In this document: piece after piece, positions 1-64,000 of the stretch
Numbering within the stretch: the first letter of the stretch is position 1
How the letters are laid out: each line of letters starts with the position of its first letter
Assembly (NCBI GenBank): GCA_965224025.1
Contig: OZ245033.1
Location: 867,571-931,570 of the forward strand
Origin: Candidatus Multivorans sp.
GTDB taxonomy: Bacteria; Acidobacteriota; Thermoanaerobaculia; Multivoradales; Multivoraceae
DNA: 64,000 nucleotides
Reading direction: 5' to 3'
Made by a program: the position numbers and the translations under genes
Notes under the pieces: model-generated
The model's input: the letters and a program-made list of their open reading frames with translations, nothing else
Databases searched by the model: none
What the model was told of the DNA's origin: nothing

Positions 1-1309
1 GACCCTGGTGCTGGTTCTTCTCCTTGCCGGGCATGGTGTTCGCCGTGTCGATCACTCCGCACATGTGCCAGCCGACGAAGTCGGGACGAGCGGTGGCGTT
101 CTCCATGAACTCTCGCGTCCAGAGGGCGCGCTCCGCCATGTCGCGCGCATGTTGTCCATGGGGATTGGGCATCGTCTCGGTCGGCGTGGTGTAGGCGGCG
201 TCGCCGTTGAGGAAGGGTTGCCCCACGACGTCCGTCAGCCGGTCCATCGTGTAGCGCTGACCCTCCCACCGGGCGTAGTGCTGGGTGTTCACGAGGTCGG
301 TGTAACGGCTGGTCACGCCAGCGATGGAGTCGAGCCCGTCCGTGTCGCCGTTGATCTTGTCGCCGAGGAAGAGGTGGTTCGGGTCGGCGCGGCGGAGGGC
401 GGCCCTGGCCACGGAGTAGTAGCGCTCGACGCAGAGCAGCAGGAACGCAGCGTTGTCACGGCGCTCAGCCTGGTTCAAGGGGCCTCGATCGGGTCGCCAG
501 TCTCTTGCGTTGAGCAGATCCGACCACGCGGCGAAGCGGGTGCCGTAGGTGGCGTTGAAGCCGGACACATCGCCATAGCGCTCGCGCATGCAGTCGACGT
601 AGGCCTGTTTGCCGGGCGCCTCGGCCGCGAAGTTGCGTAGCCGGCGGGGCCACGTGGTGCTGCCGTTCCACTCCGCCTCGTTGTCGGTCAAGGGAGGGCA
701 ATCGGCCATGCAGTACCCCAGCACCATGGGGTCGTCACGGTAGGGGGCGGCGACTTGCTGGGCCGTGCGCTCGCACAGCGCCTCGAACTCGGGGGCAAAG
801 ATGTCCGCGTAGGCATCGGGCTGGGGTTTGAGGTAGTGGGACAGCACCAGCGGCTCGAACGGAGCGACGAAGGGAAACCGGGCCTGCCCCGGCGGGTGAG
901 TGAGCATCGTGGCGTTCGTGTGAATGCCCAGGGTGTTGAGGCCCAGCCTTCGCAGATCGGCCAGGGCCGCCTCGCGGAACCCTCTGTTCCAGGTGGGGTC
1001 ATCCACCTTCCCCGCGCCGAATCGCCGCAGCCAGTAGTCGCGGTTGTAGTCCTGCGCCCACCAACCCGCGTGGTAGTGGTTGACGCCCCAACTGATGAAC
1101 GCGTGGCCTTCGGGAGTGACCAACCACCAGCGCCGCCCGTCGTGCTCCGTGCGGAAGAACCCGGTGGCGTCGAACTTGAGTCCAGTCCAGCCGCCGAAGC
1201 GGTCGCGGTCGACGTTGGGTTGAGCGGCCCAGGACCGCGGTCCAAGGCAAGCGCCAAGCGCAATGAGAGACGACTTGAGAAAGTCGCGGCGGGCAAGGGG
1301 AAGAAGCAT
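1..1309 (-). CDS. Secreted glycoside-hydrolase-like protein (partial; 3' end runs off the window)
   Basis: Absent from the ORF track because it has no stop in the window. My minus-strand translation from ATG at 1309 gives MLLPLARRDFLKSSLIALGACLG (twin-arginine signal). An unbroken frame then runs to nt 1 with hydrolase-like blocks (GVNHYHAGWW, LGLNTLGIHTN, LFLGDKING). Track ORFs 8..640, 688..1335 and 755..1768 are shadows of it. Confidence 0.6.
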   Translation of the reverse strand, partial: MLLPLARRDFLKSSLIALGACLGPRSWAAQPNVDRDRFGGWTGLKFDATGFFRTEHDGRRWWLVTPEGHAFISWGVNHYHAGWWAQDYNRDYWLRRFGAGKVDDPTWNRGFREAALADLRRLGLNTLGIHTNATMLTHPPGQARFPFVAPFEPLVLSHYLKPQPDAYADIFAPEFEALCERTAQQVAAPYRDDPMVLGYCMADCPPLTDNEAEWNGSTTWPRRLRNFAAEAPGKQAYVDCMRERYGDVSGFNATYGTRFAAWSDLLNARDWRPDRGPLNQAERRDNAAFLLLCVERYYSVARAALRRADPNHLFLGDKINGDTDGLDSIAGVTSRYTDLVNTQHYARWEGQRYTMDRLTDVVGQPFLNGDAAYTTPTETMPNPHGQHARDMAERALWTREFMENATARPDFVGWHMCGVIDTANTMPGKEKNQHQG

Positions 1310-1383
1310 GGCGCCCGATCGCAGAGGCGCTTCAACCGGCGCGAGGCCTTCGGCCCAGGCCGAGAGAGCGTTGGTGTCGAGAG

Positions 1384-1677
1384 TCAAGGAATGTCGCCGG
1401 GGTCGAGTTTCTCGAACTCCTCGTCGATCGCCTCGAGGACGATCCGGTGCTCATCGCCAAGGTCGGCAAGTTCTCCGAATCCCTGCATCCAGGGTGGATT
1501 CGGAGAGTTGGGGTCGCCGCGGTCCAGATGGGTATGGACCTGCGAACCGGAGGCGTGTCGACCGAGGTGCAGTTCGACGGCGTCAGTGAAGAAGCGCTTC
1601 AGGGTCATGCCGCGGCCCGCGGCGAAGGCCTTCGCGCGCCGGAAGGTCGTGTCGGGCAGCTCGATCGTGGTCTTCAT
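1384..1677 (-). CDS. Orphan VapB-type (RHH) antitoxin-like protein
   Basis: Internal start of ORF 1384..1716: MKTTIELPDTTFRRAKAFAAGRGMTLKRFF, with C-terminal IDEEFEKLDPGD, as in VapB-like antitoxins. No PIN-domain ORF follows (the next gene starts at 1309). Confidence 0.65.
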   Translation of the reverse strand: MKTTIELPDTTFRRAKAFAAGRGMTLKRFFTDAVELHLGRHASGSQVHTHLDRGDPNSPNPPWMQGFGELADLGDEHRIVLEAIDEEFEKLDPGDIP

Positions 1678-1875
1678 GGCCCCATATTGCCGTATGTGCG
1701 GGCTGTGGCCAGGCACGGGATCCGTGCTTTGCGCGTCTTGCGGGACCGAATCCGTCCTAGCCGTATAGAAGGGGAGGCTCCTTATGGATCTCGCGGTCAG
1801 TCACAACAGGGGCTGAACTCTTGGTTGACGAAGGGTTGCGGTTGACATATGGTTGCGCCCACGAGGAAGTAGTAC

Positions 1876-2364
1876 ATGCCCACGGAAACGGCGTTCCAGA
1901 GACTGCGCCCCGAAGAGGCGGCTGAACGCGTCTTCAGGGCCCGCGAACAGGACAGAGCGTGGCTCGACCGCTTTGCAGAGTGCCTCGCCGTCTACCGCGA
2001 GAGTCCGGGCGGAGCAGCAAGCCTCCCTGCTCGGCAACACGCTGCGGACCTGGTGCGCACGATCGGAGTGTGGCAACTCAGTCAGGCAAAGGCCGCCGCC
2101 CTGTTCGGCGTAAGCCGCCAGGCGTTCGCCAAGTGGCTGCAACGTGGCGTGCCGGCGGATCACGCCGTAGCCGTGGCGGACTTGAGGGCAGCCACCGATC
2201 TGCTGGAGCGCTATCTCAAGAGCGATCGGATACCCGCCGTGGTGCGCCGGCCGATACCGAAGCTCGACGGCGTCTCCCTGCTGGAGCTGCTGGGCCAAGG
2301 CGACACGAACCGGGTGCTGTCCGCATGCCGCGAGATGTTCGACTTCGAACGGGCGCACGGATGA
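1876..2364 (+). CDS. Xre-type antitoxin with DUF2384-like C-terminus (MbcA/ParS class)
   Basis: HTH-like WQLSQAKAAALFGVSRQAFAKWLQRG and C-terminal PKLDGVSLLELLGQGD. Its stop overlaps the next start (ATGA at 2361-2364). Confidence 0.8.
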   Translation: MPTETAFQRLRPEEAAERVFRAREQDRAWLDRFAECLAVYRESPGGAASLPARQHAADLVRTIGVWQLSQAKAAALFGVSRQAFAKWLQRGVPADHAVAVADLRAATDLLERYLKSDRIPAVVRRPIPKLDGVSLLELLGQGDTNRVLSACREMFDFERAHG

Positions 2365-2909
2365 CGCCCGACCTGGTCGTCGAGAGACTCCCCAACGATC
2401 ACTCTTGGTGGCGCATCGCCGACCCGACCTGGGCCGACCCGCTTGACTCCGGTTTCGCGCAACGGCGCGGCGGCCGGTGGAATCCGCCTGAGAGCTTCCC
2501 GACGCTCTATCTGAACGAAGACAGGGTTACGGCGCGCCTGAATCTCCGAACGTTCATCGACGGCTGGCCGTACGAGCCGGAAGAACTTCGGGAAGACAAC
2601 GGCCCGCTTCTGGTGGAATGCACGTTGCCGCGCCGGCAGTTCGTATGCGACATGCACACACCCGACGGTGTTCGCGCTGCCGGCATGCCCGCCACCTATC
2701 CGCTCGAGGGAGACGGCGCTGTGGTTGGGCACGACCGCTGCCAGCTCATCGGAAGGCGGGCCAAGGACCGGGGTTTACTCGGCGTCCGAGCGCGCTCGGC
2801 CCAGTCTCGGGGCGGCACGGGGCGGGAACTGGCATGGTTCCCGGCTTCCGTTCGCAGCCTCGCCCGACGGGTCGCTACATTGGCGTTTCCGATGTGGTTC
2901 TGGGGCTAG
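2361..2909 (+). CDS. RES-domain toxin (MbcT/ParT class)
   Basis: In the frame of ORF 1959..2909 from ATG 2361: MTPDLVVERLP..WWRIADPTWADPLDSGFAQRRGGRWNPPESFPTLYLNEDRVTA. Size and position downstream of the Xre/DUF2384 gene fit the RES toxin class. Confidence 0.8.
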   Translation: MTPDLVVERLPNDHSWWRIADPTWADPLDSGFAQRRGGRWNPPESFPTLYLNEDRVTARLNLRTFIDGWPYEPEELREDNGPLLVECTLPRRQFVCDMHTPDGVRAAGMPATYPLEGDGAVVGHDRCQLIGRRAKDRGLLGVRARSAQSRGGTGRELAWFPASVRSLARRVATLAFPMWFWG

Positions 2910-2925
2910 ACCTGCGGGATCGCGG

Positions 2926-4566
2926 CTACCGTACCAGCGCGTACAGCAGCACGAGAACACCGACCAGCCCCGCCGCCAACAGCCTCGGATCCAGTGCACC
3001 CCTGATCTCCGACCGGGCCAGGAACGCAAGCGGTGAGTCCCACGTCAGTCCGTCGACCTGCTCGGCCTTCGGGGGCGGCGTCGCCAGGCTGACGATCACG
3101 TAGACGACGCTCAGGATGCAGAAGTACCACCACGCCTGAAGCAGGAAGGGGATCCCCAGGCCGTTCACGGGATCGGAGACGTACTGGACGCCGCCGAGCC
3201 ACTCGAAGCCCATGTCGAACAGGAAGATGATGAAGCCGGCCAGGAAGCCGAAGAGCAGCGTGAAGGTGCCTGCCTGAGGGGTTCCGCGGCGCCAGAACAC
3301 GCCCCACAGCAGCACGGTGGCGATGGGGGGTGCGATGAACTGCGCCGGCATCTTGTTGATCGCTTCGAAAATGGAGCCGAACTTGTCGCCCTGGGTGGAC
3401 CAGGCGATCGCCACGGTCATGACGACGACCGAGCTGATCCGCCCGATGCGGACCTGCGACGATTCCGACAGGCCGGGTCGGAAGTGCTTGGCGATGTCCA
3501 CGGCGACCAGGGTGCCCGTGCTGTTCACGGCGGCGGCGATGGTGCTCATCAGCGCCGCGAGCAGCGCCGCAGCCATGATGCCGATGAGCCCGGTGGGCAG
3601 CAGCTCGGTGATCAGGGTGGGCAGGGCGTCGGTCGGCTCGGCGATGATGTCGCGGAAGAGGACGTAGGCCAGCACTCCCGGCAGGACCATGAAGAACGGC
3701 GGCAGGATCTTGAGCAACGAGGCGAAGAGCGCGCCGTGCTGCGCGTCGCGCAGGGTCCCTGCTCCGAGCACCCTTTGCACGATGGTCTGGTCGGTACACC
3801 AGTACCAGAGGCCGAGGATCGGGAAGCCCAGCAGGAAGCCGTACCAGACCGACCCGGGATCGAAGCCCTCCTCGCCCGGGACGTGAATCATGCTGAGTTG
3901 ATTCGGCTTCGTCGCCTCCAGAAGATCGGCGTATGAGTCGATCCCCACTCCCGGCAGCCTGGTGAGGGCGATCACGGTGATCAGGACGGCGCCGCCTAGC
4001 AGGATGACGGTCTGGAGGGTCTCCGTGACGACGACCGCCCGCAGGCCGCCGACGGCCGTGTAGATCACCGTGATGATCGAGATCATCGCGATGGACGCCA
4101 GGGGCGGAATGCCGAAGAACCGCTCGAACACCGCCGCGCCCGCGTACAGGCTGATGCCGATGTGGATCAGCATCGCCGACATGATGAACATGAAGGAGAG
4201 CGTGGTCCTGGCGGCCGGGCTGTAGCGCCGCTCCATGAACTCGGGCAGCGTCGTGATCCGGCTCCGGAAGTAGATGGGCACGAAGACGAGGCTGAGCAGG
4301 ATGATCGTGAAGCAGGCCATCCACTCGAAGTTCCCGACCACCATGCCGATTCCGAAGCCGCTCTCCGCGAGCCCGACCAGGTGGATGGTCGAGATGTTCG
4401 AGGCGAAGAGCGCGGCGCCGACGACCGGCCACTTCAGGTTGCGGTTGGCGAGGAAGTACGACTCGCTGGTATGCCGCTTGATCTTGCGCACCGACCACAG
4501 GCCGACGAACAGGATGCCCAGCAGGTAGACGACGATGACGAGGAGGTCGACGGGCGCGATGGTCAT
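2926..4566 (-). CDS. Sodium:solute symporter family transporter
   Basis: 546-aa polytopic ORF with an SSF-like block (GGLRAVVVTETLQT) and many TM segments. The overlapping 706-aa ORF 2906..5026 is a proline/arginine-rich shadow. Confidence 0.9.
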   Translation of the reverse strand: MTIAPVDLLVIVVYLLGILFVGLWSVRKIKRHTSESYFLANRNLKWPVVGAALFASNISTIHLVGLAESGFGIGMVVGNFEWMACFTIILLSLVFVPIYFRSRITTLPEFMERRYSPAARTTLSFMFIMSAMLIHIGISLYAGAAVFERFFGIPPLASIAMISIITVIYTAVGGLRAVVVTETLQTVILLGGAVLITVIALTRLPGVGIDSYADLLEATKPNQLSMIHVPGEEGFDPGSVWYGFLLGFPILGLWYWCTDQTIVQRVLGAGTLRDAQHGALFASLLKILPPFFMVLPGVLAYVLFRDIIAEPTDALPTLITELLPTGLIGIMAAALLAALMSTIAAAVNSTGTLVAVDIAKHFRPGLSESSQVRIGRISSVVVMTVAIAWSTQGDKFGSIFEAINKMPAQFIAPPIATVLLWGVFWRRGTPQAGTFTLLFGFLAGFIIFLFDMGFEWLGGVQYVSDPVNGLGIPFLLQAWWYFCILSVVYVIVSLATPPPKAEQVDGLTWDSPLAFLARSEIRGALDPRLLAAGLVGVLVLLYALVR

Positions 4567-4599
4567 TTGGGATCGGGGCCGGGCGTGGCGCCCGCGGGC

Positions 4600-6027
4600 T
4601 CAAACGATGATGTCGTCGACGACCAGGCCTTCGACGTCGGTCAGGCGGAAGTCGCGTCCCTGGGCGCGGTACGTCAGCCGCTCGTGGTCGAGGCCCAGCA
4701 GATGCAGGATCGTGGCGTGGAGATCGTGGATGTGGACCTTGTCCTCGATGGCGTAATAGCCGTAGTCGTCGGTGCGGCCGTGGCTGTGGCCGGGTTTTGT
4801 GCCGCCGCCGGCCATGAACATGGTGTAGCCGTGGGGATTGTGGTCGCGGCCGTTGCGAGCCCCGGCCTCGGCGCCGGGAGTGCGCCCGAACTCGCCGCCC
4901 CAGAGCACCAGGGTCTCCTCCAGCAGTCCCCGTGACTTGAGGTCCTTGATCAGGCCCGCCACCGGGCGGTCGACCTCGGCGCAGCTCTGCGGCAGTCCGG
5001 TGATGAGGCCCGAGTGGTGGTCCCACTTGGAGTCCGGACCGTGGGTCGCCTGCACGAAGCGCACGCCCGATTCCGAGAAGCGGCGCGCGAGCAGGCAGCG
5101 GAGCCCGAAGTTCCGGGTCACCGGGTCGTCGAGCCCGTAGAGGCGTCGCGTGGCCTCGGACTCGCCCTCGATGCTCATCAGCTCGGGCGCCTCGGTCTGC
5201 ATGCGGAAGGCCAGCTCGAAGGACTCGATGCGGCCCTCAAGCGCCTGGTCGGGGCCGGTCTGCTCGAGCTGACGCCGCTGCCAGCGCTGCAGGAGATCGA
5301 GTTCGCTTCGCTGGACCGCCGGCGACACCGACTCGTTGTCGAGGAAGTCGATCGTCGCGTCCTCCGTCTTCATCCGGGTCGTGCCGATCGCCGTGCCGTT
5401 GTAGGCGGCGGGCAGGAAGGCCGACGAGTAGTTCTGCACGCCGCCGTGCTGGTACGAGGGGCAGATCGTGATGAAGCCGGGCAGGTTCTCGTTCTCGGTG
5501 CCGAGGCCATACGCGATCCACGAGCCCATCGACGGGCGCACGAAGCGGTCGCTGCCCGTGTTCATCGCCAGGATGGCGCCGCCGTGGGCGGCGTTGGTGC
5601 CCCACATCGAGCGGATGAAACAGAGATCGTCGACCACGGAGGCGATGTTGGGCATCAGCTCGCTCACCCAGGCGCCGGACTGGCCGTGCTGCTTGAACTC
5701 CCAGGGGCTCTTGAACAGGTTGCCGGTCTCGTTGAACTGCACGCGGGGCTTGGCGAAGGGCAGCGGCTTGTTGTCGTCGCGGATGAGAAGCGGCTTGTAC
5801 TCGAAAAGGTCGTGCTGCGACGGCCCGCCGTGCATGTGCAGGAAGATGATCCGCTTGGCCTTCGGCGCGAAGTGCGGTGGACGGGGCGCCAGCGGGTTGC
5901 CGGGCTCGGCGGCCAGCAGGTCGCGCTGCAGCAGGGAAGAGAGCGCCAGGCCGCCGAAGCCGCAGCCGCAGGTCTTCAGCATCTGGCGGCGGGTGAGGGG
6001 CGGCGCCTGGTAGTGGGGGTGACGCAT
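4600..6027 (-). CDS. DUF1501 (sulfatase-fold) protein with Tat signal
   Basis: RRQMLKTCGCGFGGLA signal plus HGGPSQHDLFEYKP, LVLWGGEFGRTP and GRDHNPHGYTMFMAGGG. Confidence 0.9.
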   Translation of the reverse strand: MRHPHYQAPPLTRRQMLKTCGCGFGGLALSSLLQRDLLAAEPGNPLAPRPPHFAPKAKRIIFLHMHGGPSQHDLFEYKPLLIRDDNKPLPFAKPRVQFNETGNLFKSPWEFKQHGQSGAWVSELMPNIASVVDDLCFIRSMWGTNAAHGGAILAMNTGSDRFVRPSMGSWIAYGLGTENENLPGFITICPSYQHGGVQNYSSAFLPAAYNGTAIGTTRMKTEDATIDFLDNESVSPAVQRSELDLLQRWQRRQLEQTGPDQALEGRIESFELAFRMQTEAPELMSIEGESEATRRLYGLDDPVTRNFGLRCLLARRFSESGVRFVQATHGPDSKWDHHSGLITGLPQSCAEVDRPVAGLIKDLKSRGLLEETLVLWGGEFGRTPGAEAGARNGRDHNPHGYTMFMAGGGTKPGHSHGRTDDYGYYAIEDKVHIHDLHATILHLLGLDHERLTYRAQGRDFRLTDVEGLVVDDIIV

Positions 6028-6037
6028 CGTCTGAAAC

Positions 6038-9019
6038 CTAGTTGAGGTAGATGAACTCGCTCGCCGCCAGGATGACGTGGCAGAGCCTCGTCCAGGCGTA
6101 GATCTCCGCTTCGTCCGCCGGCCCTTGCGGACGCATCTCGTCGAGGAAGGCGAGGCCGTCGGCGACCTCGGCGGGGTCGGCGGGGCGCCCGTAGGCGCGG
6201 ACGAACGCGGTGTCGATGCGATCCGCGGCGCTCGCCTCTTCGAGCTCCAGGAGTTGCCGGGCGAAGCCGAGCGCGGCCTTCTCGACGAAGGGGCTGTTCA
6301 TCATCAGGAGCGCCTGCCGCGGCAGAACCGTCTCGGATCGATCGCCGACTGAGTCGCTGGCGTCGCCGAAATCGAAGCCGCCGAAGATCCTGTAGATCGC
6401 GTTGCGTACCACCGGCATGTAGATCGAGCGCCGCGGCGCGTCGTAGAAGTCGACCTGGCCGAGGGTGCCGCCTTCGCCGAAGACGTAGCCCCTCGGGTTG
6501 TACTCCTCGACCCGTCCGCCGATCGTCAGATCGAGGCGGCCGGCGAGCTGCAGCAGGGTGTCGCGAATCGGCTCTATCTCGAGGCGCCGCCGGTTCATGC
6601 GCCAGAGCAGGAGGTTCTCCTCGTCGACGGCGGCGTTTGCCGCGTCGTAGTCGGTCGACAACCGATACGTGCTCGACAGCATGATGTCGCGGTGCAGGTT
6701 CTTGAGCGACCAGCCGCCTTCGACGAAGCGGCGCGCCAGCCAGTCGAGAAGCTGGGGATGGCTGGGAGCGCTGCCGATGGCGCCGAAGTTGCTCGGCGTG
6801 TCGACGATGCCGCGGCCGAAGTGCCAGCGCCAGACGCGGTTGACGATGACCCGTGCGGTGAGCGGGTGCTCGGGGTGGGTGATCCAGCGCGCCAGTTCGA
6901 GCCGCCCGCTGGCGCCGCCTGCCACCGGTGGTGGCGGCACGAGGTGGTCGGTGACCTTCAGGAATCCGCGCGGCTCCGGTTTCTCGGCGAGGTTCAGGTG
7001 GCTGCCGCGGATGTGAACCGGCAGATCGACGATGTCCGCCTCGTCCACCGCCATGGCGTACGGCGGCGCGGGCGGCGAGGCTCCTTCAAGTTGTTCGACC
7101 TCGGCGCGCAACTCGGCGAGCCGCTCCAGCGCCTCCGGCGGGTAGAGCTTCTCCTCCTCTTCCTGGTCGAGGCAGGGAATGCAGAAGTAGCCGCCGTAAA
7201 CCAGCCATCGCAACTCCTCCTGCTCGCGCGGCAGCCTGAAGTCCGAGAGCGCAAGGTCGTCCTCGTCCTTGAGCCCGAGTCGCATCAGGTGCTCTTCCCA
7301 GGCGATCTCGATCGTCGCGAAGAGGCTCGCGTAGCGCCAGGCGACCTCCTCCAGGGTCTTTGGCGCCGGCCCGCGGACGAGGCCGCGGGTCAGGGGCGCC
7401 GTCAGCACCTTCTCCGAGGCGATGATCGCCCGTAGATCCTCGGTCACCTGCTCGTAGCGATCGGGCGAGGCGGCGGCGTAGGCGTTCCAGATCACGAAGA
7501 CGGTGCTCGGGCTCGGGGCATCGCCCTCGACCGGCGGGCCCTCCCGGTACCGGTAGAAGGCCCTGACCCAGCGCTCCAGGACGGCCGGCTCCAGTCCCCG
7601 GCCCCCGGCGACGCGGCGAAACGTCTCTCTGGCCTTCTCCTGCTTCGCCTCGTCCTCGCTCCAGCTCGGGTAGACCTCCTCGGCGGCCAGCAGATACTCG
7701 GCGAGCGCCGCCCGTCGAGGCCGCCGCAGGATCTCGTTCTGTTCGTCGACCACTTCGTCGACCTTCGCTTGCGCTTCGGCAACGAGCTTCTGCGCCGCCT
7801 CGTACCGGGCGAGCGTCTCTTCCGGGACCAGCGGCCGCTCCAGCCAGCGCATGCCGGCGGCGTCGCTCATCGTCGCGGTCGAGCGCAGGACGCCGGCCAT
7901 CGCGTAGTAGTCGGCCGTGGGGATGGGGTCGAACTTGTGGTCGTGGCAGCGGGCACAGCCGACCGGCAGGGCGAGAAAGGCGCGGCCCACGGTGTTGACC
8001 TGCTCGTCGACGATGTCGATCAGCATCTTGTCGACGTCCTGTTCCGCGAGCACCTTGGGTCCCAGCATCAGAAAGCCGGTCCCGGTGATCTGCTCGAAGC
8101 GCTGGGCCTCGGTCTCCGCCGGCATCAGGTCGCCGGCGATCTGTTCGTGGACGAAGCGGTTGAAGGGCTTGTCGCGGTTGAGCGAGTCGACGACGTAGTC
8201 GCGATAGCGGAACGCGTTGCGGAAGGCGATGTTCTCGTCGAGGCCGTTCGAGTCGGCGTAGCGGGCGATGTCGAGCCAGTGGCGGCCCCAGCGCTCGCCG
8301 TAGTGCGGAGATGCGAGGAGGCGGTCGACGACCCGGGCGAAGGCGTCGGGGTCCTGGTCGGCGAGGAAGTCCTCGATCTCGGCTTCGGACGGCGCCAGGC
8401 CGATGAGATCGAAGGTGGCGCGGCGCAGCAGGGTGCGCTTGTCGGCCGCGGCCACGGGCGCAAGGTCCTTCTTCTCGAGTCGCGCCAGGATGAAACGGTC
8501 GAGGGGATGGCTGATCCACGCCTCGTTCTCGACCTCGGGCGGTGCAGGGTCTTCGACCCGGCGGTAGGCCCAGTGCTCGCGGCCGGCGGTGTAGTCGAAC
8601 GACTCGGCCGTTCTGGGCGCAACCACCGTCTGCTCGGCGCCGGTCCGCGGGTCGGGTGCGCCGCGGCGGATCCACTGCTCGAAGTCGGCGATCACCTGCT
8701 CCGGCAGCTTGCCGTCGGGCGGCATCTGGGTGAGCTCCTCGTAGTGGAGCGCTTCGATGAGCAGGCTGTCCTCGGGCGAACCGGGCACGATCACGGCGCC
8801 GCTGTCGCCGCCGGCGCGCAGTCCATCGGCATCGAGCAGGGCCAGCCCACCGCGGATCTTCTTCGGATCGCCGCCGTGACACTCGTAGCAGCGCTCGACC
8901 AGGACCGGCCGGATCTTCGACTCGAAGAACTCGAGATCGGCGGGGTCGGTCTCAGCGGCGCCGGCGACCGTGCCGACCGCCGCCAGCCAGGCCAAAACGA
9001 AGGACGCAGCGCGAGTCAT
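6038..9019 (-). CDS. PSCyt/PSD-domain protein (DUF1549/DUF1553, planctomycete cytochrome-c-like)
   Basis: Signal peptide, CYECHG, SPHYGERWGRHWLDIARYADSNG and CARCHDHKFDPI. This is the canonical partner of the adjacent DUF1501 gene. Confidence 0.9.
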   Translation of the reverse strand: MTRAASFVLAWLAAVGTVAGAAETDPADLEFFESKIRPVLVERCYECHGGDPKKIRGGLALLDADGLRAGGDSGAVIVPGSPEDSLLIEALHYEELTQMPPDGKLPEQVIADFEQWIRRGAPDPRTGAEQTVVAPRTAESFDYTAGREHWAYRRVEDPAPPEVENEAWISHPLDRFILARLEKKDLAPVAAADKRTLLRRATFDLIGLAPSEAEIEDFLADQDPDAFARVVDRLLASPHYGERWGRHWLDIARYADSNGLDENIAFRNAFRYRDYVVDSLNRDKPFNRFVHEQIAGDLMPAETEAQRFEQITGTGFLMLGPKVLAEQDVDKMLIDIVDEQVNTVGRAFLALPVGCARCHDHKFDPIPTADYYAMAGVLRSTATMSDAAGMRWLERPLVPEETLARYEAAQKLVAEAQAKVDEVVDEQNEILRRPRRAALAEYLLAAEEVYPSWSEDEAKQEKARETFRRVAGGRGLEPAVLERWVRAFYRYREGPPVEGDAPSPSTVFVIWNAYAAASPDRYEQVTEDLRAIIASEKVLTAPLTRGLVRGPAPKTLEEVAWRYASLFATIEIAWEEHLMRLGLKDEDDLALSDFRLPREQEELRWLVYGGYFCIPCLDQEEEEKLYPPEALERLAELRAEVEQLEGASPPAPPYAMAVDEADIVDLPVHIRGSHLNLAEKPEPRGFLKVTDHLVPPPPVAGGASGRLELARWITHPEHPLTARVIVNRVWRWHFGRGIVDTPSNFGAIGSAPSHPQLLDWLARRFVEGGWSLKNLHRDIMLSSTYRLSTDYDAANAAVDEENLLLWRMNRRRLEIEPIRDTLLQLAGRLDLTIGGRVEEYNPRGYVFGEGGTLGQVDFYDAPRRSIYMPVVRNAIYRIFGGFDFGDASDSVGDRSETVLPRQALLMMNSPFVEKAALGFARQLLELEEASAADRIDTAFVRAYGRPADPAEVADGLAFLDEMRPQGPADEAEIYAWTRLCHVILAASEFIYLN

Positions 9020-9297
9020 GGGAGTCTCTGAAGTGGACGGTGGAGTTTACTTGATCGACGACCCGCTCAGGCGTCCGCCCGGCCCCCGGGAAGGTACGCT
9101 CGGGCCTTCCGAAAAGGAACCGCGTGCCTTCCACGTCAACGACGAGTTCTGTGCTCCGCACATGGTGCCGCTCAGGCCATGTGGAAGCAGGTTCATCCTT
9201 GGCGGTCGAAATTCTCTAAGCCGCCGCTGTACTGGCACTACATCCCGCGAGAAGTGATGGAGCAGTTTAGGTAGCTGGAATCCCCGCTACGTACCGG

Positions 9298-9971
9298 ATG
9301 GCAAAGATGGGCTGTAGCGGCGGAGGTCACATGACGAACAAGATCATCACCCACGCCGATCGGTTCAAGGCCGCGTCGTCAGGCGCCGGTGCAGTGAACC
9401 CGGGTGGCGCGGGTCGCGCCACCCGCGAACCACTGCGGCCGCGAGTTGACGAGCGCACGGATGACACTGGATCTCGATGTACGGTCAGAGCGACGCGCGG
9501 AGCTACCGCACGCCCTGGTTCGGGGGGACGCCGTGGGAGGAGGACGCCCCGAACGGCGTCTACTGGGAGAACTCGCCGCTCAAGGACATCTACAAGGTGA
9601 CGACTCCGACGCTCGTCCTGGTAGGCGAGAACGATGTCCGCGTACCGCCGCCCCAGTCGGTGGAGCTGTACCGGGCCTTGAAGGCGAACGGCGTGGACAC
9701 ACATCTCTACATTGCCCCGCGCGAACCCCACGGCTGGGGCGAACTCCGCCACGAGCTCTTCAAGGTCAACGTGGAGATCGACTGGTTCGAGCGCCACGTC
9801 CGGGGCATCGAGTACGAGTGGGAGACCGGTCCGGGAGACGACCGCGTTTCTGTTCTCGGGGATACCGCTGCGGAGCATTGCTTCGCCGACGGCATGGGCG
9901 GACGTCTGGGCAGCGTACTGCGTGTACGACGATGCCTACACCGATCGACGGACGTTCGGCTTCAACTGTGA
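9298..9971 (+). pseudogene. Remnant of an S9 (prolyl-oligopeptidase-type) serine peptidase: N-terminally truncated and frame-broken
   Basis: Frame 1 reads MGCSGGGHMTNKIITHADRFKAASSGAGAVN (GxSxG nucleophile elbow). The sequence resumes in another frame as HWISMYGQSDARSYRTPWFGGTPWEE..TPTLVLVGENDVRVPPPQS..PREPHGW..WFERH. No upstream propeller or N-terminal part is present. Confidence 0.7.
9396..9464. repeat. REP/MITE-like element, family B copy (inside the S9 remnant)
   Basis: GAACCCGGGTGGCGCG-GGT-CGCGCCACCCGCGAACC hairpin module matching 50257.. and 12504... It lies exactly between the two peptidase reading frames. Confidence 0.7.
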
Positions 9972-10275
9972 CGTTGGCAACGGCTTCGCGACGCCCGTTC
10001 CGTCGATGATCCTGTTGGCGTCCATGACCACCGGTTTCCTGCCCACAATCGTCGCCGGGATCATCGGCGTAGCGCTGTTCTGGCAGTGGGTCTACGTGAG
10101 CTCACTGTACATGGTGAGCTTTTTCATTTCCGGAGGGCACAAGGCCCTCAGCAGACTGGACCTGTTCGTCTGGGTGTGGATGCCGAACACGGTGTGGATA
10201 CTCCTACCCCTGCTGGGACTGTACGTATCCACTCGCCTGATCCTCGACGGGAGCTACGGCGTGTTGGGCCACTGA
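9841..10275 (+). pseudogene. C-terminal three-TM fragment of a membrane protein (no plausible start)
   Basis: The tail of ORF 9712..10275 reads AWADVWAAYCVYDDAYTDR followed by three hydrophobic spans. The N-terminal part of the listed ORF is low-complexity and overlaps the peptidase remnant. Confidence 0.35.
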
Positions 10276-10292
10276 GGCCGGCGCACCCGGCA

Positions 10293-10346
10293 AGGTCGCC
10301 GCTTCGCGGCGCGTTCTCCTCCGCGGGTCAGAAGACCCGCGGCTAC
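10293..10346. repeat. REP-like double hairpin, family A (between convergent genes)
   Basis: AGGTCGCCGCTTCGCGGCGCG..CCGCGGGTC-AGAA-GACCCGCGGCTAC. A near-identical copy lies at 57636..57690. Confidence 0.75.
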
Positions 10347-11710
10347 TGACCGCCGCTCGTCTCGGCTGCCGCGGCTTGCGCCGCTTCCCTCTGCTTACGC
10401 CGGAACTCGCGCAGTTGGTCCATCTGCTCCTTCAACGCATCGGGGACGATGAAAGTGGGCATGTTCGTCTGCTGGCTCGTGTCGGTGAACGTGTAGTGGA
10501 TGAAGCCGACCATCATCTCGTCGGTCGTCGCCTCGCCCCACATCACGTTCGCCGTCGGATCCGGGTTCGCCGGGTTGTCGGCCGAGTTGTCGAACGTGGC
10601 GTCGACGCGAATCGTCGTGCCGGCCGGGATCACCTTGGGCCGCGTCGGCGTGTAGGTGAGCTGCCAGTTGAAGTCGTAGTTCGGCACGTCGAGCAGGACT
10701 TCCTTCTCGCCGTCGGGGTACTCGGCCGTGAACCTCATCGTCTTGCCCCGCAGGTGCATGTGAGGCGTGAAGTCGAAGAGCACCGCCTCGTGCTCGGTGG
10801 TGTATGACGACCACGACTGGTAGTTTCTTTCGCCCGCCGGGATGTTCAGCACCGGATCCACCAGCCACAGGGTCTCCACCACGTTCTCCGGCTTCTCGTC
10901 GTGGAAGTAGAGGCCCATCGTCGTCTGGTCCGTGCCGCCGGTGCCCGCGCCCGGAGTCTTGTGGTAGTGCATCTGGAAGAACATCGTGCTGTTCGGCGGC
11001 ATGCGCATTCCGTGCCCTTCGGCAAACTGAAGCGGAGCGACACCGGGTCCCCAGCCGCTCACGAAGGTGAGGTCCAGGGTACCCGTCCGGCTCTGCACGC
11101 CCGCGAGTGTGGCGTTGGGCGGCGCGAGGTAGGTCAACTGGTGATGCACCGCTTCGACGAATCCGGGATGGATCTCGATCGCCCGGATCCAGCGCTCTTC
11201 GTCGACCGGGTTGTCGACCTGGAGCCACTCGTAGTGATCCTCGACGTCATCGGAGACGTGGAACTCCGGGCCCGTGTAGACGGCGTCCGGCGGTCCGAGC
11301 TTCCAGTCGGAAGAGAAGCTGGGAGGCTCCGGCGCCCGGGAAAGTTCGCCGGCCGGCGCGCCCGCGGTCACCCAACGGTTCAGCGTCTCGATCTCGGCGT
11401 CGGTGAGGCTCGGGTCCTCCACGAACTCTCCGTGCTCCGGGTTTGCGAACCATGGCGGCATGGTCCGGTCGCTCGTGACCTTGCGGATCGACTTCGCCCA
11501 GGGGCGCGTCTCGTCGTAGGTCAGGAGAGACATGGGCGCGGTCTGTCCGGGTCGATGACAACTCACGCAGTTCTCGTGCAGGATCGGAGCGACATGGTCC
11601 GACCAGGTCACCTCAGCGGGGTCTGCCGCGTTGTTGGCTGGCGGCGCCGCGACGACCGCGCTCGCGAGAAACGCGAGGCCGAGAACGAGGTAGGGGAGAC
11701 GGGACTTCAT
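10343..11710 (-). CDS. Secreted heme-c (CxxCH) / copper-monooxygenase-like (PHM/DBH-type) protein
   Basis: Start moved to MKSRLPYLVLGLAFLASAVVA (signal peptide) within ORF 10343..12052. Motifs: CVSCHRPGQTAPMSL, HHQLTY, FQMHYH, FTPHMHLRG. Confidence 0.85.
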   Translation of the reverse strand: MKSRLPYLVLGLAFLASAVVAAPPANNAADPAEVTWSDHVAPILHENCVSCHRPGQTAPMSLLTYDETRPWAKSIRKVTSDRTMPPWFANPEHGEFVEDPSLTDAEIETLNRWVTAGAPAGELSRAPEPPSFSSDWKLGPPDAVYTGPEFHVSDDVEDHYEWLQVDNPVDEERWIRAIEIHPGFVEAVHHQLTYLAPPNATLAGVQSRTGTLDLTFVSGWGPGVAPLQFAEGHGMRMPPNSTMFFQMHYHKTPGAGTGGTDQTTMGLYFHDEKPENVVETLWLVDPVLNIPAGERNYQSWSSYTTEHEAVLFDFTPHMHLRGKTMRFTAEYPDGEKEVLLDVPNYDFNWQLTYTPTRPKVIPAGTTIRVDATFDNSADNPANPDPTANVMWGEATTDEMMVGFIHYTFTDTSQQTNMPTFIVPDALKEQMDQLREFRRKQREAAQAAAAETSGGQ

Positions 11711-11769
11711 GGGATTCTCCTTGCCCGGTTGGAGTCCGGGGGATTGGGGCGAGTGTAGCCCGAGCGCCC

Positions 11770-12557
11770 TCAATCGAAAGCCGTCAGGATCTCCTCGTTG
11801 CCACGCCTCCGGCTGGTTGGGGACGCCGCACAGGATGATCTCCTTGGCGCCTGCCTCGATACTACTGCAGCAGGTCCTGAATGTAGGAGGCGGTGCCCCA
11901 GCAGTACCAGGGCCGGCCGGGCGACTTTGCGGCTTCCTGGTCGTTGGCGAAGAGCCGGAAGGGCGGGGCGACCGTCCGTTTGATGTCCGCCGGATCGCGG
12001 TCGGCGTCCCCGCAGTGACTGTCGAGGACCTCCTGCCTGTGGCGGAAGACATCGACGCCGCCGGGGTGCCAGAAGTCCAGGTTGCTGATGTCGCCGTACC
12101 GGGCGCAGGTGCGGAGCGTCCTCTTCTCGCCGTTGCCGCCGATCAGGATCGGAATGTGGGCCTTCCGGGTAGAACGCGGCCGGGTCGAACCAGGCGGCGC
12201 CGATCCCCAGCTCCATGCGTCCGCCGCTGATGTGGTCGACGCTGGCGTATATCTTCGCCAGCAATGCCGGATTGCGGTAGGTGATGCCGCAGGCGAGGGT
12301 TCCGAGCCGCACACGTTCGGTCAACACAGCAGCCGCGGTCACCAGGTCCAGACCTCGATCGCCGACTTGTTTTCGGAGGTGGGATCGGCCGGCGGCAGGA
12401 AGTGGTCCGAGAACCACCGGCTGCTCCAACTGCCGTTCTCGATCGTCCGAACAGTAGCCTCGATCCGTGGCCACGGCAGGCGGTAGCTGCTGAGCTGGGC
12501 GCCGAACCCGGTTGGCGCGCCTCGCGCCAACCGTGAACCGGTCCGTGCGCCCGTCAT
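11770..12557 (-). pseudogene. Luciferase-like (LLM/F420-type) oxidoreductase, multiply frameshifted with an internal deletion
   Basis: Pieces lie in different frames. N-terminus: FGAQLSSYRLPWPRIEATVRTIENGSWSSRWFSDHF (ORF 12339..12557). Middle: LDLVTAAAVLTERVRLGTLACGITYRNPALLAKIYASVDHISGGRMELGIGAAWFDP (ORF 11770..12621). C-terminal part: AHIPILIGGNGEKRTLRTCARYGDISN (ORF 11862..12314). Tail: IEAGAKEIILCG, then NEEILTAFD* in other frames. Confidence 0.75.
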
Positions 12558-12570
12558 CGGGCGCTCGGCT
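12501..12570. repeat. REP/MITE-like element, family B copy
   Basis: GAACCCGGTTGGCGCG-CCT-CGCGCCAACCGTGAACC followed by CCGTGCGCCCG-TCAT-CGGGCGCTCGG. It sits at the junction of two gene remnants. Confidence 0.75.
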
Positions 12571-12607
12571 GCACTTCCATGGCCCGAAGCTACTCTGAAG
12601 TGGTACG

Positions 12608-13085
12608 TTGTTCCAAGTCAATCCCTGGTTCGAGGATCAGTTCGTGCGCGGCAAGCAGACCGGGCTGATCTCGGCCCTGCTCGATGACGATCTGGAGCCG
12701 GCGGCTGCCTGCTGGTTCGATCGCATTCCCGGCGAGACGTCGGGGATCAAGCCCCACTTCGACGCCATCGGGCACCGGCGTAAGGGTGCGACCATGTGGG
12801 TCGCCCTCGACCGGGCGGACCGGGAGAACGGTTGTCTCTACTACGCGAAGGGCGCGCACCGGCAGAAGCTGCCGAGCCAGATCGGCCTGGAGGGCTTCGG
12901 CTCGGACTCCGAGGAGGCGGTCGCGATCGAAGGTCGAGCCGGGCGACGCCGTCATTCACAGCTCGCTCACGGCGCACTGGTCGGAAGCGAACCGCAGCCA
13001 GCGTCCGCGCCAGGCGATCACCTCCTTCTACTGGGCAGCCTCGTCCCAGGGGGATGCGGGCGGCGCCAACTCGATACGGCGGTAA
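12608..13085 (+). pseudogene. Phytanoyl-CoA dioxygenase (PhyH)-family remnant: 5'-truncated and frameshifted near 12928
   Basis: ORF 12608..13321 starts as IKPHFDAIGHRRKGATMWVALDRADRENGCLYYAKGAHRQ. The C-terminal VEPGDAVIHSSLTAHWSEANRSQRPRQAITSFYW lies in the frame of ORF 12684..13085. Confidence 0.7.
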
Positions 13086-13358
13086 ATCGACGCGGGAGCC
13101 ATTCAGGGAGCGGTCACGGGCAAGCCGAGTTTCTACGTCGTCGTGTCCCGCCCTTTCATTGCCGAGAACGAAGACATCTCGACTGTTGTTTGCGCTCCGC
13201 TCTATCGAGAGCACCTGGGCCCTTCGACAAAGGTCGCCGTGGGCGCGGCCGATGGCCTGCCAACAGACTGTTCGATCCGCTGCGACTCCTTAGCTCTGAT
13301 GTTCAAGTCGAAGCTCACTGACTTCGTTGCGGAACTGCCGCCCGCCAGGCTGGGTTGA
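13086..13358 (+). pseudogene. PemK/MazF-like toxin fragment (no proper N-terminus, no antitoxin)
   Basis: The frame is open from the stop at 13083: GKPSFYVVVSRPFIAENEDISTVVCAPLY..ADGLPTDCSIRCDSLALMFKSKLTDFVAELPPARL, which resembles the core and C-terminus of MazF/PemK toxins. Only a GTG at 13143 is available as a start. Confidence 0.45.
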
Positions 13359-13592
13359 TCGCTCCGGTGTCGTCGTAGTCGAAACGAACCCTTGACCCCC
13401 CCGAATCCTGCCGCGAGCCTGCTGCTGGGAAGGTTCGTGGGGCACGCCGAACACGTCGTAGTGGCCGCCCGCGCACAGGGCATCGCCCGGAGCCCCGGGT
13501 GCGAGCAGCGTGCTCTTCCCGGCGGCGTCTGCTGGCGCCGAGCAGGAGTAAACGGTCTCCGTCGGGCGGTGTGCCGGTGCTAGGCTGCCTCT

Positions 13593-13820
13593 GTGAGCGG
13601 CGTCGAAGAGCGGTATCGCGAGGCGATTGCTAGCTGGTCGGGACTGCAGCGGGTCGAGAGGTCGGCAGGCCTGTTCTCGGAGGTGCGGGAGATGCTCGCG
13701 CGCAAGATCGTGGCCAGCAATCCGCGGTTGGCGCCGCCCGAAGTGACGAGGCGAGTTGCCGAACAGCTCTATCGGTCGGACCGCGAGACGCTGCGCCTGC
13801 TGTCGCTTCTCGATTCATGA
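13593..13820 (+). CDS. Small hypothetical protein, translationally coupled to the next ORF
   Basis: 75-aa ORF. Its stop overlaps the next start (ATGA at 13817-13820). Confidence 0.4.
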   Translation: MSGVEERYREAIASWSGLQRVERSAGLFSEVREMLARKIVASNPRLAPPEVTRRVAEQLYRSDRETLRLLSLLDS

Positions 13821-14125
13821 AGGTCGGCGGGCTGCGCCTCGTCCTGGAGGCGGTGGTCACGGTGCTTCAGGGCCGGAACATCCCGTATCACGTCACTGGC
13901 GGACTGGTTTCGTCGTTCTACGGCGAACCGCGTTTGACCCAGGACGTCGACTTCGTCGTCCGGCTTACGCCGTCGGATGCCGGAGCTCTTTCGGGAGAGC
14001 TGAGTCGCGAGTTCTTGCTTGATCGTGAGCGGGTGGCCCGAGCTGTAGAGGCCGGTGGCATATTCCAGGCCCTTCACCGAGAGCTGATGATCAAGGCCGA
14101 CGACACGTCATGCTCCGGCGGATAG
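13817..14125 (+). CDS. Minimal nucleotidyltransferase-fold-like protein, probably C-terminally truncated
   Basis: TGGLVSSFYGEPRLTQDVDFVV fits the GG-x(n)-DxD NTase signature. The ORF ends abruptly (..IKADDTSCSGG*). Confidence 0.4.
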   Translation: MKVGGLRLVLEAVVTVLQGRNIPYHVTGGLVSSFYGEPRLTQDVDFVVRLTPSDAGALSGELSREFLLDRERVARAVEAGGIFQALHRELMIKADDTSCSGG

Positions 14126-14145
14126 AGGAGACAGGAGGCGAACCG

Positions 14146-14358
14146 ATGTCGGCGATCAAGATCAGCTCGAAGGTGGACGAGGCGGCCTGGAGCGAACTCC
14201 ACGACCTGGCGAAGGAAACCAGGCGGACCGTTTCAGGACTGCTATCCGAGGCGGTGGAGGAATACCTGGCCCGGCGCCGCGTACGGCCGGATGTGCTCCG
14301 GCATCTGGAGGACTCGATGCGCGAGAACGACGAGCTGGGAAAGCTCCTCGCGCGGTAG
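14146..14358 (+). CDS. CopG/RHH-type antitoxin (Phd-like role)
   Basis: Internal start MSAIKISSKVDEAAWSELHDLAKETRRTVSGLLSEAVEEYLARRR within ORF 14110..14358. It lies immediately upstream of the Doc-like fragment. Confidence 0.65.
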   Translation: MSAIKISSKVDEAAWSELHDLAKETRRTVSGLLSEAVEEYLARRRVRPDVLRHLEDSMRENDELGKLLAR

Positions 14359-14379
14359 CGCGTTCTCCGTCAGCGATCG

Positions 14380-14530
14380 ATGGACAGGGTCCAGGTCCTT
14401 ACGCTCGACGAACTGCTGGCGGTCCACGAACGCCTCATCGTGCGCTTCGGCGGCTCAACCGGCGCGCGCGACCTTGGTCTGGCTGAGAGTGCGCTCTTCC
14501 GGCCGCAGTCGGGCTACTACGAAGACGTGG
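14380..14530 (+). pseudogene. Doc/Fic toxin N-terminal fragment
   Basis: VQVLTLDELLAVHERLIVRFGGSTGARDLGLAESALFRPQSGYYEDV matches the Doc N-terminus. The HPFxDGNKR core is absent in all frames, and the rest of ORF 14380..14886 is low-complexity. Confidence 0.6.
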
Positions 14531-15184
14531 TGGCCCCTGGACCGGCTCGCCGACCACTACTCGCTCGCCACCATGCAGGCGATCTTCAAGCCGGCCGGGG
14601 CGATCCTGTTCTGGTACTGCCTGTCGGCCTACCGGAAGGCGATGGAAGAAGCGGGGACGTGGGAGGTGGATTGAGGGGGCGGTGGTGGTCGGGCCGCGAC
14701 GATCAGAGCACCTCCCAGCGGCGAGCATCAAGAGCAGGATGGAGCGCCGTGCCCGGCAGAAGAGCCCGCGCATCATTTGGGGGCGTCAGGTTTGGCGTCA
14801 CCCGTGCAGCGGTCCGGCCCTTTGCGGCTATGATCGCCGACAAGGTGCATGTGGCCCGTAGGAGAGTGGAGCGAGCGCTTGGCTGACGAACATGTGTTCC
14901 AGGATCCCTGAATCCGCCGTACGCAGCAGTTGGTCCGATAGAGTCGAGGATTCGCCATGCTCCCGCTGGCGAGCCGCAACAATCCAGCAACTTCCATCAC
15001 AGAGGCGACATGAGCAAACCGTCGAATCGGCGCGTAGCGTCAGGCAGTGCGGCCAAACGGAGACCCTCGCGACCGGCTCAGCCGGACGATTGGTGGCGAC
15101 AGGATGGGCGTGCGCTTCGCGGCGACTGGGTGGTAGTCGGGCGGGACATCCGCAAGTCGTTGGAACGCTTCGCGGAGGAGAACG

Positions 15185-15550
15185 ATGCCCAGGAAGAAGC
15201 AGGGGTCGCTACAGAGGCAGCGACCTCAGCGTGACGATGGCGTAGCCGTCACGTCTCGGCAGGTTGAGGTCAGCGAGTTCACAGCTGGGCCTCTCCCACA
15301 TCCAGAGTTGTATGGCGGATACGAGCAGGTGCTCCCCGGTTCGGCAGATCGAATCGTGGGCATGGCGGAGGACGAGGGCCGGCAACGCCGCCTCCGGAAG
15401 ATGATTCTGACTGTGGCGGTTGCGGTCGCGGTGGTGTCCGGAGTTACCGTTGGCGGAATCCTGCTCTACAGAGGCGAAGACTTGGCGGCAGGTCTACCTG
15501 TTCTGGGTGTCGCGGTGGTCGCCGTGGCGTTCAAGGACCTGCTTCACTAG
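15185..15550 (+). CDS. DUF2335-like membrane protein
   Basis: FTAGPLPHPELYGGYEQVLPGSADRIVGMAEDEGRQRR followed by two TM segments. This family is often found on mobile or phage DNA. The upstream 74-aa ORF 15010..15234 overlaps it and is unsupported. Confidence 0.65.
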   Translation: MPRKKQGSLQRQRPQRDDGVAVTSRQVEVSEFTAGPLPHPELYGGYEQVLPGSADRIVGMAEDEGRQRRLRKMILTVAVAVAVVSGVTVGGILLYRGEDLAAGLPVLGVAVVAVAFKDLLH

Positions 15551-15621
15551 CGGCGCGGGTCCCGACACCGGTACCCGGTCGCGGAACCTGTCAACGACTT
15601 TGACACAGCGGTGTTCTGGAT

Positions 15622-17106
15622 TTAGTGAGTCGTCTCTGCAGTCTTGTTGTGGGGCTTGTTGATCCAGACGGTTTGGGGTAGTGGCGTGTGCATCGGTTCG
15701 CCGCCGACGAATCGTTCGGGATGGCGTTCCCAGGCGGCCCGCAGGATGCGCTGGCGGTTCTCGATGACGGCTTGCGCCCGGCCGTAGTGGACGGTCTCTG
15801 GTGTGAGCATGGCGATGCCGGCATGGTGGTGTTCGGTGTTGTACCAGGGGAAGAACGATCTGCAGTAGTCGGTCGCGGCGTCCTGGCAGTTGAAGCGTCT
15901 GGGGAAGTCGGGGTGGTACTTGAGGGTCTTGAACTGGGCTTCGGAGTAGGGGTTGTCGTCGCTGACCCGAGGGCGTCCCAGGGACCGGTTGACGCCGAGG
16001 CGGGCGAGCAGTTGGGCGGTACCCTGACTGGTCATGGGCGATCCTCGATCGGAGTGCAGTGTGAGGATGTCTGGCTTGACGCCGTGCTTGAGGCGGGTTT
16101 CCTCGATGAGTCTCTGGGCGAGCGCGGAGTTCTCGCGGTCGGCGACCATCCAGCCGACCGCGTAGCGGCTGAAGAGGTCGAGCAGGACGTAGAGGTAGTA
16201 GTAGGTCCAGGTCTTGGGGCCGAGCAGCCTGGCGATGTCCCAGGACCAGACCTGGTTGGGCGCCGTGGCGACCAGTTCCGGCTTGGCGTACGACGGGTGG
16301 ACGCGCTGATTGCGGCGGTCCCTCACCGGGTGGTTCGCTTCGAGGATGCGGTACATCGTGCGCTCCGAGCACGGGTACCGGCCCTCGTCGAGCAGGGTGG
16401 CCACTACTTCTCCCGGCGAACGATCAACGAAACGAGGCGACGCAAGCGTGGCCTCGACCCGTTTCCGCTCGGCCTTGCTCAGTGCCCGGGCGGGCGTGGG
16501 TCGGGGCTGCTGACGCCCGGGAACGGGCCTCGCTCTGCGGTAGAACGTCGATCGCGACACGCCCAGCGCCCGGCACGCCGGCGCGATGCCGACCTGCCGG
16601 GCCAGGGACCTTGCCGCCATCAGCAGTCCTTCCCGTCTTCGAGGCTGAATCCCAGCAGCCCTGCAACTTTTCCCTGGACGTCCAGGATCGTGTGTGCGGC
16701 GGCGAGTTCCTTCTCCAGCCGCTTCACCTTCGCCTCCAGCCGCTTCACCTTCGGCGTCAGAGGGTTGGCCTCGGCCGGCTTGCGGCCCCGCTTCTTCGGA
16801 CTCAGACCGGATAGCGCGCCCTCTCGACGCGCCTTGCGCCAGTTGGCCAGATGGGAGCTGTACCAGACCCTCTCGCCGAAGCAGCCGACCCACCTCGCCG
16901 CGGTGGGTGCATCGGTCCGCTGCCTCCAGAATCCGCAGCCGGTACTCCGCCGTGAACTGCCGCCTGGTCGGTCTCGCCAGCACTTCCGGGTCGGGAACCG
17001 CCCCGGCGGGCGCCGCGCCGGCCGGGGGGGCCTCGTCGCTACGCTCCTCAACCCCCGCGGCCGGGAGCTCCGAGCCGCCGCCAAACCTCTGCTTTCGTCT
17101 TGACAT
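15622..17106 (-). pseudogene. IS3 transposase orfA-orfB
   Basis: OrfA: MSRRKQ..RRQFTAEYRLRILEAADRC..GRLLRREGL, then YSSHLANWRKARREGALSGL..VKRLEKELAAAHTILDVQGKVAGLLG in a different frame (extra G near 16863). OrfB: ..WSWDIARL..YLYVLLDLFSRYAVGW..HSDRGSPMTS..SDDNPYSEAQFKTLKY. The 504-aa track ORF reads through a wrong-frame middle section. Confidence 0.8.
16668..16674 (-). promoter_or_regulatory. Candidate programmed -1 frameshift heptamer G_GGA_AAA of the IS3 element
   Basis: In the orfA frame the sequence is CAG GGA AAA GTT. Slipping -1 gives GKSCRAAGIQPRRREGLLMAARSL, which runs directly into OrfB. Confidence 0.6.
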
Positions 17107-17284
17107 TGATCCTCCTTGCCAACGCGTGCCCTCCACTATTCAACGGGATGGCCGCTGTGTCATGTACGTTGGCAGAGAGGGGTTCGGGCGTCGGTCGTTG
17201 CGTTGGCACCGGGCGTCGCTCGCTCGAAGTCCACTGGTACCCCTCCCCCACGACGACCGGACGGGCTGAACGGCGTCGAACGCC

Positions 17285-17974
17285 CTACTTCAAGGACTCC
17301 GCTTCGCGCCAGAGGGACTTGCCGTCCGCGTAGTGCTCCCGTTTCCAGATCGGCACTTCGGCTTTGAGACGCTCTAGAGCAAAACGACTCGTCTCGTAGG
17401 CCTGCCGGCGGTGAGCGGAGGCGGTGGCGATCACCACACTGGCGTCGCCGACTTCCAGCGTTCCCAGACCGTGGACGATCTCGACGCGGGTTCCCGGTTC
17501 CTCGACCTCGAGTTCGCGCACGATCCGCTCCAGGCGGCGTTCGGCCATCGCGGGATAGGCGGAGTAGGTGATCCGCTCGACCGGACGGCCGCCGAAGGAG
17601 TTGCGGACGTTGCCGACGAAAACGACGACGGCTCCTTTGCCCGAGTCTTCGACGCTTGCTCGAACCGCCTCCACAGTGTCCGCGTCGACAGCACCGTCCC
17701 GCAGCCGGCCAGCACCAGCGCCGCACGATCCGCCGGACACCGGCGGCAGGAGGGCGACTTCGGCGCCGTTGTGGAGGGGAGCGGTCCGGTCTCCGGCCAC
17801 TTCCCCGTCTACGGCAATCGCCAGCCTCGGCCACAGCGACTCCAGACCCGGATACGCCGCGCTCAGGCGCTCGATCAGGTCGGCGATCGTGTTGCCGTCC
17901 GGGAGTTCGACTTCCGTCTCGGCGCCGCCGACGGCGTCCAAGGCGGTGGCGAAGCTCAGCACCCGTACGATCAA
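17285..17974 (-). CDS. moaDE: Molybdopterin synthase MoaD-MoaE fusion (start uncertain; TTG at 17974 proposed)
   Basis: MoaD part: IVRVLSFATALDAVGG..AEVALLPPVSGG. A short linker follows, then the MoaE part: GAVVVFVGNVRN..SVVIATASAHRRQAYETSRFALERLKAEVPIWKRE. The longer ORF to 18151 would overlap the divergent HAD gene. Confidence 0.85.
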   Translation of the reverse strand: MIVRVLSFATALDAVGGAETEVELPDGNTIADLIERLSAAYPGLESLWPRLAIAVDGEVAGDRTAPLHNGAEVALLPPVSGGSCGAGAGRLRDGAVDADTVEAVRASVEDSGKGAVVVFVGNVRNSFGGRPVERITYSAYPAMAERRLERIVRELEVEEPGTRVEIVHGLGTLEVGDASVVIATASAHRRQAYETSRFALERLKAEVPIWKREHYADGKSLWREAESLK

Positions 17975-18044
17975 GACACGGAAGGCTAACAGTCGCCGCC
18001 CCTGCGGATAGTCTCCCCGCCTACTTCTGAACTCCGGAAACGCG

Positions 18045-18749
18045 ATGCGGCTCCTGCTCTTCGACATCGACGGCACCCTGGTTCGCTGCGGCCCACAGAT
18101 CGGGCCCATCTTCATGGGCGCTCTGAAGCGCACCTTCGGCCAGACGGGCAATGTCCGGGCTTACGACTTCGGCGGCAGGACGGACACCGAAGCGGTGATC
18201 GACCTGATGACCGGGGCCGGCATCCCGCGGGGCGAGGTCGAGGGTCGCATGGACGAAGTGCGTTCGCACTACACCGATCTGCTCGACCGGCTCGATCCAA
18301 AGAAGATGAGGCTGCTGCCCGGCGTGGTCGAACTCCTCGAGGAGCTGGCCCATGTGGAGGACACGTGCGTGGGTCTGCTCACCGGCAATTGGGAGGTCGG
18401 CGCCCGGGCCAAGCTCGAACCCTTCGGCCTGAACCGGTTCTTCGACTTCGGCGCTTTCGGCGAGGACGGCGTGCGGCGCAACGAACTGGTGCCGATTGCG
18501 GTCGCGCGAGCCGCTGAGCGGCTGGGCTCGCCCCCGGAAGCGAGGGATGTCGTGATCATCGGCGACACGGTGCGCGATGTCGCCTGCGGCGAGGCGCACG
18601 GCGTGCCCGTGCTGGGCGTAGCCACCGGTTTCACACCCGACCACCGCCTGCACGAAGCCGGCGCCGATTGGGTGGCACCCGACCTCCGCCACGCAACCGC
18701 CCGGAGGCTGCTGCTGGACGGTCGGCATGCCGGCCCCGAACTGCCATGA
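18045..18749 (+). CDS. HAD-superfamily hydrolase (phosphoglycolate-phosphatase-like)
   Basis: MRLLLFDIDGTL (DxDGT motif), LLTGNW and VIIGDTVRDV. Confidence 0.9.
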   Translation: MRLLLFDIDGTLVRCGPQIGPIFMGALKRTFGQTGNVRAYDFGGRTDTEAVIDLMTGAGIPRGEVEGRMDEVRSHYTDLLDRLDPKKMRLLPGVVELLEELAHVEDTCVGLLTGNWEVGARAKLEPFGLNRFFDFGAFGEDGVRRNELVPIAVARAAERLGSPPEARDVVIIGDTVRDVACGEAHGVPVLGVATGFTPDHRLHEAGADWVAPDLRHATARRLLLDGRHAGPELP

Positions 18750-19714
18750 GCCTCGAACGCGACTACGAACTGCTGACCACGGCAGCCGCGCTCTGCGACC
18801 CGCCGCGGGCCTCTCGGCTCGAACTCATGGGACCCGACCGCGAACGGTTCTTCGGCGGCATGATCACCGCGGCGGTCGAGGGCCTTGAGCCCGGCCACGG
18901 CGCGTTCGGCTTCATCACCGATGTCCGCGGGCGGGTGCTCGCCAGCGCCATCGTGCTGGCTCTCGAAGACCGCCTCTGGCTCGAGATCCCCAGGGGCCGC
19001 GGCCGGACGATCATCGACCACCTGGAGAAGTACATCGTCACCGACCAGGTCGAGATCCTCCCGCTCGGCGACATGGCCTCCGTCCGGGTCGCCGGCCCGC
19101 GGAGCGCCGAGGTCCTGGCGGGCCTTGGCGCCACCGCTGCCAACGACCTCAACGAACCGTGGAGCCACGCCCAGGTCGAAGTGCTCGACTACCAGGCCCG
19201 CCTCTCCCGGGAAGGCCAAAGCGCCGTGCCCACCTTCTCCCTCTGGCAGTCGTCCGCGATCGCCCCGCTCCTGGCCGAAGACCTCGCCGAGGCCGGCATC
19301 CGCCAAGTCGCCGCCGAAGCGACCAAAGCGCTCCGCATCGAACACGGCTATCCACTTTGGGACGTCGACTACGACGACTCGAACCTGCCCCAGGAAACGG
19401 GCATCGAGGACGCCGTCGACTACGAGAAAGGCTGCTACCTCGGCCAGGAGATCGTCGCCCGCATCCACTACCGCGGCCAGCCGGCCCGCCGCATGTGCCG
19501 GCTCTTCTTCGCGCCCGGACACATGCCGGCCGCCGGCGCCGAGATCGAGTTCGACGACCGCGCCGCCGGCACCGTGACCAGCGTCTGCAGATCGCCCCGC
19601 CACGAAACCGCCATCGGCCTCGCCCTCCTGCCACGCCGCGCCGTAGAGGCGTTGCCAGACGCGAACGTGCTAGTCGAGGGTCGCGACGTGCACTTCGAAG
19701 CGCTCGGCACTTGA
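18746..19714 (+). CDS. ygfZ: Folate-binding YgfZ/GcvT-like protein
   Basis: Start at ATG 18746 (ATGA overlap with the HAD stop). Carries the signature KGCYLGQEIVARIHYRGQ. Confidence 0.85.
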   Translation: MSLERDYELLTTAAALCDPPRASRLELMGPDRERFFGGMITAAVEGLEPGHGAFGFITDVRGRVLASAIVLALEDRLWLEIPRGRGRTIIDHLEKYIVTDQVEILPLGDMASVRVAGPRSAEVLAGLGATAANDLNEPWSHAQVEVLDYQARLSREGQSAVPTFSLWQSSAIAPLLAEDLAEAGIRQVAAEATKALRIEHGYPLWDVDYDDSNLPQETGIEDAVDYEKGCYLGQEIVARIHYRGQPARRMCRLFFAPGHMPAAGAEIEFDDRAAGTVTSVCRSPRHETAIGLALLPRRAVEALPDANVLVEGRDVHFEALGT

Positions 19715-19843
19715 CACGGCCCGCCCCTCGACGATGCCGGGCGCTCGACAAGACTGCCTGGTTCTCACCGTGACCTCTTGACGCCGCCAACCGTCCGCAT
19801 GCCTCACCCGCCGGAGAGTCGTTCCGGGCTCGAGTCGCAGCCG

Positions 19844-20362
19844 CTACATTTCCGCTCTGAAGACCTCCACGATGCGGTCTCGCAGGTCGGCGATCTCCGG
19901 GCAAAGGCTAAAGAACTGACGCCGTCGGGCTACTGACTTCTCGGTCATCGCGCCTCGGCCGCCACCCGGACGCCGAGGGTCCCCGTACTCCTTGAGGAGG
20001 CGTTTGAAGACTGTCTCTTTGAGACGTGGATTCGACCGCACGTCACTCCACGAACCCCCAATCTCCTCGCGATAGGCCACACAGGCGTACACCTCAACTT
20101 CCGGCTCCGCCGGACAGCAGAGCAGGATCACACCCTGACGCCTGAGACGGTCCTCGAGATCGCGCATGGCACTGTCGGCAGCCCTGTCCGCGTCGGGAAA
20201 GAACAGCCAAAAATCCATGAAGCCGTAGCGGGAAGCCAGTTCGTTCCGAACGATCCTGACCGCTTCGTCATAGCCGCCGAGTCGGGGGTTCGTGAGTATC
20301 GTCACTCTGGCGTTCGGTTTGGCCGCATCCGCCAGGATCATCTCCACCAGCGGTTTCAGAAT
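19844..20362 (-). pseudogene. 3' part of the ATPase-partner gene split by the IS1595 element
   Basis: Frame of ORF 19844..20401. The first 13 codons of that ORF are IS-end sequence. From ILKPLVEMILADAAKPNARVTILTNPRLGG.. onward it continues the 5' part at 22951..23009. Confidence 0.8.
20355..20362. repeat. Target-site duplication TTCAGAAT (left copy)
   Basis: The identical octamer recurs at 22951..22958, directly outside the two inverted repeats. Confidence 0.85.
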
Positions 20363-20397
20363 GGGGATTATATACGAGAGTGCCGGGGCCGAACGGC

Positions 20398-20673
20398 TCA
20401 CCGGCGCACGTTCTTCGGTGACTTGATGTAGTTGACCTTCACTTCGGCGGCCAGCGCATCGGTCAGTTGCTCGAACGTGGCGTCGATCCGCAAGTCCTTC
20501 CGCAACTCCGCAGCGGACGGCTGGTAGTTCGGATGAACGATGTCCACCGTTGGACGGTTCGGTCCTTTGTCCTTCTCTACTTGCTTTCGAGCCACGCCAG
20601 CTTCTCCCTCAGTTCTGAGATCATGTTTGCTTTGGCGATGCTGTCTTCGCTCGTACCCTTGGCGAGATTGCAC
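20398..20673 (-). CDS. Small hypothetical ORF at the IS end (true start probably GTG 20547)
   Basis: ..VDIVHPNYQPSAAELRKDLRIDATFEQLTDALAAEVKVNYIKSPK. The listed 5' part overlaps the MTase-HNH 3' end. It occupies the same position as ORF 44226..44408 in copy 2. Confidence 0.3.
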   Translation of the reverse strand: MQSRQGYERRQHRQSKHDLRTEGEAGVARKQVEKDKGPNRPTVDIVHPNYQPSAAELRKDLRIDATFEQLTDALAAEVKVNYIKSPKNVRR

Positions 20674-21888
20674 GGTCGGCAGAGCAGTTGCAGGTTGTCG
20701 AGTTCGTCTCCGCCGCCTTCGGCTTGCGGCACGATGTGGTCAACTTCCATGACGTTGAACTGGGTGAAGGTGGAGCACATGGCACACCGCGCTTCCTGCT
20801 GGCCGTAGAGCAGGTGCTTGTGACTGGTCGGCTTCGGCGGCGCTTGCGACTCCGGGACGCTCTCTGCGGTCCAGTACTGGATGTCGTGGAGCACCGTACC
20901 CATGAACGAGACTTCGTTCGTCAGCCGCTCCTTGACGAGCTTGTACGCCATGTCGCTGATGTCCATGCCGATCCACTGGCGGCGCAAACGCTCCGCCGCT
21001 ACGCAGGCTGTGGCGCAACCGCAGAACGGATCCAGGATGATGTCGCCCTCGTTCGACGATGACCGGATGATCCGTTCCAAGAGTGCTAGCGGTTTCTGGG
21101 TCGGATAGCCGACGTTCTCGGAGGACTGCGAGTTCAGGAAGTTGATGTCGAACACATCTGTGTGCCGGTTGCCCTGGGTCGTGTCCACTGCCTTGATGAT
21201 GTCGAAGTCGTTGCGGTTGATCTTCCCTTTGGCTTCCTTCCGGGCCAGAACAGCTTCGTCGTAGATGTACAGGTAGCGCTGTCCGTTCATTCGCTTCGTG
21301 TTGTAGCCAGCCCGAATGAGTTGCTGCTTCCGTGGCGACAACTCGGAATCGTAGGTCGCGGTGTAGTGGAACTTCGTGGAGCGCGAGTAGAACAGGACCG
21401 TGTCGTGAGCGCGCAGAAACTTCTTGGCCCGCGAGTTCGCCACCTTCTTGTATGACCACACGATCTCGTTGCGGAACTGGTTCCGCCCGAAGATGGAGTC
21501 CATCAGCGTCTTGAGGTAGTGGCTGGCGGTTGGATCGCAGTGCAGGTACACGCTGGCCGTGGGCTTCATAACACGCCGTAGTTCGAGCAGCCGCACTGCC
21601 ATGTAGATCAGGTACGCCTTCATGCCCTTCGAGTGCGCGGTGCCCGCCGCGTCGATGGTCTGGTACAGCGCCGGGTGGTGTTCCGCGAGTTCGCCGTGCC
21701 CGCCGCCTTGCTGCCTATCGGCGCAGCGAAGTTCCGGTTCTTGTTGAACGGCGGATCGAGGTAGACCAGATCTACGCATCCGTCCGCCATTCCGCGCAGG
21801 ATGTTGAGGTTGTCGCCCGTGTGGATCGCCCGAACCCAATCCTGCGGTCCGTATCTTGCAGGGACAATTCCGCGCCGTCCGCCGTCAT
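20577..21888 (-). pseudogene. Amino-DNA-methyltransferase (DPPF type) fused to an HNH nuclease; two frame changes plus a short deletion
   Basis: ATG 21888 overlaps the transposase stop (ATGA). DWVRAIHTGDNLNILRGMADGCVDLVYLDPPFNKNRNFAAPIGSKAAG is in a second frame. HGELAEHHPALYQ..SVYLHCDP..GYPTQKPLALLERII..DPFCGCATACVAAE and the C-terminal CAMCS..DHIVPQAEGGGDELDNLQLLCRPCNLAKG are in the third frame (track ORF 20577..21839). Confidence 0.75.
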
Positions 21889-22883
21889 GCCGTCGCTTCC
21901 CGTGCGCCCGAAGGCAGGCCGTTGTCGGCGATTAGGTCACGGTAGCGGAGGCGCTTGCCATCCATGTCTTCGGCGAAGCGGTCCAGTTGCTCCGCCGTGT
22001 CGAACTCGCGGACGTTCTGCCGCCAGCCGAACTCGTCCACGTAGCGCTGCAACTGCTTCGGCGAGAGCTTGTGGAACGTGCCTTTGTGCGAACGCTTGAG
22101 CATGGACCACAGGGACTCGATGCCATTCGTGTGGATCTTGCCGTCCACGTACTCGCCGACCGAGTGCTTGACCGTGCCACGCTCATACTCGGTCAGACCC
22201 GCGTAGGCCCCGGTGTCGTCGGTGTAGACCGTCGCGCCGGGTTCGACATGCTCCCGGACGAATGCCTGTAGGGTCTCGCCATCGGTCGAGCGAACCACGC
22301 GGGCCGCTACCTGTTTCGTCTCGCGGTCCTTCACTCCCACCACCGCCGTCTTGCCGACCGTGCCGCGACCTTCCATCGTCTTCCGCTTCTTGGCGTGCAT
22401 GTTCTTCCGCAACCCGCCGATGTACGTCTCATCGGCTTCAACCGGGCCGGGGAACAGGACGTTCGGCCCGTTCGTCTCAAACGCCGCCCGGAGACGCTGC
22501 GCCATGAACCACGCGGTCTTCTGAGTGACACCGAGGTCGCGGTGCAGCTTCATGCTCGACATGCTCTTGAGGCTGGTCGTCAGCAGGAACGCCGCGAGCA
22601 TCCACTTCTGGAAGCCGATCTTCGAGCCTTCCATGACGGTGCCGGTCTTCGCGCTGAACCGCTGGTAGCAACCCTTCTCGCGGCAGCGGTACGGCATCGA
22701 CTTGTGCTTCGCACCCGTCTGGACATTGTTGGACCCGCAGGCCGGGCAGGTCGGCCCGACGGGCCAGCGGCGCTTGACGTACCATGCCTCCGCCGTCTTG
22801 TTGTCGGGGAATATCCGCATCATCTCCACCAGAGTGATGCCCTTCCGGTATGCCTTGCCGGGTGCCTTGTGCTCAGTCATCAT
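21885..22883 (-). CDS. IS1595-family transposase (N-terminal zinc ribbon + DDE)
   Basis: CPACGSNNV..YRCREKGCYQRFS zinc ribbon, MKLHRDLGVTQKTAWFMAQRLR and VEADETYIGG..VYTDDTGAY..HTNGIESLWSMLKR. It is strongly similar to ORF 41783..42769 in the C-terminal two-thirds. Confidence 0.9.
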   Translation of the reverse strand: MMTEHKAPGKAYRKGITLVEMMRIFPDNKTAEAWYVKRRWPVGPTCPACGSNNVQTGAKHKSMPYRCREKGCYQRFSAKTGTVMEGSKIGFQKWMLAAFLLTTSLKSMSSMKLHRDLGVTQKTAWFMAQRLRAAFETNGPNVLFPGPVEADETYIGGLRKNMHAKKRKTMEGRGTVGKTAVVGVKDRETKQVAARVVRSTDGETLQAFVREHVEPGATVYTDDTGAYAGLTEYERGTVKHSVGEYVDGKIHTNGIESLWSMLKRSHKGTFHKLSPKQLQRYVDEFGWRQNVREFDTAEQLDRFAEDMDGKRLRYRDLIADNGLPSGAREATA

Positions 22884-22890
22884 GCCCAGA

Positions 22891-22920
22891 ATCTTACAGG
22901 AGAGTGCCGGGGGAAGTCAA
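22891..22920 (-). promoter_or_regulatory. Candidate outward-in promoter in the IS end (TTGACT-18-TAAGAT)
   Basis: Minus strand reads cTTGACTtcccccggcactctcctgTAAGATtctgggcATG. The -10 lies only about 7 nt from the ATG, so the mRNA could be leaderless. Confidence 0.3.
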
Positions 22921-22950
22921 GCGCTTTCGGCACTCTCGTATATAATCCCC

Positions 22951-23009
22951 TTCAGAATGTAGCCATTGAGAGTGGGGTCTTCTGGAATCACCAGAACGCG
23001 CACACTCAC
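22951..23009 (-). pseudogene. 5' part of the ATPase-partner gene (GTG start overlapping the ATPase stop), ending in the right TSD copy
   Basis: GTG AGT GTG CGC GTT CTG GTG ATT CCA GAA GAC CCC ACT CTC AAT GGC TAC ATT CTG AA translates as VSVRVLVIPEDPTLNGYILK. GTGA overlap with the stop at 23006-23008. Confidence 0.75.
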
Positions 23010-24229
23010 AAAGCCGCCTCCATCCACCCCTCCGTGAACAGATCGGCCACACCGCCGGCAGCGACGGCCTTGCGGAAGTCGGGAATGTCCTGCAAGGCCG
23101 TGATCGTCGCGTCGCCCTTGTCCGCGTTTCGCCGGCAGACGTAGGTTGTGGCGTACTCGGTTCTCTTGAGCCACGCGAGAACGGCCGGCGAATGAGTGGT
23201 CGCCATCACTTGTGTCGACCGGCGCGCGGCGTTCGACCGGAGAAGCTCCAGGAGCAGGCGCGTACGGCTCGCGTGAATGCCGTTCTCGATCTCCTCGATC
23301 GTCATGATCCGCGGCATGTCGGGCTGAAAGAAGGCCGCCGCGATTGCAGCGAACCGAAGCGTGCCGTCACTCAACACCGGCGCCGGAAACTCTCTGTTCC
23401 CTTCCCGCAACATGAAGAGCGGCTCGCCCACGGCACCAGGTAAGGTGGCAACGCTGTCTACTTCCGCCGGCCGCAGCTCGCGCAGCCACTCCAGATAGCC
23501 GGCTTCCGTTTCCGGATCCGTGCAGATCGTCCTGACCAGGGCGGCGAAGTTCTCTCCGCGCTCGCCCATGCGGTCTACCTGCTGCGCCTGTGAGTAGCCT
23601 CTCAAGACGGTCGGCGCGGGGTCGATTCGCTGCGTGTTGACCAATTCGTCCGCCACCCGCGCAGCGTCCGCCCGATGCTGCGGTTCCACCCGCTTCGCCC
23701 CTTCGAACTGCCCCAGAACTGGCTGGCTCCGCTCGAACTCCAAGTGGCGGGGACGGCCAACCTTGCCGTGGTAATACTCCACTCGATGAACGGGACTCCC
23801 GATGCCGCCGCGGTCGGCATACCGGGAGTCAAAGACGGAACGGCCTGCGTACACCAGCCTCTCCTGTGCCACATGCCCCCTCCGGGGAGACACGGTCACC
23901 GAGTACCGCCATCGCCTTGTCGCCTTCCCAACACTCAGCCTGCCGGCCGCGTCAATCGTGAAAGTCTCCGGCTGTTCGCTCCCTTCGAAACACGCCTTCG
24001 CGCTTCCGCCTCGGATTCCCTCCCAGACTTCACTGGTCGCGCTTCTTGGCTTGCCGTCGAGAATCTCGCTCACCGTGAAGCGGCTACCCACTCCCTGCAG
24101 CACGCGAAGTGCATCGAGGAAATTCGACTTTCCGCTGGCATTGGCACCAACGAACAGGTTCATTCCGCCCAACGCCACGGTCACGTCGCGAAAGCTCTTG
24201 AAGTCCCTGATGGTGATTCGGTCGATCAT
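23006..24229 (-). CDS. SMC/RecF-like ABC-type AAA ATPase (AAA_15/AAA_21 class)
   Basis: IRDFKSFRDV..LFVGANASGKSNFLDAL (Walker A), LSDGTLRF (signature), IMTIEEIENGIH (Walker B) and MATTHSP. Confidence 0.9.
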   Translation of the reverse strand: MIDRITIRDFKSFRDVTVALGGMNLFVGANASGKSNFLDALRVLQGVGSRFTVSEILDGKPRSATSEVWEGIRGGSAKACFEGSEQPETFTIDAAGRLSVGKATRRWRYSVTVSPRRGHVAQERLVYAGRSVFDSRYADRGGIGSPVHRVEYYHGKVGRPRHLEFERSQPVLGQFEGAKRVEPQHRADAARVADELVNTQRIDPAPTVLRGYSQAQQVDRMGERGENFAALVRTICTDPETEAGYLEWLRELRPAEVDSVATLPGAVGEPLFMLREGNREFPAPVLSDGTLRFAAIAAAFFQPDMPRIMTIEEIENGIHASRTRLLLELLRSNAARRSTQVMATTHSPAVLAWLKRTEYATTYVCRRNADKGDATITALQDIPDFRKAVAAGGVADLFTEGWMEAAL

Positions 24230-24478
24230 GGCGTTGCCTGCCCGCTCTATCGCCGCCCGGCCGCACGCTGCCTGAGAACGGGGCTAGGCAGCGCTGGCGC
24301 CGCGCCGTCAATCAACGGACGCCACGGAGGGTAGCAGCGTTCCTCGGCGCCATGGTGCCCCCGTGACAGTCCGCAATCGTGGACTGCACCTACCACTGCT
24401 TGACCAGCGGCTGGTCCTTTGGCCCGGGCCAGCGTCACACGTTGCGAACCGCCCGAGAGCGCCCGCACTCGAGCTCCC

Positions 24479-25936
24479 TCAATACCGCGGCAACGACGGA
24501 TCTACTTCCTCCGCCCAGGCATCGATTCCGCCGGCCAAGTTGTACGCCTGCTGGAAGCCGTGGTCGCGGAGGATGTGCGTGGCTCTCGTCGACCGCGGAC
24601 CGTGGTGGCAGTGGACGACCCACAGGCGCGATGGGTCGAGTTCATCGACCCGGCCCTCGAGTTCGGCGACCGGGATCAGGGTCGAGCCGTCGATCCGGCA
24701 GATCGCGTACTCCTGCGGACCCCGGACGTCGAGAATGCTGAACTCGCGGCCGTCGTTCATCCAGGACTGGACCTGGGTCGGCGTCACGTCGATCATCTCG
24801 TTTAGGGCCGGTTCCTCAGCGACGGCGGGGATGCCGCAGAACTGCTCGTAGTCGATGAGTTCGGTCTGGGTCGGGTTCTCCGAGCAGATCGGGCAGTCCG
24901 GGTTCTTGCGCAGCTTGAGTTCGCGGAAGCTCATGCGGAGCGCATCGAATAGCACCAGACGACCGATCAGGGGATCGCCCTGGCCGATGATCAGCTTGAT
25001 CACCTCGTTGGCCTGAAGGCTGCCGATGATGCCGGGCAGCACGCCGAGGACGCCGCCTTCGGCGCATGAGGGAACGAGTCCCGGCGGCGGCGGCTCGGCG
25101 AACAGGCAGCGGTAGCAGGGGCCCCTGGCGCCCCAGAAGACGGACACCTGGCCCTCGAAGCGGAAGATGGAGCCGTAGACGTTCGGCTTGCCGAGCAGGA
25201 CGCAGGCGTCGTTGACGAGATAGCGGGTCGGGAAGTTGTCCGTACCGTCAACGATCAGGTCGTAGTCTGCGAAGATCTCGAGCGCGTTGCTCGAGTCGAG
25301 CATGACCGGATGCGGCACGAGTTCGATGTGGGGGTTCACCTCGCACAGGCGCTCGACCGCGGCGTCGATCTTGGGGCGGCCCACGTCGGCGTTGCTGTAG
25401 AGCAACTGGCGGTGCAGGTTCGACTCGTCGACGACGTCGAAGTCCACCAGGCCGAGGTGGCCGACTCCGGCGGCGGCGAGGTACATGCCGAGCGGCGAGC
25501 CGAGGCCGCCGGTGCCGATCATCAGCACCCTGGCGGCCTTGAGCTTCAACTGCCCCTCGGAGCCGACCTCGGGCATGATCAGGTGCCGGCTGTAACGGAG
25601 GATTTCCTCCGGGCTCAGCTCGGTGGCGGTCGCCTGGGCCGGGGCCGGTGGTTCCGCCACCGTGCCGCCCGCGATCGACGGGATGATCGCCAGCGTCGCG
25701 TCGCCGACGATCGTCGTCGCCTCCCGTCCCAGGTAGCGCACGTCCTCGTCGTTCAGGAACAGGTTGACGAAGGTCCGCAGCTTGCCGTCGTCGCCGAACA
25801 GGTGGGGCCGCAGCCCTTCGTACCGCGTGACGAGCTCCTCCATCGCCTCGCCGACGGTCGCTCCGGCCACGGCAACCTCGGCGTTCTCGTCGGCGAAGCC
25901 CCGGAGGGGCGTGGGGATTTGTATGAGTACGGTCAT
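24479..25936 (-). CDS. moeZ: CysO/ThiS-like ubiquitin-fold domain fused to a MoeZ-type E1 adenylyltransferase with C-terminal rhodanese
   Basis: The N-terminal 91 aa end in IIPSIAGG. The E1 core follows (RYSRHL, IGTGGLGSP, CYRCLF..CAEGGVLG, CPIC), then the rhodanese domain (VVHCHHGPRS). Confidence 0.9.
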   Translation of the reverse strand: MTVLIQIPTPLRGFADENAEVAVAGATVGEAMEELVTRYEGLRPHLFGDDGKLRTFVNLFLNDEDVRYLGREATTIVGDATLAIIPSIAGGTVAEPPAPAQATATELSPEEILRYSRHLIMPEVGSEGQLKLKAARVLMIGTGGLGSPLGMYLAAAGVGHLGLVDFDVVDESNLHRQLLYSNADVGRPKIDAAVERLCEVNPHIELVPHPVMLDSSNALEIFADYDLIVDGTDNFPTRYLVNDACVLLGKPNVYGSIFRFEGQVSVFWGARGPCYRCLFAEPPPPGLVPSCAEGGVLGVLPGIIGSLQANEVIKLIIGQGDPLIGRLVLFDALRMSFRELKLRKNPDCPICSENPTQTELIDYEQFCGIPAVAEEPALNEMIDVTPTQVQSWMNDGREFSILDVRGPQEYAICRIDGSTLIPVAELEGRVDELDPSRLWVVHCHHGPRSTRATHILRDHGFQQAYNLAGGIDAWAEEVDPSLPRY

Positions 25937-25971
25937 CGTCAGTCTCCGTCAGACTCAGTCTTGTACGTGTT

Positions 25972-26430
25972 TCAGGGCGCACCCGTTTCGGGGCACTGGA
26001 TCGGTTCTTCGTCGAAGCGGGAGCGGTCGTCACTCAGCCGCCAACTGCGCTCGTCGCTGGCGCGGCCCTCGCGCACCGAGACGATCAGGTAACTGTAGCC
26101 CGGCCAGGCATGATCGCGGTCGAAGTCGCTGGGACGCGATGGATGGTCGGGATGGGAGTGGTAGTAACCGACGACATCCAGGCCGTCCGCCCGCGCCTCC
26201 CGCTCGGTCCGCAGGATCACTTCGGGCGGGATCAGGTAACGGTTGTGCCGGTTCTCGTCCTCACGCGTGTTCTCGGCGCCCACCAGCCTCACGACCCGGG
26301 CCGACACCGAACCGTTCCCGCCCGCGGCCTTCTCGGTGCGGCCCACCAGGATGCCGCAGCACTCCTCCGGGTAGGTGGCCTCGCCGTGGGCGCGGATGCG
26401 GGCCAGGTCGTCTGGGGACAGTTCGATCAT
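25972..26430 (-). CDS. mec: JAMM/MPN+ metalloprotease (Mec-like)
   Basis: Internal start MIELSPDD of ORF 25972..27117. Motifs EECCGILVG and GYYHSHPDHPSRPSDFD (HxH-x7-S-xxD). Confidence 0.9.
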   Translation of the reverse strand: MIELSPDDLARIRAHGEATYPEECCGILVGRTEKAAGGNGSVSARVVRLVGAENTREDENRHNRYLIPPEVILRTEREARADGLDVVGYYHSHPDHPSRPSDFDRDHAWPGYSYLIVSVREGRASDERSWRLSDDRSRFDEEPIQCPETGAP

Positions 26431-26474
26431 CCTCGAGATCTCGGTGCGGTCGTTGCGTGCGCCGGTCCGGCGAC

Positions 26475-27476
26475 TCAGTCTTCGTCCCAGAACGGCTCGG
26501 ACAGGTACTTGTCCGCGCCGTCGCACAGGATGGTGACGACGACGACGCGTTCCCCGCCCTCGGCGGCGCGCTCGGCGATCCGCCGTGCCGCCACCACGTT
26601 CGCGCCGGCCGAGATGCCGACCAGCAAACCGCTCCGCCGGGCGAGCGCCTTGACCTCGGCGTACGCGTCCTCCGTGCTTACCGCCGCCTCCTCGTGGGCG
26701 ATCCCCGGATCGTAGATCGCGGGCACCAGGGCGCTCGCCATGTGCTTCATTCCCTCGAGCCCGTGGAACGGTCCGTCGGGCTGCATCGAGATGAGCCGCA
26801 CCTCCGGCGCCCGCTCGGCCAGGTACCTCGCCGTGCCGCAGAAGGTGCCGCTGGTTCCCAGGCCGGCGACGAAGTGGGTAAGGCGCCCCTCCGTCTGCAA
26901 CCAGATCTCCGGGCCCGTGGTTTCGAAGTGGGCGCGCCAGTTGGCGGCGTTGCTGTACTGATCGACGTAGCAGAAGTCGGCCGGCGTCGCCTCGATCATC
27001 CGATGCGCCTCCCGGATCGCGCCGTCCGAGCCCTCCATCGGATCGGTGAGGACGAGCTCGGCGCCGAACGCGCCCAGGATGCGGCGGCGCTCGATCGACG
27101 CGTTCTTCGGCAGGCACAGGGTGACGCCGACGTCCATCGCCGCACCGATCATCGCGAGGGCGATGCCCGTGTTGCCGGAGGTCGCGTCCAGGATGCGGCG
27201 GCCTTCCTCGAGCTGGCCGACATCGCGCGCCGCCAGCATCATGTGGCGCGCGGGCCGGTCCTTCACCGAGCCGCCGGGGTTCGCCATCTCCGCCTTGGCC
27301 AGCAGTTCGGAGCCCAGCGCCTGTGCCGCCGGTCCCAGCGCGTGGCTGAGGTCGAGCAGCGGCGTGTTGCCTATCAGGGACAGCAGCCGCCGGGCGGCAG
27401 CGCCCAGTTCCGCCGGAAGCGGCGGGCCGGCCAAGGGGGCGGCGGAAGCCGCGGCGAGAGGAGGTTCAGCGATCAT
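26475..27476 (-). CDS. cysM: PLP-dependent cysteine synthase (CysM/CysK family)
   Basis: NPGGSVKDRPA, DATSGNTGIALA and GLGTSGT. The start is taken at MIAEPP; ATG 27575 is possible but gives an odd N-terminus. Confidence 0.9.
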   Translation of the reverse strand: MIAEPPLAAASAAPLAGPPLPAELGAAARRLLSLIGNTPLLDLSHALGPAAQALGSELLAKAEMANPGGSVKDRPARHMMLAARDVGQLEEGRRILDATSGNTGIALAMIGAAMDVGVTLCLPKNASIERRRILGAFGAELVLTDPMEGSDGAIREAHRMIEATPADFCYVDQYSNAANWRAHFETTGPEIWLQTEGRLTHFVAGLGTSGTFCGTARYLAERAPEVRLISMQPDGPFHGLEGMKHMASALVPAIYDPGIAHEEAAVSTEDAYAEVKALARRSGLLVGISAGANVVAARRIAERAAEGGERVVVVTILCDGADKYLSEPFWDED

Positions 27477-27604
27477 TCTGTGGGCACCCGGTCGCGGCTC
27501 CAGCACAGGCGGTGGAGCGGCGACCGCGAATTGTTGACCAGAATACTCACATTTGACAACCGGTAGCCTGCACACGACGCCGCGACCCGGTATTCTCCGC
27601 CGCG

Positions 27605-28231
27605 ATGAACGACTCTCCGCACAGCGGCGACGACCGCGTGCCCCCCGGCCAGTACGTCACGAAGAAGTGGCCCGTGCTGTCTGTCGGCGACACGCCGGAG
27701 GTGGACACGGCCGGGTTCGGGATGCGCCTGTTCGGCCGTCTCGAAGCGGAGCACTCCTTCGACTGGCAGACGCTCCAGGCGCTGCCGCGCCGGGAAGTCG
27801 TCGCCGACTTCCACTGCGTGACCCGCTTCTCGACCCTGGACAACCCGTGGTCCGGGTTCTCGACCAGGGACGTTCTGGCCGCCGTGCAGCCCACCGCAGG
27901 CGCCACCAATGCCATGATCCACTGCTACGGCGGCTACACGACGAACCTGCCGCTTAAGGACCTGCTCTCCGAGCACGCGCTGTTCGCCGACCGCCACGGC
28001 GGCGAACCGCTGGCGCCCGGCCACGGCGGTCCACTGCGCCTGGTGGTGCCCCATCTCTACGCTTGGAAGAGCGCCAAGTGGGTCTCCGGCATCGAGTTGC
28101 TGAACGCCGACGAGCGGGGCTTCTGGGAGGAGAACGGGTACCACACGTACGGCGATCCTTGGGCGGAGCAGCGCTTCTCGTCGCAGGAGACGCGGGAAGC
28201 GTGGCAGGTGCGGCGGGCGGTGGGGGGCTGA
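27605..28231 (+). CDS. Sulfite-oxidase-like molybdopterin oxidoreductase (YedY/MsrP-like catalytic domain)
   Basis: FHCVTRFS, HGGPLRLVVPHLYAWKSAKWVSGIELL and GFWEENGYH. Confidence 0.85.
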   Translation: MNDSPHSGDDRVPPGQYVTKKWPVLSVGDTPEVDTAGFGMRLFGRLEAEHSFDWQTLQALPRREVVADFHCVTRFSTLDNPWSGFSTRDVLAAVQPTAGATNAMIHCYGGYTTNLPLKDLLSEHALFADRHGGEPLAPGHGGPLRLVVPHLYAWKSAKWVSGIELLNADERGFWEENGYHTYGDPWAEQRFSSQETREAWQVRRAVGG

Positions 28232-28240
28232 GAATTCGCG

Positions 28241-28292
28241 CTCGCCGCTTCGCGGCGGAGCGCCGGATGCGGACCAGAAGGTCCGCGCACCC
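28241..28292. repeat. REP-like double hairpin, family A variant
   Basis: CGCCGCTTCGCGGCG, then CGCCGGATGCGGACC-AGAA-GGTCCGC. It has the same loop (AGAA) and different stem bases from 10293 and 57636. Confidence 0.65.
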
Positions 28293-28349
28293 AGAGAAGG
28301 TCGACGGCTTGGCGAAGCGCTCTACGCAACTGGTGGGTCGTCGTGCAGG

Positions 28350-28375
28350 CACCGGATGCGGACCAGAACCCGGGT
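28350..28375. repeat. Truncated 5' module of REP family B, abutting the argR stop
   Basis: CACCGGATGCGGACCAGAACCCGGGT versus CGCCGGATGCGGGCCAGAACCCGGGT at 50240. Confidence 0.55.
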
Positions 28376-28833
28376 CAGTCGCCTTCGAGGAGTGCCTCGA
28401 GCGACGCGCGGATGCGGTCCCGGTCGCCCGCGCTCTTGACGACCACGAGGACGGTGTCGTCGCCCGCCAGGGTGCCGGCGACTTCGGGCCAGTCGGTCTG
28501 GTCGAGGGCGACGGCGAGGGCGTTGGCGTGGCCGCTGCGGGTCTTGAGCAGGATCAGCGCTTCGCCTTCGTCGAACCCGGTCACGAACTGGCGCAGGGCG
28601 CGTTCGATGTCGCGCCGGGGCGGCGTCGCGGCCTGGTCCGCGGGCGCGTAGCGCGAACCGCCGCCCGCGAGCGGCACCTTGACCAGGCCGAGACGGCGCA
28701 CGTCGCGCGACACGGTGGCCTGGGAGACGCGGATGCCCCGTCGGTCGAGCGCCCGCACGAACTCCTTGTGACTCGACACCGGCCGCTCACCGATGATGTC
28801 GAGGATCGCGCCGCGCCGGATCGCCGGACTCAC
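28375..28833 (-). CDS. argR: Arginine repressor
   Basis: GTG start (GTGA overlap with the argH stop). Motifs SQATVSRDVRRLGLVKV and GTLAGDDTVLVV. The 607-aa ORF 28375..30198 is otherwise a shadow. Confidence 0.85.
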   Translation of the reverse strand: MSPAIRRGAILDIIGERPVSSHKEFVRALDRRGIRVSQATVSRDVRRLGLVKVPLAGGGSRYAPADQAATPPRRDIERALRQFVTGFDEGEALILLKTRSGHANALAVALDQTDWPEVAGTLAGDDTVLVVVKSAGDRDRIRASLEALLEGD

Positions 28834-30299
28834 GCGCCGCCTCCCGGGAGCGCCTCCGCCAGCAGTTCGCCGTCCAGGTGAGCGCGGTAGACCGGCGGCG
28901 GCTCCTGTGCCTCCAGCCACCGGCGCTCCTCCTGCAGACGCGCCGCGGCGAGCTCGATCTGCTCGGCCACCCGCTCCGGGGCCGGCCCGCCGTAGCTCCG
29001 GTGGGCGGCGAGCGAGGCTTCCGGCCGCAACGCCGCCACGAGTCCGTCGATGTCCTCGATCTCGGGAACGAGGTCCCGAAGCTCCGAGGCCGGGAGCTGC
29101 CACAGCTCGACGCCCCGCTCCTCGGCGGCCCGCACCACTGCGCCGGTCCGTTCGTGGGCGCCGCGGAACGGCACGCCGGCGACGGCGAGCCGGTCGGCCA
29201 GGTCGGTGGCGGTGATGTAGGAGCCTTCGAGCGCGGCCGCCATCGCTTCGCGGTCGAACTCCAGGCTCTCCGCCAGCACGCGGGCCACGCGGAGCGAGGC
29301 GCCCACCGTGTCGAAGGCGTCGAACAGCGCCTCCTTGTCCTCCTGCAGGTCGCTGTTGTAGGTCAGCGGCAGGCCCTTGACCGTGACCAGCAGGGAGACG
29401 AGGTCGCCCACCGCGCGCCCCGACTTGCCGCGCAGGATCTCCGCCGGCTCCGGGTTCTTCTTCTGCGGCATGATGCTCGAACCCTTGGCGGCGCGGTCCT
29501 GCAGCCGGGCGAAACCGAACTCGCTCGACGTCCAGAGCACGACCTCCTCGGCCCAGCGCGACAGGTGCACCATGGTCAGCGCGCACGCGAACAGCGCCTC
29601 GGCGGCGTAGTCGCGGTCCGCCACCGCCCACATGGTGTTCGGGTAGGGCGCCTCCATGCCGAGCAGCTCGGCGCTCCGCCGAGGGTCGATCCGGTGCGGC
29701 GACCCGGCCATGGCACCGGCGCCCAGGGGGCAGAGTCCCGCCGCCCGGTGCGCCCGCCGCAGCCGCCCGGCGTCGGCGAGAACGGACCAGGCGTGGGCCA
29801 GCAGATGCTGCGCCAGGCTGGTCGGCTGGGCGCGCTGCATGTGCGTGTACCCCGGCAGCGCGGTACCTGTGTGCTGCCGCGCGTGGTCGATGAGGGCGCC
29901 GGCGAAGCCCGCGGCCGCGGCGACCGCGCGCTCGACCTCGGACCGCTGCCACAGCCGCAGCGCCACCGCGGTCTGATCGTTCCGGCTGCGCGCGGTGTGC
30001 AGGCGCCGGCCGGCGTCGCCGATCTCTTCCGTGAGTTGCCGCTCGATCCAGGTGTGAACGTCCTCGTCCCCGCCGCCGACCTCGAGCTCCCCCGCCTCGA
30101 CCCGCCGCAGCAGGGAACCGAGACCTTCGAGGATCGCGCAAGACGATTCGCGGTCGATCACGCCGGCCTCGAACAGCATGCGGGCGTGGGCCAGACACCC
30201 CACCAGGTCCGCCGCCGCGAGCCGGTGGTCGAAAGGCAGCGACCGCGTGTACGCGTCAATCACCGGATCGACCTCCGATTCGAAGGCGCCGCCCCACAA
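28830..30299 (-). CDS. argH: Argininosuccinate lyase (start uncertain: TTG 30299 or TTG 30350)
   Basis: LWGGAFESE, GYTHMQRAQPTS and GSSIMPQKKNPEPAE. Confidence 0.9.
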   Translation of the reverse strand: MWGGAFESEVDPVIDAYTRSLPFDHRLAAADLVGCLAHARMLFEAGVIDRESSCAILEGLGSLLRRVEAGELEVGGGDEDVHTWIERQLTEEIGDAGRRLHTARSRNDQTAVALRLWQRSEVERAVAAAAGFAGALIDHARQHTGTALPGYTHMQRAQPTSLAQHLLAHAWSVLADAGRLRRAHRAAGLCPLGAGAMAGSPHRIDPRRSAELLGMEAPYPNTMWAVADRDYAAEALFACALTMVHLSRWAEEVVLWTSSEFGFARLQDRAAKGSSIMPQKKNPEPAEILRGKSGRAVGDLVSLLVTVKGLPLTYNSDLQEDKEALFDAFDTVGASLRVARVLAESLEFDREAMAAALEGSYITATDLADRLAVAGVPFRGAHERTGAVVRAAEERGVELWQLPASELRDLVPEIEDIDGLVAALRPEASLAAHRSYGGPAPERVAEQIELAAARLQEERRWLEAQEPPPVYRAHLDGELLAEALPGGGA

Positions 30300-30346
30300 G
30301 CGAGACGTAGCGGACCGACCCGCCCTTCCTCCCGGGTCCCGGGCGT

Positions 30347-31525
30347 TCAAGCCGCGGCTTCCTCCAGCGCGTGGGCGAGGATTCCGACCGCGCGCTCGAT
30401 CTCCGGGTCGTGGACGACGAGCGGCGGCAGCATGCGAATGCTGTGCGGCCGCGGCGCGTTGACGAGCAGGCCGTTCTCCAGGCAGCGGTTCACCACGTCG
30501 GGCGCCGCCGGCGTGCATTCGATCGCGATCATCAGCCCCTGGCCGCGCACCTCGGTGACCAGGCCGCCGGCGCCGAGCTGTCCCAGCAGCACGCGCAGGT
30601 ACTCGCCGGCCCGGTTCACGCGCTCGAGGAAGGCCGGATCGAGCACCGTCCGGAGCACCGCCGTCACCGCCGCGCAGGCCAGGGGGTTGCCGCCGAAGGT
30701 GGTGCCGTGGGTGCCGGGCACGAGCGAGGCCGCGACCTCTTCCCGCGCCAGGACCGCTCCCACCGGGATTCCGCCGCCCAGACCCTTGGCGAGGGTGATC
30801 ACATCCGGTTCGAGCCCGTAGTGCTGGAAGCCGAAGGCGCTGCCGAGACGCCCGATTCCGGTCTGCACCTCGTCGAGGACGAACAGCGCGCCACGCTCGC
30901 GGCAGAGAGCCTGCAGGCCCTCCAGGTAGCCGGCCGGCGGCTCGATCACGCCGGCTTCGCCCTGGATCGCCTCGATGAGCACCGCGCAGGTCGACCCGTC
31001 GATCTCGGCCGCGGCCGCCTCAAGGTCGCCGAACGGCACGCCGACGAAGCCCCCGGGCAGCGGCTTGAAGCCGACCTGGTAGGCGGGTGTGCCGGTCGCC
31101 GCAAGCGCGCCGAGGGTGCGGCCGTGAAAGCCGCCCTCGGCGGTCACGATCTTGTGCCGGTCGCCCGAGCCGTCCTGGTCGTAGCCGTAGCGTCGCACCA
31201 GCTTGATCGCCGCCTCGACCGCCTCCGCGCCGCTGTTGCAGAAGAAGGCCCGGTCCAGGACGCCGCCTGTCGCTTCGACCAACCTCCGGCCCGCCCGTTC
31301 CTGCTCCGGAATCCGGTAGAGGTTCGATACGTGGAGGTAGCGACGCGCCTGGCGGCTGATGGCGTCGCTCAGCGCGGGATGGTTGTGACCCAGGGACGAC
31401 ACCGCGATGCCGCCCATGAAGTCGAGATACTCGCGGCCCCGCTGGTCCCAGAGGAGCACGCCGTCCCCGTGGCTGAACGCCACCGGCGCCCGTTTGTAGT
31501 TCGCGAACAGGCTGTCCTCGGTCAT
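30347..31525 (-). CDS. argD: Acetylornithine aminotransferase
   Basis: SGAEAVEAAIKL, LDEVQTGIGRLG and TLAKGLGGGIPVGA. Confidence 0.9.
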   Translation of the reverse strand: MTEDSLFANYKRAPVAFSHGDGVLLWDQRGREYLDFMGGIAVSSLGHNHPALSDAISRQARRYLHVSNLYRIPEQERAGRRLVEATGGVLDRAFFCNSGAEAVEAAIKLVRRYGYDQDGSGDRHKIVTAEGGFHGRTLGALAATGTPAYQVGFKPLPGGFVGVPFGDLEAAAAEIDGSTCAVLIEAIQGEAGVIEPPAGYLEGLQALCRERGALFVLDEVQTGIGRLGSAFGFQHYGLEPDVITLAKGLGGGIPVGAVLAREEVAASLVPGTHGTTFGGNPLACAAVTAVLRTVLDPAFLERVNRAGEYLRVLLGQLGAGGLVTEVRGQGLMIAIECTPAAPDVVNRCLENGLLVNAPRPHSIRMLPPLVVHDPEIERAVGILAHALEEAAA

Positions 31526-31532
31526 CTTGAAG

Positions 31533-32393
31533 TCACTCCACGGGTTCCGCAGGTTCTTTGATCATCGTGCCGATTCCGCCCTCGGTGAACATCTCCACCA
31601 GGAGCCCGTGCGGCTCGCTCGCGGCGAGGATGTGGGCGCTCGTGACCCCGGCCTCGAGCGCGCTCAGACAGGCCCGCACCTTGGGCACCATACCGGCCGA
31701 CACGACGCCGGAGTCGATCAGGTCTTGCGCCTGCGCGGGCGTCAACCGCGAGCGGAACTGGCCGTTGTCGCTGATGCCGCGCACGTCGGTCAGGAGCAGG
31801 AGCTTCTCCGCCGCCACTTCCGCGGCGAGCGCCGCGGCGGCGGTGTCGGCGTTGATGTTGTAGGTCTCGCCGCCAGGCCCGACGCCGAGCGACCCGATCA
31901 CCGGCACGTAACCGGAGTTCGTGAGCTGATCGAGCAGGGAGGTGTCGACCTTCTCGATCTCGCCGACGAAGCCCAGTTCGTCCGAGCGCGGGTGGGGCCG
32001 CACGCGCAGCAGGTCGCCGTCCTTCCCGGTCAGCCCGACGGCGCGGCCGCCGGCGCGCTGGATCATTCCCACCAGGCGCTTGTTCACGGAGCCGCCGAGC
32101 ACCATCTCGACGACCCGCATCGTGGCGCCATCGGTGACGCGCAGGCCGTCGACGAAGCGCGGTTCGATGCCCATGACCTGGAGCATCTTCGAGATCTCGG
32201 CGCCGCCGCCGTGGACGAGCATCGGTCGCAGCCCGGCGCTCCCGAGCAGCACGATGTCCTCGATCAGCGAGCCGTACTCGTCGCCGGCCATGGCCCGGCC
32301 GCCGTACTTGATCACCACCCGCTTGCCGCGCCACGCCGACGCGTACCGCAGTGCAGCCGCCATCTCCAGGCCCAGATCGCGTTCCGTTCTCAT
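31533..32393 (-). CDS. argB: Acetylglutamate kinase
   Basis: Internal start MRTERD. Motifs VVIKYGGRAM, LVHGGG and INADTAAAALA. Confidence 0.9.
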   Translation of the reverse strand: MRTERDLGLEMAAALRYASAWRGKRVVIKYGGRAMAGDEYGSLIEDIVLLGSAGLRPMLVHGGGAEISKMLQVMGIEPRFVDGLRVTDGATMRVVEMVLGGSVNKRLVGMIQRAGGRAVGLTGKDGDLLRVRPHPRSDELGFVGEIEKVDTSLLDQLTNSGYVPVIGSLGVGPGGETYNINADTAAAALAAEVAAEKLLLLTDVRGISDNGQFRSRLTPAQAQDLIDSGVVSAGMVPKVRACLSALEAGVTSAHILAASEPHGLLVEMFTEGGIGTMIKEPAEPVE

Positions 32394-32409
32394 CGCTCCC
32401 GCCCGTTCC

Positions 32410-33612
32410 TCAACTGATGTAGCTCGCGTTGATCTGGATGTAGCCCTCGGACAGATCGCAGGTCCAGACCGTCCACCGGCCGGAACCGAGCCCGAGATCG
32501 ACATGGAGCACGGAGCGGTCCGCCAGCATCGCCTGGCCCAGGGGTTCGAGGTCGTCCGTGGCGCCCAGCCCACCGCGCACGACCTCAACCCGTTCGCTCC
32601 CGGCGCTCACATCGATCGCGATCCGCTGCTCGACGATGTCGACACCGGCACGGCCGATCGCCCCCATGAACCGGCCCCAGTTCGGCTGACCCGTGCGGTA
32701 CGCCGTCTTGACCAGGGGCGAGTTGGCGATCGTCGTCGCCACCTGGCGCGCCGCGGCGTCGGTGCGCGCGCCGCCGACACGGATTTCGACCACCCGGTTG
32801 GCGCCTTCACCGTCGGCGATGAGGGCGACCGCGAGACGGCCCAGCAGCCTTTCGAGTGCCTCGGTGAAGCGCTCCAGGTCCTTCCCCGAGGCCGCTTCGA
32901 CACCGGCTGCGCCGTTGGCTAGAACCAGGATGCTGTCGTTCGTGCTTGTGTCGCCGTCGACGGTGACGCTGTTGAAGGTCGGCTCGACCGCTCGCCGCAG
33001 CGCGAAGTCGAGCGCCGCCGGCGTCACCTTGGCGTCCGTGGTGACGAAGGCCAGGGTGGTCGCCATGTCCGGCGCCATCATGCCGGCGCCCTTGGCGATG
33101 CCGCCGATCGTCACTTCGCCGCCCGAGAGTTCCACCGTCTCGACCTCGATCTTGGTCCGCGTATCGGTGGTCAGAATCGCTTCCGCCGCCCGTTCACCGC
33201 CGTCCGGACCCAGTTCGGCAGCCGCGAGATCGATGCCGGCCAGTACCGTAGGCATCGGCAGCGGAACGCCGATCACCCCGGTCGACGCCACGAGGACGTG
33301 TTCGGAGTCGATTTCGAGCGCCGCCCCGGTACACGCGGCCATTGCCCAGGTATCGGCCAGACCCGATTCACCCGTACAGGCGTTCGCGTTGCCGCTGTTC
33401 GCGACGATCGCCCGCGCCCGACCGGCGGCCGCCACGTCGCGGCAGTAGAGCACCGGTGCCGCCTGCACCTGGTTGCGCGTGAACACGCCCGCTACCGTTG
33501 CCGGCTCCGCGGCCGTCGAAACGATGATCGCCAGATCGAGCTTCTTCTCCTTCAGGCCGCAGTGGACGCCGGCGGCAACGAAGCCCCGCGGGGCGGTGAC
33601 GCCGCTGCTCAT
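32410..33612 (-). CDS. argJ: Bifunctional ornithine acetyltransferase / N-acetylglutamate synthase
   Basis: GFVAAGVHCGLK and KGAGMMAPDMATTLAFVTTDA (autoproteolysis site). Confidence 0.9.
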   Translation of the reverse strand: MSSGVTAPRGFVAAGVHCGLKEKKLDLAIIVSTAAEPATVAGVFTRNQVQAAPVLYCRDVAAAGRARAIVANSGNANACTGESGLADTWAMAACTGAALEIDSEHVLVASTGVIGVPLPMPTVLAGIDLAAAELGPDGGERAAEAILTTDTRTKIEVETVELSGGEVTIGGIAKGAGMMAPDMATTLAFVTTDAKVTPAALDFALRRAVEPTFNSVTVDGDTSTNDSILVLANGAAGVEAASGKDLERFTEALERLLGRLAVALIADGEGANRVVEIRVGGARTDAAARQVATTIANSPLVKTAYRTGQPNWGRFMGAIGRAGVDIVEQRIAIDVSAGSERVEVVRGGLGATDDLEPLGQAMLADRSVLHVDLGLGSGRWTVWTCDLSEGYIQINASYIS

Positions 33613-34649
33613 GGGAACACCGGGGCGGCCTGGAGGCCGGTCGTTTCGGGGAGACCCAGCATGACGTTCATGTTCTGTACCGCCTGTCCGGCGGCCCCCT
33701 TGACCAGGTTGTCGATGGCCGAAAACACGACCGCAAGGCCCCGTTCCCGGTCGACCCGGACCGCGATGTCGCAGTAGTTGGAACCGAGGGTCGCCTTCGT
33801 CTGCGGCAGGGCCGCATCAGTCAGCACGCGGACGAAGGGCTCACCGGCGTAGCGATCGAGGAACGCCGCCTCGAGTTCCTCCCGGCTCGGCGCGTCGACC
33901 ATCGGCACGTAGCAGGCGGCGAGGATGCCCCGCGTCATCGGGGCGAGATGCGGCGAGAAGAAGACCTGGGCACCGGCGCCGCCGGTCGCCAACTCCTGCT
34001 CGATCTCCGGCTGGTGGCGATGAACACCCGAGCCGTAGGGCTTGAAGTTCTCGTTCAACTCCGAGTACTGGTAGCCGTCGCGAGGGTTCCTGCCCGCTCC
34101 CGAGACGCCGGACTTCGCGTCGATCACGATCGCGCCGGTCACCCGGTCGCCGAAGTGTTCGAGCACCGGCTTGAGCGCCATCGACGACGCGGTCGGGTAG
34201 CAGCCCGGATTGGCGACCAGGCGCGCGCCCGCCACCGCGTCGCGATGCCACTCGGTGAGCCCGTAAACCGCCTCCGCAAGCAGGTCGGTCGCCGTGTGTT
34301 CCCTGCCGTAGCAGCGGCGGTACGACGCCGGGTCCCGGAGTCGGAAGTCGGCGCCGAGATCGATGACACGGGCGCCCGCCTCGAGCAGCCGGCCGGCGGC
34401 CGCCAGCGCCTCGCCGTGCGGCAGGGCCAGGAACACGACATCGGCGTCTCTGCCGAGACGATCCCAGTCGGTCGGGGCGAGGTCGCCCTCCGCCACGCCG
34501 CCGAGATGCGGGAAGACGGCCTCGACCGGCTGGCCGGCGCGGCGGCCCGCCGCAAGCGCACCGAGTTCCACGTCCGGGTGGTCGTGCAACCACCGGACCA
34601 GTTCCGCCCCGCTGTAGCCGGACGCCCCGGCGATCGCAGCCCGAATCAC
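33609..34649 (-). CDS. argC: N-acetyl-gamma-glutamyl-phosphate reductase
   Basis: GTG start proposed (VIRAAIAGASGYSGAEL). Active-site block NPGCYPT. Confidence 0.9.
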   Translation of the reverse strand: MIRAAIAGASGYSGAELVRWLHDHPDVELGALAAGRRAGQPVEAVFPHLGGVAEGDLAPTDWDRLGRDADVVFLALPHGEALAAAGRLLEAGARVIDLGADFRLRDPASYRRCYGREHTATDLLAEAVYGLTEWHRDAVAGARLVANPGCYPTASSMALKPVLEHFGDRVTGAIVIDAKSGVSGAGRNPRDGYQYSELNENFKPYGSGVHRHQPEIEQELATGGAGAQVFFSPHLAPMTRGILAACYVPMVDAPSREELEAAFLDRYAGEPFVRVLTDAALPQTKATLGSNYCDIAVRVDRERGLAVVFSAIDNLVKGAAGQAVQNMNVMLGLPETTGLQAAPVFP

Positions 34650-34697
34650 AAGGCGGCGAATAATACACCACAATGGCGCACGATTACTCGCGCGGAA

Positions 34698-35540
34698 TCA
34701 GAACGACCAACTGAGAACCGAGAACGGAACGGCGAGAACCGAGACGACGAGCAGCACGAGCGCGACCAGCACTTCCCCGGGACTCTCCGGCTTGTCCGGG
34801 CTGTACAGGCTCGCCAGCAGGTAGCCGCCCGCCAGACCGCCGAGGTGAGCCCAATTGTCGATCCCCCGAAGCAACAGTCCGAACAGGACCAGCGGAATGG
34901 CCATGCCCAGCACCTGCCTCAGGAACATGCGGCTGCCGGTCCTCCGCGAGTAGCAGAGCAGCGCCCCCAGCCAACCGAACACCGCCGCCGAAGCGCCCAG
35001 GGTCACACCGCGATGCGTGAGCGGTACCCACGGAGCGAAGATCGGCAGGGCGCTGGTGACCAGGAAACCCAACGCCGACGAGACCAGGTAGATGATCGCC
35101 GCCCGCCCGGTGCCGTAGAGACGCGCCATGGCCGGACCGAGCTGATACACCCAGTACATGTTGAAGCCGATGTGCAGCAGGCCGCCGTGCAGCCAGCCGG
35201 CGCTCAGGATCGTCCACCAGCGGCCGAACTCGAAGACGATGGGCGCCCCGCTCGCCCCGAGCCGGATAGCGACCTCGAAGTCGGGGGAGAGAAAGCCGAA
35301 ACCCAGCCCAGTGTTGACCCGCCCCGGCGCCATCGCCAGCTCGAGCACGAAGATCACCACGCAGATGCCGATCACCACGGTCGAGAACGCGGCCTCGTTG
35401 CCGATGCGCTGCAGCACGCGGGAGAACCCGAACAGGCTGGGCCGGGCGCGGCCGCAGTTCCAGCAGCGCTCGTCCTGAACGCCGACCAACCGACCGCAGC
35501 CGGGGCACACGACGGAGCCTGACTGTTGGCGCTCAAACAT
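34698..35540 (-). CDS. Rhomboid-family intramembrane serine protease with N-terminal zinc ribbon
   Basis: CPGCG..CWNCG, GASAAVFG and HLGGLAGG. Confidence 0.85.
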   Translation of the reverse strand: MFERQQSGSVVCPGCGRLVGVQDERCWNCGRARPSLFGFSRVLQRIGNEAAFSTVVIGICVVIFVLELAMAPGRVNTGLGFGFLSPDFEVAIRLGASGAPIVFEFGRWWTILSAGWLHGGLLHIGFNMYWVYQLGPAMARLYGTGRAAIIYLVSSALGFLVTSALPIFAPWVPLTHRGVTLGASAAVFGWLGALLCYSRRTGSRMFLRQVLGMAIPLVLFGLLLRGIDNWAHLGGLAGGYLLASLYSPDKPESPGEVLVALVLLVVSVLAVPFSVLSWSF

Positions 35541-35845
35541 CAGAAGGGAATGTCGTCGTCGCCGCTCGATTTGTCGAAGCCGGAAGTCTCCTGGGAATCG
35601 GCCGCCGCGCCGCCTGAGTCCTCCGCCTCCTCCTCGATCGCTTCGACAATCTGCTGAACCTCTACCTCGGCCCGCCGGATCTTCTTCCGGCAGATCTCAA
35701 GCAATAGAGCGGCGCGCCCCAACTCCCTGCCCAGTTGGTCGATGTCGATCTCGTCGCCCTCGATGCGCCGGAGCACACTCTCGAGCTCCTCCATTGCCTG
35801 GCTGAAACTCTGTTCGCCCCCGCCGGCGGCGCCGTCTGCGCTCAT
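35540..35845 (-). CDS. xseB: Exodeoxyribonuclease VII small subunit
   Basis: FSQAMEELESVLRRIEGDEIDIDQL..LLEICRKKIRRAE. Overlaps xseA and the rhomboid start. Confidence 0.85.
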   Translation of the reverse strand: MSADGAAGGGEQSFSQAMEELESVLRRIEGDEIDIDQLGRELGRAALLLEICRKKIRRAEVEVQQIVEAIEEEAEDSGGAAADSQETSGFDKSSGDDDIPF

Positions 35846-37176
35846 GTTCGCTCCTCCGTACTCAGCACCCTGCTGCGGATCGTGCCGCCCGAGACCTGGG
35901 TCCGCAGTTCGGCGTCTGCCGCTACATCGTCGACCCTTCGCACGAGACGGCCATCCACCCGCCGGGTCAGGCTGAAACCGCGCGCGAGCGTCCGCTCCGG
36001 CGAGAGTTGATCACACAGGCGCCCCTGAGCCTCCACTTGCACCGCCGCCCGGCGCACGGGCAGGAACGCGCCCCGCAGCAGCCGCGTCCGGCGTTCCTTC
36101 TCCTGCTTCCTGGCGTCGGCCAGGAGTCTCCGACTCGGGCCGGGCAGCCGCGTCGCCGCCGAGCGCAGGCGCTCTCCGACACGGAACACCGCGGTCTCCG
36201 CGCGTCGTCCCAGTGCTCGTAGCGTGTCGCGGACCGACCGCTCCGCGGCGGACAGCGTCCGCTCGGCTGACCGCGCCAGATCGCGCTCCAGCGCACGGCA
36301 GTGGGCGTCGGCCTCGCGGACGCGGCCGACGAGAGTCTCGGCCGCCTCAGTGGGCGTCTTGCAGGTCGTGTGCGCGACCATGTCCGAAATCGACACGTCG
36401 GTCTGGTGGCCGACACCGCAGATAACGGGCACGGGCGATTCGGCGACCGCGCGCGCCACGGAGCGACTGTCGAACGTCGCCAGATCGGCCCGCGACCCGC
36501 CGCCGCGGATCAGGGCGATTGCATCCAAACGGCGGCCGCCGCGCGCGAAGGCGCTCAGCAACTCGAAGGCGCGGCCGATTTCCGCCTCGGCCGCAGCGCC
36601 CTGGACGGCCGAGTGGACCAGGGACACCCGAAAGCCGAACCCGGAGTTCTGGAGCGTGTCGAGGAAGTCGTGGTAGGCGGCGCTCCCCTCCGAGGTCACC
36701 AGGCCGATGTCGAACGGCGCCGCCGCCAGCGGCAACCGCTTGTTCAGTTCGAGCAACCCGGCCGCCTCGAGCGCACGGAGGGTCTCGCGGCGCCGCTTCT
36801 CCAGCGCGCCGAGCGAGAACAGGGGGTCGATGTTGGCGACGACGAACTGGAACCTGCCCCCGCCGGGCCAGAAGTCGGGCCGGCCGGCGCAACGCAGGAC
36901 GACGCCCTCCTCCAGGTCGACCCCCGCCTCCCGCAGCGCCGCCTCGACCCGGGGCCGATCGTCGCCCCAGACCACGCAATCCAGCTTGGCCTGGACCCGG
37001 TCTCTCCGCCCCTTCTCGATCAGCTCGAAGTAGAGCTGGCCCCGAGCGGCCACTCGGAGTCTCTGGACCTCGCCGGCGATCCACACCGACGGATAGGCGT
37101 CGCCGATGAGACCCTTCATCTCCCACGCGAACTGGGAGACGGTGTACGTGCCGGCCGGGAGTTCGGAACCGAGCAA
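35842..37176 (-). CDS. xseA: Exodeoxyribonuclease VII large subunit
   Basis: YTVSQFAWEMKGLIGDAYPSVWIAGEV..LYFELIE (OB fold), IRGGGS and PVICGVGHQTD. Confidence 0.9.
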   Translation of the reverse strand: MLGSELPAGTYTVSQFAWEMKGLIGDAYPSVWIAGEVQRLRVAARGQLYFELIEKGRRDRVQAKLDCVVWGDDRPRVEAALREAGVDLEEGVVLRCAGRPDFWPGGGRFQFVVANIDPLFSLGALEKRRRETLRALEAAGLLELNKRLPLAAAPFDIGLVTSEGSAAYHDFLDTLQNSGFGFRVSLVHSAVQGAAAEAEIGRAFELLSAFARGGRRLDAIALIRGGGSRADLATFDSRSVARAVAESPVPVICGVGHQTDVSISDMVAHTTCKTPTEAAETLVGRVREADAHCRALERDLARSAERTLSAAERSVRDTLRALGRRAETAVFRVGERLRSAATRLPGPSRRLLADARKQEKERRTRLLRGAFLPVRRAAVQVEAQGRLCDQLSPERTLARGFSLTRRVDGRLVRRVDDVAADAELRTQVSGGTIRSRVLSTEERT

Positions 37177-37180
37177 CAGC

Positions 37181-37729
37181 TCAGTGGAAGCCCTTGAGCT
37201 CGAGCACCGACTCCATGGGAATCGCTTCGGCCCAGTCGAGGGCGTTCTTGTCGCCGATCGTCAGCTTGTCCAGGAACTGTCGCGCCTCGTCACGGTGGGT
37301 GAACAGCCGCCAGATGAAGGTGTGGCCGGCCGGCGCGGTGAAGTACGTGTAGTTCCGCATCCCCTCGCTCAGATCGAAGCCGAGGTCCGATTCGCCGTTG
37401 ACGCCGACGCAGGCCATCGCGATCGCCCGGTACGCGAGTGCGAGCGCCTTGAGCGGCTCCTCGAAGTCGGACAACTCCTCGCGCGACAGCGGCGAGTGGT
37501 AGAGGGCGACCCGCGAACCGTCCTCCTCGGCGAGCACGTTGTACGGCACGTCCGCCCGGTCGAGAGCGTCCCGCGTCTCGCTGGTCATCACGAAGACATC
37601 GTCCGTGTCCTCGACCTTGTACGCGATCGCGAAGGTCTCCGAATCCAGACCGGCGAACGACTCGGCAAGGATGCCCTCATCCTCGATCGTGAAGTAGTAG
37701 AGGCGCGAGATCATCCGACGGGTAGCCAT
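37181..37729 (-). CDS. Hypothetical cytoplasmic protein
   Basis: 182-aa ORF with balanced composition, tightly packed between neighbours. No family recognised. Confidence 0.6.
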   Translation of the reverse strand: MATRRMISRLYYFTIEDEGILAESFAGLDSETFAIAYKVEDTDDVFVMTSETRDALDRADVPYNVLAEEDGSRVALYHSPLSREELSDFEEPLKALALAYRAIAMACVGVNGESDLGFDLSEGMRNYTYFTAPAGHTFIWRLFTHRDEARQFLDKLTIGDKNALDWAEAIPMESVLELKGFH

Positions 37730-37837
37730 GCGTATTCAACTCCTGGGTCGGCCGGAAGCGGCCGAGCGGCCGGAATCCTACCGGATTCGCGGCCCCGCCG
37801 GAGGGTTCCTGACGCGGTTCTTCGGCTCGGCCTTCCG

Positions 37838-38509
37838 TCAGGACTTCGAGCGCTCCTCAAGAAACCGTTCGAACTCCTCCCGCTCCTCCGGCGTCACATC
37901 TTCCAGGCCGATCAGGTACTCGCCACCGGCTTCCGGCAGCGGCGCCTGGATCAGAGTGACGGCGCGCTCGATCGCGTCGCAGTCGAGGCTGACCAGCACC
38001 AGGGCCATCTGCCGGCAGACAGTGAAGAGCTGCGTGCCCAACTCGCTCTCGATCCTCACCTGGGCCGCTTCCGGCATCCGCTCCGTCGTGATCCAGTAAC
38101 CCTCCTCGGCCCGCCGCACGGTGACCCGGCCCTCCAGGTAGAGGGTCTGGCGCGGAACGGTCAGTTCCTGGCTCAGCCGGCTCTCCAGGCTGCCGATGGT
38201 GACTTCCGCGTCGATGCGGCCCGAACCGGCGATCTCCAGTTCGAGCGCGGTTTCGAACACGCCGTCGGGAGCGGGAGTCAGGGTCGCCGCGTGGTGGGTT
38301 ACCGTCAGGGAGTGCTCGGGCGAGCGCAGCATGACCTCGGCGGGGCCGATGTGCACCGGAACCAGATCGTCGATCAGGCGCTCGTAGACCCGGTTGAGAC
38401 GCTCGAAGGACACCACGCGGGTTCCGGGCTCTTCCTGAGCCGCCGCCGGCCCGGACAGGAGCAACGGCGCCAGCACCGCCAGCGGCGGCACCGGCAGCAG
38501 AGCGCTCAT
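37838..38509 (-). CDS. Hypothetical secreted protein
   Basis: Signal peptide MSALLPVPPLAVLAPLLLSGPAAAQE. Its start overlaps the stop of the upstream VWA gene. Confidence 0.65.
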   Translation of the reverse strand: MSALLPVPPLAVLAPLLLSGPAAAQEEPGTRVVSFERLNRVYERLIDDLVPVHIGPAEVMLRSPEHSLTVTHHAATLTPAPDGVFETALELEIAGSGRIDAEVTIGSLESRLSQELTVPRQTLYLEGRVTVRRAEEGYWITTERMPEAAQVRIESELGTQLFTVCRQMALVLVSLDCDAIERAVTLIQAPLPEAGGEYLIGLEDVTPEEREEFERFLEERSKS

Positions 38510-41103
38510 GGGTAGTAGCCGCTGATCGTCCGCGCCTTGAACCGGCCCTTGACCTTCACCTCGACCTCGCGGTACTCGTCGCCGTCGCCGGCCCGGTTCG
38601 AGTTGTACGCCAGGAGGTACTGCGAGCGCAGTTCGCGCTCGATCTCGTCATAGACCGGCGCCAGATCCTCGGCCTTGGAGATGAAGAACGACCTGCCGCC
38701 GGTGACCTTGGCCAGGCCGCTCAGCTTGTTGCGCAGGATCATCTGGGTGCGGCCGATGCCCAGCCCGATCGCGTAGATCGCGACCGCCGAGCGCCGTGCG
38801 TAATCCTCGACGTCAGGAAACGAGACCGTGCTCGCCGTGTCTGCGCCGTCGGAGAGCAGGACCAGAGCGCGCCGGCCTCTGACGCCCCGGAAGTAGTACA
38901 GGCTGGTGATCAGCGCATCGTGCAATGCGGTGTTGCCGGCGGCGCGCAGATTCTCGATCGAGGAAGCGACCGCGCTGACGTCGGACGTCCGGCCGATCAG
39001 CAGCACCGGACGTGAGGCGAAGGCGACCGCGAAGGAACGGTCGCGCGGAGTGATCAGGTTGGCCAGAAACTGCGACGCCGTCCGGCGCGCCTCGCCGAGG
39101 GACGTTTCCATCGACCCCGAAGTATCGATCACGACGCCCAGGGTGAGCGGCAGGTCCTCGACCAGTTCGAACTTCGCGAGCTCCTGCCGGCGCTTGTCTT
39201 CCATGACGGTGAAGTCGGTCTCTAGCAGCGTCGTCACCGGCCTGTTCGCACTGTCGACCACCGTCGTGTAGAGCTCGACCAGGTCGACGTCGACCGTGTC
39301 GGTGAACTCGGGAGCGTTCAGGAAGCGCACGTCCTCCGCGCGGCTGCCATCGTCCAGCGTGGCGGCGACGGTGAGGTACACGAGCTCCTGATCGCCGGCC
39401 GCGGGCACATCGATCTCGGCACGCCACGGCGGTCTGCGCAGCACCGTCTGAACCTCTTCTCCGACCCGGAACTCGACCTCCTGAACCACGCGCTCCTCGG
39501 GCACGATGACCGTGGCGGCGGCATCCACCTTGCCCGTCACCCGAACACCCCGCCGCGGTTCGTTGATCAGCACCCGCAACTCGCCGCGCTGCTGGTTCAG
39601 CACCAGTTCGTCCGCACCCACGACTTCGCCGTTCTCGTCGAGCCCCTCGACCCGAACCACCTGCTCGGCCGGGTACTTCGCCAGCCGCACCTCGGCGGTG
39701 AACGGGGGCCGGCGGCGCGTGACCTGGAGCACGCCGTCGACGACGAACCGCATCGCTGTGATCTCGCTCCCGGTCACCAGGGTCTCTGCCCGCCACAACC
39801 CGAGCACCACCTCGCTTTCGGGCGGCACCAGGACCACGCCGCTGTCCGCATCGAGCGTTGTCTCCGGCAGGTCCGCCACCAACTGCTCCGCCGCCAGGAT
39901 GAGGCGGCGGCGGTCCTCCGAACTCGCCGGCTCCGTCTGCGGCGCCAGCGGCACCTCGACCGGCACCGCCCCGAAGGCCACGGCGCCGCCGATCTCGTCC
40001 CGCACCAGGAACCTCACCAGGACAACCGAACCGGGACGCAGCAAGTGCTCCATCGGCAGCGCCAGCGACCGGTCCTCCGGCGGCGTGCCCGAGAGGAAGC
40101 GCACCCGGAAGGCATCGAAGATCCGGCCCGGCTGCTCGACCACGCCTTCCACGTTGATCCGGACCTGCTCTCTGCCGTCGTCGTCCACGAAGGGCTCGTA
40201 CGCCGCGCCCGGCGGCAGCGAGAAGAGGATCCTGGTCAGGATGCGCTGGCCGCTCCGCGCCGGGAAGGTGACGATCGGATCCTCGAGCTCCAGTGCGGGC
40301 GGCGCCGCCACTTGGTCGGCCGCGGCCGCCACGGCCCAGGCATCCAGATCCTGCGGGGGCCGCAACCACGCATGGAGGCGAGCGGTCGACGGACGTTGCC
40401 GCCGGAAGTCGAACAGGCCCCAGACGCCTGTGGCCCGGTCGACCCGTCGCGCCTCCTCGCAGACCTGCAGGTCGAAACGGCGGGCTCGCAGGAGGCCCCG
40501 AAGCTCTTCGTACTGCTCGAGCCAGTACTCCATCTCGGGCATGTACAGAACCCGCTTCGAGTACTCGGGCAACCAGAGCTGGAACGCCTCGTTCGGCTTG
40601 GGCTGGAAGAGGACCAGGTTCTCGTGCTCGCCCTCCTCCGGCCCGTAACGCCAGATCTCAAGCGGCCGGAAAGTCTGATCGCAGTCGACCGGCTCGATGT
40701 CGTCCGGCGCCCCGTGCAGGAACAGCAACTGCGCGCGGACATCGAAGAACGGCGCACCCGTCTGACGGATCCGCCGCCGACGCTGCTCGATGCCCTCGGC
40801 TAGCTGGGCGCGGTTCAGGAAGGTCCCGATGTACTCGCGCCGGGACGCCGGGTTGAGGTTCTGGACCCGGTGCAACTCAGCCGACGCCAGCAGGTACTGG
40901 GGTCCGTCGAGAAAGAACTCCCGCTCCTCGTCGCTCCACTCGGAGAGCCGCCAACCCACGTCCTGAGCGACCACCGTCGCCGGGACGAGGCAGGCGGCAA
41001 CCAGAAGCAGCCGGCGGATCCGCGCCCCGATTCCCCCCGGTTTCACCACGACATCCGGTACAGCATCCAGCGCCGCGGTGGCGTTGAGGGTGGACAGGTG
41101 CAT
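38506..41103 (-). CDS. Large secreted GWxTD-like / von Willebrand factor A protein (acidobacterial VWFA type)
   Basis: N-terminal PLEIWRYG block, MIDAS VIDTSGSMETSL and a C-terminus ..KARTISGYYP. Confidence 0.85.
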   Translation of the reverse strand: MHLSTLNATAALDAVPDVVVKPGGIGARIRRLLLVAACLVPATVVAQDVGWRLSEWSDEEREFFLDGPQYLLASAELHRVQNLNPASRREYIGTFLNRAQLAEGIEQRRRRIRQTGAPFFDVRAQLLFLHGAPDDIEPVDCDQTFRPLEIWRYGPEEGEHENLVLFQPKPNEAFQLWLPEYSKRVLYMPEMEYWLEQYEELRGLLRARRFDLQVCEEARRVDRATGVWGLFDFRRQRPSTARLHAWLRPPQDLDAWAVAAAADQVAAPPALELEDPIVTFPARSGQRILTRILFSLPPGAAYEPFVDDDGREQVRINVEGVVEQPGRIFDAFRVRFLSGTPPEDRSLALPMEHLLRPGSVVLVRFLVRDEIGGAVAFGAVPVEVPLAPQTEPASSEDRRRLILAAEQLVADLPETTLDADSGVVLVPPESEVVLGLWRAETLVTGSEITAMRFVVDGVLQVTRRRPPFTAEVRLAKYPAEQVVRVEGLDENGEVVGADELVLNQQRGELRVLINEPRRGVRVTGKVDAAATVIVPEERVVQEVEFRVGEEVQTVLRRPPWRAEIDVPAAGDQELVYLTVAATLDDGSRAEDVRFLNAPEFTDTVDVDLVELYTTVVDSANRPVTTLLETDFTVMEDKRRQELAKFELVEDLPLTLGVVIDTSGSMETSLGEARRTASQFLANLITPRDRSFAVAFASRPVLLIGRTSDVSAVASSIENLRAAGNTALHDALITSLYYFRGVRGRRALVLLSDGADTASTVSFPDVEDYARRSAVAIYAIGLGIGRTQMILRNKLSGLAKVTGGRSFFISKAEDLAPVYDEIERELRSQYLLAYNSNRAGDGDEYREVEVKVKGRFKARTISGYYP

Positions 41104-41312
41104 CGGGCATGAGCTTAGCCGGGTTCACCGCACGGACCGTGCCGACTGAATGCGGTCGGGAACCCGCTCGTCTGTTGGACGGCATCGTCGACACCGCCGT
41201 ACCTCATATCGACCGAGGTCCGCCCGCCGTTTTGCAACCATATCGTGGACGACTATCTCCTAGCACAGGAGTTCAGGCGCACCCCGAGCGTCGTCACACC
41301 ATCGGCGAGATT

Positions 41313-41360
41313 GAGTTCCGGTCGCGACACTAGGAGTTCCGGTCGCGACACTAGGAGTTC
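41313..41360. repeat. Tandem 21-bp direct repeat (2 full units plus partial units)
   Basis: GAGTTCCGGTCGCGACACTAG twice (41313-41333, 41334-41354), then GAGTTCG. A degenerate unit AGGAGTTCAGGCGCACC lies upstream. Confidence 0.8.
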
Positions 41361-41363
41361 GCC

Positions 41364-41495
41364 AGCGGTGCTCCGCTGCGCTGTCGCGCAGGGAACGAGG
41401 CGGCGCCCGGATGCGGGCAGGATGCCCGCGTTCCCAGGGGCTTGTTCCATGCAAGTAGGGACAGCGGTGGTCCGCTGCGCTGTCGCGCAGGGAAC
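41364..41495. repeat. Two copies of a 33-nt hairpin-containing repeat, 99 bp apart
   Basis: AGCGGTG(C/G)TCCGCTGCGCTGTCGCGCAGGGAACG at 41364-41396 and 41463-41495, with an internal CTGCGC-TGTC-GCGCAG hairpin. Between them lies GGAACG..GCGGGCA-GGA-TGCCCGC..CGTTCC. Confidence 0.75.
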
Positions 41496-41725
41496 GGGTG
41501 GTGGATTCTGCGGCCGTTGCAGGAGGCGTAGAGTTGGGTCGCGCTGGGCAGCGAGGCCGTCGGAGCACTGGTGTGTTTGCACCCGCAATGCAAGTTTGGC
41601 CCGGACCGTGATCGGCGTTCTGACGCTGGCGGCGCGGCTCTTGCCGCGACCCCGTATGCAAGAGTGACGTTTCCGCCGCGGTCTCTGTCCAGCGCGACCA
41701 TTTGAATGGGGATTATATATTAGGC

Positions 41726-41754
41726 TTGACACGGGCGCTGATTTCCCGTAGTGT
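41726..41754 (+). promoter_or_regulatory. Candidate sigma70-type promoter inside IR-L (TTGACA-17-TAGTGT)
   Basis: TTGACA at 41726-41731, a 17-nt spacer, and TAGTGT at 41749-41754. A GGGAGA Shine-Dalgarno sequence precedes ATG 41783. Confidence 0.35.
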
Positions 41755-41782
41755 CTAGGGACACTGGACGGGAGATGAAACG

Positions 41783-42769
41783 ATGAAGCACAAGGCACCC
41801 GGCAAGGCTTACCGCAAGGGACTGACGTTCGTGCAACTGGCGCGGATGTTCCCCGATGAAGCAGCCGCGCGAGACTGGTTCGAGACGTACCTTTGGCCCG
41901 ATGGAGTGAAGTGGTGCCCGAACTGCGGCGGCGACAACACGCACGCATGCAAGCACAAGCAGATGCCGTACCGCTGCCGCGACTGCAAGCGGTACTTCAG
42001 CGTCAAGACCGGCACGCTCATGGCTGGTTCGCCGTTGCCTCTGTTGACGTGGCTCTACGCGATCTACCTCGAACTCACATCGCTCAAGGGCGTATCGAGC
42101 ATGAAACTGCACCGTGACCTAGGCGTCACTCAGAAGACCGCTTGGCACATGCTCCAGCGCATCCGCGAAGCGTTCGCCGCCGAAGGGCCGGAAGTCCGGT
42201 TCGACGGTCCCGCCGAAGTGGACGAGACGTACTTCGGCGGTCTGCGGAAGAACATGCCGAAGTGGAAGCGTGCGGAGCTTGAAGGTCGCGGCACGGTCGG
42301 CAAGACCGCCGTGGTGGGCATCAAGGACCGCGAGACCAAGAAGGTCGCGGCGAAGGTGGTCCGCTCCACCGACGGCGAGACCCTACAGGCGTTCGTGCGC
42401 GAGCACGTCGAACCCGGCGCGATGGTGTACAGCGACGATACCGGGGCGTACAGCGGTCTGACCGAGTACGAGCGTGGCACGGTGAAGCACTCGGTCGGCG
42501 AGTACGTGGACGGCAAGGTCCACACGAACTCGATCGAGAGCTTCTGGTCGATGCTCAAGCGGGCGCACAAGGGTGTGTTCCACAAGATCAGTCCGAAGCA
42601 CCTGCAACGCTACGTCGATGAGTTCGCGGGTCGGCAGAACATCCGCGAGTACGACACGCTGGCGCAGATGGTCGCCGTCACGGAGGGACTCGCGGGCAAG
42701 CGGCTCCGCTATCGTGACCTGATCGCCGACAACGGCCTGCCGTCGGGCGCGCGCGAGGCCGCCGCATGA
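41783..42769 (+). CDS. IS1595-family transposase
   Basis: CPNCGGDN..YRCRDCKRYFS, MKLHRDLGVTQKTAWHMLQRIR and VDETYFGG..VYSDDTGAY..HTNSIESFWSMLKR. Confidence 0.9.
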   Translation: MKHKAPGKAYRKGLTFVQLARMFPDEAAARDWFETYLWPDGVKWCPNCGGDNTHACKHKQMPYRCRDCKRYFSVKTGTLMAGSPLPLLTWLYAIYLELTSLKGVSSMKLHRDLGVTQKTAWHMLQRIREAFAAEGPEVRFDGPAEVDETYFGGLRKNMPKWKRAELEGRGTVGKTAVVGIKDRETKKVAAKVVRSTDGETLQAFVREHVEPGAMVYSDDTGAYSGLTEYERGTVKHSVGEYVDGKVHTNSIESFWSMLKRAHKGVFHKISPKHLQRYVDEFAGRQNIREYDTLAQMVAVTEGLAGKRLRYRDLIADNGLPSGAREAAA

Positions 42770-44212
42770 CCATCCTCGGTTCGTTCAGTCTGGTTCCAAA
42801 CAGCCTCTACTACGGCGACTGCCTCGAAGTCATGGGCGGTTGGCCAGCCGAGTCGGTGGATCTGATCTACCTCGATCCGCCGTTCAACTCGAAGGCGGAC
42901 TACAACCAGTTGTTCGGCACCGAGAACGGCGTGCCGGCCCAAGTTCGGGCGTTCACCGACACATGGACATGGAACGACTCGGCGGCCGAGCGGTACGACC
43001 GTTTCAGCCGTGCAGTCGCGCATCCCGCGCACAAGGCGGTAGTCGGCCTGCACATGGCGCTAGGTCCATCGGGGATGCTCGCGTACCTCACCTACATGGC
43101 CGAGCGGCTCGCGGAGTGCAAGCGCCTGCTCAAGCCGACCGGCTCCATCTACCTGCACTGTGACCACACGGCGGGCGCGTACCTGAAGATGCTCATGGAC
43201 GCGATCTTCGGAGCGAACAATCGCCGAAGCGAACTCCACTGGTACTACTACAACAAGATGCACGACAGCCGGAAGAAGCTGTTTGCTGCCGCCACGGACA
43301 CAATCTTCTTCTATGTCAAGGATGTGGACTCCGGTTTTTCGTTTGAACAACTTCAAGAACGCCGCGAAAAGCCCGTCAAGCAGCTTGTACGAGCCAAAGT
43401 CAACGGCCGCATGGTCAACAAGCGAGACGAAGACGGTCGGCTGATGTACCAGACCAAGACACATAGAACCATTGACAATGTGTGGCGGATACCCTGTTTG
43501 CAACCAGCATCGAGGGAGAGATTAGGCTGTCCAACACAGAAGCCCCGTGCGCTGTTGGATCGCATCATCAAGGCGTCTTCTAGGGAAGGTGACTTGGTGC
43601 TTGACCCGTTCTGCGGTTGTGGCACGACGATAGACGCGGCGAATCGACTGCAACGGCAGTGGGTCGGCATCGACCTTTCACCGTTCGCCACTCGCCTTGT
43701 GCGTGACCGCAGGCTCAAGGATGCGAGTATCCAGATCTTCGGTATCCCGACAGATGTTGAAGGCGCACGGCTCCTGCTACGCAACAACCCGTTCGACTTC
43801 GAGGCGTGGATCGTTACGTCGGTGGACGGGCTGGCGGCGAACGAGGTCCAGGTAGGCGACGGCGGCATCGACGGGCGCGGCAGGATGTTCACCGTGCCGG
43901 ACGATGAAACAGGCTTGGTGCTCGCTCAGGTGAAGGGGGGGGTACACCGCATCGGCGCTGCGGGACTTCGAGGGCACGATGGGCCGCGAGAACGCCACGG
44001 CGGGCATCTTCGTCACCTTGAAGCGCGTCACAACGTCCAGTGCCCGCGCGGCTGCCAAGGCGATGGGCGAGTACCGCGTAGGCGCGACGCGCTACCCTCG
44101 GCTCCAGTTCTGGTCCGCAGAGGAGTATCTGAGGGGCGTCCGTCCTCACCTACCCGCGATGGCCGACCCGTACACCGGCAAAGCAGTTCAGACCGACATG
44201 TTCACCGGATAG
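42766..44212 (+). pseudogene. Amino-DNA-methyltransferase (DPPF) fused to a PD-(D/E)xK (Mrr-like) nuclease domain, out of frame at a G8 tract
   Basis: VDLIYLDPPFNSK, SIYLHCDH and GCPTQKPRALLDRII..DPFCGCGTTIDAAN. Next GDGGIDGRG..LAQVKGG, then a frame change to YTASALRDFEGTMGRENATAGIFVTLKR (ORF 43979..44212). With G7 the gene would be 482 codons, uninterrupted. Confidence 0.8.
43935..43942 (+). repeat. G8 homopolymer at the frame break of the MTase-nuclease gene
   Basis: gtgaaGGGGGGGGtac. The downstream frame has a TGA at 43931-43933, so the shift must occur inside the tract. Confidence 0.9.
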
Positions 44213-44225
44213 CAGGGAGGAAGCG

Positions 44226-44408
44226 TTGCCCAAGAAGCCGAAGCGCCACACGGAACACAAGAAGGTGTACAAAGCCGAGTACGGCGGCGCTACGCCCGCG
44301 CAGGTCACGCTTGCGCTTCTACGCTACCGTCCAAACGCACCCGAAGCCGTCACGAAGCGTTTGCCACCGCAGGTTCAAGCCGACCCCGCTATCAAGTCTA
44401 GTGTATAA
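44226..44408 (+). CDS. Small hypothetical ORF at the IS end (TTG start)
   Basis: MPKKPKRHTEHKKVYKAEYGGATPAQVTLALLRY. Its stop lies inside IR-R, and its position is equivalent to 20398..20673 in copy 1. Confidence 0.3.
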   Translation: MPKKPKRHTEHKKVYKAEYGGATPAQVTLALLRYRPNAPEAVTKRLPPQVQADPAIKSSV

Positions 44409-44414
44409 TCCCCC

Positions 44415-44789
44415 TTCCAAGGCACTCCGTTCGCAGACATCCTCTCTCAGATCGACGATCAGTCCAACCCACTGGCAATTGACCTCGGGCTGTTCTTCCT
44501 TGAGCAGAACGAGACCACCGTGCGGAAGTTCAACGAGCAACTTGAGAAGATCGTGCAGGGCGCTGCGACAGACGGTACTCCCTACCGGTTCGCCTTCGGT
44601 GTCGGCAATCGTGGGCCTGCGCTGACAGCGCACTGCAATCGTCTCCCGAGAGAGGAGGCCGCAGCTCTGTTGAGAGCGGACTGTCGAAGGGCCCTTGACC
44701 GGGTCGACTGCAGTTTCGGCATCTCGCTCGACCCGGACGGCACCATCAAGACAGTCGAGAAGCTAGTCCGCGCCGAACAAGACCGTTGA
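44415..44789 (+). pseudogene. Start-less ORF opening at the IS boundary (probable 3' remnant of an interrupted gene)
   Basis: The frame of ORF 44520..44789 stays open back to the IS end: FQGTPFADILSQIDDQSNPLAIDLGLFFLEQNETTVRKFNEQLEK.. No start codon with a sensible context is present. Confidence 0.4.
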
Positions 44790-44885
44790 CAAGAGGACCA
44801 CCCACGCTCGCTTATGCCCAACGGACGCGCCGCCGCCTGCGCAGCCCCGCGCGGCTGCCAGCCGGTCATTGGCCCAGAGAACTTT

Positions 44886-44990
44886 GAACTTGAGCCCGAT
44901 GCGGATCATCACGCGCCGCGGGAAAACCGTAGCCGCTCGGCCTGTACTTCTCGTCCCGTGCCACCATCAACTCCTCCCACCAGTCGTGGG
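44886..44990 (-). pseudogene. Decayed 3'-terminal remnant of a TonB-dependent receptor, paralogous to 47056..49830
   Basis: HDWWEELMVARDEKYRPSGYGF / (1-nt shift) PRRVMIRIGLKF aligns with the intact C-terminus DSWEELTVAPDEEYVPYDYIWPRRVMIRLGLEF*. The DNA also aligns (GAACTTGAGCCCGATGCGGATCATCACGCG.. versus GAACTCAAGCCCCAGGCGGATCATGACCCG..). The stop codon is lost. Confidence 0.65.
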
Positions 44991-45106
44991 GTGTCTTCAT
45001 CTGTCGGACAACCGCGTCTCTCCGCTGGCGCGAACAGCGATGACCCTCTGACCGCCCTACGGGAGAGGACAACGCAACCCCCCCCCCGCCCTCGACACTG
45101 CGAGGC

Positions 45107-45763
45107 TCAACAGCGCATCCTCCGCCTCTTCCCTTCGGACAGATCCGGCGTCGTGCAATCTACGACAGGCACAGGCCGCTGCCGATCGTTGTTGAGCGGG
45201 TTCTGACCTCCGCCACCACCCGAACCGCTACCACCGCCGTTGACGTGAGGATTCGCATCTTCCGCAGCCGACCAGTCCGTAGTTTGCACGGAAGGGTAGG
45301 ACGTCGAATCCCTCCACATTACCGTGCGATCTTCGCAGCCGGCAGTGCCCACATCGCCGAGATTCAGCACCTGGCCGATCTCGTGAGCGGCGGTACCAGC
45401 CAAGTTGCATCCGAGGTCAGGATTGAGAAAAACCGTCTTGCTAAGCGGATCCGTAAAACCACACTGTCGCCTAGACGTCCTCCTCACTCTCCATGTCTCT
45501 CTGTCGCAGTTCACCAAACAGAATGGCGCACTCGTGACAAGCTCTGGCAAACCGTAGCTGCTACATGTCCTGCCAGTCCACTGGCCCAGACCGGCATTGA
45601 ACGCTCTCGTCTCTTCCGCGCCTAGCGAACCGTCCACCTTGAACACGATGGTCCCCGCCGAACCGAAACCTGAAGAAACCGGAGGCCTACAGTTCAACGC
45701 CTGCGCGTAGACTGAAGGCGCGGCCAGGAGGACGCATGCCGCCATGATCAGTAGTGACTTCAC
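45107..45763 (-). CDS. Small secreted Cys-rich protein with a degenerate zincin-like motif (HEIGQ)
   Basis: GTG start gives VKSLLIMAACVLLAAPSVYAQA (signal peptide). Contains AAHEIGQVLNLGD and a Gly-rich tail. The longer listed ORF to 46066 overlaps the upstream gene heavily. Confidence 0.55.
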   Translation of the reverse strand: MKSLLIMAACVLLAAPSVYAQALNCRPPVSSGFGSAGTIVFKVDGSLGAEETRAFNAGLGQWTGRTCSSYGLPELVTSAPFCLVNCDRETWRVRRTSRRQCGFTDPLSKTVFLNPDLGCNLAGTAAHEIGQVLNLGDVGTAGCEDRTVMWRDSTSYPSVQTTDWSAAEDANPHVNGGGSGSGGGGGQNPLNNDRQRPVPVVDCTTPDLSEGKRRRMRC

Positions 45764-46811
45764 GGTACGTCCTCCCCCCTCTCTCAACTGCATTGGGAGG
45801 AAAGAGGCTTGCCTCAATGCCGTACGAACCACAGTCCAACTGCCACACGCCCGTCTTCTCGTCGCGAGTCGCTCTGGCCCGACAGCCCGCGTCCCGAGCC
45901 GCCTTCCATGCCTTGATGAACTGGTCGCGCAATTCGGACTCATCATAAGGATCGGACAGTCTAGATTCCACCCATTCAAACAGCCCGCTGGCCTGTAGTT
46001 CGTCCATGTATTCATGTAGACCGAGCAGCGTATTCGCCGGAACGGCTGGCACGGGCGTGTTCCCAATGCCGAAAGCCGTATCCTCTTCGTAGCCAGTGGC
46101 CCAATCTAGAGCAGCCTCGCCGGCCTTCGCCCCCCGCACCACCGAGAACCGCCCCTCGTAGTAGAACCACGGCCGAACGACGTTTTCCGGCACCCACAGC
46201 GAGCCGATCAACACCACGCGGTCGCCCACCTCCGGCCGCTCATAGGCGTACTCACGGCGCAGCTGATCCGCGCAGAATACCCGCCCATGTATCACGACCT
46301 GATCCGTCGGAATCAGCGCGTAAGCGGGCAGTGCCGAACGGTAGTGCAAAGGCACGACTTCGGACAGTTCCAAAAGCAAACCAGGATCACCGTTCGCACG
46401 AAAGCCAGTGATCAGATCTGATACTGTCGCTAACACCGCCACTCTCGACGTCAGAACCGTCAAATCGAAGTCGTCGATTCGAGGGTCATAGAAGATCTTC
46501 GAGAGAATGGGCGGTGCCTCCGGATTGAGCGGCGGAACGCCAGCGCACGGGTCTCGTGGTGGCCGTGCACCCTCTTCTAGGTCCTCGGACAGACCCGCAG
46601 TACGCCGCGCGAAGGCCATCGCCTGTCTCTGAACCTGCTCCCGAATCTCGTCGCCCAAGCCCCACGGTTCCTTGAACGAACCATCGCGGTACAGAACCTC
46701 CGAAGCGGCGACCCACGCGGGCGAACTCGGTTCGCCCACTCTAGTCGGACCTGCAGCGACGGTCAGAGCGAAGAATGGCAACGACGAACAAAGAACAAGA
46801 ATTCGTCTCAT
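45687..46811 (-). CDS. Hypothetical secreted protein
   Basis: Signal peptide MRRILVLCSSLPFFALTVAAG. The 374-aa ORF has ordinary composition and no recognised family. Confidence 0.65.
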   Translation of the reverse strand: MRRILVLCSSLPFFALTVAAGPTRVGEPSSPAWVAASEVLYRDGSFKEPWGLGDEIREQVQRQAMAFARRTAGLSEDLEEGARPPRDPCAGVPPLNPEAPPILSKIFYDPRIDDFDLTVLTSRVAVLATVSDLITGFRANGDPGLLLELSEVVPLHYRSALPAYALIPTDQVVIHGRVFCADQLRREYAYERPEVGDRVVLIGSLWVPENVVRPWFYYEGRFSVVRGAKAGEAALDWATGYEEDTAFGIGNTPVPAVPANTLLGLHEYMDELQASGLFEWVESRLSDPYDESELRDQFIKAWKAARDAGCRARATRDEKTGVWQLDCGSYGIEASLFPPNAVERGGRTYREVTTDHGGMRPPGRAFSLRAGVEL

Positions 46812-47055
46812 AACCTGACCCCCTTGAGAGTGAGCCTACAACAACGCCCTACCGCCGGTCAAACGCGCGGTCTTGTTCACCGGAAGATGAGCCTGAAGGT
46901 GCGTTGCGGATCCACCGAGCAATGAAACCAAGAGCGACTAGCGTTAGTGGTGGAAGATCATCGGAGAACGATCAGGGCGCAAAAGAACGCACCGTCTTCA
47001 GACCTAGAGAACGGAGGACGGAAGTCGGTGCTTTCTGCTGGTGAGGAAAGTTCCA

Positions 47056-49830
47056 CTAGAACTCAAGCCCCAGGCGGATCATGACCCGGCGCGGCCAGAT
47101 GTAGTCGTACGGCACATACTCCTCGTCTGGTGCGACCGTCAACTCCTCCCACGAGTCGAATGAGTCCTCGTTGAAGACGTTGAACAACTGGAGATCGAGT
47201 TTGAGCTGCACCGCGCCGACGTCGAAGCGTCGGCCGAAGGACAGGTCGAGGACGCTCTGGTCCGGCAACCGCGTGTCGTCGCTGGCGGGAATCGCGATTA
47301 CAGTCTGACCGCCCTGTTCGAGCGGCGCCGTCGACCTCTCCCCGCCGACGATCAGTTGCTGGTTGTAAGGCGTGCCGGTCAGGAAGCTGTAGGTCGCCGT
47401 GCCGACAAGCTGCCACGGCAGTTCGAAACTGCCCTGGAACTGAAAGACATGCTCGCGGTCGTTCTGCAGCGCCTGGTCGGCGTTGATCCAGTTGTTCGGG
47501 TCCCGGCCGTCCGTGTCGGTGTAGAACGGACTCCCCTGCGACTGCAGCAGCGGCCGCGGAATGAAGCCGGTCGAGTTCGACCACGTGTAGGAGGACTGCA
47601 AGCTCCAGCCGTCGCTGTAGCGCCTGTTGAAAGTGAGAACCACGCCCTCGTACTCCTGGTGGTAGCGGACTCCCGGCGCCGCCGCCGAGCCCGGTCCGGG
47701 ACCGTTGCCCTTGCGCGTCGTCGGCTGCTCGATGATGCTGATCAACTGCTCCGTCTCGCCCGTGAACGGATTCGTCCAGGGCACGCGCTCGGTCTCCCCG
47801 TCGTCCAGGATCTCCCAGCCGATCAGGTTCTTGGCTTCCTTGTAGACGCCCTGGATGCCGAACGTGAAGTTGTCGGCGAAGCGACGCTCCCAGCCCACGG
47901 TGTACTGGTCCGTCTGCGGCGCCTTCAGATCGGGATGGAACAGGTTTCCGTGGTACTCGAAGGTCGAGGATTCGGTCCAGGGGCCGTCGAGCGAGGGGCC
48001 AAACTCCGTGACGTAGATGGGTGGATCAGGCGGCGGCGCGTACCAGTTGCCGGTGACGTCCGCGTCGTAGAACCTGCCGTAGAAGGCGCGCAGGACCTGC
48101 CGGTCGCCGATCTGATACGCCATGCCGACGCGCGGCGAGACCAGCGACCAGTCGGTCACGTTCCGGACCCCCGGTATGATCTCGGAGGTCGGGCTCCAAT
48201 CCGGGTTCAGCTTCGGAAAGTCGGGAATGTCACCGCTGTGCCGGTCGTAGCGGACGCCGAGGTTCAGCGTCAGGTTCGAGTTCACCTGCCAGGAATCGTC
48301 CGCGAACGCCGACGCCACCTCGGTGTCGGCGCCGTAGTGGAACGGTCGCGCCGTGACCCGGTAGTAGTAGACGTACCCAGGGCTGTACTCGTAGCGGTAG
48401 AAGTAGACGCCGGTCGGGCCGCCCCCGGTGCGCGTATCGCCCGTGCCGGTCCCGTACGAGATGCCGAACTTGAAGTCGTGGTCGCCACCCAGGAGGTCGT
48501 CGGCGTGGTGCGAGAGCTTGATGTCCACCTGGTCGCGGCCAAGCGTCCACCGGTACTGGTAGCCCGGGCTGCCGCTGTATTGGGTGGGGCCGCCGTCCGC
48601 CGGCGAGTAGTCGGCGTACGGAGGCGCCGTACTGCCGGTGGCCGAGAGCAGATTGTCGTCGCTGCTGTAGCCAGCGTACATGACCTCCAGATAGTCGTTC
48701 GGGGTCAAGACGGACTGGAACTGGAGCCCCCAGGCCGGGTTGGTGCCGAACTCGTTCCCGGTGGCGTCCGGCGTCGTGTTGGGGGCCGCGAATGTGAAGT
48801 CGTAGTCCTCGTAGTGGTACTTCGCCTCCATCAGATTGCTGTCGTTGAATGCCGCGTTGATCTTGACGTCGTAGCGTTCGGTCGGGTACGCCTCCGGGAA
48901 CGTCGGATTAACCCCCGGCTCGCTGTACGCGTCCTCCGTGGTCTGCACGGACGCGAAGAACCACGCCTTGTCGCGCGCGAACGGGCCGCCCAGAGTGCCC
49001 GTGAGGTCGTCGAACTCGTCGCGATTGAAGGCAACTCCGTCGATGTCGGCGTTCTCCTCGGTCAGACCGTCGTTCATGTGGTACCAGTCGATCGTGCCGG
49101 AGAACTCGTTCGAGCCCGACTTGGTCACTACGTTGAACGCTGCCCCGGACATGCTGCCGTACTCCGCCGGCGCGCCGAGTCCGAGCACCTGGACTTCCTC
49201 GATCGTCGCCGGATTCAGCCACCAGAACGCGTGACCGGTGTCCGATGAGGTCGTGTCGAGGCCGTCGATCCGCCATGAGTTGGAGGCCGTACTCGAACCG
49301 AAGGCCGACATGCTCGTGTCTCCCTCGGATCCGGGACTGATTCCGGGCGACAGTGCCATCACATCCCAGTAGTTGCGGTCCGTCGGCAGATCGTCGATGA
49401 AGTCGGCCGCGTAGCTGCTGCCGACGCTCGAGCTGGTCACGTCCAGAATCGGGGAGGCCGTCACCGTGACCTCATCCTGCACCGCCTCCAGCGAGAGTTC
49501 GATGTCGAGCCGGATCGTCGCGCTGATGCCTACCCGCACCCCTTCGACCCGATGCTCCTGAAAGCCGTCCAAGGCCGCGGTCACGACGTAGTCGTCGACC
49601 GGAAGCGACGACATTACGAAGCGGCCGCCGGCGCCGGCGATCGTGCTCCGCGAGAGGCCGCGATCCTCGATCGTCGCGGTGACCGTGACCCCGGGGAGGG
49701 CGTCGCCGTTCGTGTCGCGCACCTCACCGCGAATGTCGCCCGTGGTCTGGGCGGCGGCCGCCGCCGCAAGCACAAGACCAGCAGAAAAAGAAACCAGAAC
49801 GCGGCTGGTCGAAGGCTGCCGTTCAGACAT
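47056..49830 (-). CDS. TonB-dependent receptor with N-terminal carboxypeptidase-regulatory-like domain
   Basis: Internal start MSERQPST, signal peptide, GDIRGEVRDTNGDALPGVTVTA, plug and barrel blocks, and a C-terminal ..RRVMIRLGLEF. Confidence 0.9.
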   Translation of the reverse strand: MSERQPSTSRVLVSFSAGLVLAAAAAAQTTGDIRGEVRDTNGDALPGVTVTATIEDRGLSRSTIAGAGGRFVMSSLPVDDYVVTAALDGFQEHRVEGVRVGISATIRLDIELSLEAVQDEVTVTASPILDVTSSSVGSSYAADFIDDLPTDRNYWDVMALSPGISPGSEGDTSMSAFGSSTASNSWRIDGLDTTSSDTGHAFWWLNPATIEEVQVLGLGAPAEYGSMSGAAFNVVTKSGSNEFSGTIDWYHMNDGLTEENADIDGVAFNRDEFDDLTGTLGGPFARDKAWFFASVQTTEDAYSEPGVNPTFPEAYPTERYDVKINAAFNDSNLMEAKYHYEDYDFTFAAPNTTPDATGNEFGTNPAWGLQFQSVLTPNDYLEVMYAGYSSDDNLLSATGSTAPPYADYSPADGGPTQYSGSPGYQYRWTLGRDQVDIKLSHHADDLLGGDHDFKFGISYGTGTGDTRTGGGPTGVYFYRYEYSPGYVYYYRVTARPFHYGADTEVASAFADDSWQVNSNLTLNLGVRYDRHSGDIPDFPKLNPDWSPTSEIIPGVRNVTDWSLVSPRVGMAYQIGDRQVLRAFYGRFYDADVTGNWYAPPPDPPIYVTEFGPSLDGPWTESSTFEYHGNLFHPDLKAPQTDQYTVGWERRFADNFTFGIQGVYKEAKNLIGWEILDDGETERVPWTNPFTGETEQLISIIEQPTTRKGNGPGPGSAAAPGVRYHQEYEGVVLTFNRRYSDGWSLQSSYTWSNSTGFIPRPLLQSQGSPFYTDTDGRDPNNWINADQALQNDREHVFQFQGSFELPWQLVGTATYSFLTGTPYNQQLIVGGERSTAPLEQGGQTVIAIPASDDTRLPDQSVLDLSFGRRFDVGAVQLKLDLQLFNVFNEDSFDSWEELTVAPDEEYVPYDYIWPRRVMIRLGLEF

Positions 49831-50238
49831 CGTCGATCTCCTCGTGGGGCACGGCTGCCCAATCTCTATGCTATGGAACCTACTAACAGCCGATACTAAC
49901 CCGAACCGCCGTTCCCTGCACCGGCACGAGGCGGGCGCACCCGATGAGGCCCTGGAAGACGTGGCGGCAGTGGTCAACGGCAACCACCCGTCGGCCGATC
50001 TCCGGCAGGCGCCCGAACGGAGATCCCTGGCCGACTCTTGACGTGGATCCCTGGCAACCACTAGCGTGTGATTGCATCAGAAAACTGCGCAGGAGCATTG
50101 CGCAGGAGCAATCGTGTCGCGCATTCACTTCGTGCCACTTAAGGTTGCCGACAGGTGGGCGCTTCAGGCTCGGCTACCTGTAAACCGGTATCGGAGACAC
50201 AACACTAGCGCGCCAGAACACCCGGAGGCCGGTACTTC

Positions 50239-50325
50239 GCGCCGGATGCGGGCCAGAACCCGGGTGGCGCGATCCGCGCCACCCGTGAACCAGTCCGTGC
50301 GCCCGCCATCGGGCGCACGGATGGC
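50239..50325. repeat. REP/MITE-like element, family B (most complete copy)
   Basis: GCGCCGGATGCGGGCCAGAACCC + GGGTGGCGCG-ATC-CGCGCCACCC + GTGAACCAGT + CCGTGCGCCCG-CCAT-CGGGCGCACGG. Confidence 0.8.
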
Positions 50326-50352
50326 GGGCTCTCGCACCCAGTTTCCGCCGCG

Positions 50353-52731
50353 CTAGAACGGGAAGAGCAGCGGCACCATCCAGACGATCACGGTGAGCAG
50401 AATCACCGTGAGCGGAGTGCCGACCTTCAGGTAGTCCATGCTGCGGTAGCCGCCGGCGCCCATGACCAGCAGGTTCGCCTTGTGGCTGAACGGCGTCATG
50501 AAGGCCGCGGAGGCCGCGAGCGCCACGCCCATCATCAACGGATAGGGAGAAAGGTCGAGGCCGGAAGCCGCCTCGAGCACAACCGGCGTCAGCAACACGA
50601 CCGCCGGCGCACCGTCCAGGCACTGGCTGAGCAGGCTTGAGAGAAGGACCAGCGCCGCCAGCACCGCATACGGCCCGGCCGGGCCGGCCAGGTCCATCAC
50701 GCTGCTCGCCAACAGGGCCGCGGTACCGCTGCTCTCCATCGCCGACCCCACCGGCAGGATTGCCGCGACCAGGAAGATCGCCCGCCATTCGACCGCGCGG
50801 TAGGCCTCCTCCATGGTCAGCGCGCCGCACAGCACGATCAGGCTCGCGGAAGCGAAGGCGGCGACCTGAATTGGTGCAGTTCCCGTCACTACCAGCCCCA
50901 CCATCAAGGCCAGGCATCCGACGGCGAAGGGCGCCTTGTTGAGCCTGCGCGGCTCCTCCGCGACGTCCGAGAGGACGAGCAGATCGGGCTCCCGGGAAAG
51001 GAGAGCCAGCCGTCCCCGGCGGCCCTGCAGCAGCAATGCGTCGCCGACCCGCAGCGCGAGTTGAGCCAGACCGCTGCGAATGGCCCTTCCCTCGCGCCAG
51101 ATCGCGAGCACCTGCACGCCGTACCGATCACGGAACTCGATCTCCTCGAGATTCCGCCCCGCGAGACCCGATCGGGGCGCCAGCGTGGCCTCGGCCATGC
51201 CCACCTCCTCCGACTCGAACGCGGGCGCGGCAACCCCCGACGTCAACTCGACGCCGCCCATGCGCAGCAGGGCGCGCAGGCGCCGCTCCTTGCCCTTGAC
51301 GAACAGCCGGTCTCCGGCCTCGAACTCGAGCTGGGGCCCGGGGCCCCAGAGCACATCGCCAGCCCGTTCGACCGCGACTACCGTGAGTTCCATCAGCCGG
51401 CCCATCCACTCGACGCCGGCGCCGCTGGCGAGAAGAGCCGAGTTCTCGGGTACCCGGATAACGAGCAGGGGTTGATCCTCAAGGCGGTCCAGGGCGGCCG
51501 GGCCGCTCTCTTCGATCTCCAGAACGTCGGAGTCGATCTCCGGCGCGTCGTCGCCGAACAGACCGTAGAGCACGTCTCCTTTCTCGAGCCGAAGCTCGCC
51601 GAGCCGGTCGACGCGCACTTCGCCGTCGCGTTCCACCGCGATCACGAACACGCGCCAACCCTCGCGGAAGCGCGTCGCGGCCAGCGTGCTCCCGGCCAGG
51701 GGCGACGCGGCGGCCACCCGCGCCCTGAACGCGGTCACGCCCGCGTCCGGGGCGCCGATTTCCCCCGTGGTGGCCGTGCCGAGCGTCGTGGCGGTGCCGA
51801 GATCGACGCCCTGGAGCCGCAGCATCTGCTGCACTTCCTCGGCGTCGCCCTGCACGACCAGCTCGTCCCCGGCCAGCAGCCGCACGTCGTCCTTGGGCGC
51901 CAACTGCCAGTCCTCGCCGCGCGCGATGCCGAGGAGTTGCACTCCCAGGGTGGTTCCCAACCGGGTCTCGCGCAGGGTCGCCCCGTCGAGCTGCGAAGCC
52001 GCCGGTATGCGAATCGAGAACAACCCCTCATGAAGGCCGTAGAGATCCGCGAGTTCCGATTGACGGCCGGGAGTCGCGGCTCTGCGACCCGGCAGCAGAC
52101 GGCGACCCGCGGTGAGCATGAAGAGGATGCCGCCGGCAAGCAGCACCAGGCCGAAGGGCGTGAAGTCGAAGAGTCCGAAGGGCTCGAGTCCGCGGTCCCG
52201 CAGCATCGCCGCCGCCAGAATGTTCGGCGGCGTCCCGACCAGGGTGGCGGTGCCCCCCAGGATGGCCCCGAAGGCCAGCGGCAGGAACAACCGGGACGGC
52301 GGAAGGTGCGCGCGCCGACCGAGACTCGCCACCGCCGGCATCAGCACCGCGGTCGCCGCGATGTTGTTCATGAACATCGAGAGCACCCCCGCGACCAGCA
52401 TCACGGCGATCATCAAGGACGTCTCGCGGCTGCCGACGAAGCGATGGATGGCGCCGCCGACCAGATCCGCGACACCCGTCTGCATCAAGCCCGCGCTGAC
52501 GATGAAGATCGACAGCATCGTGATCACCGCCGACGACGCGAAGCCGGTGAAGGCCTGATCGACGGCGACGTAGCCGGTGAAGATCAGCAGGGTCAGACCG
52601 AGGAAGGCGGTCAGGTCGATCGGCAGTTTCTCGGTCAGAAACAGGACGACCATGGCCGCGAGAACGGCAAGCAGGAATGCGATCGCGCCCGGTTCGCCGA
52701 ACTCGTTGAGGAGCCAAGTCTGGAAAGTCAT
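50353..52731 (-). CDS. SLC13/DASS-type anion transporter with four internal TrkA-C (RCK_C) domains
   Basis: Polytopic N- and C-terminal halves flank four repeats of the ..L.(A/E)GD.L.V.G.. type (LLAGDELVVQGD, LEKGDVLYGLFG, FEAGDRLFVKGK, LRVGDALLLQGR). Confidence 0.85.
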   Translation of the reverse strand: MTFQTWLLNEFGEPGAIAFLLAVLAAMVVLFLTEKLPIDLTAFLGLTLLIFTGYVAVDQAFTGFASSAVITMLSIFIVSAGLMQTGVADLVGGAIHRFVGSRETSLMIAVMLVAGVLSMFMNNIAATAVLMPAVASLGRRAHLPPSRLFLPLAFGAILGGTATLVGTPPNILAAAMLRDRGLEPFGLFDFTPFGLVLLAGGILFMLTAGRRLLPGRRAATPGRQSELADLYGLHEGLFSIRIPAASQLDGATLRETRLGTTLGVQLLGIARGEDWQLAPKDDVRLLAGDELVVQGDAEEVQQMLRLQGVDLGTATTLGTATTGEIGAPDAGVTAFRARVAAASPLAGSTLAATRFREGWRVFVIAVERDGEVRVDRLGELRLEKGDVLYGLFGDDAPEIDSDVLEIEESGPAALDRLEDQPLLVIRVPENSALLASGAGVEWMGRLMELTVVAVERAGDVLWGPGPQLEFEAGDRLFVKGKERRLRALLRMGGVELTSGVAAPAFESEEVGMAEATLAPRSGLAGRNLEEIEFRDRYGVQVLAIWREGRAIRSGLAQLALRVGDALLLQGRRGRLALLSREPDLLVLSDVAEEPRRLNKAPFAVGCLALMVGLVVTGTAPIQVAAFASASLIVLCGALTMEEAYRAVEWRAIFLVAAILPVGSAMESSGTAALLASSVMDLAGPAGPYAVLAALVLLSSLLSQCLDGAPAVVLLTPVVLEAASGLDLSPYPLMMGVALAASAAFMTPFSHKANLLVMGAGGYRSMDYLKVGTPLTVILLTVIVWMVPLLFPF

Positions 52732-52785
52732 CGGGGTTCAGATGGCCAGGAAACGCCGCGGAGCGCGCCAGACCGGCCGGGCGGT

Positions 52786-53565
52786 TCAGGCCGGAGGCTC
52801 GAACCGCCCGTCGATCGCGGTCCAGCCGCCGTCGACGAAAAGCACGGCGCCGGTCATGTAGCTCGCGGCGTCCGAGACCAGAAAGGCAGCCGCGTTGCCG
52901 ATCTCGTCCGGCCGGCCCCAGCGGCCCAGCGCCGTCTTCTCGGCGTAGGCGCGGTTCCAGCCCTCGTTCTGCTGAATCGGCCTGGTCAACGGCGTGTCGA
53001 TAACGCCCGGCGCCAGCGCGTTCACCCGCACCCCACTGGCGCCGAGTTCAGCCGCGGCGGTGCGCGCAAGCTGGACGATCCCGGCCTTGGTCGCCGCGTA
53101 GACGCCCTGTCCCGGCTCGACGACCTGGGAACGGATCGACGACAGCAACACGATACTGCCGCCGGCGGCCGACAGCAGGCCCCCGGCGACCTGCAACACG
53201 CACATCGCGCCGCCGAGGTTGAGCGTCACGACACGGTCGAACTCATCGAGCTGGTAGTCGAGCAGGCGCTTGCGGACATTGACTCCGGGCGTCGCCACCA
53301 CGCCCCGCAGATTGCTCAGAGCCTCGAGCGCCGACGCCATCGCCACGGGATCGAGGATGTCGAGCTCGGCCGCTTCGGCCTGACCGCCGGCCGAGACGAT
53401 CCGGTCCGCCGTCGCCTGCGCGGCCAGCAGGTTCACGTCGAAGCAGGCGACCAGCGCCCCCTGGCGGCCGCATGCCTCGGCCGCGCCTTCGCCGATCCCC
53501 GAGCCGGCGCCGATCACGGCGACGGTGCCGCCGTCGAGACGAAACGGGTTCTTTGACACGGTCAT
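52786..53565 (-). CDS. Short-chain dehydrogenase/reductase
   Basis: Internal start MTVSKNPF. Motifs VIGAGSGIG and YAATKAG. Confidence 0.85.
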   Translation of the reverse strand: MTVSKNPFRLDGGTVAVIGAGSGIGEGAAEACGRQGALVACFDVNLLAAQATADRIVSAGGQAEAAELDILDPVAMASALEALSNLRGVVATPGVNVRKRLLDYQLDEFDRVVTLNLGGAMCVLQVAGGLLSAAGGSIVLLSSIRSQVVEPGQGVYAATKAGIVQLARTAAAELGASGVRVNALAPGVIDTPLTRPIQQNEGWNRAYAEKTALGRWGRPDEIGNAAAFLVSDAASYMTGAVLFVDGGWTAIDGRFEPPA

Positions 53566-53569
53566 CGCC

Positions 53570-54676
53570 TCACGGCAGGTCGCGGACGGCGAGGATGCCC
53601 GGAAGCGACTCGGCATGCCGCACGCTGTTGAGCACCGCGTCGGCCAGCACCTCGGCCGCGAGGGCGCCGATCCGGCTGACGTCGGCCGGCCCTTCGAGGA
53701 CGCCGGTGGCGATCGCGAATACGGTGTCGCCATCGCCCGGCGTGTGGGACGGAACGATCGAGCGGGCAAGACCGTCGTGGGCCATCTGCGCCACCCGGGT
53801 CGCCTCGGCCTGGTTCAGGGCGGCGTTGGTCGCGACCACGGCGATCGTCGTGTTCTCGCGGTTGGCGGCCTCTTGTCGACTGGCGCGGCGGTCGCGGCCG
53901 AGGCCGCCGCGGAGCAGCTTGCGGGCGTCGAGCAGTTCGTTGTTCGGGCCGCGCACGCCCGCGACGACCTGACCGGTAGCCGGATCGATCACGTCGCCCA
54001 CCGCGTTGACCGCGACCAGCGCCCCGACCACCAGACCCGCCGAGGGGCCCTTCTCGAGCCGGTGCGACGCACTGCCCAGGCCGCCCTTCATCCTCGATCC
54101 GCGGCCTCCCATCTTCCCCACCGTGGCGCCGGCGCCGGCGCCCACGTTGCCCTGGGCCACCGGGCCGGTCGTCGCCGCCGCCGAGGCTCGATAGCCGCAT
54201 TCGGCGTCGGGACGGGGCTTGCTGCTGCCACCCATGCCGAGGTCCATCAACGAAGCGCCGACCACGATCGGCACCACTCCGGCGCCGACCCGGTAGCCGA
54301 CATCCTGCTCTTCGAGGTAACGCATCACGCCGCCCGCCGCATCGAGACCGTAGGCGCTGCCGCCGGTCAGGACCACGGCGTGGAGTTCCTGGATCATGTT
54401 GTGAGGCTGCAAGAGAGCCGTCTCGCGGGTCGCCGGAGCGCCGCCCCGGACGTCGACGCCGCCGACCGCGCCGCCGAGGGCCAGCACCACCGTGCAGCCG
54501 GTCGGCCGCTCCTCGTAGGTGATCTGACCTACCCGAATGCCTTCGACCGCGGTCAGGCCGGGATCGTCCGCGGCGGCCTCAGCCAAGCCTGGACCTCCGG
54601 CCACGAGCGCAAGCAGCCCGAGTCCCGGCCACGCCGACAGCCATCCCGGTTGCGTCAAGGCTAAGATTCTCGCCAT
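53570..54676 (-). CDS. P1/S58 (DmpA-type) aminopeptidase, secreted
   Basis: Signal peptide, GIRVGQITYEERPTGCTVVL, VVLTGGSAYGLDAAGGV and GNVGAGAGATVGK. Confidence 0.85.
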   Translation of the reverse strand: MARILALTQPGWLSAWPGLGLLALVAGGPGLAEAAADDPGLTAVEGIRVGQITYEERPTGCTVVLALGGAVGGVDVRGGAPATRETALLQPHNMIQELHAVVLTGGSAYGLDAAGGVMRYLEEQDVGYRVGAGVVPIVVGASLMDLGMGGSSKPRPDAECGYRASAAATTGPVAQGNVGAGAGATVGKMGGRGSRMKGGLGSASHRLEKGPSAGLVVGALVAVNAVGDVIDPATGQVVAGVRGPNNELLDARKLLRGGLGRDRRASRQEAANRENTTIAVVATNAALNQAEATRVAQMAHDGLARSIVPSHTPGDGDTVFAIATGVLEGPADVSRIGALAAEVLADAVLNSVRHAESLPGILAVRDLP

Positions 54677-54840
54677 AGAACATCTCTCCTGCCATCAGCG
54701 GCGGCGCCTGCCCGGCCGCCAACAGCGTCGGTGACGGCCCTCGTCGGCCGCCGGCCCGCCGACCGGCACAAGCGGCGGGAACATTGTGACAAGAGTCCAT
54801 CCCCCCCGCAAACGCGCAACCGCCGGGAACCTCACTCCCC

Positions 54841-56157
54841 ATGACGTCAGACGCTAGCGGACTCGACCGGCTGCGCGCGCATGTCGTGGACCGCGTCCTC
54901 TCCGAGGCGGCCGTCTGCGGCGAGGAAGCAGCGCACTTCGCGGCCGAGCTGATCCGCGTGCCGACGGTCAACCCGCCCGGCGACGCGTACCGTGAGTGCG
55001 CCGAGTTGCTCGGGGTCCGGCTTGAGGCGGACGGCTTCGAGACCGAGTACGTCGAGGGGCCCGGCGCCGATCCGAAGCGCCCGAAAGTCAACGTGCTCGC
55101 CCGGCGCCGGGGACGTGAGTCGCGGCCGTCGCTGCACCTCAACGGCCACATCGATGTCGTGCCGCCGGGCGAGGGCTGGACGGTCGACCCCTTCGGCGGC
55201 GAGATCAAGGGCGGCTGGCTCCACGGCCGCGGCTCGGCCGACATGAAGGCCGGCCTCGCCGCCGCGGTGTTCGCCGCCGAAGCGGTTCGGCGCGCCGGCG
55301 TCGGTCTGCGCGGAGCTCTCGAGATCAGCGGCACGGTCGACGAAGAGAGCGGCGGTCTGGCCGGGGTCGCCCACCTGGCCCGGATCGGCCGCGTTACGAG
55401 CCGAACGACGGACTACGTAATCATCCCCGAGCCCTTCGGCCCGACGCGGATCTGCATCGGTCACCGTGGCGTGCTCTGGTTCCGGATCCTGGCGCGCGGC
55501 CGCATCGCCCACGGTTCCATGCCCTTTCTCGGCGTCTCGGCAATCGACGCGGCGGCCGAGGCGGCGCTCGGGCTTCGGGAGGCGCTCGGCGATCTCGTCA
55601 CCGAACTGCCCGTGGTTCCGGAGGGCGCCCGCCGGCCGACCCTGAACGTGAACTCGATCGCGGGCGGTCAGGTCATCGAGGGGCTGAATGCGTCCGCCGC
55701 GCTGGACGGCCATGGCCAGGGGCTGCCTTCACCCTGCGTCGCGGACCAGTGCGAACTCGTCGTCGACCGCCGCTACCTGCTCGAGGAGGGCGCCGACGCG
55801 GTGCGCGCCGAGGTCCAGGGGGTGCTCTCGGCGGTAGAGACCCGCCGGCCCGGCGTTCGATTCGAGGTCGAGGAGGTGCTCAGCGTCGAGCCGACGCATA
55901 CGCCCGGCGACTGCCGGCTGGTCGAGTCGCTGAGCCGGGGCATCGAGACGGCGACCGGGAAGTCCGCCGACCTCGTGGCGAGCCCCGGCACGTACGATCA
56001 CAAGCACTTTCAGCGCATCGGAGGGATCGGGCAGTGCGTCGCCTACGGACCGGGCGAACTGGAAGAGGCCCATCAGCCCGACGAACGCTGCTCGCTCGCG
56101 GACATCACCGGGACCACGCAGGTTCTGGCGCTCACGATCGTCGATCTATTGAGCTAG
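54841..56157 (+). CDS. M20-family metallopeptidase (ArgE/DapE/ACY1 type)
   Basis: LHLNGHIDVVPPGEGW, GRGSADMKAGLAA and VDEESGG. Confidence 0.85.
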   Translation: MTSDASGLDRLRAHVVDRVLSEAAVCGEEAAHFAAELIRVPTVNPPGDAYRECAELLGVRLEADGFETEYVEGPGADPKRPKVNVLARRRGRESRPSLHLNGHIDVVPPGEGWTVDPFGGEIKGGWLHGRGSADMKAGLAAAVFAAEAVRRAGVGLRGALEISGTVDEESGGLAGVAHLARIGRVTSRTTDYVIIPEPFGPTRICIGHRGVLWFRILARGRIAHGSMPFLGVSAIDAAAEAALGLREALGDLVTELPVVPEGARRPTLNVNSIAGGQVIEGLNASAALDGHGQGLPSPCVADQCELVVDRRYLLEEGADAVRAEVQGVLSAVETRRPGVRFEVEEVLSVEPTHTPGDCRLVESLSRGIETATGKSADLVASPGTYDHKHFQRIGGIGQCVAYGPGELEEAHQPDERCSLADITGTTQVLALTIVDLLS

Positions 56158-56246
56158 GGTTGACCGTCACGCCGCCGCGACGGCGAGCGTCCGAAGAGCG
56201 AACCACACAGCCGGCCCCAGAGACGGGCCGCCGAGGAACTGCAACC

Positions 56247-57629
56247 ATGACCGTGGCACTTGACGTCGCGACCCCGACAGGATCCCTGTCCCTGGAACTG
56301 CCGCCGTGCAGCCACCGGCCGAAGCCGTACACGGGCGCCACCCGCGAGGAAATCCTCGCCCTGCGCCGGCAGCACGTGAACCCGGCCCTCTTCACCCTGT
56401 ACAGCGAACCCGTGATGCTGGTCGAAGGCCGGCGCCAGTACGTCTGGGACGACAGCGGCCGGCGCTACCTCGACCTGTTCGCCGGCATCTGCACCGTCGC
56501 CTGCGGCCACTCGCACCCCAGGATCGTCGCGGCGGTCCAGGAGCAGATGGCGCTCCTTGCCCACAGCTCGACAGCCTTCCTGCATCCGAACATGCCGCGC
56601 TTCGCCGAAGCGCTGCTGGCCAAGCTGCCGCCCGAGCTCGACCGGGTCTACTTCGTGAACAGCGGCAGCGAGGCGAACGACCTGGCCGTCCAGATGGCGC
56701 GGCTGTACACCGGCCACTCCGACATCGTCGGCGTCCGCAACGCCTACCACGGCGGCGGCGCCCCGACCGGCGCCCTGACCGCGATCCACACGTGGAAGTC
56801 CTGGGCCCAGCGCGGCGGTCCCGTCCACCACGCGATCAACCCCGATCCCTACCGCAACCCGTTCTCCGGCACCCCGGAGCAGATCGCCAGCCAGTGCGCC
56901 GAGGATGTCGCGGAACTGATCCGCTACTCCACCCCGGGGCAGATCGCCGCCTTCATCTCCGAACCCATCCAGGGCGCCGGCGGCGTCACGATGGGAGCGC
57001 CGAACTACCTGGCCGAGGTCTACGGCATCGTTCGCGCCAGGGGCGGCGTCTGCATCGCCGACGAGGTCCAGACCGGCTTCACCCGCACCGGCGACCACTA
57101 CTGGGGCTTCGAGCGCTCCGGCGTTCTTCCCGACATCGCGACGATGGCCAAGGGCATCGGCAACGGCCTGCCTTTAGCCGCCGTCGTGACGACATCGGAG
57201 ATCGCCGCCACGCTGGCGCAGAACCTCCACATCAACACCTTCGGCGGCAACCCGCTCGTCTCGGCGGCCGGCCTCGCCGTCCTCGAGGTGATCGAGGAGG
57301 AGGGCCTCCAGCAGAACGCGCGGATCCTCGGAAACCGGCTGATCGCCGGTCTGCGAGCCCTGGCCGAGCACCACGAAGCGGTGGGCGACATCCGCGGCCA
57401 GGGCCTGATGATCGGCGTCGAACTGGTCGAGGACCGGCGGTCGAAGACCCCCGCCACCGCCTTCACCGGCCGCGTGCTCGACGAGCTGAAGGGCCTCGGC
57501 GCCCTGGCCGGGAAGGGCGGACTGTCCGGCAACGTGCTCCGGATCAAGCCGCCGCTCTGCCTGACGGACGCCGACGTCGACTTCGCGCTGGCGGCGATGG
57601 ACGAGGCGCTGACGCGGGCGGCGAGGTAG
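56247..57629 (+). CDS. Class-III aminotransferase (AGXT2/beta-alanine-pyruvate-like)
   Basis: Start at MTVALDV within ORF 55749..57629. Motifs FVNSGSEANDLA, IADEVQTGFTRTG and TMAKGIGNGLPLAAV. Confidence 0.9.
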   Translation: MTVALDVATPTGSLSLELPPCSHRPKPYTGATREEILALRRQHVNPALFTLYSEPVMLVEGRRQYVWDDSGRRYLDLFAGICTVACGHSHPRIVAAVQEQMALLAHSSTAFLHPNMPRFAEALLAKLPPELDRVYFVNSGSEANDLAVQMARLYTGHSDIVGVRNAYHGGGAPTGALTAIHTWKSWAQRGGPVHHAINPDPYRNPFSGTPEQIASQCAEDVAELIRYSTPGQIAAFISEPIQGAGGVTMGAPNYLAEVYGIVRARGGVCIADEVQTGFTRTGDHYWGFERSGVLPDIATMAKGIGNGLPLAAVVTTSEIAATLAQNLHINTFGGNPLVSAAGLAVLEVIEEEGLQQNARILGNRLIAGLRALAEHHEAVGDIRGQGLMIGVELVEDRRSKTPATAFTGRVLDELKGLGALAGKGGLSGNVLRIKPPLCLTDADVDFALAAMDEALTRAAR

Positions 57630-57635
57630 GGGCGG

Positions 57636-57690
57636 AGGTCGCCGCTTCGCGGCGCGCTACTTCTCCGCGGGTCAGAAGACCCGCGGCTAC
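57636..57690. repeat. REP-like double hairpin, family A (between convergent genes)
   Basis: AGGTCGCCGCTTCGCGGCGCGCTACTTCTCCGCGGGTCAGAAGACCCGCGGCTAC, nearly identical to 10293..10346. Confidence 0.75.
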
Positions 57691-57713
57691 AAGACCCGCG
57701 TCACATGCGGGGC

Positions 57714-58889
57714 CTACAGGCCGACCACCGAGACGAAGCTGACGCAGCGGCCCGGCGCACCGCCGAGGTTGTGGGTCAGGCCGAGCTTGGGATCGGCGAT
57801 CTGACGCTCGCCGGCCTCGCCGCGGAGCTGCAGCCACATCTCGTACATCATCCGCAGGCCGGAGGCGCCGATCGGATGGCCGAAGCTCTTCAGGCCACCG
57901 TCCGGATTGACCGGCTGGTCGCCGTCGAGATCGAAGCGGCCGTCCATCGTGTCCTTCCAGGCCTGGCCGCGCGGCGAGAACCCGAGGTCCTCCATCAGCA
58001 CCAGCTCGGTCGGCGTGAAGCAGTCGTGGACCTCCGCCATGCTGATCTGATCGCGCGCATCCTGGATGCCGGCCTGCTCGTAGGCGTCCCTGGCGCTCTC
58101 GACGACTTCGGGGAAGGTGGTGAAGTCGTAGTCCTGCCGCTTGGCGCCCTCGGCCGGGCCGGCCACGAACGACAGCGCCTTGATGAAGATCGGGTTGTCG
58201 TTGTACTTGTGGGCATCCTCGGCGCGGCAGATCACCGCCGCCGCGGCGCCGTCGGAGACACCCGAGCAGTCCATGATGCCGAGCATGCCGGCGATCTTGG
58301 GCGAGGAGTTGATCTTCTCGACCGGCACTTCCCGCTGGTACTGCGCCTTCTCGTTGCGGGCGCCGTTGTAGTGGTTCTTGTAGGCGATGCGGGTGAGCAC
58401 GTCGCGCATCGTCTCCAGGTCGACGCCGTACTTCTCGGCGTACGCGGGCGCCAGGAGCGAGAAGTTCGCCGGCGCCGTCATGCCGGACTCGGTGCCGTCG
58501 CCCGGAGGGGCGCTGCCCGTCAGACCGGAGAACCCGGAGTCCTTCAGCTTCTCGACGCCGACCGCCATGACCAGGTCGTAGGCGCCGGAAGCGACGGCGT
58601 AGGCCGCGTTGCGCATCGCCTCGCTGCCGGTGGCGCACATGTTCTCGAGCCGGGTCACCGGCTTGTACTGGATCTTGAGCGGCTCCGAGAGGGTCAGGCC
58701 GGAGATGCCGCTGCCAGTGGTGCCGAGCCAGTAGGCGTCGACGTTGTCCGGCTCGATTCCGGCGGAGCCGTAGGCATCCTGCACGGCATCGACCAGCAGA
58801 TCGCTGGCGCCGCGGTTCCAGTGTTCGCCGAACTTGGTGCAGCCCATGCCGACGATGGCTACGCGATCACAGATTCCCTTGCTGGCCAT
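57714..58889 (-). CDS. Thiolase-fold protein (archaeal/SCP-x type)
   Basis: VAIVGMGCTKFGE, ENMCATGSEAMRNA and SFGHPIGASG. Confidence 0.85.
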   Translation of the reverse strand: MASKGICDRVAIVGMGCTKFGEHWNRGASDLLVDAVQDAYGSAGIEPDNVDAYWLGTTGSGISGLTLSEPLKIQYKPVTRLENMCATGSEAMRNAAYAVASGAYDLVMAVGVEKLKDSGFSGLTGSAPPGDGTESGMTAPANFSLLAPAYAEKYGVDLETMRDVLTRIAYKNHYNGARNEKAQYQREVPVEKINSSPKIAGMLGIMDCSGVSDGAAAAVICRAEDAHKYNDNPIFIKALSFVAGPAEGAKRQDYDFTTFPEVVESARDAYEQAGIQDARDQISMAEVHDCFTPTELVLMEDLGFSPRGQAWKDTMDGRFDLDGDQPVNPDGGLKSFGHPIGASGLRMMYEMWLQLRGEAGERQIADPKLGLTHNLGGAPGRCVSFVSVVGL

Positions 58890-58955
58890 TGGTGCTCCTT
58901 GGTCGTTCTTCGGACGGGTCCCCGTCCGTATCGAGCGTTCGTCCGTATCGAGTGT

Positions 58956-60347
58956 TCAGCGCCTCGGACGCGCCTTCCAGAAGTAGTTGTGTACGCCCCC
59001 GGCAGTGTACAGGCGGCGGAATGTCATTTCCAACTCGTCACCGATCGCGACCTTGTCCGGGTCGACATCGGTGAGCTGGCAGAGCATCCTGCCGCCCTTG
59101 TCGAAGTCGACCACCGCGCCGACCACGGGCGGCTGCAGGGAGTAGGCGAGCCGGTCCAGAGTGTAGGTGCTGATCCGGCACTCGCCGTCGGCGTAGGGCT
59201 CGATCGTCGAATCGTCGGACGCCTGGCAGACGACGCATACGCGCTGCGGCGGCAGGTTCGTGTTGCCGCAGCGATTGCAGCGGGAGCCCAGGAAACCGAA
59301 CTTCCAGCGCTCGGCGCGCTGCATCGGCGGCGCCGCCGGCCGATCGGGGTCGGGGCGCCGCGGCGGTTCGAAGGGCAGCACGTCGCGCCACTTGAGGTAC
59401 GTCGTGTAGGCGAGATCGTCGCGCTTGGACCCGACCCAGGAAGCCACGCTGTGCTTGGGACGGCCGTCGTCTACCTGGTCGGTGACCTCGAACACGGCCA
59501 CGTCGACGCCGTCGGCAACGCAGGCCACCGCGATCTTGTCGCCGGCCGACGCACCGTCCAGCGCGCTCGCCAGAACCAGACCGGCGTTGGCGGCGCCCGC
59601 GCGGCCCACCGTGCCCGCCATGCCGTCGGCGAGCTGCGCCGGAGCGAGTCCGGAGGGGCGCATGAAACCGCGGAAGACGCGGGCGTTCGTGCCGTCGAGC
59701 ACGACCTTGGAGAGATCGGAGGCCGCCAATCCGGCGTCGGCCAGGGCGCTGGCGAACGTGTCGACCAGCAGGGGCGTGAAGATGCTCGCGCCGAAGCGCT
59801 CCTCCCACTGCTTGGCGAAGGGCATGCCGGGGCTCCGCCAGACGTCGAGCACCTCTTCGGTGCAGGAAGCCCGGCCGATCAGACGGGCAATCGGCTCTCC
59901 GCCGCCGAGGACGAAGGCCGCCGCCGCGTCGCCGCCGCCCGACTCGCGCGGACCGCTCGGGGCGCCGACGACCACGTCGCTGGCGGCCACCAGGACGGTG
60001 CGCCCGGCCGCCGCCATGTCCAGGCCCGCCAGAAGGGCCGACAGCCCGGCGCGGCTCGAACCGCCGAAGTCGAGCGCCGTGACCGCCTTGGGCAGGTTGG
60101 TCGCGGCCTGCAGCGTCGCCGCGTTCAGCTTCTCGCTGTACGGGGCGCTGGTCGAGGCGAACACCACGGTGTCCACGGCGGCCCCGTCGGGCAACTCGCG
60201 CAGCGCCTCGCGCGAAGCCTCGACCGCCATCGAGGCCGAGTCTTCGTCGTAGCTCGCGGCGGCGCGCTCGCCGCGGCCTCCGCCCATGGCCGACCGCTGG
60301 ATGCGAGAGAACGGTACATAGCTGCCGTAACGAAGGATTCCGGACAT
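58956..60347 (-). CDS. HMG-CoA-synthase/KAS-III-like domain fused to a DUF35 zinc-ribbon/OB-fold domain
   Basis: N-terminal ILRYGSYVPF and LVAASDVV blocks. C-terminal CNRCGNTNLPPQRVCVVC zinc ribbon plus an OB-fold tail (..VVDFDKGGRMLCQLTDVD..). Confidence 0.8.
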   Translation of the reverse strand: MSGILRYGSYVPFSRIQRSAMGGGRGERAAASYDEDSASMAVEASREALRELPDGAAVDTVVFASTSAPYSEKLNAATLQAATNLPKAVTALDFGGSSRAGLSALLAGLDMAAAGRTVLVAASDVVVGAPSGPRESGGGDAAAAFVLGGGEPIARLIGRASCTEEVLDVWRSPGMPFAKQWEERFGASIFTPLLVDTFASALADAGLAASDLSKVVLDGTNARVFRGFMRPSGLAPAQLADGMAGTVGRAGAANAGLVLASALDGASAGDKIAVACVADGVDVAVFEVTDQVDDGRPKHSVASWVGSKRDDLAYTTYLKWRDVLPFEPPRRPDPDRPAAPPMQRAERWKFGFLGSRCNRCGNTNLPPQRVCVVCQASDDSTIEPYADGECRISTYTLDRLAYSLQPPVVGAVVDFDKGGRMLCQLTDVDPDKVAIGDELEMTFRRLYTAGGVHNYFWKARPRR

Positions 60348-60447
60348 GGAAGCGGGTCTCCTGGTCTATGAGAACGTTGTCTGCCGACCGGTCGGTAGGT
60401 GGAAGGGATGCAGTCTAGCAGCGATCGGGATCGGGGCCAGCGGGTTC

Positions 60448-61653
60448 CTACCGGTTGGCGTTCCTGCTCGCCTCTTCGAGCGCCCGCATGTTCTCTTGTA
60501 TCTTCCGCCGGATTGCGTCGGCGCGTTCCTTGTGGTACTTCTCGAAGTCGACCGGCTTCTCGTCGACGATCTGGTAGATGCGGGTGAACTTCTGCACGTC
60601 CCCGGTTTCCCGGAACTGGATGTTTCCGGTGACGCCTTGGAGTTCGCGCACCGCTCTCATGCCCTTGAGGAAGTCACTCGGGACGGCGATCACCTCGACC
60701 TCGGACAGGGCCTCGATGTAGACCCAGAGCGCGTCGTAGCCGAGGGCCGCGTAGTAGCTCGGAACGCTGCCGTGCTTCTCCTGGTAAGCCGCGACGAAGG
60801 ACGCAACCGGCTCCTCGGGACTCTCGGCGTCATAGAGCGGCGCCGTCATGAAGCTGTTGTTCCCTGCCGGGCCCGCCGCCGTCAGCACGGATTCGATGGC
60901 AAGCGAGGAACTCGCAGCCAGGTAGTCGTGCGCGCCGTTGAAGCCACCAAGACGGAGCGCCTGCATCGCCTCGGCCAGCGCCGCCCCGGACGCGGCAACG
61001 TAGATCGCATCCGCCTCGTAGCTCAGCGCTGCGTTGACCATGGCGTTCTGATCGCTGGAAGCGGTAAAGAGGACGCGGCCCGCGAGTCGGGTTCCCCAAA
61101 CCGCCTCGACGGAGTCGGCGAGAGAGGTGCCGAAAGCCGTGTCCTGGGCTACCACGACGAGCCGTTCGACCTGCAGCCTGTCGCGCAGGAACGTCGCCAT
61201 GGTCGAGGCTTCGATCTCCGCACTCGGATAGAGCCGGTAAAAGAACTCGGACACGCCGCTCAACTCCGGGCTCGATGCGGACGGCGACAGCAGCACACGA
61301 TCCGCCTCGTTGACGACCGGAATCATGGCCAGGGCCTCGTCACTCGTCACCCCGCCGATCGCTGCCAACGACGTGGCGAACGCCGTCTCCAGCAGCGCCG
61401 CGGCCCGTGCCGGGTCGCCCTCGGAGTCGACGATCTCGATGACCACGTTGTAGCCGATGTCTTCATCGCCCGCCATCAGCCGCTCGTGACGCAACTGGAT
61501 GCCGTTCGCGATCTCCTGGCCGTAGAGGGCCGCCTCGCCGGTCAGCGGCGCGACGGCCGAGATGGTAACGGTTGGAACTTCCGGGCCGCAGCCGACCGCC
61601 GGCAGCAGGCACAGGACTCCGAGCAGCACAAGGGTTCGTGTACGCAAGCTCAT
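60448..61653 (-). CDS. Periplasmic substrate-binding lipoprotein (LivJ/Peripla_BP_6-like)
   Basis: Internal start MSLRTRTLVLLGVLCLLPAVGCG (lipobox). Type-I SBP-like alternating pattern. Confidence 0.75.
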   Translation of the reverse strand: MSLRTRTLVLLGVLCLLPAVGCGPEVPTVTISAVAPLTGEAALYGQEIANGIQLRHERLMAGDEDIGYNVVIEIVDSEGDPARAAALLETAFATSLAAIGGVTSDEALAMIPVVNEADRVLLSPSASSPELSGVSEFFYRLYPSAEIEASTMATFLRDRLQVERLVVVAQDTAFGTSLADSVEAVWGTRLAGRVLFTASSDQNAMVNAALSYEADAIYVAASGAALAEAMQALRLGGFNGAHDYLAASSSLAIESVLTAAGPAGNNSFMTAPLYDAESPEEPVASFVAAYQEKHGSVPSYYAALGYDALWVYIEALSEVEVIAVPSDFLKGMRAVRELQGVTGNIQFRETGDVQKFTRIYQIVDEKPVDFEKYHKERADAIRRKIQENMRALEEASRNANR

Positions 61654-61771
61654 CACTCCAGGTTCTCCATCAGCCGGCAATGTCGCCGAATCGATGCGGC
61701 AACCTCTTCGGGGGCGCCTCACGCGATCCGGCGGAGGCAATGCCTCGAATCGCACGGTAGGACCGTCCATT

Positions 61772-61906
61772 CTAGGAGTCCGCGCGGCAGAAACGCAACT
61801 TCAGCCGATGCCCAAGTTCGGTCAGCGGCTCGTCGTCGCGCCAGGTGTAGCGGCTGGCGAGATTGGCCACGCTCTCGCCATGCCGGACCATCAGCAGCGT
61901 GGACAC
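61772..61906 (-). pseudogene. N-terminal stub of a histidine phosphatase (PGAM family)
   Basis: VSTLLMVRHGESVANLASRYTWRDDEPLTELG, then a premature stop. Only about 45 codons remain of a family that is normally about 200 aa. Confidence 0.55.
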
Positions 61907-61910
61907 GGCA

Positions 61911-63404
61911 TCAAAGCCCGGAGGCGGCTCGGTCACCAACGGCGCGCGTGACCGGCTGGCTGCCGACCGGTCCACTCACCCAGCCACCGATCACAGCGGA
62001 GAACAGCCCGGCGTTGCCACCGGCGTGGACCAGTTGCAGCCCTCCCGACCGGAACTTCGGCACCTGGGCGCCAGCCATCTTTTCCGGTATCCCCTCGTCG
62101 CAGTCGCCGGCGCCGCGAACCAGATCGGCGCCCGATCGCACCAGCAGGCCGTCGAGTTCCCGGCGGAGCCTGGCCTTGTCCCAGCCAGCCCGCCGGAAGA
62201 CGTTGCCATGCTCCGCCCCCACCACCAGCATCGCGTCGAAGCCGACGATCAGCTTGTGGTGGGCGACGCTCAGAAGAGCCGCCGCCAGCGAGCGGGTCAA
62301 CGACTCCGGCCTGCGGGACAACTGATCGACCACACCGCGGGGTCCCTCGCCGGCGAACAGGGTCACGGCGGAAGCGCCTTCGGGAATGCCCCGTTCAACA
62401 GCCAGCGATTCCCAGGGCGAGTCGTCCTCCCGCTCGGCGAAGCAGAAGCTGAGCTTGCCGGGGTTGCCGAGCGTGGCCCGATCCACTTCGCCCGGCCGGG
62501 CGCCGCCGACGTTGCGCAGCACGAGCTGAAGCGCGCGGCCGATGGTCGAGTTCGCCCGATTGCCCTGCCCCAGGACGTTCATCTTCGAGTTCATGCCGAT
62601 CGCGGACGTGACCGGCCCGTTCACCACGACGATGGGGCCGGCGAAGTACGTCGTGGCCGCGAGACCGTGCCAGTTGAACTCTTCGGTCAGCGCCGCCTCG
62701 ACCGCGGCCAGAACCACCGGCATGTACTCGGGACGGCAGCCGGCCATCACCGCGCCCGTGGCGACCTTCTCCACGGTGCACTTGCCATAGTCGGGCGCCA
62801 CCAGTCCGAGGACATCCGCACGGTCGCGCCTCGTGCCGGCGAGCATCCGCTCGACCCGCTCGGGCGTCGGCGGCACCACCGGCAGACCGTCCGTCCAGCC
62901 GCGCGCGAAGCAGGCCTCGACCTCGTCTTCCTGATCGCCGAGTTCGACCCTGCGCGAACCGCCGCCCGCGAACAGCGCCGCGAGCCGCTCGACGTGAGGC
63001 GGCTCGACGTTCAGGGCGCCGCAGCCTGGACGGCTCGGCGGCAGATCCGCGCCCAGTCCGTCGAGACCGCTAACCTCCTGCCACTGTTCCCGGTTCCAGC
63101 CGATCGCCGTGCCTACAGTAGAGCCGCCATCCCTCGACAGGAGCGTCGGCACGATCTCGATCCCCAGCCGGTGCGACAGCACGAGGTCCGCGTCGTGGAC
63201 GGGATCTCCCGCGACCGGGAAGGCCGGATCGTCCTGGGTCACCACGAGCACCGGCCGGTGGCGTCGGACCTCGTCCAGCACCGGTTCGACCAACTGACAG
63301 GTCGGACAGTCCTTCTTGACCACCGCCACCAGGCCTTGATCGAAGCCTGGAGGCGCCCCAGAGGAAACGGAGGATGCGGCGGAGACGGAAGATGATGGAG
63401 CCAT
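61911..63404 (-). CDS. Conserved hypothetical protein with an N-terminal thioredoxin-like CxxC domain (start 63404 or 63452)
   Basis: VAVVKKDCPTCQLVEPVLDE, then a large domain with GWTDGLPVVPPTPERVERML. It is divergent from the UGSC gene. Confidence 0.75.
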   Translation of the reverse strand: MAPSSSVSAASSVSSGAPPGFDQGLVAVVKKDCPTCQLVEPVLDEVRRHRPVLVVTQDDPAFPVAGDPVHDADLVLSHRLGIEIVPTLLSRDGGSTVGTAIGWNREQWQEVSGLDGLGADLPPSRPGCGALNVEPPHVERLAALFAGGGSRRVELGDQEDEVEACFARGWTDGLPVVPPTPERVERMLAGTRRDRADVLGLVAPDYGKCTVEKVATGAVMAGCRPEYMPVVLAAVEAALTEEFNWHGLAATTYFAGPIVVVNGPVTSAIGMNSKMNVLGQGNRANSTIGRALQLVLRNVGGARPGEVDRATLGNPGKLSFCFAEREDDSPWESLAVERGIPEGASAVTLFAGEGPRGVVDQLSRRPESLTRSLAAALLSVAHHKLIVGFDAMLVVGAEHGNVFRRAGWDKARLRRELDGLLVRSGADLVRGAGDCDEGIPEKMAGAQVPKFRSGGLQLVHAGGNAGLFSAVIGGWVSGPVGSQPVTRAVGDRAASGL

Positions 63405-63466
63405 GGCGCGGGACGATAGCAGCGTGCGGGTCGTGTATCGTTCCCCACTCACGGAGGAGACAACTC

Positions 63467-63982
63467 ATGGTCCAGACCCTGATCGACCCGACGAACGAGG
63501 CAGCCCCCGCGGCCCGCGCCGCGGCGCCGCGACTCGACTCCATCGGCGGCAAGACGATCGCCCTGCTCGACATTTCCAAGGCGCGCGGCGACCTGTTCCT
63601 CGACCGCGTCGAAGAGAGAATCGCAAGCCGCGGCGCGTCCGTGCTCCGCTTCACCAAGCCCACCTTCTCCAAGGTGGCGCCGGCCGACCTTCGCGCCGAG
63701 ATCGCCCAGCGTTGCGACGCGGTGATCGAAGCGCTGGCCGACTGAGGGTCCTGCACGTCGTGCAGTGTGCACGACACGACCCAGTTGGAAGAGATGGGGC
63801 TGCCGTCGGTGTTCGTCGCCTCGTGCGAGTTCCAGGACGCCGCCGAGTCGCAGTCGAAGTCGCTCGGCTCCTCGCCGGAAGTCGTCTACGTGCGGCACCC
63901 GATCCAGGACCGCTTGGACGACGAGATGGGAGAGATCGCCGATCAGGCGGTCGACGCCCTCGTCTCCGCACTGACCAACTGA
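63467..63982 (+). CDS. UGSC-family selenoprotein (in-frame TGA at 63743-63745 read as Sec)
   Basis: GGAGGAG Shine-Dalgarno, then ATG 63467. ORFs 63374..63745 and 63767..63982 are in the same frame. The junction reads ..IEALAD-U-GSCTSCSVHDTTQLEEMGLPSVFV.. and a hairpin follows the TGA. Confidence 0.75.
63743..63782 (+). promoter_or_regulatory. UGA plus bacterial SECIS-like hairpin
   Basis: GTCGTGCA-GTG-TGCACGAC (63757-63775) starts 11 nt after the UGA and is clamped by GGGTC (63746-50) / GACCC (63778-82). Confidence 0.6.
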
Positions 63983-64000
63983 CACGCGCGAAGCGCAGGT

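Follow-up and report, generated by a model that had tools for sequence, protein, structure and literature searches.

The 68 nt at positions 9400-9467 of the window, the 64,000-nt stretch of Candidatus Multivorans sp. DNA analysed here, are with near certainty a derived insertion of a mobile repeat, designated family B. The insertion point lies between the Asn and Trp codons of an S9 (prolyl-oligopeptidase-family) peptidase gene. A palindromic repeat landing in a gene is an already known phenomenon. New here are family B, from an acidobacterial genus that is uncultured, and its clean insertion rule; no enzyme that would mobilise the family could be identified. No mention of the genus Candidatus Multivorans was found in the literature searched.

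The peptidase locus and its insert

The features of the locus, in window coordinates, are as follows.

9050 to 9292: deletion junction or filler, 243 nt (synteny with G010, G014 and G015)
9298 to 9399, + strand: upstream peptidase piece in frame 1, MAKMGCSGGG..SSGAGAVN (open reading frame list; 86-91% nucleotide identity to orthologs over 9293-9399)
9400 to 9467, + strand: inserted family-B element, decayed (missing in 12 orthologs; nhmmer 49.9 bits; 14/68 consensus mismatches)
9401 to 9425, + strand: hairpin 1, 11-bp perfect stem with the 3-nt loop GGT (pattern search, inverted-repeat entry I22, DNA fold)
9427 to 9430, + strand: internal GAAC between the hairpins, conserved in the family consensus (consensus and information profile)
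9435 to 9460, + strand: degenerate hairpin 2, 3' arm retained, 5' arm and loop scrambled (consensus comparison, fold)
9468 to 9835, + strand: downstream peptidase piece in frame 2, WISMYGQSD...EYEWE (89-91% nucleotide identity to orthologs over 9466-9835)

Orthologs of the peptidase were taken from a six-frame search of 30 relatives. They are full-length, with open frames of about 680-870 aa, occur in most same-genus genomes and share 91-94% protein identity with the remnant in the window. All 12 orthologs fetched from the same genus lack the 68 nt and read GTGAAC/TGGATC without interruption (a slash marks the insertion point here and below). Across the site they have ..GGCGCGGTGAAC/TGGATCTCGATGTAC.. 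(..GAGAVNWISMYG..) with no intervening bases (n = 12), whereas the filled site in the window reads GTGAAC[CCGGGTGG...GGATGACAC]TGGATC. The paralog copies in G018 also lack the stretch, and the flanks of the remnant are collinear with relatives on both sides of the insert. The alignment places the insert at 9400-9467. Because the final AC of the target also ends the element, the boundaries slide 1-2 nt to the left, and 9399-9466 or 9398-9465 are equally possible. As 68 equals 2 modulo 3, the insert shifts the peptidase reading frame.

An earlier note on this DNA had described a hairpin element of about 65 nt at 9396-9464 inside the peptidase coding sequence. The insertion stands, and its extent is corrected by the ortholog alignment to 68 nt. 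The break between two frames, read in that note as ..SSGAGAVN and HWISMYGQSD.., is likewise real, except that the His codon is part of the insert. The note also took the intervening DNA for a copy of the family-B repeat, which a full-length nhmmer match to the family of about 167 copies bears out, and its view that the element is or was mobile agrees with the empty site in 12/12 orthologs and the size of the family. Equivalent in-frame sequence at the junction, which would have spoken for a native loop, is found in none of the 12 orthologs. An origin of the 68 nt as a loop native to the peptidase of this lineage, or as a frameshift from sequencing or assembly, is scarcely credible. Besides its a priori possibility, this reading has in its favour that the sequence comes from a MAG whose contamination is estimated at 5.7%. 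It is refuted by the ortholog alignment and the G018 paralogs, and the full-length match to a multi-copy family, the length that is no multiple of three and the collinear flanks also stand against it.

The core of hairpin 1, GGGTGGCGCG-GGT-CGCGCCACCC, lies at 9402-9424, and an extra pair widens it to 9401-9425. The window contains three matches to its pattern, where shuffles predict 0.11. Hairpin 2 no longer folds in this copy, leaving hairpin 1 as the only survivor, and the fold z-score is -1.3 for 9400-9467 compared with -8.1 for the family consensus. The copy belongs to the ..GGATGACAC subfamily, from which it differs at about 8-9 positions (nearest subfamily), and ranks among the most decayed (136 of 150 by score under the nhmmer family model). 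The peptidase copy is now decaying neutrally; at this position it is functionless, a relic of selfish spread.

Other lesions of the peptidase remnant

The upstream piece reads MAKMGCSGGGHMTNKIITHADRFKAASSGAGAVN in frame 1, and the downstream piece contributes those portions of the catalytic domain that hold Asp and His. Joined without the insert, the remnant matches Pfam Peptidase_S9 (E 1.5e-26). In the upstream piece the nucleophile motif GWSGGG has become GCSGGG, and this W-to-C change, adjoining the catalytic serine, is private to the genome. The remnant has nine private replacements at sites invariant in the 12 orthologs, while each ortholog has 0-1 such changes.

The remnant also lacks its first ~552 N-terminal codons (of 724 in the G010 peptidase), or 76% of the gene. 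By comparison with relatives, a deletion of 4.3-7.8 kb took these codons and two to three neighbouring genes. The distance from the end of a DUF1553-type gene (window 9019-9050) to the position equivalent to 9293 is 6.3, 4.3 and 7.8 kb in G010, G014 and G015, respectively, and the G010 interval holds two to three genes plus the missing peptidase codons. On either side of the deletion the window is collinear with these three genomes. The 243 nt in its place showed no similarity to the loci of the relatives or to the rest of the genome.

The peptidase gene is dead for two independent reasons, deletion and insertion. The earlier note held that the element disrupted the gene. The out-of-frame insertion is confirmed, but not its causal role: because ~552 N-terminal codons are also deleted, the insertion may have entered an already dead gene. 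The 68-nt copy would persist since the gene was dispensable or already dead. There is a somewhat less than even chance that the insertion, not the deletion, first inactivated the peptidase, a question of the order of events only. The copy is old, judging by its 14/68 mismatches to the consensus and about 8-9 to the nearest subfamily, and its frameshift alone would truncate the enzyme ahead of Asp and His. Against this order, the deletion takes 76% of the gene together with two to three neighbours, neither lesion is dated, and the nine private substitutions fit either sequence of events.

Structure and distribution of family B

An iterated nhmmer search of the 5.14-Mb genome (67.6% GC) supplied the genome-wide copy count that the earlier note had called for: 167 hits, 89 on the + strand and 78 on the - strand. 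The family-B consensus is C-CCGGGTGGCGCG-ATC-CGCGCCACCCG-CGAACCAGT-CCGTGCGCCCG-TCAT-CGGGCGCACGG-ATGG(C/A)A(C), and in the family profile conservation is bounded sharply at both ends of a block of ~70 nt. Folded as single-stranded DNA, the consensus forms two different hairpins, one with an 11-bp stem and a 3-nt loop and the other with a 12-15-bp stem and a 4-nt loop, at a folding energy of -36.9 kcal/mol (z = -8). Every stem position is paired in 83-100% of cells among 157 distinct copies without gaps, drawn from both this genome and relatives. Compensated double changes occur in both stems, for example GC to TA, AT or CG at pair 10-30.

Within the window, a repeat finder aligns three 68-nt direct-repeat copies at 9396, 12504 and 50256. 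The two copies outside the peptidase locus are:

12508 to 12575, + strand: second family-B copy, intergenic, following GCGCCGAAC, with the compensated stem GGTTGG/CCAACC (here the slash separates the two arms)
50260 to 50327, + strand: third family-B copy, close to the consensus and lodged in the hairpin loop of a family-A REP (GCGGGCCAGAA/C..G GCTCTCGC)

Family B is present in 34/37 same-genus genomes and in 0/24 genomes from other genera of the order. In an exact-pattern scan of the GTDB species genomes, the matches listed all came from MAGs titled Ca. Multivorans, Thermoanaerobaculia or Acidobacteria. Copies are 96-100% identical across genomes, in a burst-like pattern. No Rfam family matches the window at gathering thresholds, and none matches a consensus-like copy at E <= 1. 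Truncated left halves, cut within hairpin 1, were observed at C1:4870071, 679519, 2286260, 751192 and 2396344. They are fused straight to the host repeat CCTGGGAACGCGGGCGTCTCGCCCGC and may be abortive or recombinant products.

Target sites and ends of family B

Family B integrates site-specifically at GAAC, without duplication, and carries a similar tetranucleotide, G(C/A)AC, at its far end. Of the 150 full-length copies, 113 have GAAC immediately to the left; the variants in the others are mostly one-off (CAAC, AAAC, GGAC, CGAC, GCAC). The block itself ends in GCAC in 63 copies, GAAC in 30, GCAG in 16 and ACAC in 8 of these 150, and the pairing of left GAAC with right GCAC occurs in 47 copies. 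Target-site duplications, which the earlier note had proposed to look for, are absent, since the left and right tetranucleotides differ in most copies (128/150; identical in 22). The two ends, CCCGGGTGGCG.. and ..CACGGATGGCA, are not mutual reverse complements, so family B has no terminal inverted repeats.

Pairs of empty and filled sites assign the terminal bases. At L115, filled GCAGAAC[68]TCACTCC has its empty counterpart, GCAGAAC/TCACTCC, in this genome. Because empty sites themselves carry GAAC, the left GAAC belongs to the target, and the left tetranucleotide is target-owned also at the empty sites of L132 (CAAC) and L043 (GCAC). An empty GAAG corresponds to a filled GAAC...GCAG at L027, L119 and L127 (GCGAA/G) and at L129 (AAGAA/G), as well as in the AGAA loop of family-A REPs, for example at window 28260. 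These pairs imply that the final one or two bases of the block are target-derived and that the cut falls within GA^A^C, a placement ambiguous by 1-2 nt. The exceptions are two cross-species pairs, L125 and C1:552027 versus L044, which depart from the rule by at least 2 nt.

Nesting within other repeats is frequent and falls precisely on this target motif. About 38 copies are nested at CCTGGGAA/CGCGGGC (CCTGGGAA/CGCGGGCRTCYYGCCCGCATCCGG) of another repeat, 16 lie in the AGAA loops of family-A REPs, and several occupy a third repeat, ..AAGCGCGAA/CGGCACCTGGG. In tandem family-B copies, the ..ACAC end of the first copy serves as the target. Many unique sites have nothing but GAAC in common. A preference of unique targets for hairpin loops was not significant (22/59, or 37%, compared with 839/3000 controls, or 28%).

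Family-B copies inside genes

A copy was counted as lying inside a gene where the open reading frame continues through the element, extends for 60 codons or more to either side of it and has coding-type GC3 in both flanks. Eleven copies qualify, that in the peptidase not being among them. All are 66 or 69 nt long, contribute ~23 residues each and have apparently intact hosts. Just 48 of the 150 full-length copies have a length divisible by three. The in-frame copies are:

C1:1119489-1119557: gyrA
C1:737117: uvrD/pcrA helicase
C1:5024330: ychF
C1:462911: S9A prolyl oligopeptidase (a second S9 gene)
C1:583499: Amidase_3 enzyme
C1:2597828: alpha/beta hydrolase
C1:3934010, 1916720, 2728015, 4533445 and 2500840: the remaining in-frame copies

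The statement in the earlier note that such repeats are normally intergenic does not apply to family B, since 11 of its copies lie in frame in long genes that look intact. In gyrA, the insert lengthens a variable loop of the C-terminal domain by 23 residues. This copy is common to this genome and G001 only (in G001, 66 nt and diverged) and is missing in at least 20 congeners, the gap being visible in a DNA alignment of seven. The peptidase copy is the complementary case: out of frame, and surviving only in a dispensable gene. The copy at C1:1122622 was rejected as an in-gene copy, as it sits between two genes. Separately, two neighbouring paralogous genes, whose motifs we take to be PPOX-like, each hold a family-B copy at the same position (C1:3371023-3371091 and C1:3369316). 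The C1:3371023 copy supplies an in-frame stop, so this gene, or the pair, may be truly disrupted.

Search for a mobilising enzyme

With positive controls, Y1_Tnp (IS200/RAYT) has no match in the genome. No RAYT remnant was found there by tblastn, and no TnpB. The cognate RAYT/IS200-like gene that the earlier note had suggested seeking is thus absent from the genome. Models of the left-end and right-end halves of family B returned no gene-enclosing pair that could mark an autonomous parent in the genome, just solo or truncated halves.

Y2/IS91 likewise has no match in the genome. A full Y2/IS91 gene is present in 0/37 congeners, where the sole trace is a 23-bit C-terminal fragment on G016:C3. 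Elsewhere in the order, eight genera gave matches in the same search, several of them with full-length genes; the search is therefore able to detect the IS91 family. IS91 was rejected as the partner of family B, since the genus is without it and its one weak hit is a fragment beside a Tn3-type gene. At that plasmid-like locus, L171 (G016:C3:58500-63500), the IS91 C-terminal fragment is overlapped on the opposite strand by the Tn3-type transposase gene.

A RAYT-like gene with the HUH motif PNHVHVL occurs in about 22 of the 37 congeners, mostly as a single copy; in L022 it is a 206-aa ORF. It is flanked by inverted, GTAG-tagged family-A REPs (..GCAGTAGAGAAC..), and no family-B copy lies within 1.5 kb of it. 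RAYT presence and family-B copy number are uncoupled: high-copy genomes, G000, G036, G047 and G037 among them, have no RAYT, and G014 has the RAYT-like gene and zero family-B copies. RAYT was thus rejected as the family-B partner, because its flanks are REP-A only and its presence does not track copy number. The RAYT-like gene of the congeners with its inverted family-A REPs looks like a REPtron, and the present genome retains family-A REPs and has lost the RAYT. Family-A REPs consist of GGATGCGGRCCAGAAGGYCCGCGCACCCAG with an AGAA loop plus a GCAGTAGAGAA module and are seen at window 28241-28300, 28349-28375 and 50239-50259 and in the flanks of L022 and L023.

IS608 and ISDra2 are biased in orientation relative to replication. 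For family B, copy orientation in the two replichores with clear GC skew is 26/22 and 25/30 (+/-; Fisher p = 0.43), a null result from a weak test, as the first 2 Mb are irregular. The cumulative GC skew of C1 is regular from 2.0 to 5.0 Mb, with a maximum at ~3.46 Mb, and flat or noisy from 0 to 2.0 Mb, which suggests rearrangements or assembly joins in that region.

Transposases of other types are present. IS110-family (DEDD) genes give 32 matches in the genome, in two types of ~13-15 copies each, both within REP-like repeats (examples at C1:289025-290749 and C1:111512-113177). Type 1 inserts after ..GCCGGCGCACC of REP-A (..GCGCACC), and type 2 at ..TGCGC/GGCAGAAC.. The window also contains two DDE genes, at 41783-42769 and, on the opposite strand, 21884-22873. 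They are diverged copies with ~81% identity and are presumably of the IS1595 type (zinc ribbon plus DDE transposase). One of the two adjoins a DNA methyltransferase-like ORF (42766-44625).

Comparison with known mobile repeats

REP/RAYT and IS200/IS605 systems combine hairpin and tetranucleotide recognition (PMC3479197). Family B is similar to REP/BIME sequences and their RAYT enzymes in its short GC-rich hairpins, the conserved tetranucleotide at the hairpin foot, its high copy number, its location mostly at gene ends, and the lack of both duplication and inverted termini. However, the REP super-family is defined by a GTAG or CGTC tetranucleotide at one palindrome end (PMC3733652), and neither end of family B is GTAG or CGTC; its tag is GAAC and its end G(C/A)AC. 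Also unlike REPs, family B couples two different hairpins in a fixed arrangement, and they move together as a single unit of 68/69 nt. In contrast to a REPtron, there is no cognate RAYT with family-B flanks, as the RAYT of the congeners is flanked by REP-A and the present genome is RAYT-free. RAYT genes are frequently lost from REP-rich genomes, and REP copies occasionally lie inside genes, notably replication and repair genes (PMC3733652).

IS801, a member of the IS91 family, targets GAAC, GGAC, CAAG, CGAC and GCAC (PMC3189936). Like IS91, IS801 and IS1294, family B adjoins GAAC-type tetranucleotides, causes no duplication and has a similar tetranucleotide at its far end. Short IS91-type derivatives are mobilised in trans (PMC3189936), and the likeness of family B to them concerns the target and end tetranucleotides. 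Unlike in the IS91 family, neither the genome nor the genus has a Y2 transposase, save the fragment on the plasmid-like contig of G016, and at 68 nt family B is far below the reported IS801 fragments.

PATEs of IS200/IS605 elements insert by single-strand HUH chemistry on the 3' side of a specific tetra- or pentanucleotide, without duplicating it (bioRxiv 10.1101/279083). Family B similarly has a hairpin near each end and inserts 3' of a fixed short target without duplicating it. It differs from PATEs in that the genome has no TnpA/TnpB, no full-length parent and no replication-strand bias, the bias test being weak. Rickettsia palindromic elements occur in frame within genes that are otherwise intact, whose products gain a peptide loop (PMC10969869). 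The 11 family-B copies of 66 or 69 nt, including that in gyrA, are comparable in being in frame within intact-looking genes, whereas their sequence and host are unrelated and the Rickettsia elements are ~100-150 bp long. The 68-nt, frameshifting peptidase copy in its pseudogene is the opposite of these elements.

Mechanism of spread

As a whole, the explanation that a non-autonomous family-B element inserted into the peptidase under the GAAC rule, by an HUH-type nick-and-join reaction, and remains as a relic in a dispensable or dead gene is moderately probable. An HUH-type single-strand mechanism for family B, taken by itself, has an even chance of being correct, or slightly better. The genome encodes no HUH enzyme, so this mechanism is an inference. 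An HUH-type nuclease would nick and rejoin single-stranded DNA, with cleavage at each junction in one and the same short motif next to a hairpin. It would act in trans and would no longer be, or never have been, encoded in this genome. In family B, a hairpin adjoins each junction and a GAAC-like tetranucleotide is found at the far end and between the hairpins, and copy-number bursts occur within one genus. By analogy, this pattern fits mobilisation by an HUH nuclease, in the style of IS91, IS200/IS605 or REP/RAYT, better than a classical MITE.

The earlier note had called the element MITE-like, a label that its lack of terminal inverted repeats and target-site duplication and its specific short target GAAC do not sustain. 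Compared with classical MITEs, family B shares the small size (68/69 nt), the lack of coding capacity and the high copy number (~167), and DDE elements do exist in the genome, the IS1595-like gene at window 41783-42769 being one. Yet a deletion derivative of a DDE insertion sequence, cut and pasted via terminal inverted repeats with target-site duplication, is very improbable. The two hairpins differ, hence the ends are not inverted repeats of each other; the flanks show no duplication (GAAC left and GCAC right in 47 copies) and the empty sites are gap-free; and a strict short target is atypical for DDE MITEs. Hardly more likely is mobilisation by the abundant IS110-family (DEDD) recombinases of the genome, which are also site-specific without classical inverted repeats and whose two types, like many family-B copies, sit inside REP-like repeats. 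Their insertion points, after ..GCGCACC of REP-A and within ..TGCGC/GGCAGAAC.., differ from those of family B, and the family-B ends are unlike the ends of these insertion sequences. Moreover, the bridge RNAs of IS110/IS621 specify roughly 11-14 nt, and the ~4 nt that family-B sites share are too few for a bridge-RNA-guided target.

Spread without any transposase, through recombination, gene conversion or template switching between GAAC-containing microhomologies and hairpins, is unlikely, if less so than either of these. It would agree with the negative searches for Y1, a RAYT remnant, TnpB and Y2, with the recurrence of the target tetranucleotide at the element end and between the hairpins, where it offers microhomology, and with the truncated hybrids between family B and a host repeat. 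It does not readily account for the gain of the whole 68/69-nt unit in the same phase in most empty/filled pairs, for the many unique sites with only GAAC in common or for the burst-like 96-100% identity across genomes. A further possibility, given only slightly more weight, is that family B is the non-autonomous partner of a single-strand system, HUH-like or other, that current transposase models miss or that is carried by a plasmid or phage missing from the assemblies. Its cut would fall at GA^A^C next to a hairpin, and the motif would be re-formed at the far end of the element. If true, it would explain the genus-wide bursts to ~200 copies without Y1/Y2, as well as the tolerated in-frame insertions in essential genes, gyrA among them.

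Significance

The orthologs with an empty site give a base-level view of family-B integration, at GAAC and with no duplication. Together with the other empty sites, the peptidase site shows family B to be a small, target-specific mobile element of an uncultured, GC-rich lineage, and an orphan. Family B also remodels essential proteins in frame. It is thus a tractable case for how REP-like repeats spread and which enzyme moves them.

Follow-up and report, generated by a model that had tools for sequence, protein, structure and literature searches.

The locus lies in a 64,000-nucleotide stretch of DNA (hereafter the window), where a small gene is found in two pieces on either side of an IS1595-family element and directly downstream of an ATPase gene. 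Its features, in window positions, are as follows.

19844–20362, minus strand: 3' fragment of the target gene, 172 codons plus stop, annotated within a chimeric ORF at 19844–20401
20355–20362, no strand: target-site duplication, left copy, TTCAGAAT on the plus strand and ATTCTGAA in gene orientation
20363–22950, 2588 bp: whole IS1595-family element, transposase and cargo between inverted repeats
20363–20385, no strand: terminal inverted repeat at the cargo end (IRR in transposase orientation), complementary to 22928–22950 at 23/23 positions
20398–20595, minus strand: conserved 65-aa ORF (orf65), last gene of the element
20577–21888, minus strand: methyltransferase-HNH cargo pseudogene (beta-class N6/N4 DNA methyltransferase with a C-terminal HNH nuclease)
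21885–22883, minus strand: IS1595-family DDE transposase, 332 aa, one uninterrupted ORF, apparently intact
22891–22920, minus strand: sigma-70-like promoter match, TTGACT-18-TAAGAT, directly upstream of the transposase ATG
22928–22950, no strand: terminal inverted repeat at the transposase end (IRL), exact reverse complement of 20363–20385
22951–22958, no strand: target-site duplication, right copy, TTCAGAAT, same as the left copy
22959–23009, minus strand: 5' fragment of the target gene, 17 codons, MSVRVLVIPEDPTLNGY
23006–24229, minus strand: upstream partner ATPase, intact, 407 aa, AAA_21/AAA_15 (ABC-type)

Evaluating the element's ends base by base, we verified the perfect 23-bp inverted repeats and the flanking 8-bp duplication that an initial annotation of this DNA had claimed: 20363–20385 reads GGGGATTATATACGAGAGTGCCG, with its exact reverse complement at 22928–22950, and TTCAGAAT borders the element on both sides. 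With 3 mismatches allowed, the 23-bp repeat has only 2 copies within the 64-kb window and gave 0 matches in 100 shuffled windows (chance expectation 0), while TTCAGAAT occurs in the window just twice, at the two duplication copies, and its reverse complement is absent from it. Repeats and duplication are exact and far above chance level. Scanning the window for Rfam families and tRNAs gave no hits.

Assignment of the transposase to the IS1595 family, also made by the initial annotation, is borne out by two profile libraries over their curated cut-offs (Pfam PF12762, DDE_Tnp_IS1595, E 3.4e-42, 144.5 bits, cut-off 27; NCBIfam NF033547, transpos_IS1595, 193.6 bits, cut-off 75). The protein has the same length as its relatives, is read from one ORF with no programmed frameshift, and retains every one of the 89 residues for which conservation among 119 relatives is 98% or more, including D151, D222, E256 and K263, with a spacing of 7 residues from E256 to K263. 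Against Pfam Zn_ribbon_IS1595 the window copy scores 18.7 bits, under the 25.4 cut-off; most relatives pass this model, and C46, C49, C67 and C72 are conserved across them. Public protein P0248 has the same sequence as the transposase. Its identity to transposases of 185,579 species-representative genomes does not exceed 68%, and that to IS1595-family transposases from PLSDB plasmids does not exceed 39%; the plasmid matches are annotated just as "IS1595 family transposase", with no subgroup. The ISNwi1 subgroup has the end motif ggnnatTAT and a DDEK catalytic signature; the ends of the window element, GGGGATTATAT, fit this motif, and the element is probably ISNwi1-type with passenger genes. 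The upstream promoter, a consensus match only (1 found versus 0.6 expected), is a candidate, and part of it coincides with an internal repeat-core copy at 22895–22912. IS1595 transposases combine a C-terminal DDE domain with an N-terminal zinc finger (in all groups but IS1016), and the family usually has a single transposase gene and generates 8-bp duplications (PMC8101967), in agreement with the earlier claim that such a duplication marks IS1595 transposition and with the 50 related insertions described below.

The genes of the element run transposase, methyltransferase-HNH, orf65, all co-oriented with the host operon. Because these passenger genes sit inside the terminal repeats, the element is a transporter IS (tIS) rather than a plain IS, a class defined earlier and reported for the IS1595 and IS66 families (bioRxiv 10.1101/2021.05.26.445724). 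The cargo, which is the reason for the 2.6-kb size, was omitted from the initial annotation. The ancestral methyltransferase ATG (21888–21886) overlaps the transposase stop as ATGA, and the ORF that it opens stops after 38 codons; further pieces of the pseudogene lie in two other frames, namely a DPPF motif fragment (ORF 21620–21790) and the body of the enzyme (ORF 20577–21839; Pfam N6_N4_Mtase 6.5e-43, HNH 6.6e-12). Relative to the intact 395-aa gene of L088, a 49-nt out-of-frame deletion between 21693 and 21692 has removed AFKDTWTLDDVDLSWH, and Logan contigs of two runs contain this deletion with 100% identity to the window. The window copy has also lost the 5' repeat tract of its relatives, none being found in it; given the deletion and the tract loss the methyltransferase is dead, and given the tract loss the window copy is not itself phase-variable. 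The third gene, orf65, has no match in Pfam or NCBIfam, and an orthologue of 65–66 aa is a called gene at the same position in four close relatives (L088, L090, L091, L092).

As for the assembly, three independent Logan contigs, assembled from two sequencing runs, bear out both junctions with 100% identity to the window, L094 (19456–22124) and L095 (19456–22026) covering the left and L001 (22532–24858) the right, and thereby exclude the assembly join at 20363 or 22950 that the initial annotation had named as one way to refute its claim. An artefact in which the element was mis-joined (e.g., a repeat-induced chimera) and the gene is really intact could draw on the fact that these contigs break inside the transposase, leaving 22125–22531 uncovered by all three, and that the genome has at least 2 other related transposases, and the element region is therefore hard to assemble. 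Yet separate assemblies of two runs agree on both junctions, an exact 8-bp duplication and the in-frame return of a conserved motif are not products of a mis-join, and the same architecture occurs at 50 other sites, so that we regard this explanation as extremely improbable.

We then turn to the interrupted gene. As it stands, the 5' fragment runs on into the IS, its frame closing after 30 codons. When the minus-strand segments 23009..22959 (51 nt) and 20362..19844 (519 nt) are fused, the result is an uninterrupted frame of 189 codons and a stop, upholding the in-frame rebuild proposed in the initial annotation, and the rebuilt GTG (23009–23007) overlaps the TGA of the ATPase ORF as GTGA, again as proposed; translational coupling of the target gene to the upstream ATPase is the best explanation. 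The rebuild is validated by 383 uninterrupted homologues (185–192 aa, covering 96–99% of the rebuilt protein) in which the motif NGYILKPLVEM is continuous across the junction, which excludes the objection that the 189-aa protein might have no continuous homologue anywhere. The uninterrupted allele, which the initial annotation had suggested seeking in related genomes, was found at the syntenic locus of a related 4.94-Mb genome (equal gene order, 86% nucleotide identity over 6.3 kb), where an ungapped 763-bp block crosses the junction and ATTCTGAA is present once; the syntenic empty site is seen in L002, L003 and L004. A 24-mer of the empty site had 0 matches in JGI metagenome contigs, where no same-population empty allele was found. 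The earlier claim of a "recent" insertion is plausible, given the perfect repeats and duplication and the absence of further lesions in either half of the gene.

Automated callers do report, as had been foreseen, a 185-aa ORF (19844–20401) whose first 13 codons are IS-derived (MSRSAPALSYIIP): it is listed as protein P0001 in a public collection, and gene calling also reports it on two Logan contigs. We reject this ORF as a real, unrelated gene; it is an IS-gene chimera. Its GTG overlaps the stop (TGA) of orf65 as GTGA, so its translation could in principle occur, and expression is conceivable because of this overlap and the co-oriented IS genes. These are also the observations that speak for an old, fixed insertion, in which the chimera, expressed through IS read-through, would be the functional form in this lineage; the cargo methyltransferase has also had time enough to decay, and the insertion is found in both runs examined. 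Such a history, however, sits poorly with repeats and a duplication that are still perfect, with a chimera that has no strand beta-1 and no near-invariant E10/D11, with the empty site in related genomes at 86% nucleotide identity, and with a 17-codon 5' fragment that is intact, in frame, of family consensus sequence and still carries the near-invariant IPEDP motif, which is not expected if it had long been useless. The cargo lesions, moreover, may be older than the window insertion. We therefore give an old insertion only a slim chance.

To place the insertion among others, we evaluated relatives of the element, the closest of which share 84–91% nucleotide identity with it; no identical second copy was found in this search. 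Four close relatives at other sites have near-identical repeats, transposases that are ~89–96% identical, and perfect 8-bp duplications (CTTGATTG in L088, TTCGGGAA in L090, ATCCTGAA in L091 and ATTGCTAA in L092), and the genome of L092 contains a target homologue, P0006, that is intact. Of 80 more distant relatives, 46 have complete elements that carry GGGRATTATATAC at their ends and are flanked by perfect 8-bp duplications, so that all 50 relatives (4 close plus 46 distant) show perfect, A/T-rich 8-bp duplications, and members whose cargo is quite different, or that have no HNH, share these ends and duplications. Across 51 sites, duplication position 2 is A/T in 50/51 and position 7 in 51/51, which shows, at the family level, a choice of short A/T-rich 8-mers bordered by G/C. 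Such bordered 8-mers are very rare in the host genome (67% GC), and 8-mers with at least 6 A/T make up 0.67% of those in the window. These observations support mobility of the element type.

By analogy with the mechanism established for DDE transposases, the transposase would have bound the 23-bp terminal repeats and joined the 3' ends of the element to the target at strand cuts staggered by 8 bp, ATTCTGAA being duplicated when the gaps were repaired. The target 8-mer would have been supplied by codons TAC-ATT-CTG-AAA of the conserved GYILKP motif, placing the 2588-bp transporter IS in codons 18–20 of the conserved 189-aa gene and separating the first 17 codons (with the IPEDP motif) from the remainder. 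HNH nucleases drive the homing of some mobile genes, and an HNH domain is encoded in the element, raising the idea that it moved by other means than its DDE transposase. We consider this highly unlikely: the pairing of inverted repeats with a duplication of constant 8-bp length, seen at 51 unrelated A/T-rich sites, is a signature of DDE transposition and not of site-specific homing, members without HNH or with different cargo share ends and duplications, and the window fusion gene is broken upstream of its HNH domain. Taken together, we put at roughly 95% the probability that the locus records the insertion of a 2588-bp IS1595 transporter IS into a 189-aa gene coupled to a defence-type ATPase, which is an ordinary, well-documented kind of transposition event.

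The interrupted gene is partnered with a defence-type ATPase, a relationship absent from the initial annotation. The ATPase matches Pfam AAA_21 (7e-32) and, over its full length, the PADLOC PDC-M07A models (1e-68 to 1e-59), with weaker matches to AriA, AbiLi and HEC-01A. The pair of a 407-aa ATPase and a ~187-aa gene with 4-bp overlap recurs in L002–L007, neighbourhoods contain AbiJ, PIN/Phd and Mrr genes, and the ATPase and target gene appear to form an anti-phage operon. For the target protein and 15 homologues, scans of Pfam, PADLOC and NCBIfam gave no family even at E up to 10, the sole exception being a faint RTasDnaG-like PADLOC match (E 0.039); the rebuilt 189-aa protein likewise matches no PADLOC partner model that would make it the cognate PDC-M07 component, and the name "PDC-M07" did not occur in the papers searched. 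Its AlphaFold model is confident (pLDDT 90.7), and Foldseek against the PDB returned for it no hit at E <= 1e-3 and generic alpha/beta hits only (E >= 4.6e-3), with DnaG at rank 36 (E 0.13). In this model E10 follows a strand at 4–9 and D74-x-D76 follow a strand at 68–72, all invariant or nearly so, and we hypothesize that the protein may be a Toprim-like nuclease. The module is a candidate, defence-like one. With the ATPase itself intact, the two-gene module of target gene and ATPase has most likely been inactivated.

Turning to the cargo of relatives, the start codon of their methyltransferase and the stop codon of the transposase overlap as ATGA, and directly behind this ATG comes a perfect tract of 7- or 8-nt repeats, with copy numbers of 8, 9, 10, 11 or 15 setting the gene in or out of frame: ON in L091 and L008 (9 units each), and OFF in L088 (8), L090 (11), L092 (10), L037 (8-nt unit ×15) and L070 (7-nt unit ×9). 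About 20 cargo ORFs in the 46 complete elements are DNA methyltransferases. Going by these sequence patterns, phase-variable methyltransferases borne on insertion sequences are suggested. A broader reading, to which we give slightly less than an even chance, is that the window element is a decayed, "locked-OFF" member of an undescribed IS1595 transporter-IS lineage found in many phyla of marine or sponge-associated bacteria, the typical cargo of which would be a methyltransferase that is often nuclease-fused, ATGA-coupled and switched by 7- or 8-nt repeats, and that it has knocked out a candidate anti-phage module.

These observations matter at several levels. For the quality of annotation, the 185-aa "protein" in the public collection is a chimera of IS and gene sequence, and the true gene, probably inactivated by the insertion, encodes a 189-aa partner of a defence-type ATPase. 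The window offers a clean, fully resolved transporter-IS example with a measurable preference for A/T-rich 8-mers against a genomic GC content of 67%. The wider family, with a methyltransferase cargo that in several members is gated by frame-shifting repeats, holds more interest than the window insertion: if the repeats switch expression, ISs would carry switchable epigenetic or restriction functions from phylum to phylum within host-associated marine communities.

Compared with known systems, the repeat-gated cargo of relatives recalls phasevarions, in which DNA methyltransferases (Type III mod, Type I hsd of host-adapted pathogens) are switched by simple-sequence repeats. The likeness lies in a tract right behind the methyltransferase ATG, the copy number of which decides the frame, whereas in the relatives this tract sits on an IS and begins at the ATGA overlap, the enzymes are beta-class Type II-like and fused to HNH or are EcoRI-methylase-like, and the host genomes are MAGs of uncultured marine or sponge-associated bacteria. 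The interrupted module shares with PDC-M07, PARIS AriA/AriB, AbiLi/AbiLii and split OLD-type systems its two genes, an ABC-ATPase and a small protein with a 4-bp overlap, but its small protein differs in matching no PADLOC, Pfam or NCBIfam model. Like the Toprim domain of the OLD, AriB and RloB partners, this protein has a Glu after strand 1 and a DxD after strand 3, though without a significant PDB fold match. The element itself resembles IS1595 transporter ISs in its single DDE_Tnp_IS1595 transposase with an N-terminal CxxC...CxxC region, its terminal repeats beginning GGGG, its 8-bp duplication and its passenger genes inside the repeats (PMC8101967; bioRxiv 10.1101/2021.05.26.445724), and differs in its cargo, a methyltransferase-HNH fusion plus orf65. 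ISApl4, an IS1595-family member of the IS1016 group, likewise has perfect terminal repeats from GGGG, 8-bp direct repeats and a preference for A/T-rich 8-bp targets, often intragenic, but at 712 bp it has neither zinc-finger domain nor cargo (PMC12561309), in contrast to the three genes and 2588 bp of the window element.

The element is 2588 bp long and lies at 20363-22950, inside a small gene next to an ATPase gene. At its ends, GGGGATTATATACGAGAGTGCCG (20363-20385) is the exact reverse complement of 22928-22950 over 23 bp, occurring in only two copies in the window at up to 3 mismatches (0 in 100 shuffles), and both ends adjoin TTCAGAAT (20355-20362 and 22951-22958), which has no other occurrence in the 64 kb. 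When 20363-22958 is removed, the flanking 51 nt and 519 nt fuse on the minus strand into an open reading frame (189 codons plus stop), and its GTG (23009) shares the sequence GTGA with the TGA stop of the 407-aa ATPase ORF upstream. The initial annotation had proposed these repeats, the flanking 8-bp duplication, the GTGA overlap and the in-frame rebuild, and the sequence bears them out. It had also expected automated callers to report a 185-aa ORF with 13 leading codons of IS sequence; this chimera (19844-20401) is indeed the form that gene callers give, and it is present as P0001 in the public protein collection and has been called as a gene on two Logan contigs. A possible assembly join at the junctions was also considered, and such an artefact was ruled out by Logan contigs from two runs at 100% identity to the window, with L094 (ERR13602196, 19456-22124) and L095 (ERR13605531, 19456-22026) crossing the left junction and L001 (ERR13602196, 22532-24858) crossing the right one.

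Genes of the element, all on the minus strand, and a second element in the window
22883..21885, minus strand: transposase, 332 aa (Pfam DDE_Tnp_IS1595 3.4e-42; NCBIfam transpos_IS1595 193.6 bits, cut-off 75)
Downstream of the transposase, minus strand: cargo methyltransferase-HNH, a beta-class N6/N4 DNA methyltransferase fused to HNH (N6_N4_Mtase 6.5e-43; HNH 6.6e-12)
20595..20398, minus strand: orf65, 65 aa, function unknown, last gene of the element, ending 12 nt before the terminal repeat
41708-44413, plus strand: second IS1595-type transporter IS, 2706 bp

The reconstruction also holds at the protein level, where a search for continuous homologues of the rebuilt 189-aa protein found 383 across phyla (185-192 aa, coverage 96-99%), with the N-terminal MSVRVLVIPEDPTLNGYILKPLVEM conserved across the insertion junction. 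The search for an uninterrupted allele that the initial annotation had proposed succeeded in part. L003, a syntenic relative with a 4.94-Mb genome, keeps the window gene order (ThiS/ThiF/rhodanese, ATPase, 187-aa gene, GCV_T-like, HAD), is 86% identical to the window over 6.3 kb with a 763-bp ungapped block across the insertion point, and carries ATTCTGAA once at the syntenic site. This locus is an empty site, although in a relative instead of the same strain, and JGI metagenome contigs did not contain the exact empty-site 24-mer.

Evaluating the target gene and its partner, we found that in relatives the gene always lies downstream of a 407-aa AAA_21/AAA_15 ATPase (PDC-M07A-like) with a 4-bp overlap. 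Among PADLOC models, the ATPase hits the candidate PDC-M07A at 1e-68 and, less strongly, AriA, AbiLi and HEC-01A, and AbiJ, PIN/Phd and Mrr genes are among the neighbours in other genomes; a defence role for the module is likely. The small protein itself matched no Pfam, PADLOC or NCBIfam model and represents an uncharacterised family of ~187 aa. Its AlphaFold model is confident (pLDDT 90.7) and had no significant neighbour in the PDB. E10 after strand 1 and D74 and D76 (DxD) after strand 3 are invariant or nearly so, and because of this placement we hypothesize that the protein may resemble a Toprim nuclease. The insertion cuts strand 1 and E10/D11 off from the bulk of the protein, and the module is therefore probably inactive. 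Upstream, the ThiS/ThiF/rhodanese gene and the ATPase are 250 bp apart in the window (24230-24478) versus ~2.6 kb in L003 (4186-6780), where the interval contains an AbiJ_NTD4/Abi_C gene along with a 133-aa ORF; the chromosomal position is conserved, and the defence islet that occupies it is small and variable.

Published accounts of the IS1595 family describe duplications of 8 bp, one transposase gene, a DDE domain together with a zinc finger, and targets rich in A/T (PMC8101967, PMC12561309), and the transporter-IS class is known from both the IS1595 and the IS66 family (bioRxiv 10.1101/2021.05.26.445724). The window transposase retains all 89 positions conserved at >=98% in 119 relatives, including four N-terminal ribbon cysteines, D151, D222, E256 and K263. 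Its zinc-ribbon Pfam score is sub-threshold in this copy; every other family feature that was testable is present, and the element is therefore an IS1595-family member of the transporter-IS kind. Going by the ISfinder end motif, it may belong to the ISNwi1 subgroup. The transposase is distant in sequence from others, at most 39% identical to those on PLSDB plasmids and at most 68% identical to those in species-representative genomes, and this IS probably has no name yet. In itself, an IS that inserts with a duplication and leaves a gene that can be restored is routine.

Two further observations concern the element's margins. The unassigned orf65, which had no family match, is conserved in 4 of 4 close relatives, where gene calls also include it. 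Its stop codon and the GTG start of the chimeric host ORF share the sequence GTGA (20398-20401), so that transcription and translation of the IS could continue into what remains of the truncated target gene. At the other end, 18 nt inside the transposase-end repeat, the core of the terminal repeats recurs as an additional internal copy, GAGAGTGCCGGGG (22895-22912; compared with 20371-20388 and 22928-22942), which forms a 15-nt hairpin with that repeat and overlaps the sole promoter-like site upstream of the transposase ATG. This copy may serve the transposase as a second binding site or attenuate read-through.

Evidence for mobility came from related elements. Four other loci have transposases ~89-96% identical to the window's, near-identical 23-bp repeats and a perfect 8-bp duplication each: L088 (CTTGATTG, element of 2619 bp), L090 (TTCGGGAA, 2656 bp), L091 (ATCCTGAA, 2624 bp) and L092 (ATTGCTAA, 3431 bp), the last in a genome that also has an intact target-gene homologue. 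Scanning species-representative genomes with the transposase revealed 80 loci, mostly in marine or sponge-associated MAGs of many phyla, 46 of them with a complete element (1.5-6.0 kb, ends GGGRATTATATAC..., perfect 8-bp duplication). Pooling 51 insertion sites (the window and loci L008-L092), we found A/T at duplication position 2 in 50 sites and at position 7 in all 51, while positions 1, 3 and 6 are ~78% A/T and the bases that directly flank the duplication are rich in G/C. Only 0.67% of the 8-mers in the window (67% GC) contain at least 6 A/T, and ATTCTGAA within the GYILKP codons is one of few suitable targets. Sites of close relatives are alike (window ATTCTGAA, L091 ATCCTGAA, L090 and L008 both TTCGGGAA). 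One 2649-bp element occurs twice in the same chromosome (L054 and L059, both OZ241737.1) at different sites with perfect yet different duplications (AAAAAATT and TTTTCAAT), which is direct evidence that the lineage transposes within a genome. The transposition chemistry is presumably that of DDE transposases, and we infer that the window insertion is recent.

The second element encodes a 328-aa transposase (41783-42769; 70% identical to the first) and an N6_N4 methyltransferase starting at an ATGA overlap (42766), with an Mrr_cat-like C-terminal nuclease domain recovered only when a frameshift near 43950 is bridged. Its terminal repeats are imperfect (18/22) and its ends lack an intact duplication (ATTTGAAT vs CTTCCAAG), which suggests an older or rearranged insertion. 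A third distinct transposase, P0128, lies on the same chromosome (5,047,675-bp contig) outside the window and shares 75% identity with the first and 74% with the second. The source genome therefore hosts at least three diverged members of the lineage.

Surveying Pfam matches among ORFs of the 46 complete elements, we found cargo with N6_N4_Mtase (13), HNH (9), C5 methylase (3), N6_Mtase (3) and EcoRI_methylase (1), and further MvaI/BcnI, GmrSD_N, KilA-N and RhuM. The nearest solved relatives of the window's cargo methyltransferase are M.RsrI, M.MboIIA and CcrM. Relative to the intact 395-aa L088 gene, it has a 49-nt out-of-frame deletion at 21693/21692, which loses AFKDTWTLDDVDLSWH and takes out the conserved FKDTW segment, with microhomology at its bounds (GCACGG / GTGCGG). 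This deletion is real and not an assembly error, since Logan contigs from two runs reproduce it. The window copy also has no repeat tract after the start codon (corresponding spot ~21885-21890), and as a result of both changes the ancestral ATG, DPPF motif and gene body lie in three different frames; the gene is dead in this copy. Its middle (~21115-21455; element ~1495-1838) gave no blastn alignment with L088, L090 or L091 and is collinear with L092; this is probably the target-recognition region, and the alignment pattern suggests that otherwise similar elements carry differing methyltransferase specificities.

In relatives, the methyltransferase ATG overlaps the transposase stop (ATGA) and is directly followed by a perfect tract of 8-15 units of a 7- or 8-nt repeat.

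Repeat tracts in related elements (positions within each locus)
L088, 6003-6062: GCGGGAC x8
L090, 5000-5076: GCGGGAC x11
L091, 5180-5242: GCGGGAC x9
L008, 4986-5048: GACGCGG x9
L092, 5000-5069: CGGGGGC x10
L037, 6653-6773: 8-nt repeat x15, just after the ATG, currently out of frame (more distant element)
L070, 4970-5032: different 7-nt repeat x9, just after the ATG, currently out of frame (more distant element)

Nine units in L091 and L008 leave an ORF through the whole methyltransferase-HNH (446 and 520 aa); with 8, 10 or 11 units (L088, L092, L090) the ORF stops after 54-61 codons, and the 15 8-nt units of L037 give an early stop. From this reading-frame pattern, the cargo looks like phase-variable methyltransferases. 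A tract after the ATG is the classic layout of such a methyltransferase, with the difference that here it is carried on an insertion sequence.

Follow-up and report, generated by a model that had tools for sequence, protein, structure and literature searches.

Pairs of an ABC ATPase and a nuclease are a recurrent design of bacterial immunity, found in Septu, PARIS, Gabija, OLD, AbiL and MADS. In the split systems PARIS (AriA-AriB) and Septu (PtuA-PtuB), an ABC ATPase oligomer restrains a separate nuclease, which is a 35-kDa Toprim nuclease of the DUF4435 type (AriB, ~ 300 aa) in the former and an HNH nuclease (PtuB) in the latter, whereas in the OLD-family nucleases and in Gabija GajA the ABC ATPase and the Toprim chemistry are fused in one polypeptide. 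Membership of the Toprim superfamily was judged on a three-layer alpha/beta fold with the sheet order b2-b1-b3-b4, a Glu in the b1-a1 loop and a DxD after b3. DUF4276 and RloB are members of this superfamily, with a Glu after b1 and a DxD after b3, Mad4 is a DUF4276 homologue, and pairs of the DUF4276/Mad4/RloB type are frequently associated with methylases or restriction systems (PMC12065111). Payne et al. (bioRxiv 10.1101/2024.01.29.577857) define HEC-01 as an ABC ATPase with a TOPRIM protein, which gave no protection against any phage tried in the published assay, and describe embedded defence systems as entering and leaving other systems.

In the window, i.e. the whole stretch of 64,000 nucleotides that was analysed, an ATPase gene and an interrupted small partner gene sit between a ygfZ-like (GCV_T) and a moeZ-like (ThiS-ThiF-Rhodanese) gene. 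We consider that this locus is probably a two-gene operon of the 'ABC ATPase plus small Toprim-like nuclease' kind (RloA/RloB, AbiLi/AbiLii, Mad3/Mad4, HEC-01, PDC-M07), inactivated here by an insertion sequence (IS), and that the pair presumably serves in anti-phage defence.

The interrupted locus

The features of the locus are as follows.

23006..24229, minus strand: ABC-type ATPase, 407 aa, intact; AAA_21, AAA_15 and PDC-M07A matches, AF2 model, fold matches
23006..23009, minus strand: GTGA start/stop overlap of ATPase stop and partner start; NTGA overlap kept in 73 of 79 related loci
22951..23009, minus strand: partner 5' fragment, codons 1-19 plus 2 nt, with E10 and D11; its final 8 nt are one copy of the target-site duplication
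22951..22958, no strand: target-site duplication, right copy, TTCAGAAT (+ strand); direct repeat flanking the IS
20363..22950, minus strand: IS1595-family insertion sequence with passenger genes, 2,588 bp; inverted repeats, Pfam and NCBIfam transposase matches
22928..22950, no strand: terminal inverted repeat, transposase side, 23 nt, perfect
21885..22883, minus strand: IS1595-family DDE transposase, 332 aa; DDE_Tnp_IS1595 3.4e-42, NF033547 193.6 bits
20577..21839, minus strand: passenger gene, N6/N4 DNA methyltransferase-HNH nuclease fusion
20398..20673, minus strand: small ORF within the IS, 91 aa, without family match
20363..20385, no strand: terminal inverted repeat, far IS end, 23 nt, perfect
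20355..20362, no strand: target-site duplication, left copy, TTCAGAAT (+ strand)
19844..20362, minus strand: partner 3' fragment, codon 18 to stop, with D74xD76, E105xE107 and G152-R153

The ATPase frame closes with TTG-TGA and that of the partner opens with GTG at 23009, which places the GTGA overlap at 23009-23006 and bears out the coupling of the two genes proposed by the sequence-only reading. From this start the N-terminus reads M-S-V-R-V-L-V-I-P-E-D, and the start is confirmed by M1 and S2, which are nearly invariant among homologues. When the IS and one duplicate copy are removed, an uninterrupted 570-nt ORF (189 codons plus stop) is obtained, whose product aligns end to end with homologues of 185-192 aa (e.g. 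P0002, 82% identity over 99% of the query). Hence the 189-aa reconstruction of the sequence-only reading stands, while the N-terminus quoted there lacked the first two residues. The 3' fragment contains no internal stop or frameshift; in the public annotation it appears as a 185-aa hybrid ORF (19844-20401) running into the IS.

The interruption itself, as claimed earlier, is an IS of 2,588 bp (20363-22950) that splits the partner gene at codons 18-20. It is bounded by perfect 23-nt inverted repeats (20363-20385 and 22928-22950; 0 matches expected by chance) and by an 8-bp direct duplication, TTCAGAAT on the + strand, at 20355-20362 and 22951-22958. The usual target duplication of the IS1595 family is 8 bp, and the transposase matches PF12762 DDE_Tnp_IS1595 at 3.4e-42 and NF033547 with 193.6 bits (cutoff 75), so that transposase, inverted repeats and duplication all assign the element to this family. 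The methyltransferase-HNH passenger gene is probably frameshifted, because its N-terminal DPPF motif sits in a different frame (21620-21790), and the 91-aa ORF inside the IS has no family match in Pfam or NCBIfam. Since the inverted repeats are perfect, the target duplication is intact and the gene halves are undamaged, a recent insertion is indicated. The disruption of the partner is present in two independent read sets. As the IS cuts E10/D11 off from the other active-site residues, the module is inactive, with the ATPase gene still intact; it is a pseudogenised defence candidate. For the window genome the upshot is modest: a defence candidate disabled by an IS that carries a methylase-HNH passenger gene.

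With regard to composition, the isolated position of the pair and its lower GC content agree with what had been read from the letters: GC is 62.8% for the pair vs 67-70% for its flanks, and GC3 is 0.78 for the ATPase vs 0.90 for moeZ.

The ABC ATPase and its small partner

All the motifs previously quoted for the 407-aa ATPase were found, i.e. the Walker A GANASGKSN, the signature LSDGT (in LSDGTLRF), the Walker B IEEIE (in IEEIENGIH) and the H-loop TTHSP (in ATTHSP), and the catalytic ABC motif set is complete. In Pfam the protein matches AAA_21 (7e-32, 112 bits; gathering 27) and AAA_15 (1.5e-18, 68 bits; gathering 32), and motifs, scores and head fold together place it in the AAA_21/AAA_15 ABC ATPase group. 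The best PADLOC model is PDC-M07A, matched over the full length at 1e-68, with further matches to HEC-01A (8e-41), AbiLi (1e-24) and mad3 (4e-22). The AF2 model (pLDDT 86.6) has as top Foldseek matches in the PDB PtuA (retron Ec78 and Septu complexes), the SMC head and Rad50, at E ~ 1e-13, the TM-scores to PtuA being only 0.45-0.49.

Given the Rad50 matches, a weak N-terminal match to RecF (TIGR00611) and the similar sizes and domain types, the pair could be compared to RecF (ABC ATPase) and RecR (small Toprim protein), as a housekeeping function in DNA repair or maintenance. We regard this as highly improbable: the RecF match reaches 36 bits against a cutoff of 172 and covers residues 2-49 only, i.e. 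the P-loop region, which does not make the protein a RecF; the knockout by the IS is tolerated, as seen in both read sets; and the pair is patchily spread, poorer in GC and faster diverging than its neighbours, and found embedded with methylase and helicase genes, as described below.

The partner of the window has no significant match in the Pfam, NCBIfam or PADLOC models, and none to a non-defence family. A homology search with the rebuilt partner gave 383 full-length matches, and the family comprises 548 clusters at 50% identity (E<=1e-3); on this evidence the rebuilt protein represents a real conserved family. Among 87 partner relatives, 29 match PF14103 DUF4276 collinearly (best 5.7e-6), which makes it the most frequent sub-threshold match, with scores of 14-27 bits that all lie below the gathering threshold of 30.2. 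Membership of Pfam DUF4276 was therefore rejected, the window partner being unmatched and its relatives under 30.2 bits, and the relationship is one of remote homology only. PADLOC HEC-01B is matched, again collinearly, by 25 of the 87 (best 6.7e-7), RloB by 3 in the Pfam scan, mad4 and AbiLii by only 3 each, and MAD4 NF047734 by a single one (E 0.069). No match to DUF4435/AriB was found in the Pfam and PADLOC scans of the partner and its relatives. Thus, of the three analogies first put forward (split OLD-family systems, PARIS and AAA_21-DUF4276 pairs), the last fits best and the DUF4435 one finds no relative to rest on.

The AF2 model of the partner (pLDDT 91.3) displays the strand-helix order b1-a1-b2-a2-b3-a3-b4-a4, a beta-alpha repeat core. 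Across the alignment, which spans 25-80% identity, E10 and D74 never vary and conservation is at least 90% for D11, D76, E105, E107 and R153; the E..DxD acidic pattern noted earlier is borne out. These acidic residues follow strand 1 (E10/D11), strand 3 (D74xD76) and strand 4 (E105xE107), where they occupy the places of Toprim catalytic residues, and a GGGR motif lies in the conserved C-terminal helical part. The positions of E10 and D74xD76 and the strand-helix order fit the Toprim superfamily; no solved Toprim is among the PDB fold matches. Foldseek against BFVD gave as top match an RloB-like protein (E 9.5e-4, probability 1.00, TM 0.53); against the PDB it returned no solved Toprim domain (OLD, GajA, AriB, RNase M5, DnaG) and nothing below E 1e-3, the top matches being generic Rossmann-/flavodoxin-like folds. 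The profile search of PDB sequences with the partner family came back empty. From sequence and predicted structure together, the partner is a putative remote relative of DUF4276, HEC-01B and RloB. The earlier suggestion of an uncharacterised effector family holds insofar as no Pfam, NCBIfam or PADLOC model matches significantly, but the proteins probably form a diverged branch of a superfamily already known, and not a new fold. The partner would be a Toprim-like, nuclease-like protein, with a presumed nuclease activity and substrate.

Likeness to described systems

Like the window pair, HEC-01 has two genes, an AAA_21/AAA_15-type ATPase followed by a ~ 200-aa TOPRIM-like protein, and like the present family it occurs embedded in other defence systems or solo. 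Unlike HEC-01, however, the window partner does not match HEC-01B, for which the weak matches are confined to relatives, and the ATPase scores 230 bits on PDC-M07A vs 138 on HEC-01A. The PADLOC candidate PDC-M07 (cassette FAM_00005>>FAM_01367) also consists of two genes with the ATPase first, and the window ATPase gives full-length matches to four PDC-M07A models (1e-60 to 1e-69), as PDC-M07A is also matched by the ATPases of relatives on RefSeq and GenBank plasmids. The B gene is the point of divergence: PDC-M07B has 0 matches among ~ 160 partner relatives, including the Rathayibacter (RefSeq) and Brasilonema (GenBank) plasmid copies, and the window partner, and PDC-M07 membership was rejected on this ground. 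The second gene appears to be of a different family, or of one missing from the library. With an ATPase nearest to PDC-M07A and partner relatives without PDC-M07B, the pair is not captured by the existing candidate definitions.

In DUF4276 pairs, Mad3-Mad4, RloA/RloB and AbiLi/AbiLii, an AAA_21 ATPase is joined by a small member of the Toprim superfamily whose Glu follows b1 and whose DxD follows b3; the present partner family differs from DUF4276, Mad4, RloB and AbiLii by an additional ExE after b4 (at least 90% conserved) and by the GGGR C-terminal helical part. MADS was rejected as well, as the ATPase reaches 101 bits on Mad3 NF047739 (cutoff 420) and the other mad genes and the methylase are absent at the locus of the pair.

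The likeness to PARIS and Septu lies in the split architecture (with a Toprim nuclease in PARIS) and in the PtuA chains that are the best PDB matches of the ATPase model. PARIS membership was nevertheless rejected: neither the partner nor its relatives match DUF4435/AriB, the partner has 189 aa, and the PADLOC 'AriA' models (lengths 304 and 373, i.e. those of Pfam AAA_21 and AAA_15) match only the generic ATPase core of the window protein. PtuB of Septu, being an HNH nuclease, differs from the partner, which is unmatched. The OLD and Gabija class is ruled out by the two separate ORFs found in 79 of 79 loci, and the Old and GajA models match the ATPase in the P-loop region only.

By analogy with PtuA-PtuB and AriA-AriB, an oligomer of the ATPase may bind the small, metal-dependent nuclease and hold it inactive. 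Once the ATPase senses a cue from a phage or mobile element, the nuclease would be released or activated and would cut tRNA or DNA so that infection is stopped or the infected cell killed; the binding and the trigger are both modelled on these two systems. In the present genome, the 2.6-kb IS1595-family element would have landed at codons 18-20 of such a nuclease gene.

Homologous loci and the methylase/helicase cassette

The ATPase lies directly upstream of the partner in all 79 species loci, so that the synteny expected of the pair holds throughout; the NTGA overlap is kept in 73, and the identities of the two genes to those of the window covary (r = 0.77). The pair is patchily distributed over at least seven phyla (Acidobacteriota, Verrucomicrobiota, Gammaproteobacteria, Spirochaetia, Planctomycetota, Cyanobacteria, Binatia), and 55 loci are solo, among housekeeping genes. 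In the clade of the window (at least nine species) the moeZ/ygfZ site is conserved with variable spacer lengths, both genes are intact with no Mod or Res nearby, and the pair, at 70-79% identity vs 82-95% for the flanks, diverges faster. AbiJ-like and AbiEi/AbiEii neighbours are found in sister genomes. In its patchy spread, low GC, fast divergence, Abi neighbours and cassette embedding, the ecology of the pair is defence-like. Weighing against a defence role are the solo position of most loci, the scarcity of the family on plasmids and its absence from phage records, and the negative assay of HEC-01, the closest analogue to have been assayed. The partner family occurs widely across environmental phyla that are hard to culture; with no partner model in Pfam or NCBIfam and the pair missing from PADLOC, defence-finding pipelines would miss it or call it incomplete, and a profile built from the present alignment would close this gap.

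A patchy, horizontally transferred distribution and a tight translational coupling are also what a selfish toxin-regulator module of the addiction or abortive-infection type would show, mainly maintaining itself with the partner as toxin and the ATPase as inhibitor. AAA_21 is described by Pfam as 'putative AbiEii toxin, Type IV TA system', and it is the partner gene rather than that of the ATPase which is damaged in three cases, namely the window, L089 with a frameshift at FFPDAD and L086 with a truncation, as a costly partner would lead one to expect. Yet 3 damaged copies in ~ 80 genomes are too few to build on, and the frameshift of L089 may be an artefact of assembly. Furthermore, a whole clade has inherited the pair vertically at a single chromosomal site, and the plasmids and phages on which addiction modules thrive hardly ever carry it: it is present in two plasmid records, and the partner family is absent from phage records. 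We thus hold such a module to be quite improbable and retain the defence operon as the preferred reading.

In 11 of the 79 loci, the pair is embedded between a Type III Mod, which is long and EcoP15I-Mod-like, and a ResIII helicase, and in 13 further loci this cassette is partial or cut by the contig end. Packing is tight in L091, where the ATPase gene overlaps both Mod and the partner gene by 4 bp and a 3-bp gap precedes the helicase. In L048, L065 and L069 the pair borders directly on short leftovers of the C-terminus of Mod and the N-terminus of the helicase, which suggests that the cassette decays into the solo pair. All of this, together with the precedent of MADS, in which a methylase is likewise combined with the Mad3 ATPase and the Mad4 DUF4276 protein, would agree with the pair being non-autonomous, as subunits of a methylation-linked system made up of four genes (Type III-like Mod, ATPase, Toprim-like protein and ResIII helicase), perhaps as a sensor or backup nuclease firing when restriction is blocked (cf. 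PrrC with EcoprrI and PARIS with Ocr), the solo copies being remnants of reduced or no function. However, the solo loci are the majority, and both genes have been kept intact without Mod or Res across the clade of the window, which argues for selection on the pair alone; moreover the embedded forms fall in two separate clades of the tree, as expected of a module moving in and out of systems. Dependence on the cassette is therefore unlikely, and the autonomous two-gene operon is again preferred.

A more tentative reading, which we see as possible though doubtful, is that the four-gene cassette (EcoP15I-Mod-like methylase, ATPase, DUF4276-like protein, ResIII-like helicase) is an undescribed methylation-associated defence system with the pair as its sensor-effector core ('mini-MADS'), the solo pair of the window being this core acting autonomously and the ExE and GGGR marking a nuclease derived from Toprim that differs from OLD, AriB and RloB in substrate or regulation. 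The 1,014-aa ResIII-like helicase has no solved-structure relative by sequence. The frequent embedding in a divergent Type III-like cassette provides a concrete case that could reveal how such pairs cooperate with restriction-modification.

Anatomy of the disrupted locus

The locus comprises an ABC ATPase gene and a small partner gene, the latter split by an IS1595-family element. Its features in the window are as follows.

23006-24229, minus strand: ABC ATPase, 407 aa, with motifs GANASGKSN, LSDGT, IEEIENG and TTHSP
20363-22950: inserted element, 2,588 bp, with perfect 23-nt inverted repeats at its ends
20355-20362 and 22951-22958: 8-bp direct duplication flanking the element
20577-21839, with 21620-21790, minus strand: DNA methyltransferase (N6/N4) fused to an HNH nuclease, a passenger gene of the element
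19844-20401, minus strand: hybrid ORF of 185 aa (P0001), where the public annotation calls a protein

The ABC-ATPase motif set is complete in the 407-aa ORF, and its stop codon TGA (23008-23006) overlaps the partner start GTG (23009-23007) on the minus strand. From this GTG the partner frame reads M-S-V-R-V-L-V-I-P-E-D-P-T-L-N-G-Y-I-L-K and is interrupted after 59 nt by the element, whose 23-nt inverted repeats have a chance expectation of none. Excision of the element together with one copy of the duplication fuses the 5′ piece to 19844-20362 and gives a clean 189-codon ORF. The sequence-only reading had described this structure correctly in every detail bar the partner N-terminus; its 189-aa reconstruction holds, the true start being M-S-V-R-V and not V-R-V. 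An 85-aa ORF in the mechanical ORF list (22917-23174, minus strand), which begins within the 3′ end of the ATPase gene, spans partner codons 1-19 and continues into the IS, was rejected as a gene and is an artefact of an in-frame GTG upstream. The GC content of the pair is 62.8%, compared to 67-70% in the flanking ygfZ-like and moeZ-like housekeeping genes, and GC3 is 0.78 for the ATPase gene compared to 0.90 for moeZ.

The insertion lies within partner codons 18-20 and cuts E10/D11 off from D74xD76 and E105xE107. The hybrid ORF P0001 begins at a GTG within the IS inverted repeat, overlapping by GTGA the stop of the last small IS ORF (20398-20673), and then continues into the 3′ remainder of the split partner gene. 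Since this ORF lacks the first acidic pair, the partner effector should be inactive in the window while the ATPase gene is still intact. That the repeats are perfect, the duplication intact and both gene halves undamaged points to a recent insertion. The IS/partner junction is identical in two independent read sets.

The transposase belongs to the IS1595 family (PF12762, 3.4e-42; NF033547, 193.6 bits, cutoff 75), and a 91-aa ORF in the element gave no family match. In the methyltransferase-HNH passenger gene, the N-terminal DPPF motif and the gene body are found in different frames. Given that ~20-25 residues, the 'AFEDTW' stretch among them, are absent relative to an intact Rhizobium homologue, this copy is probably frameshifted. 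A sequencing error is unlikely, as an independent short-read contig (L009) carries the identical sequence. A literature search on IS1595 passenger genes returned nothing usable.

Identity of the ATPase and of its small partner

The ATPase is above threshold for Pfam AAA_21 and AAA_15. With PADLOC it matches PDC-M07A, the ATPase of a candidate system, over its full length at 1.1e-68, followed by HEC-01A (8e-41), AbiLi and mad3. The PADLOC 'AriA' models are matched as well; however, their lengths of 304 and 373 equal those of Pfam AAA_21 and AAA_15, hence they appear to be generic ATPase models. The ATPase stays below the cutoffs of Mad3 (101 bits vs 420) and RecF (36 vs 172), and a RecF/RecR-like housekeeping repair role was rejected on these RecF scores, on the patchy distribution and on composition. 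The best matches of the predicted structure (pLDDT 86.6) are PtuA chains from Septu and retron Ec78/Eco7 complexes, an SMC head and Rad50, with E about 1e-13 and TM 0.45-0.54.

The 189-aa partner query matched 383 proteins, nearly all of 185-192 aa and with a query coverage of 96-99%. The best match to the rebuilt partner is P0001, the hybrid ORF of the same genome, and the closest intact homologue shows 82% identity. An exhaustive profile search with the partner gave 548 clusters at 50% identity (E<=1e-3). E10 and D74 are invariant in members down to 25% identity, and conservation is 90% or higher at D11, P21, G47, D76, A102, E105, E107, W122, R126, K132, E133, G152, R153, C171 and E173.

Pfam, NCBIfam and PADLOC returned nothing significant for the partner of the window or its close relatives, and a direct family assignment was dropped. 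Among 87 diverse partner relatives, 29 show sub-threshold matches to PF14103 (DUF4276; best E 5.7e-6), collinear where checked individually; they score 14-27 bits, short of the 30.2-bit gathering score and thus below Pfam membership level. Given these matches, the AAA_21-DUF4276 pairs proved to be the right comparison among the three analogies that the sequence-only reading had offered. PADLOC HEC-01B is matched by 25 of the 87 relatives (best 6.7e-7), RloB by three, Toprim_4 by one, and mad4, AbiLii and PDC-M31B (PADLOC) by a few. PARIS/AriB (DUF4435) identity was rejected, with no match at any level.

The AlphaFold model of the partner is confident (pLDDT 91.3, pTM 0.88) and displays the order β1(4-9)-α1-β2(36-39)-α2-β3(68-72)-α3-β4(97-99)-α4, followed by a helical C-terminal part. 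The acidic residues are placed after β1 (E10/D11), after β3 (D74xD76) and after β4 (E105xE107), in agreement with the layout given for Toprim-superfamily members, DUF4276 and RloB included (PMC12065111). On Foldseek against predicted viral structures an RloB-like protein came first (E 9.5e-4, probability 1.00, TM 0.53 over 173 columns). Counter to this, Foldseek against the PDB gave nothing below E 1e-3 and no solved Toprim domain, the matches being generic Rossmann- or flavodoxin-like folds only, and searching PDB sequences with a profile yielded no match. Remote homology of the partner to DUF4276/RloB-like Toprim-related proteins is well supported, and our reading is that it represents a divergent, currently unmodelled branch of these proteins.

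The architecture of the pair is already known from RloA/RloB, AbiL, Mad3/Mad4, HEC-01 and PDC-M07. A literature search on Mad3/Mad4 of MADS yielded unrelated papers only. PDC-M07, a two-gene candidate with the cassette FAM_00005>>FAM_01367 that is defined by family numbers only in the PADLOC paper supplement, resembles the pair in its ATPase, and the ATPases of the plasmid relatives match PDC-M07A at 1e-61 to 1e-68. The models of its second gene, PDC-M07B, are matched by no partner relative, RefSeq and GenBank plasmid relatives included; hence the pair is not captured as a complete PADLOC system, and PDC-M07 was rejected as a complete match. HEC-01, the nearest tested candidate, was negative in assay (bioRxiv 10.1101/2024.01.29.577857). 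We rate the window pair as an ABC-ATPase and small-partner architecture of known type, inactivated in this genome. What is new is modest, namely a large environmental family with a small partner that escapes Pfam, NCBIfam and PADLOC and that bears ExE and GGGR as further invariant motifs.

Co-inheritance of the two genes and the four-gene cassette

Scanning one genome per species gave 79 loci, all in metagenome-assembled genomes, from Acidobacteriota (Thermoanaerobaculia 'Candidatus Multivorans', Vicinamibacterales, Terriglobia), Verrucomicrobiota, Gammaproteobacteria, Spirochaetia, Planctomycetota, Cyanobacteria and Binatia. An ATPase homologue is found directly upstream of the partner on the same strand in all 79, and the two genes share an NTGA overlap in 73 (48 GTGA, 24 ATGA, 1 TTGA). 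Moreover, the identities of ATPase and partner to the window copies covary (r = 0.77). Partner relatives on plasmids are confined to two records, pBOCT1 of Brasilonema and a plasmid of Rathayibacter; in both the ATPase comes first, adjacent and with overlapping start/stop codons, and the partner is annotated 'hypothetical protein'. No partner relative was found in phage records. In two other species genomes the partner is apparently damaged and the upstream ATPase full length, cases too few for interpretation.

L089, about 10001-10554: partner frameshift exactly at the FFPDAD motif, which may be an assembly error
L086, about 10001-10460: partner truncation after about residue 133

A tight cassette of methylase, ATPase, partner and helicase is observed in 11 of the 79 loci; in L091 its neighbouring genes overlap by 4 bp or lie 3 bp apart.

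Cassette methylase: 1,060-1,100 aa, long and Type III Mod-like (PADLOC MTase_III 2e-169; EcoP15I-Mod-like over residues 158-501)
Cassette helicase: about 1,014-1,040 aa, ResIII, with REase_III at only 1e-10 and no PDB sequence relative
Cassette loci: L091 5557-13615; L092 5105-13720; L030, L037, L040, L054, L059, L067, L068, L075, L080, L084

Partial copies occur in 13 further loci, some ending at contig ends; in three (L048, L065, L069) the pair directly adjoins what is left of a decayed methylase C-terminus and helicase N-terminus. When the concatenated proteins are placed on a neighbour-joining tree, the embedded forms fall into two separate clades and the window clade is wholly solo. The cassette and its remnants would fit a pair that is an integral part of a four-gene methylation-linked system, with solo copies as leftovers, but the long-lived solo clade speaks against this and we consider it unlikely. 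The recurrence of the pair in a divergent Type III-like methylase/helicase cassette is also new, if modest.

Genomic context and possible mode of action

In the window clade, nine GTDB species and several contigs from metagenomes share the moeZ/ygfZ location of the pair; identity to the window is 82-95% in the housekeeping flanks and 70-79% in the pair. The spacers on either side vary in length, and the moeZ-ATPase spacer is only 249 bp in the window. In sister genomes this spacer holds an AbiJ-like gene (AbiJ_NTD4 + Abi_C), and on the other side, past ygfZ and a few kilobases downstream of the partner, there is an AbiEi/AbiEii pair; hence the site behaves as a small defence hotspot.

AbiJ-like or AbiEi/AbiEii genes in sister genomes: L002 4362-5276; L003 336-1250; L014 7624-8532; L005 11122-12727

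Other solo copies are in housekeeping neighbourhoods, occasionally with a ParE/RHH pair or a SLFN/STAND gene close by.

The pair combines an intact ABC ATPase with a translationally coupled small protein bearing invariant acidic residues in a Toprim-like arrangement; it is strictly co-inherited, and its distribution and context are typical of defence genes. By analogy with PtuA-PtuB and AriA-AriB, we infer that an ATPase oligomer would sequester the putative nuclease partner, that a phage-derived cue would then release or activate it, and that the partner would then cut tRNA or DNA. That the pair is instead a selfish toxin-regulator module seems to us very unlikely.

Elsewhere in the window, a 619-aa beta-class DNA methyltransferase (42766-44625, plus strand; CcrM/RsrI-like, 3.6e-20 to PDB 6pbd) is preceded with a 4-bp overlap by a 328-aa ORF (41783-42769, plus strand) that has no solved-structure relative. 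Together (41783-44625), the two may form a restriction-modification pair.
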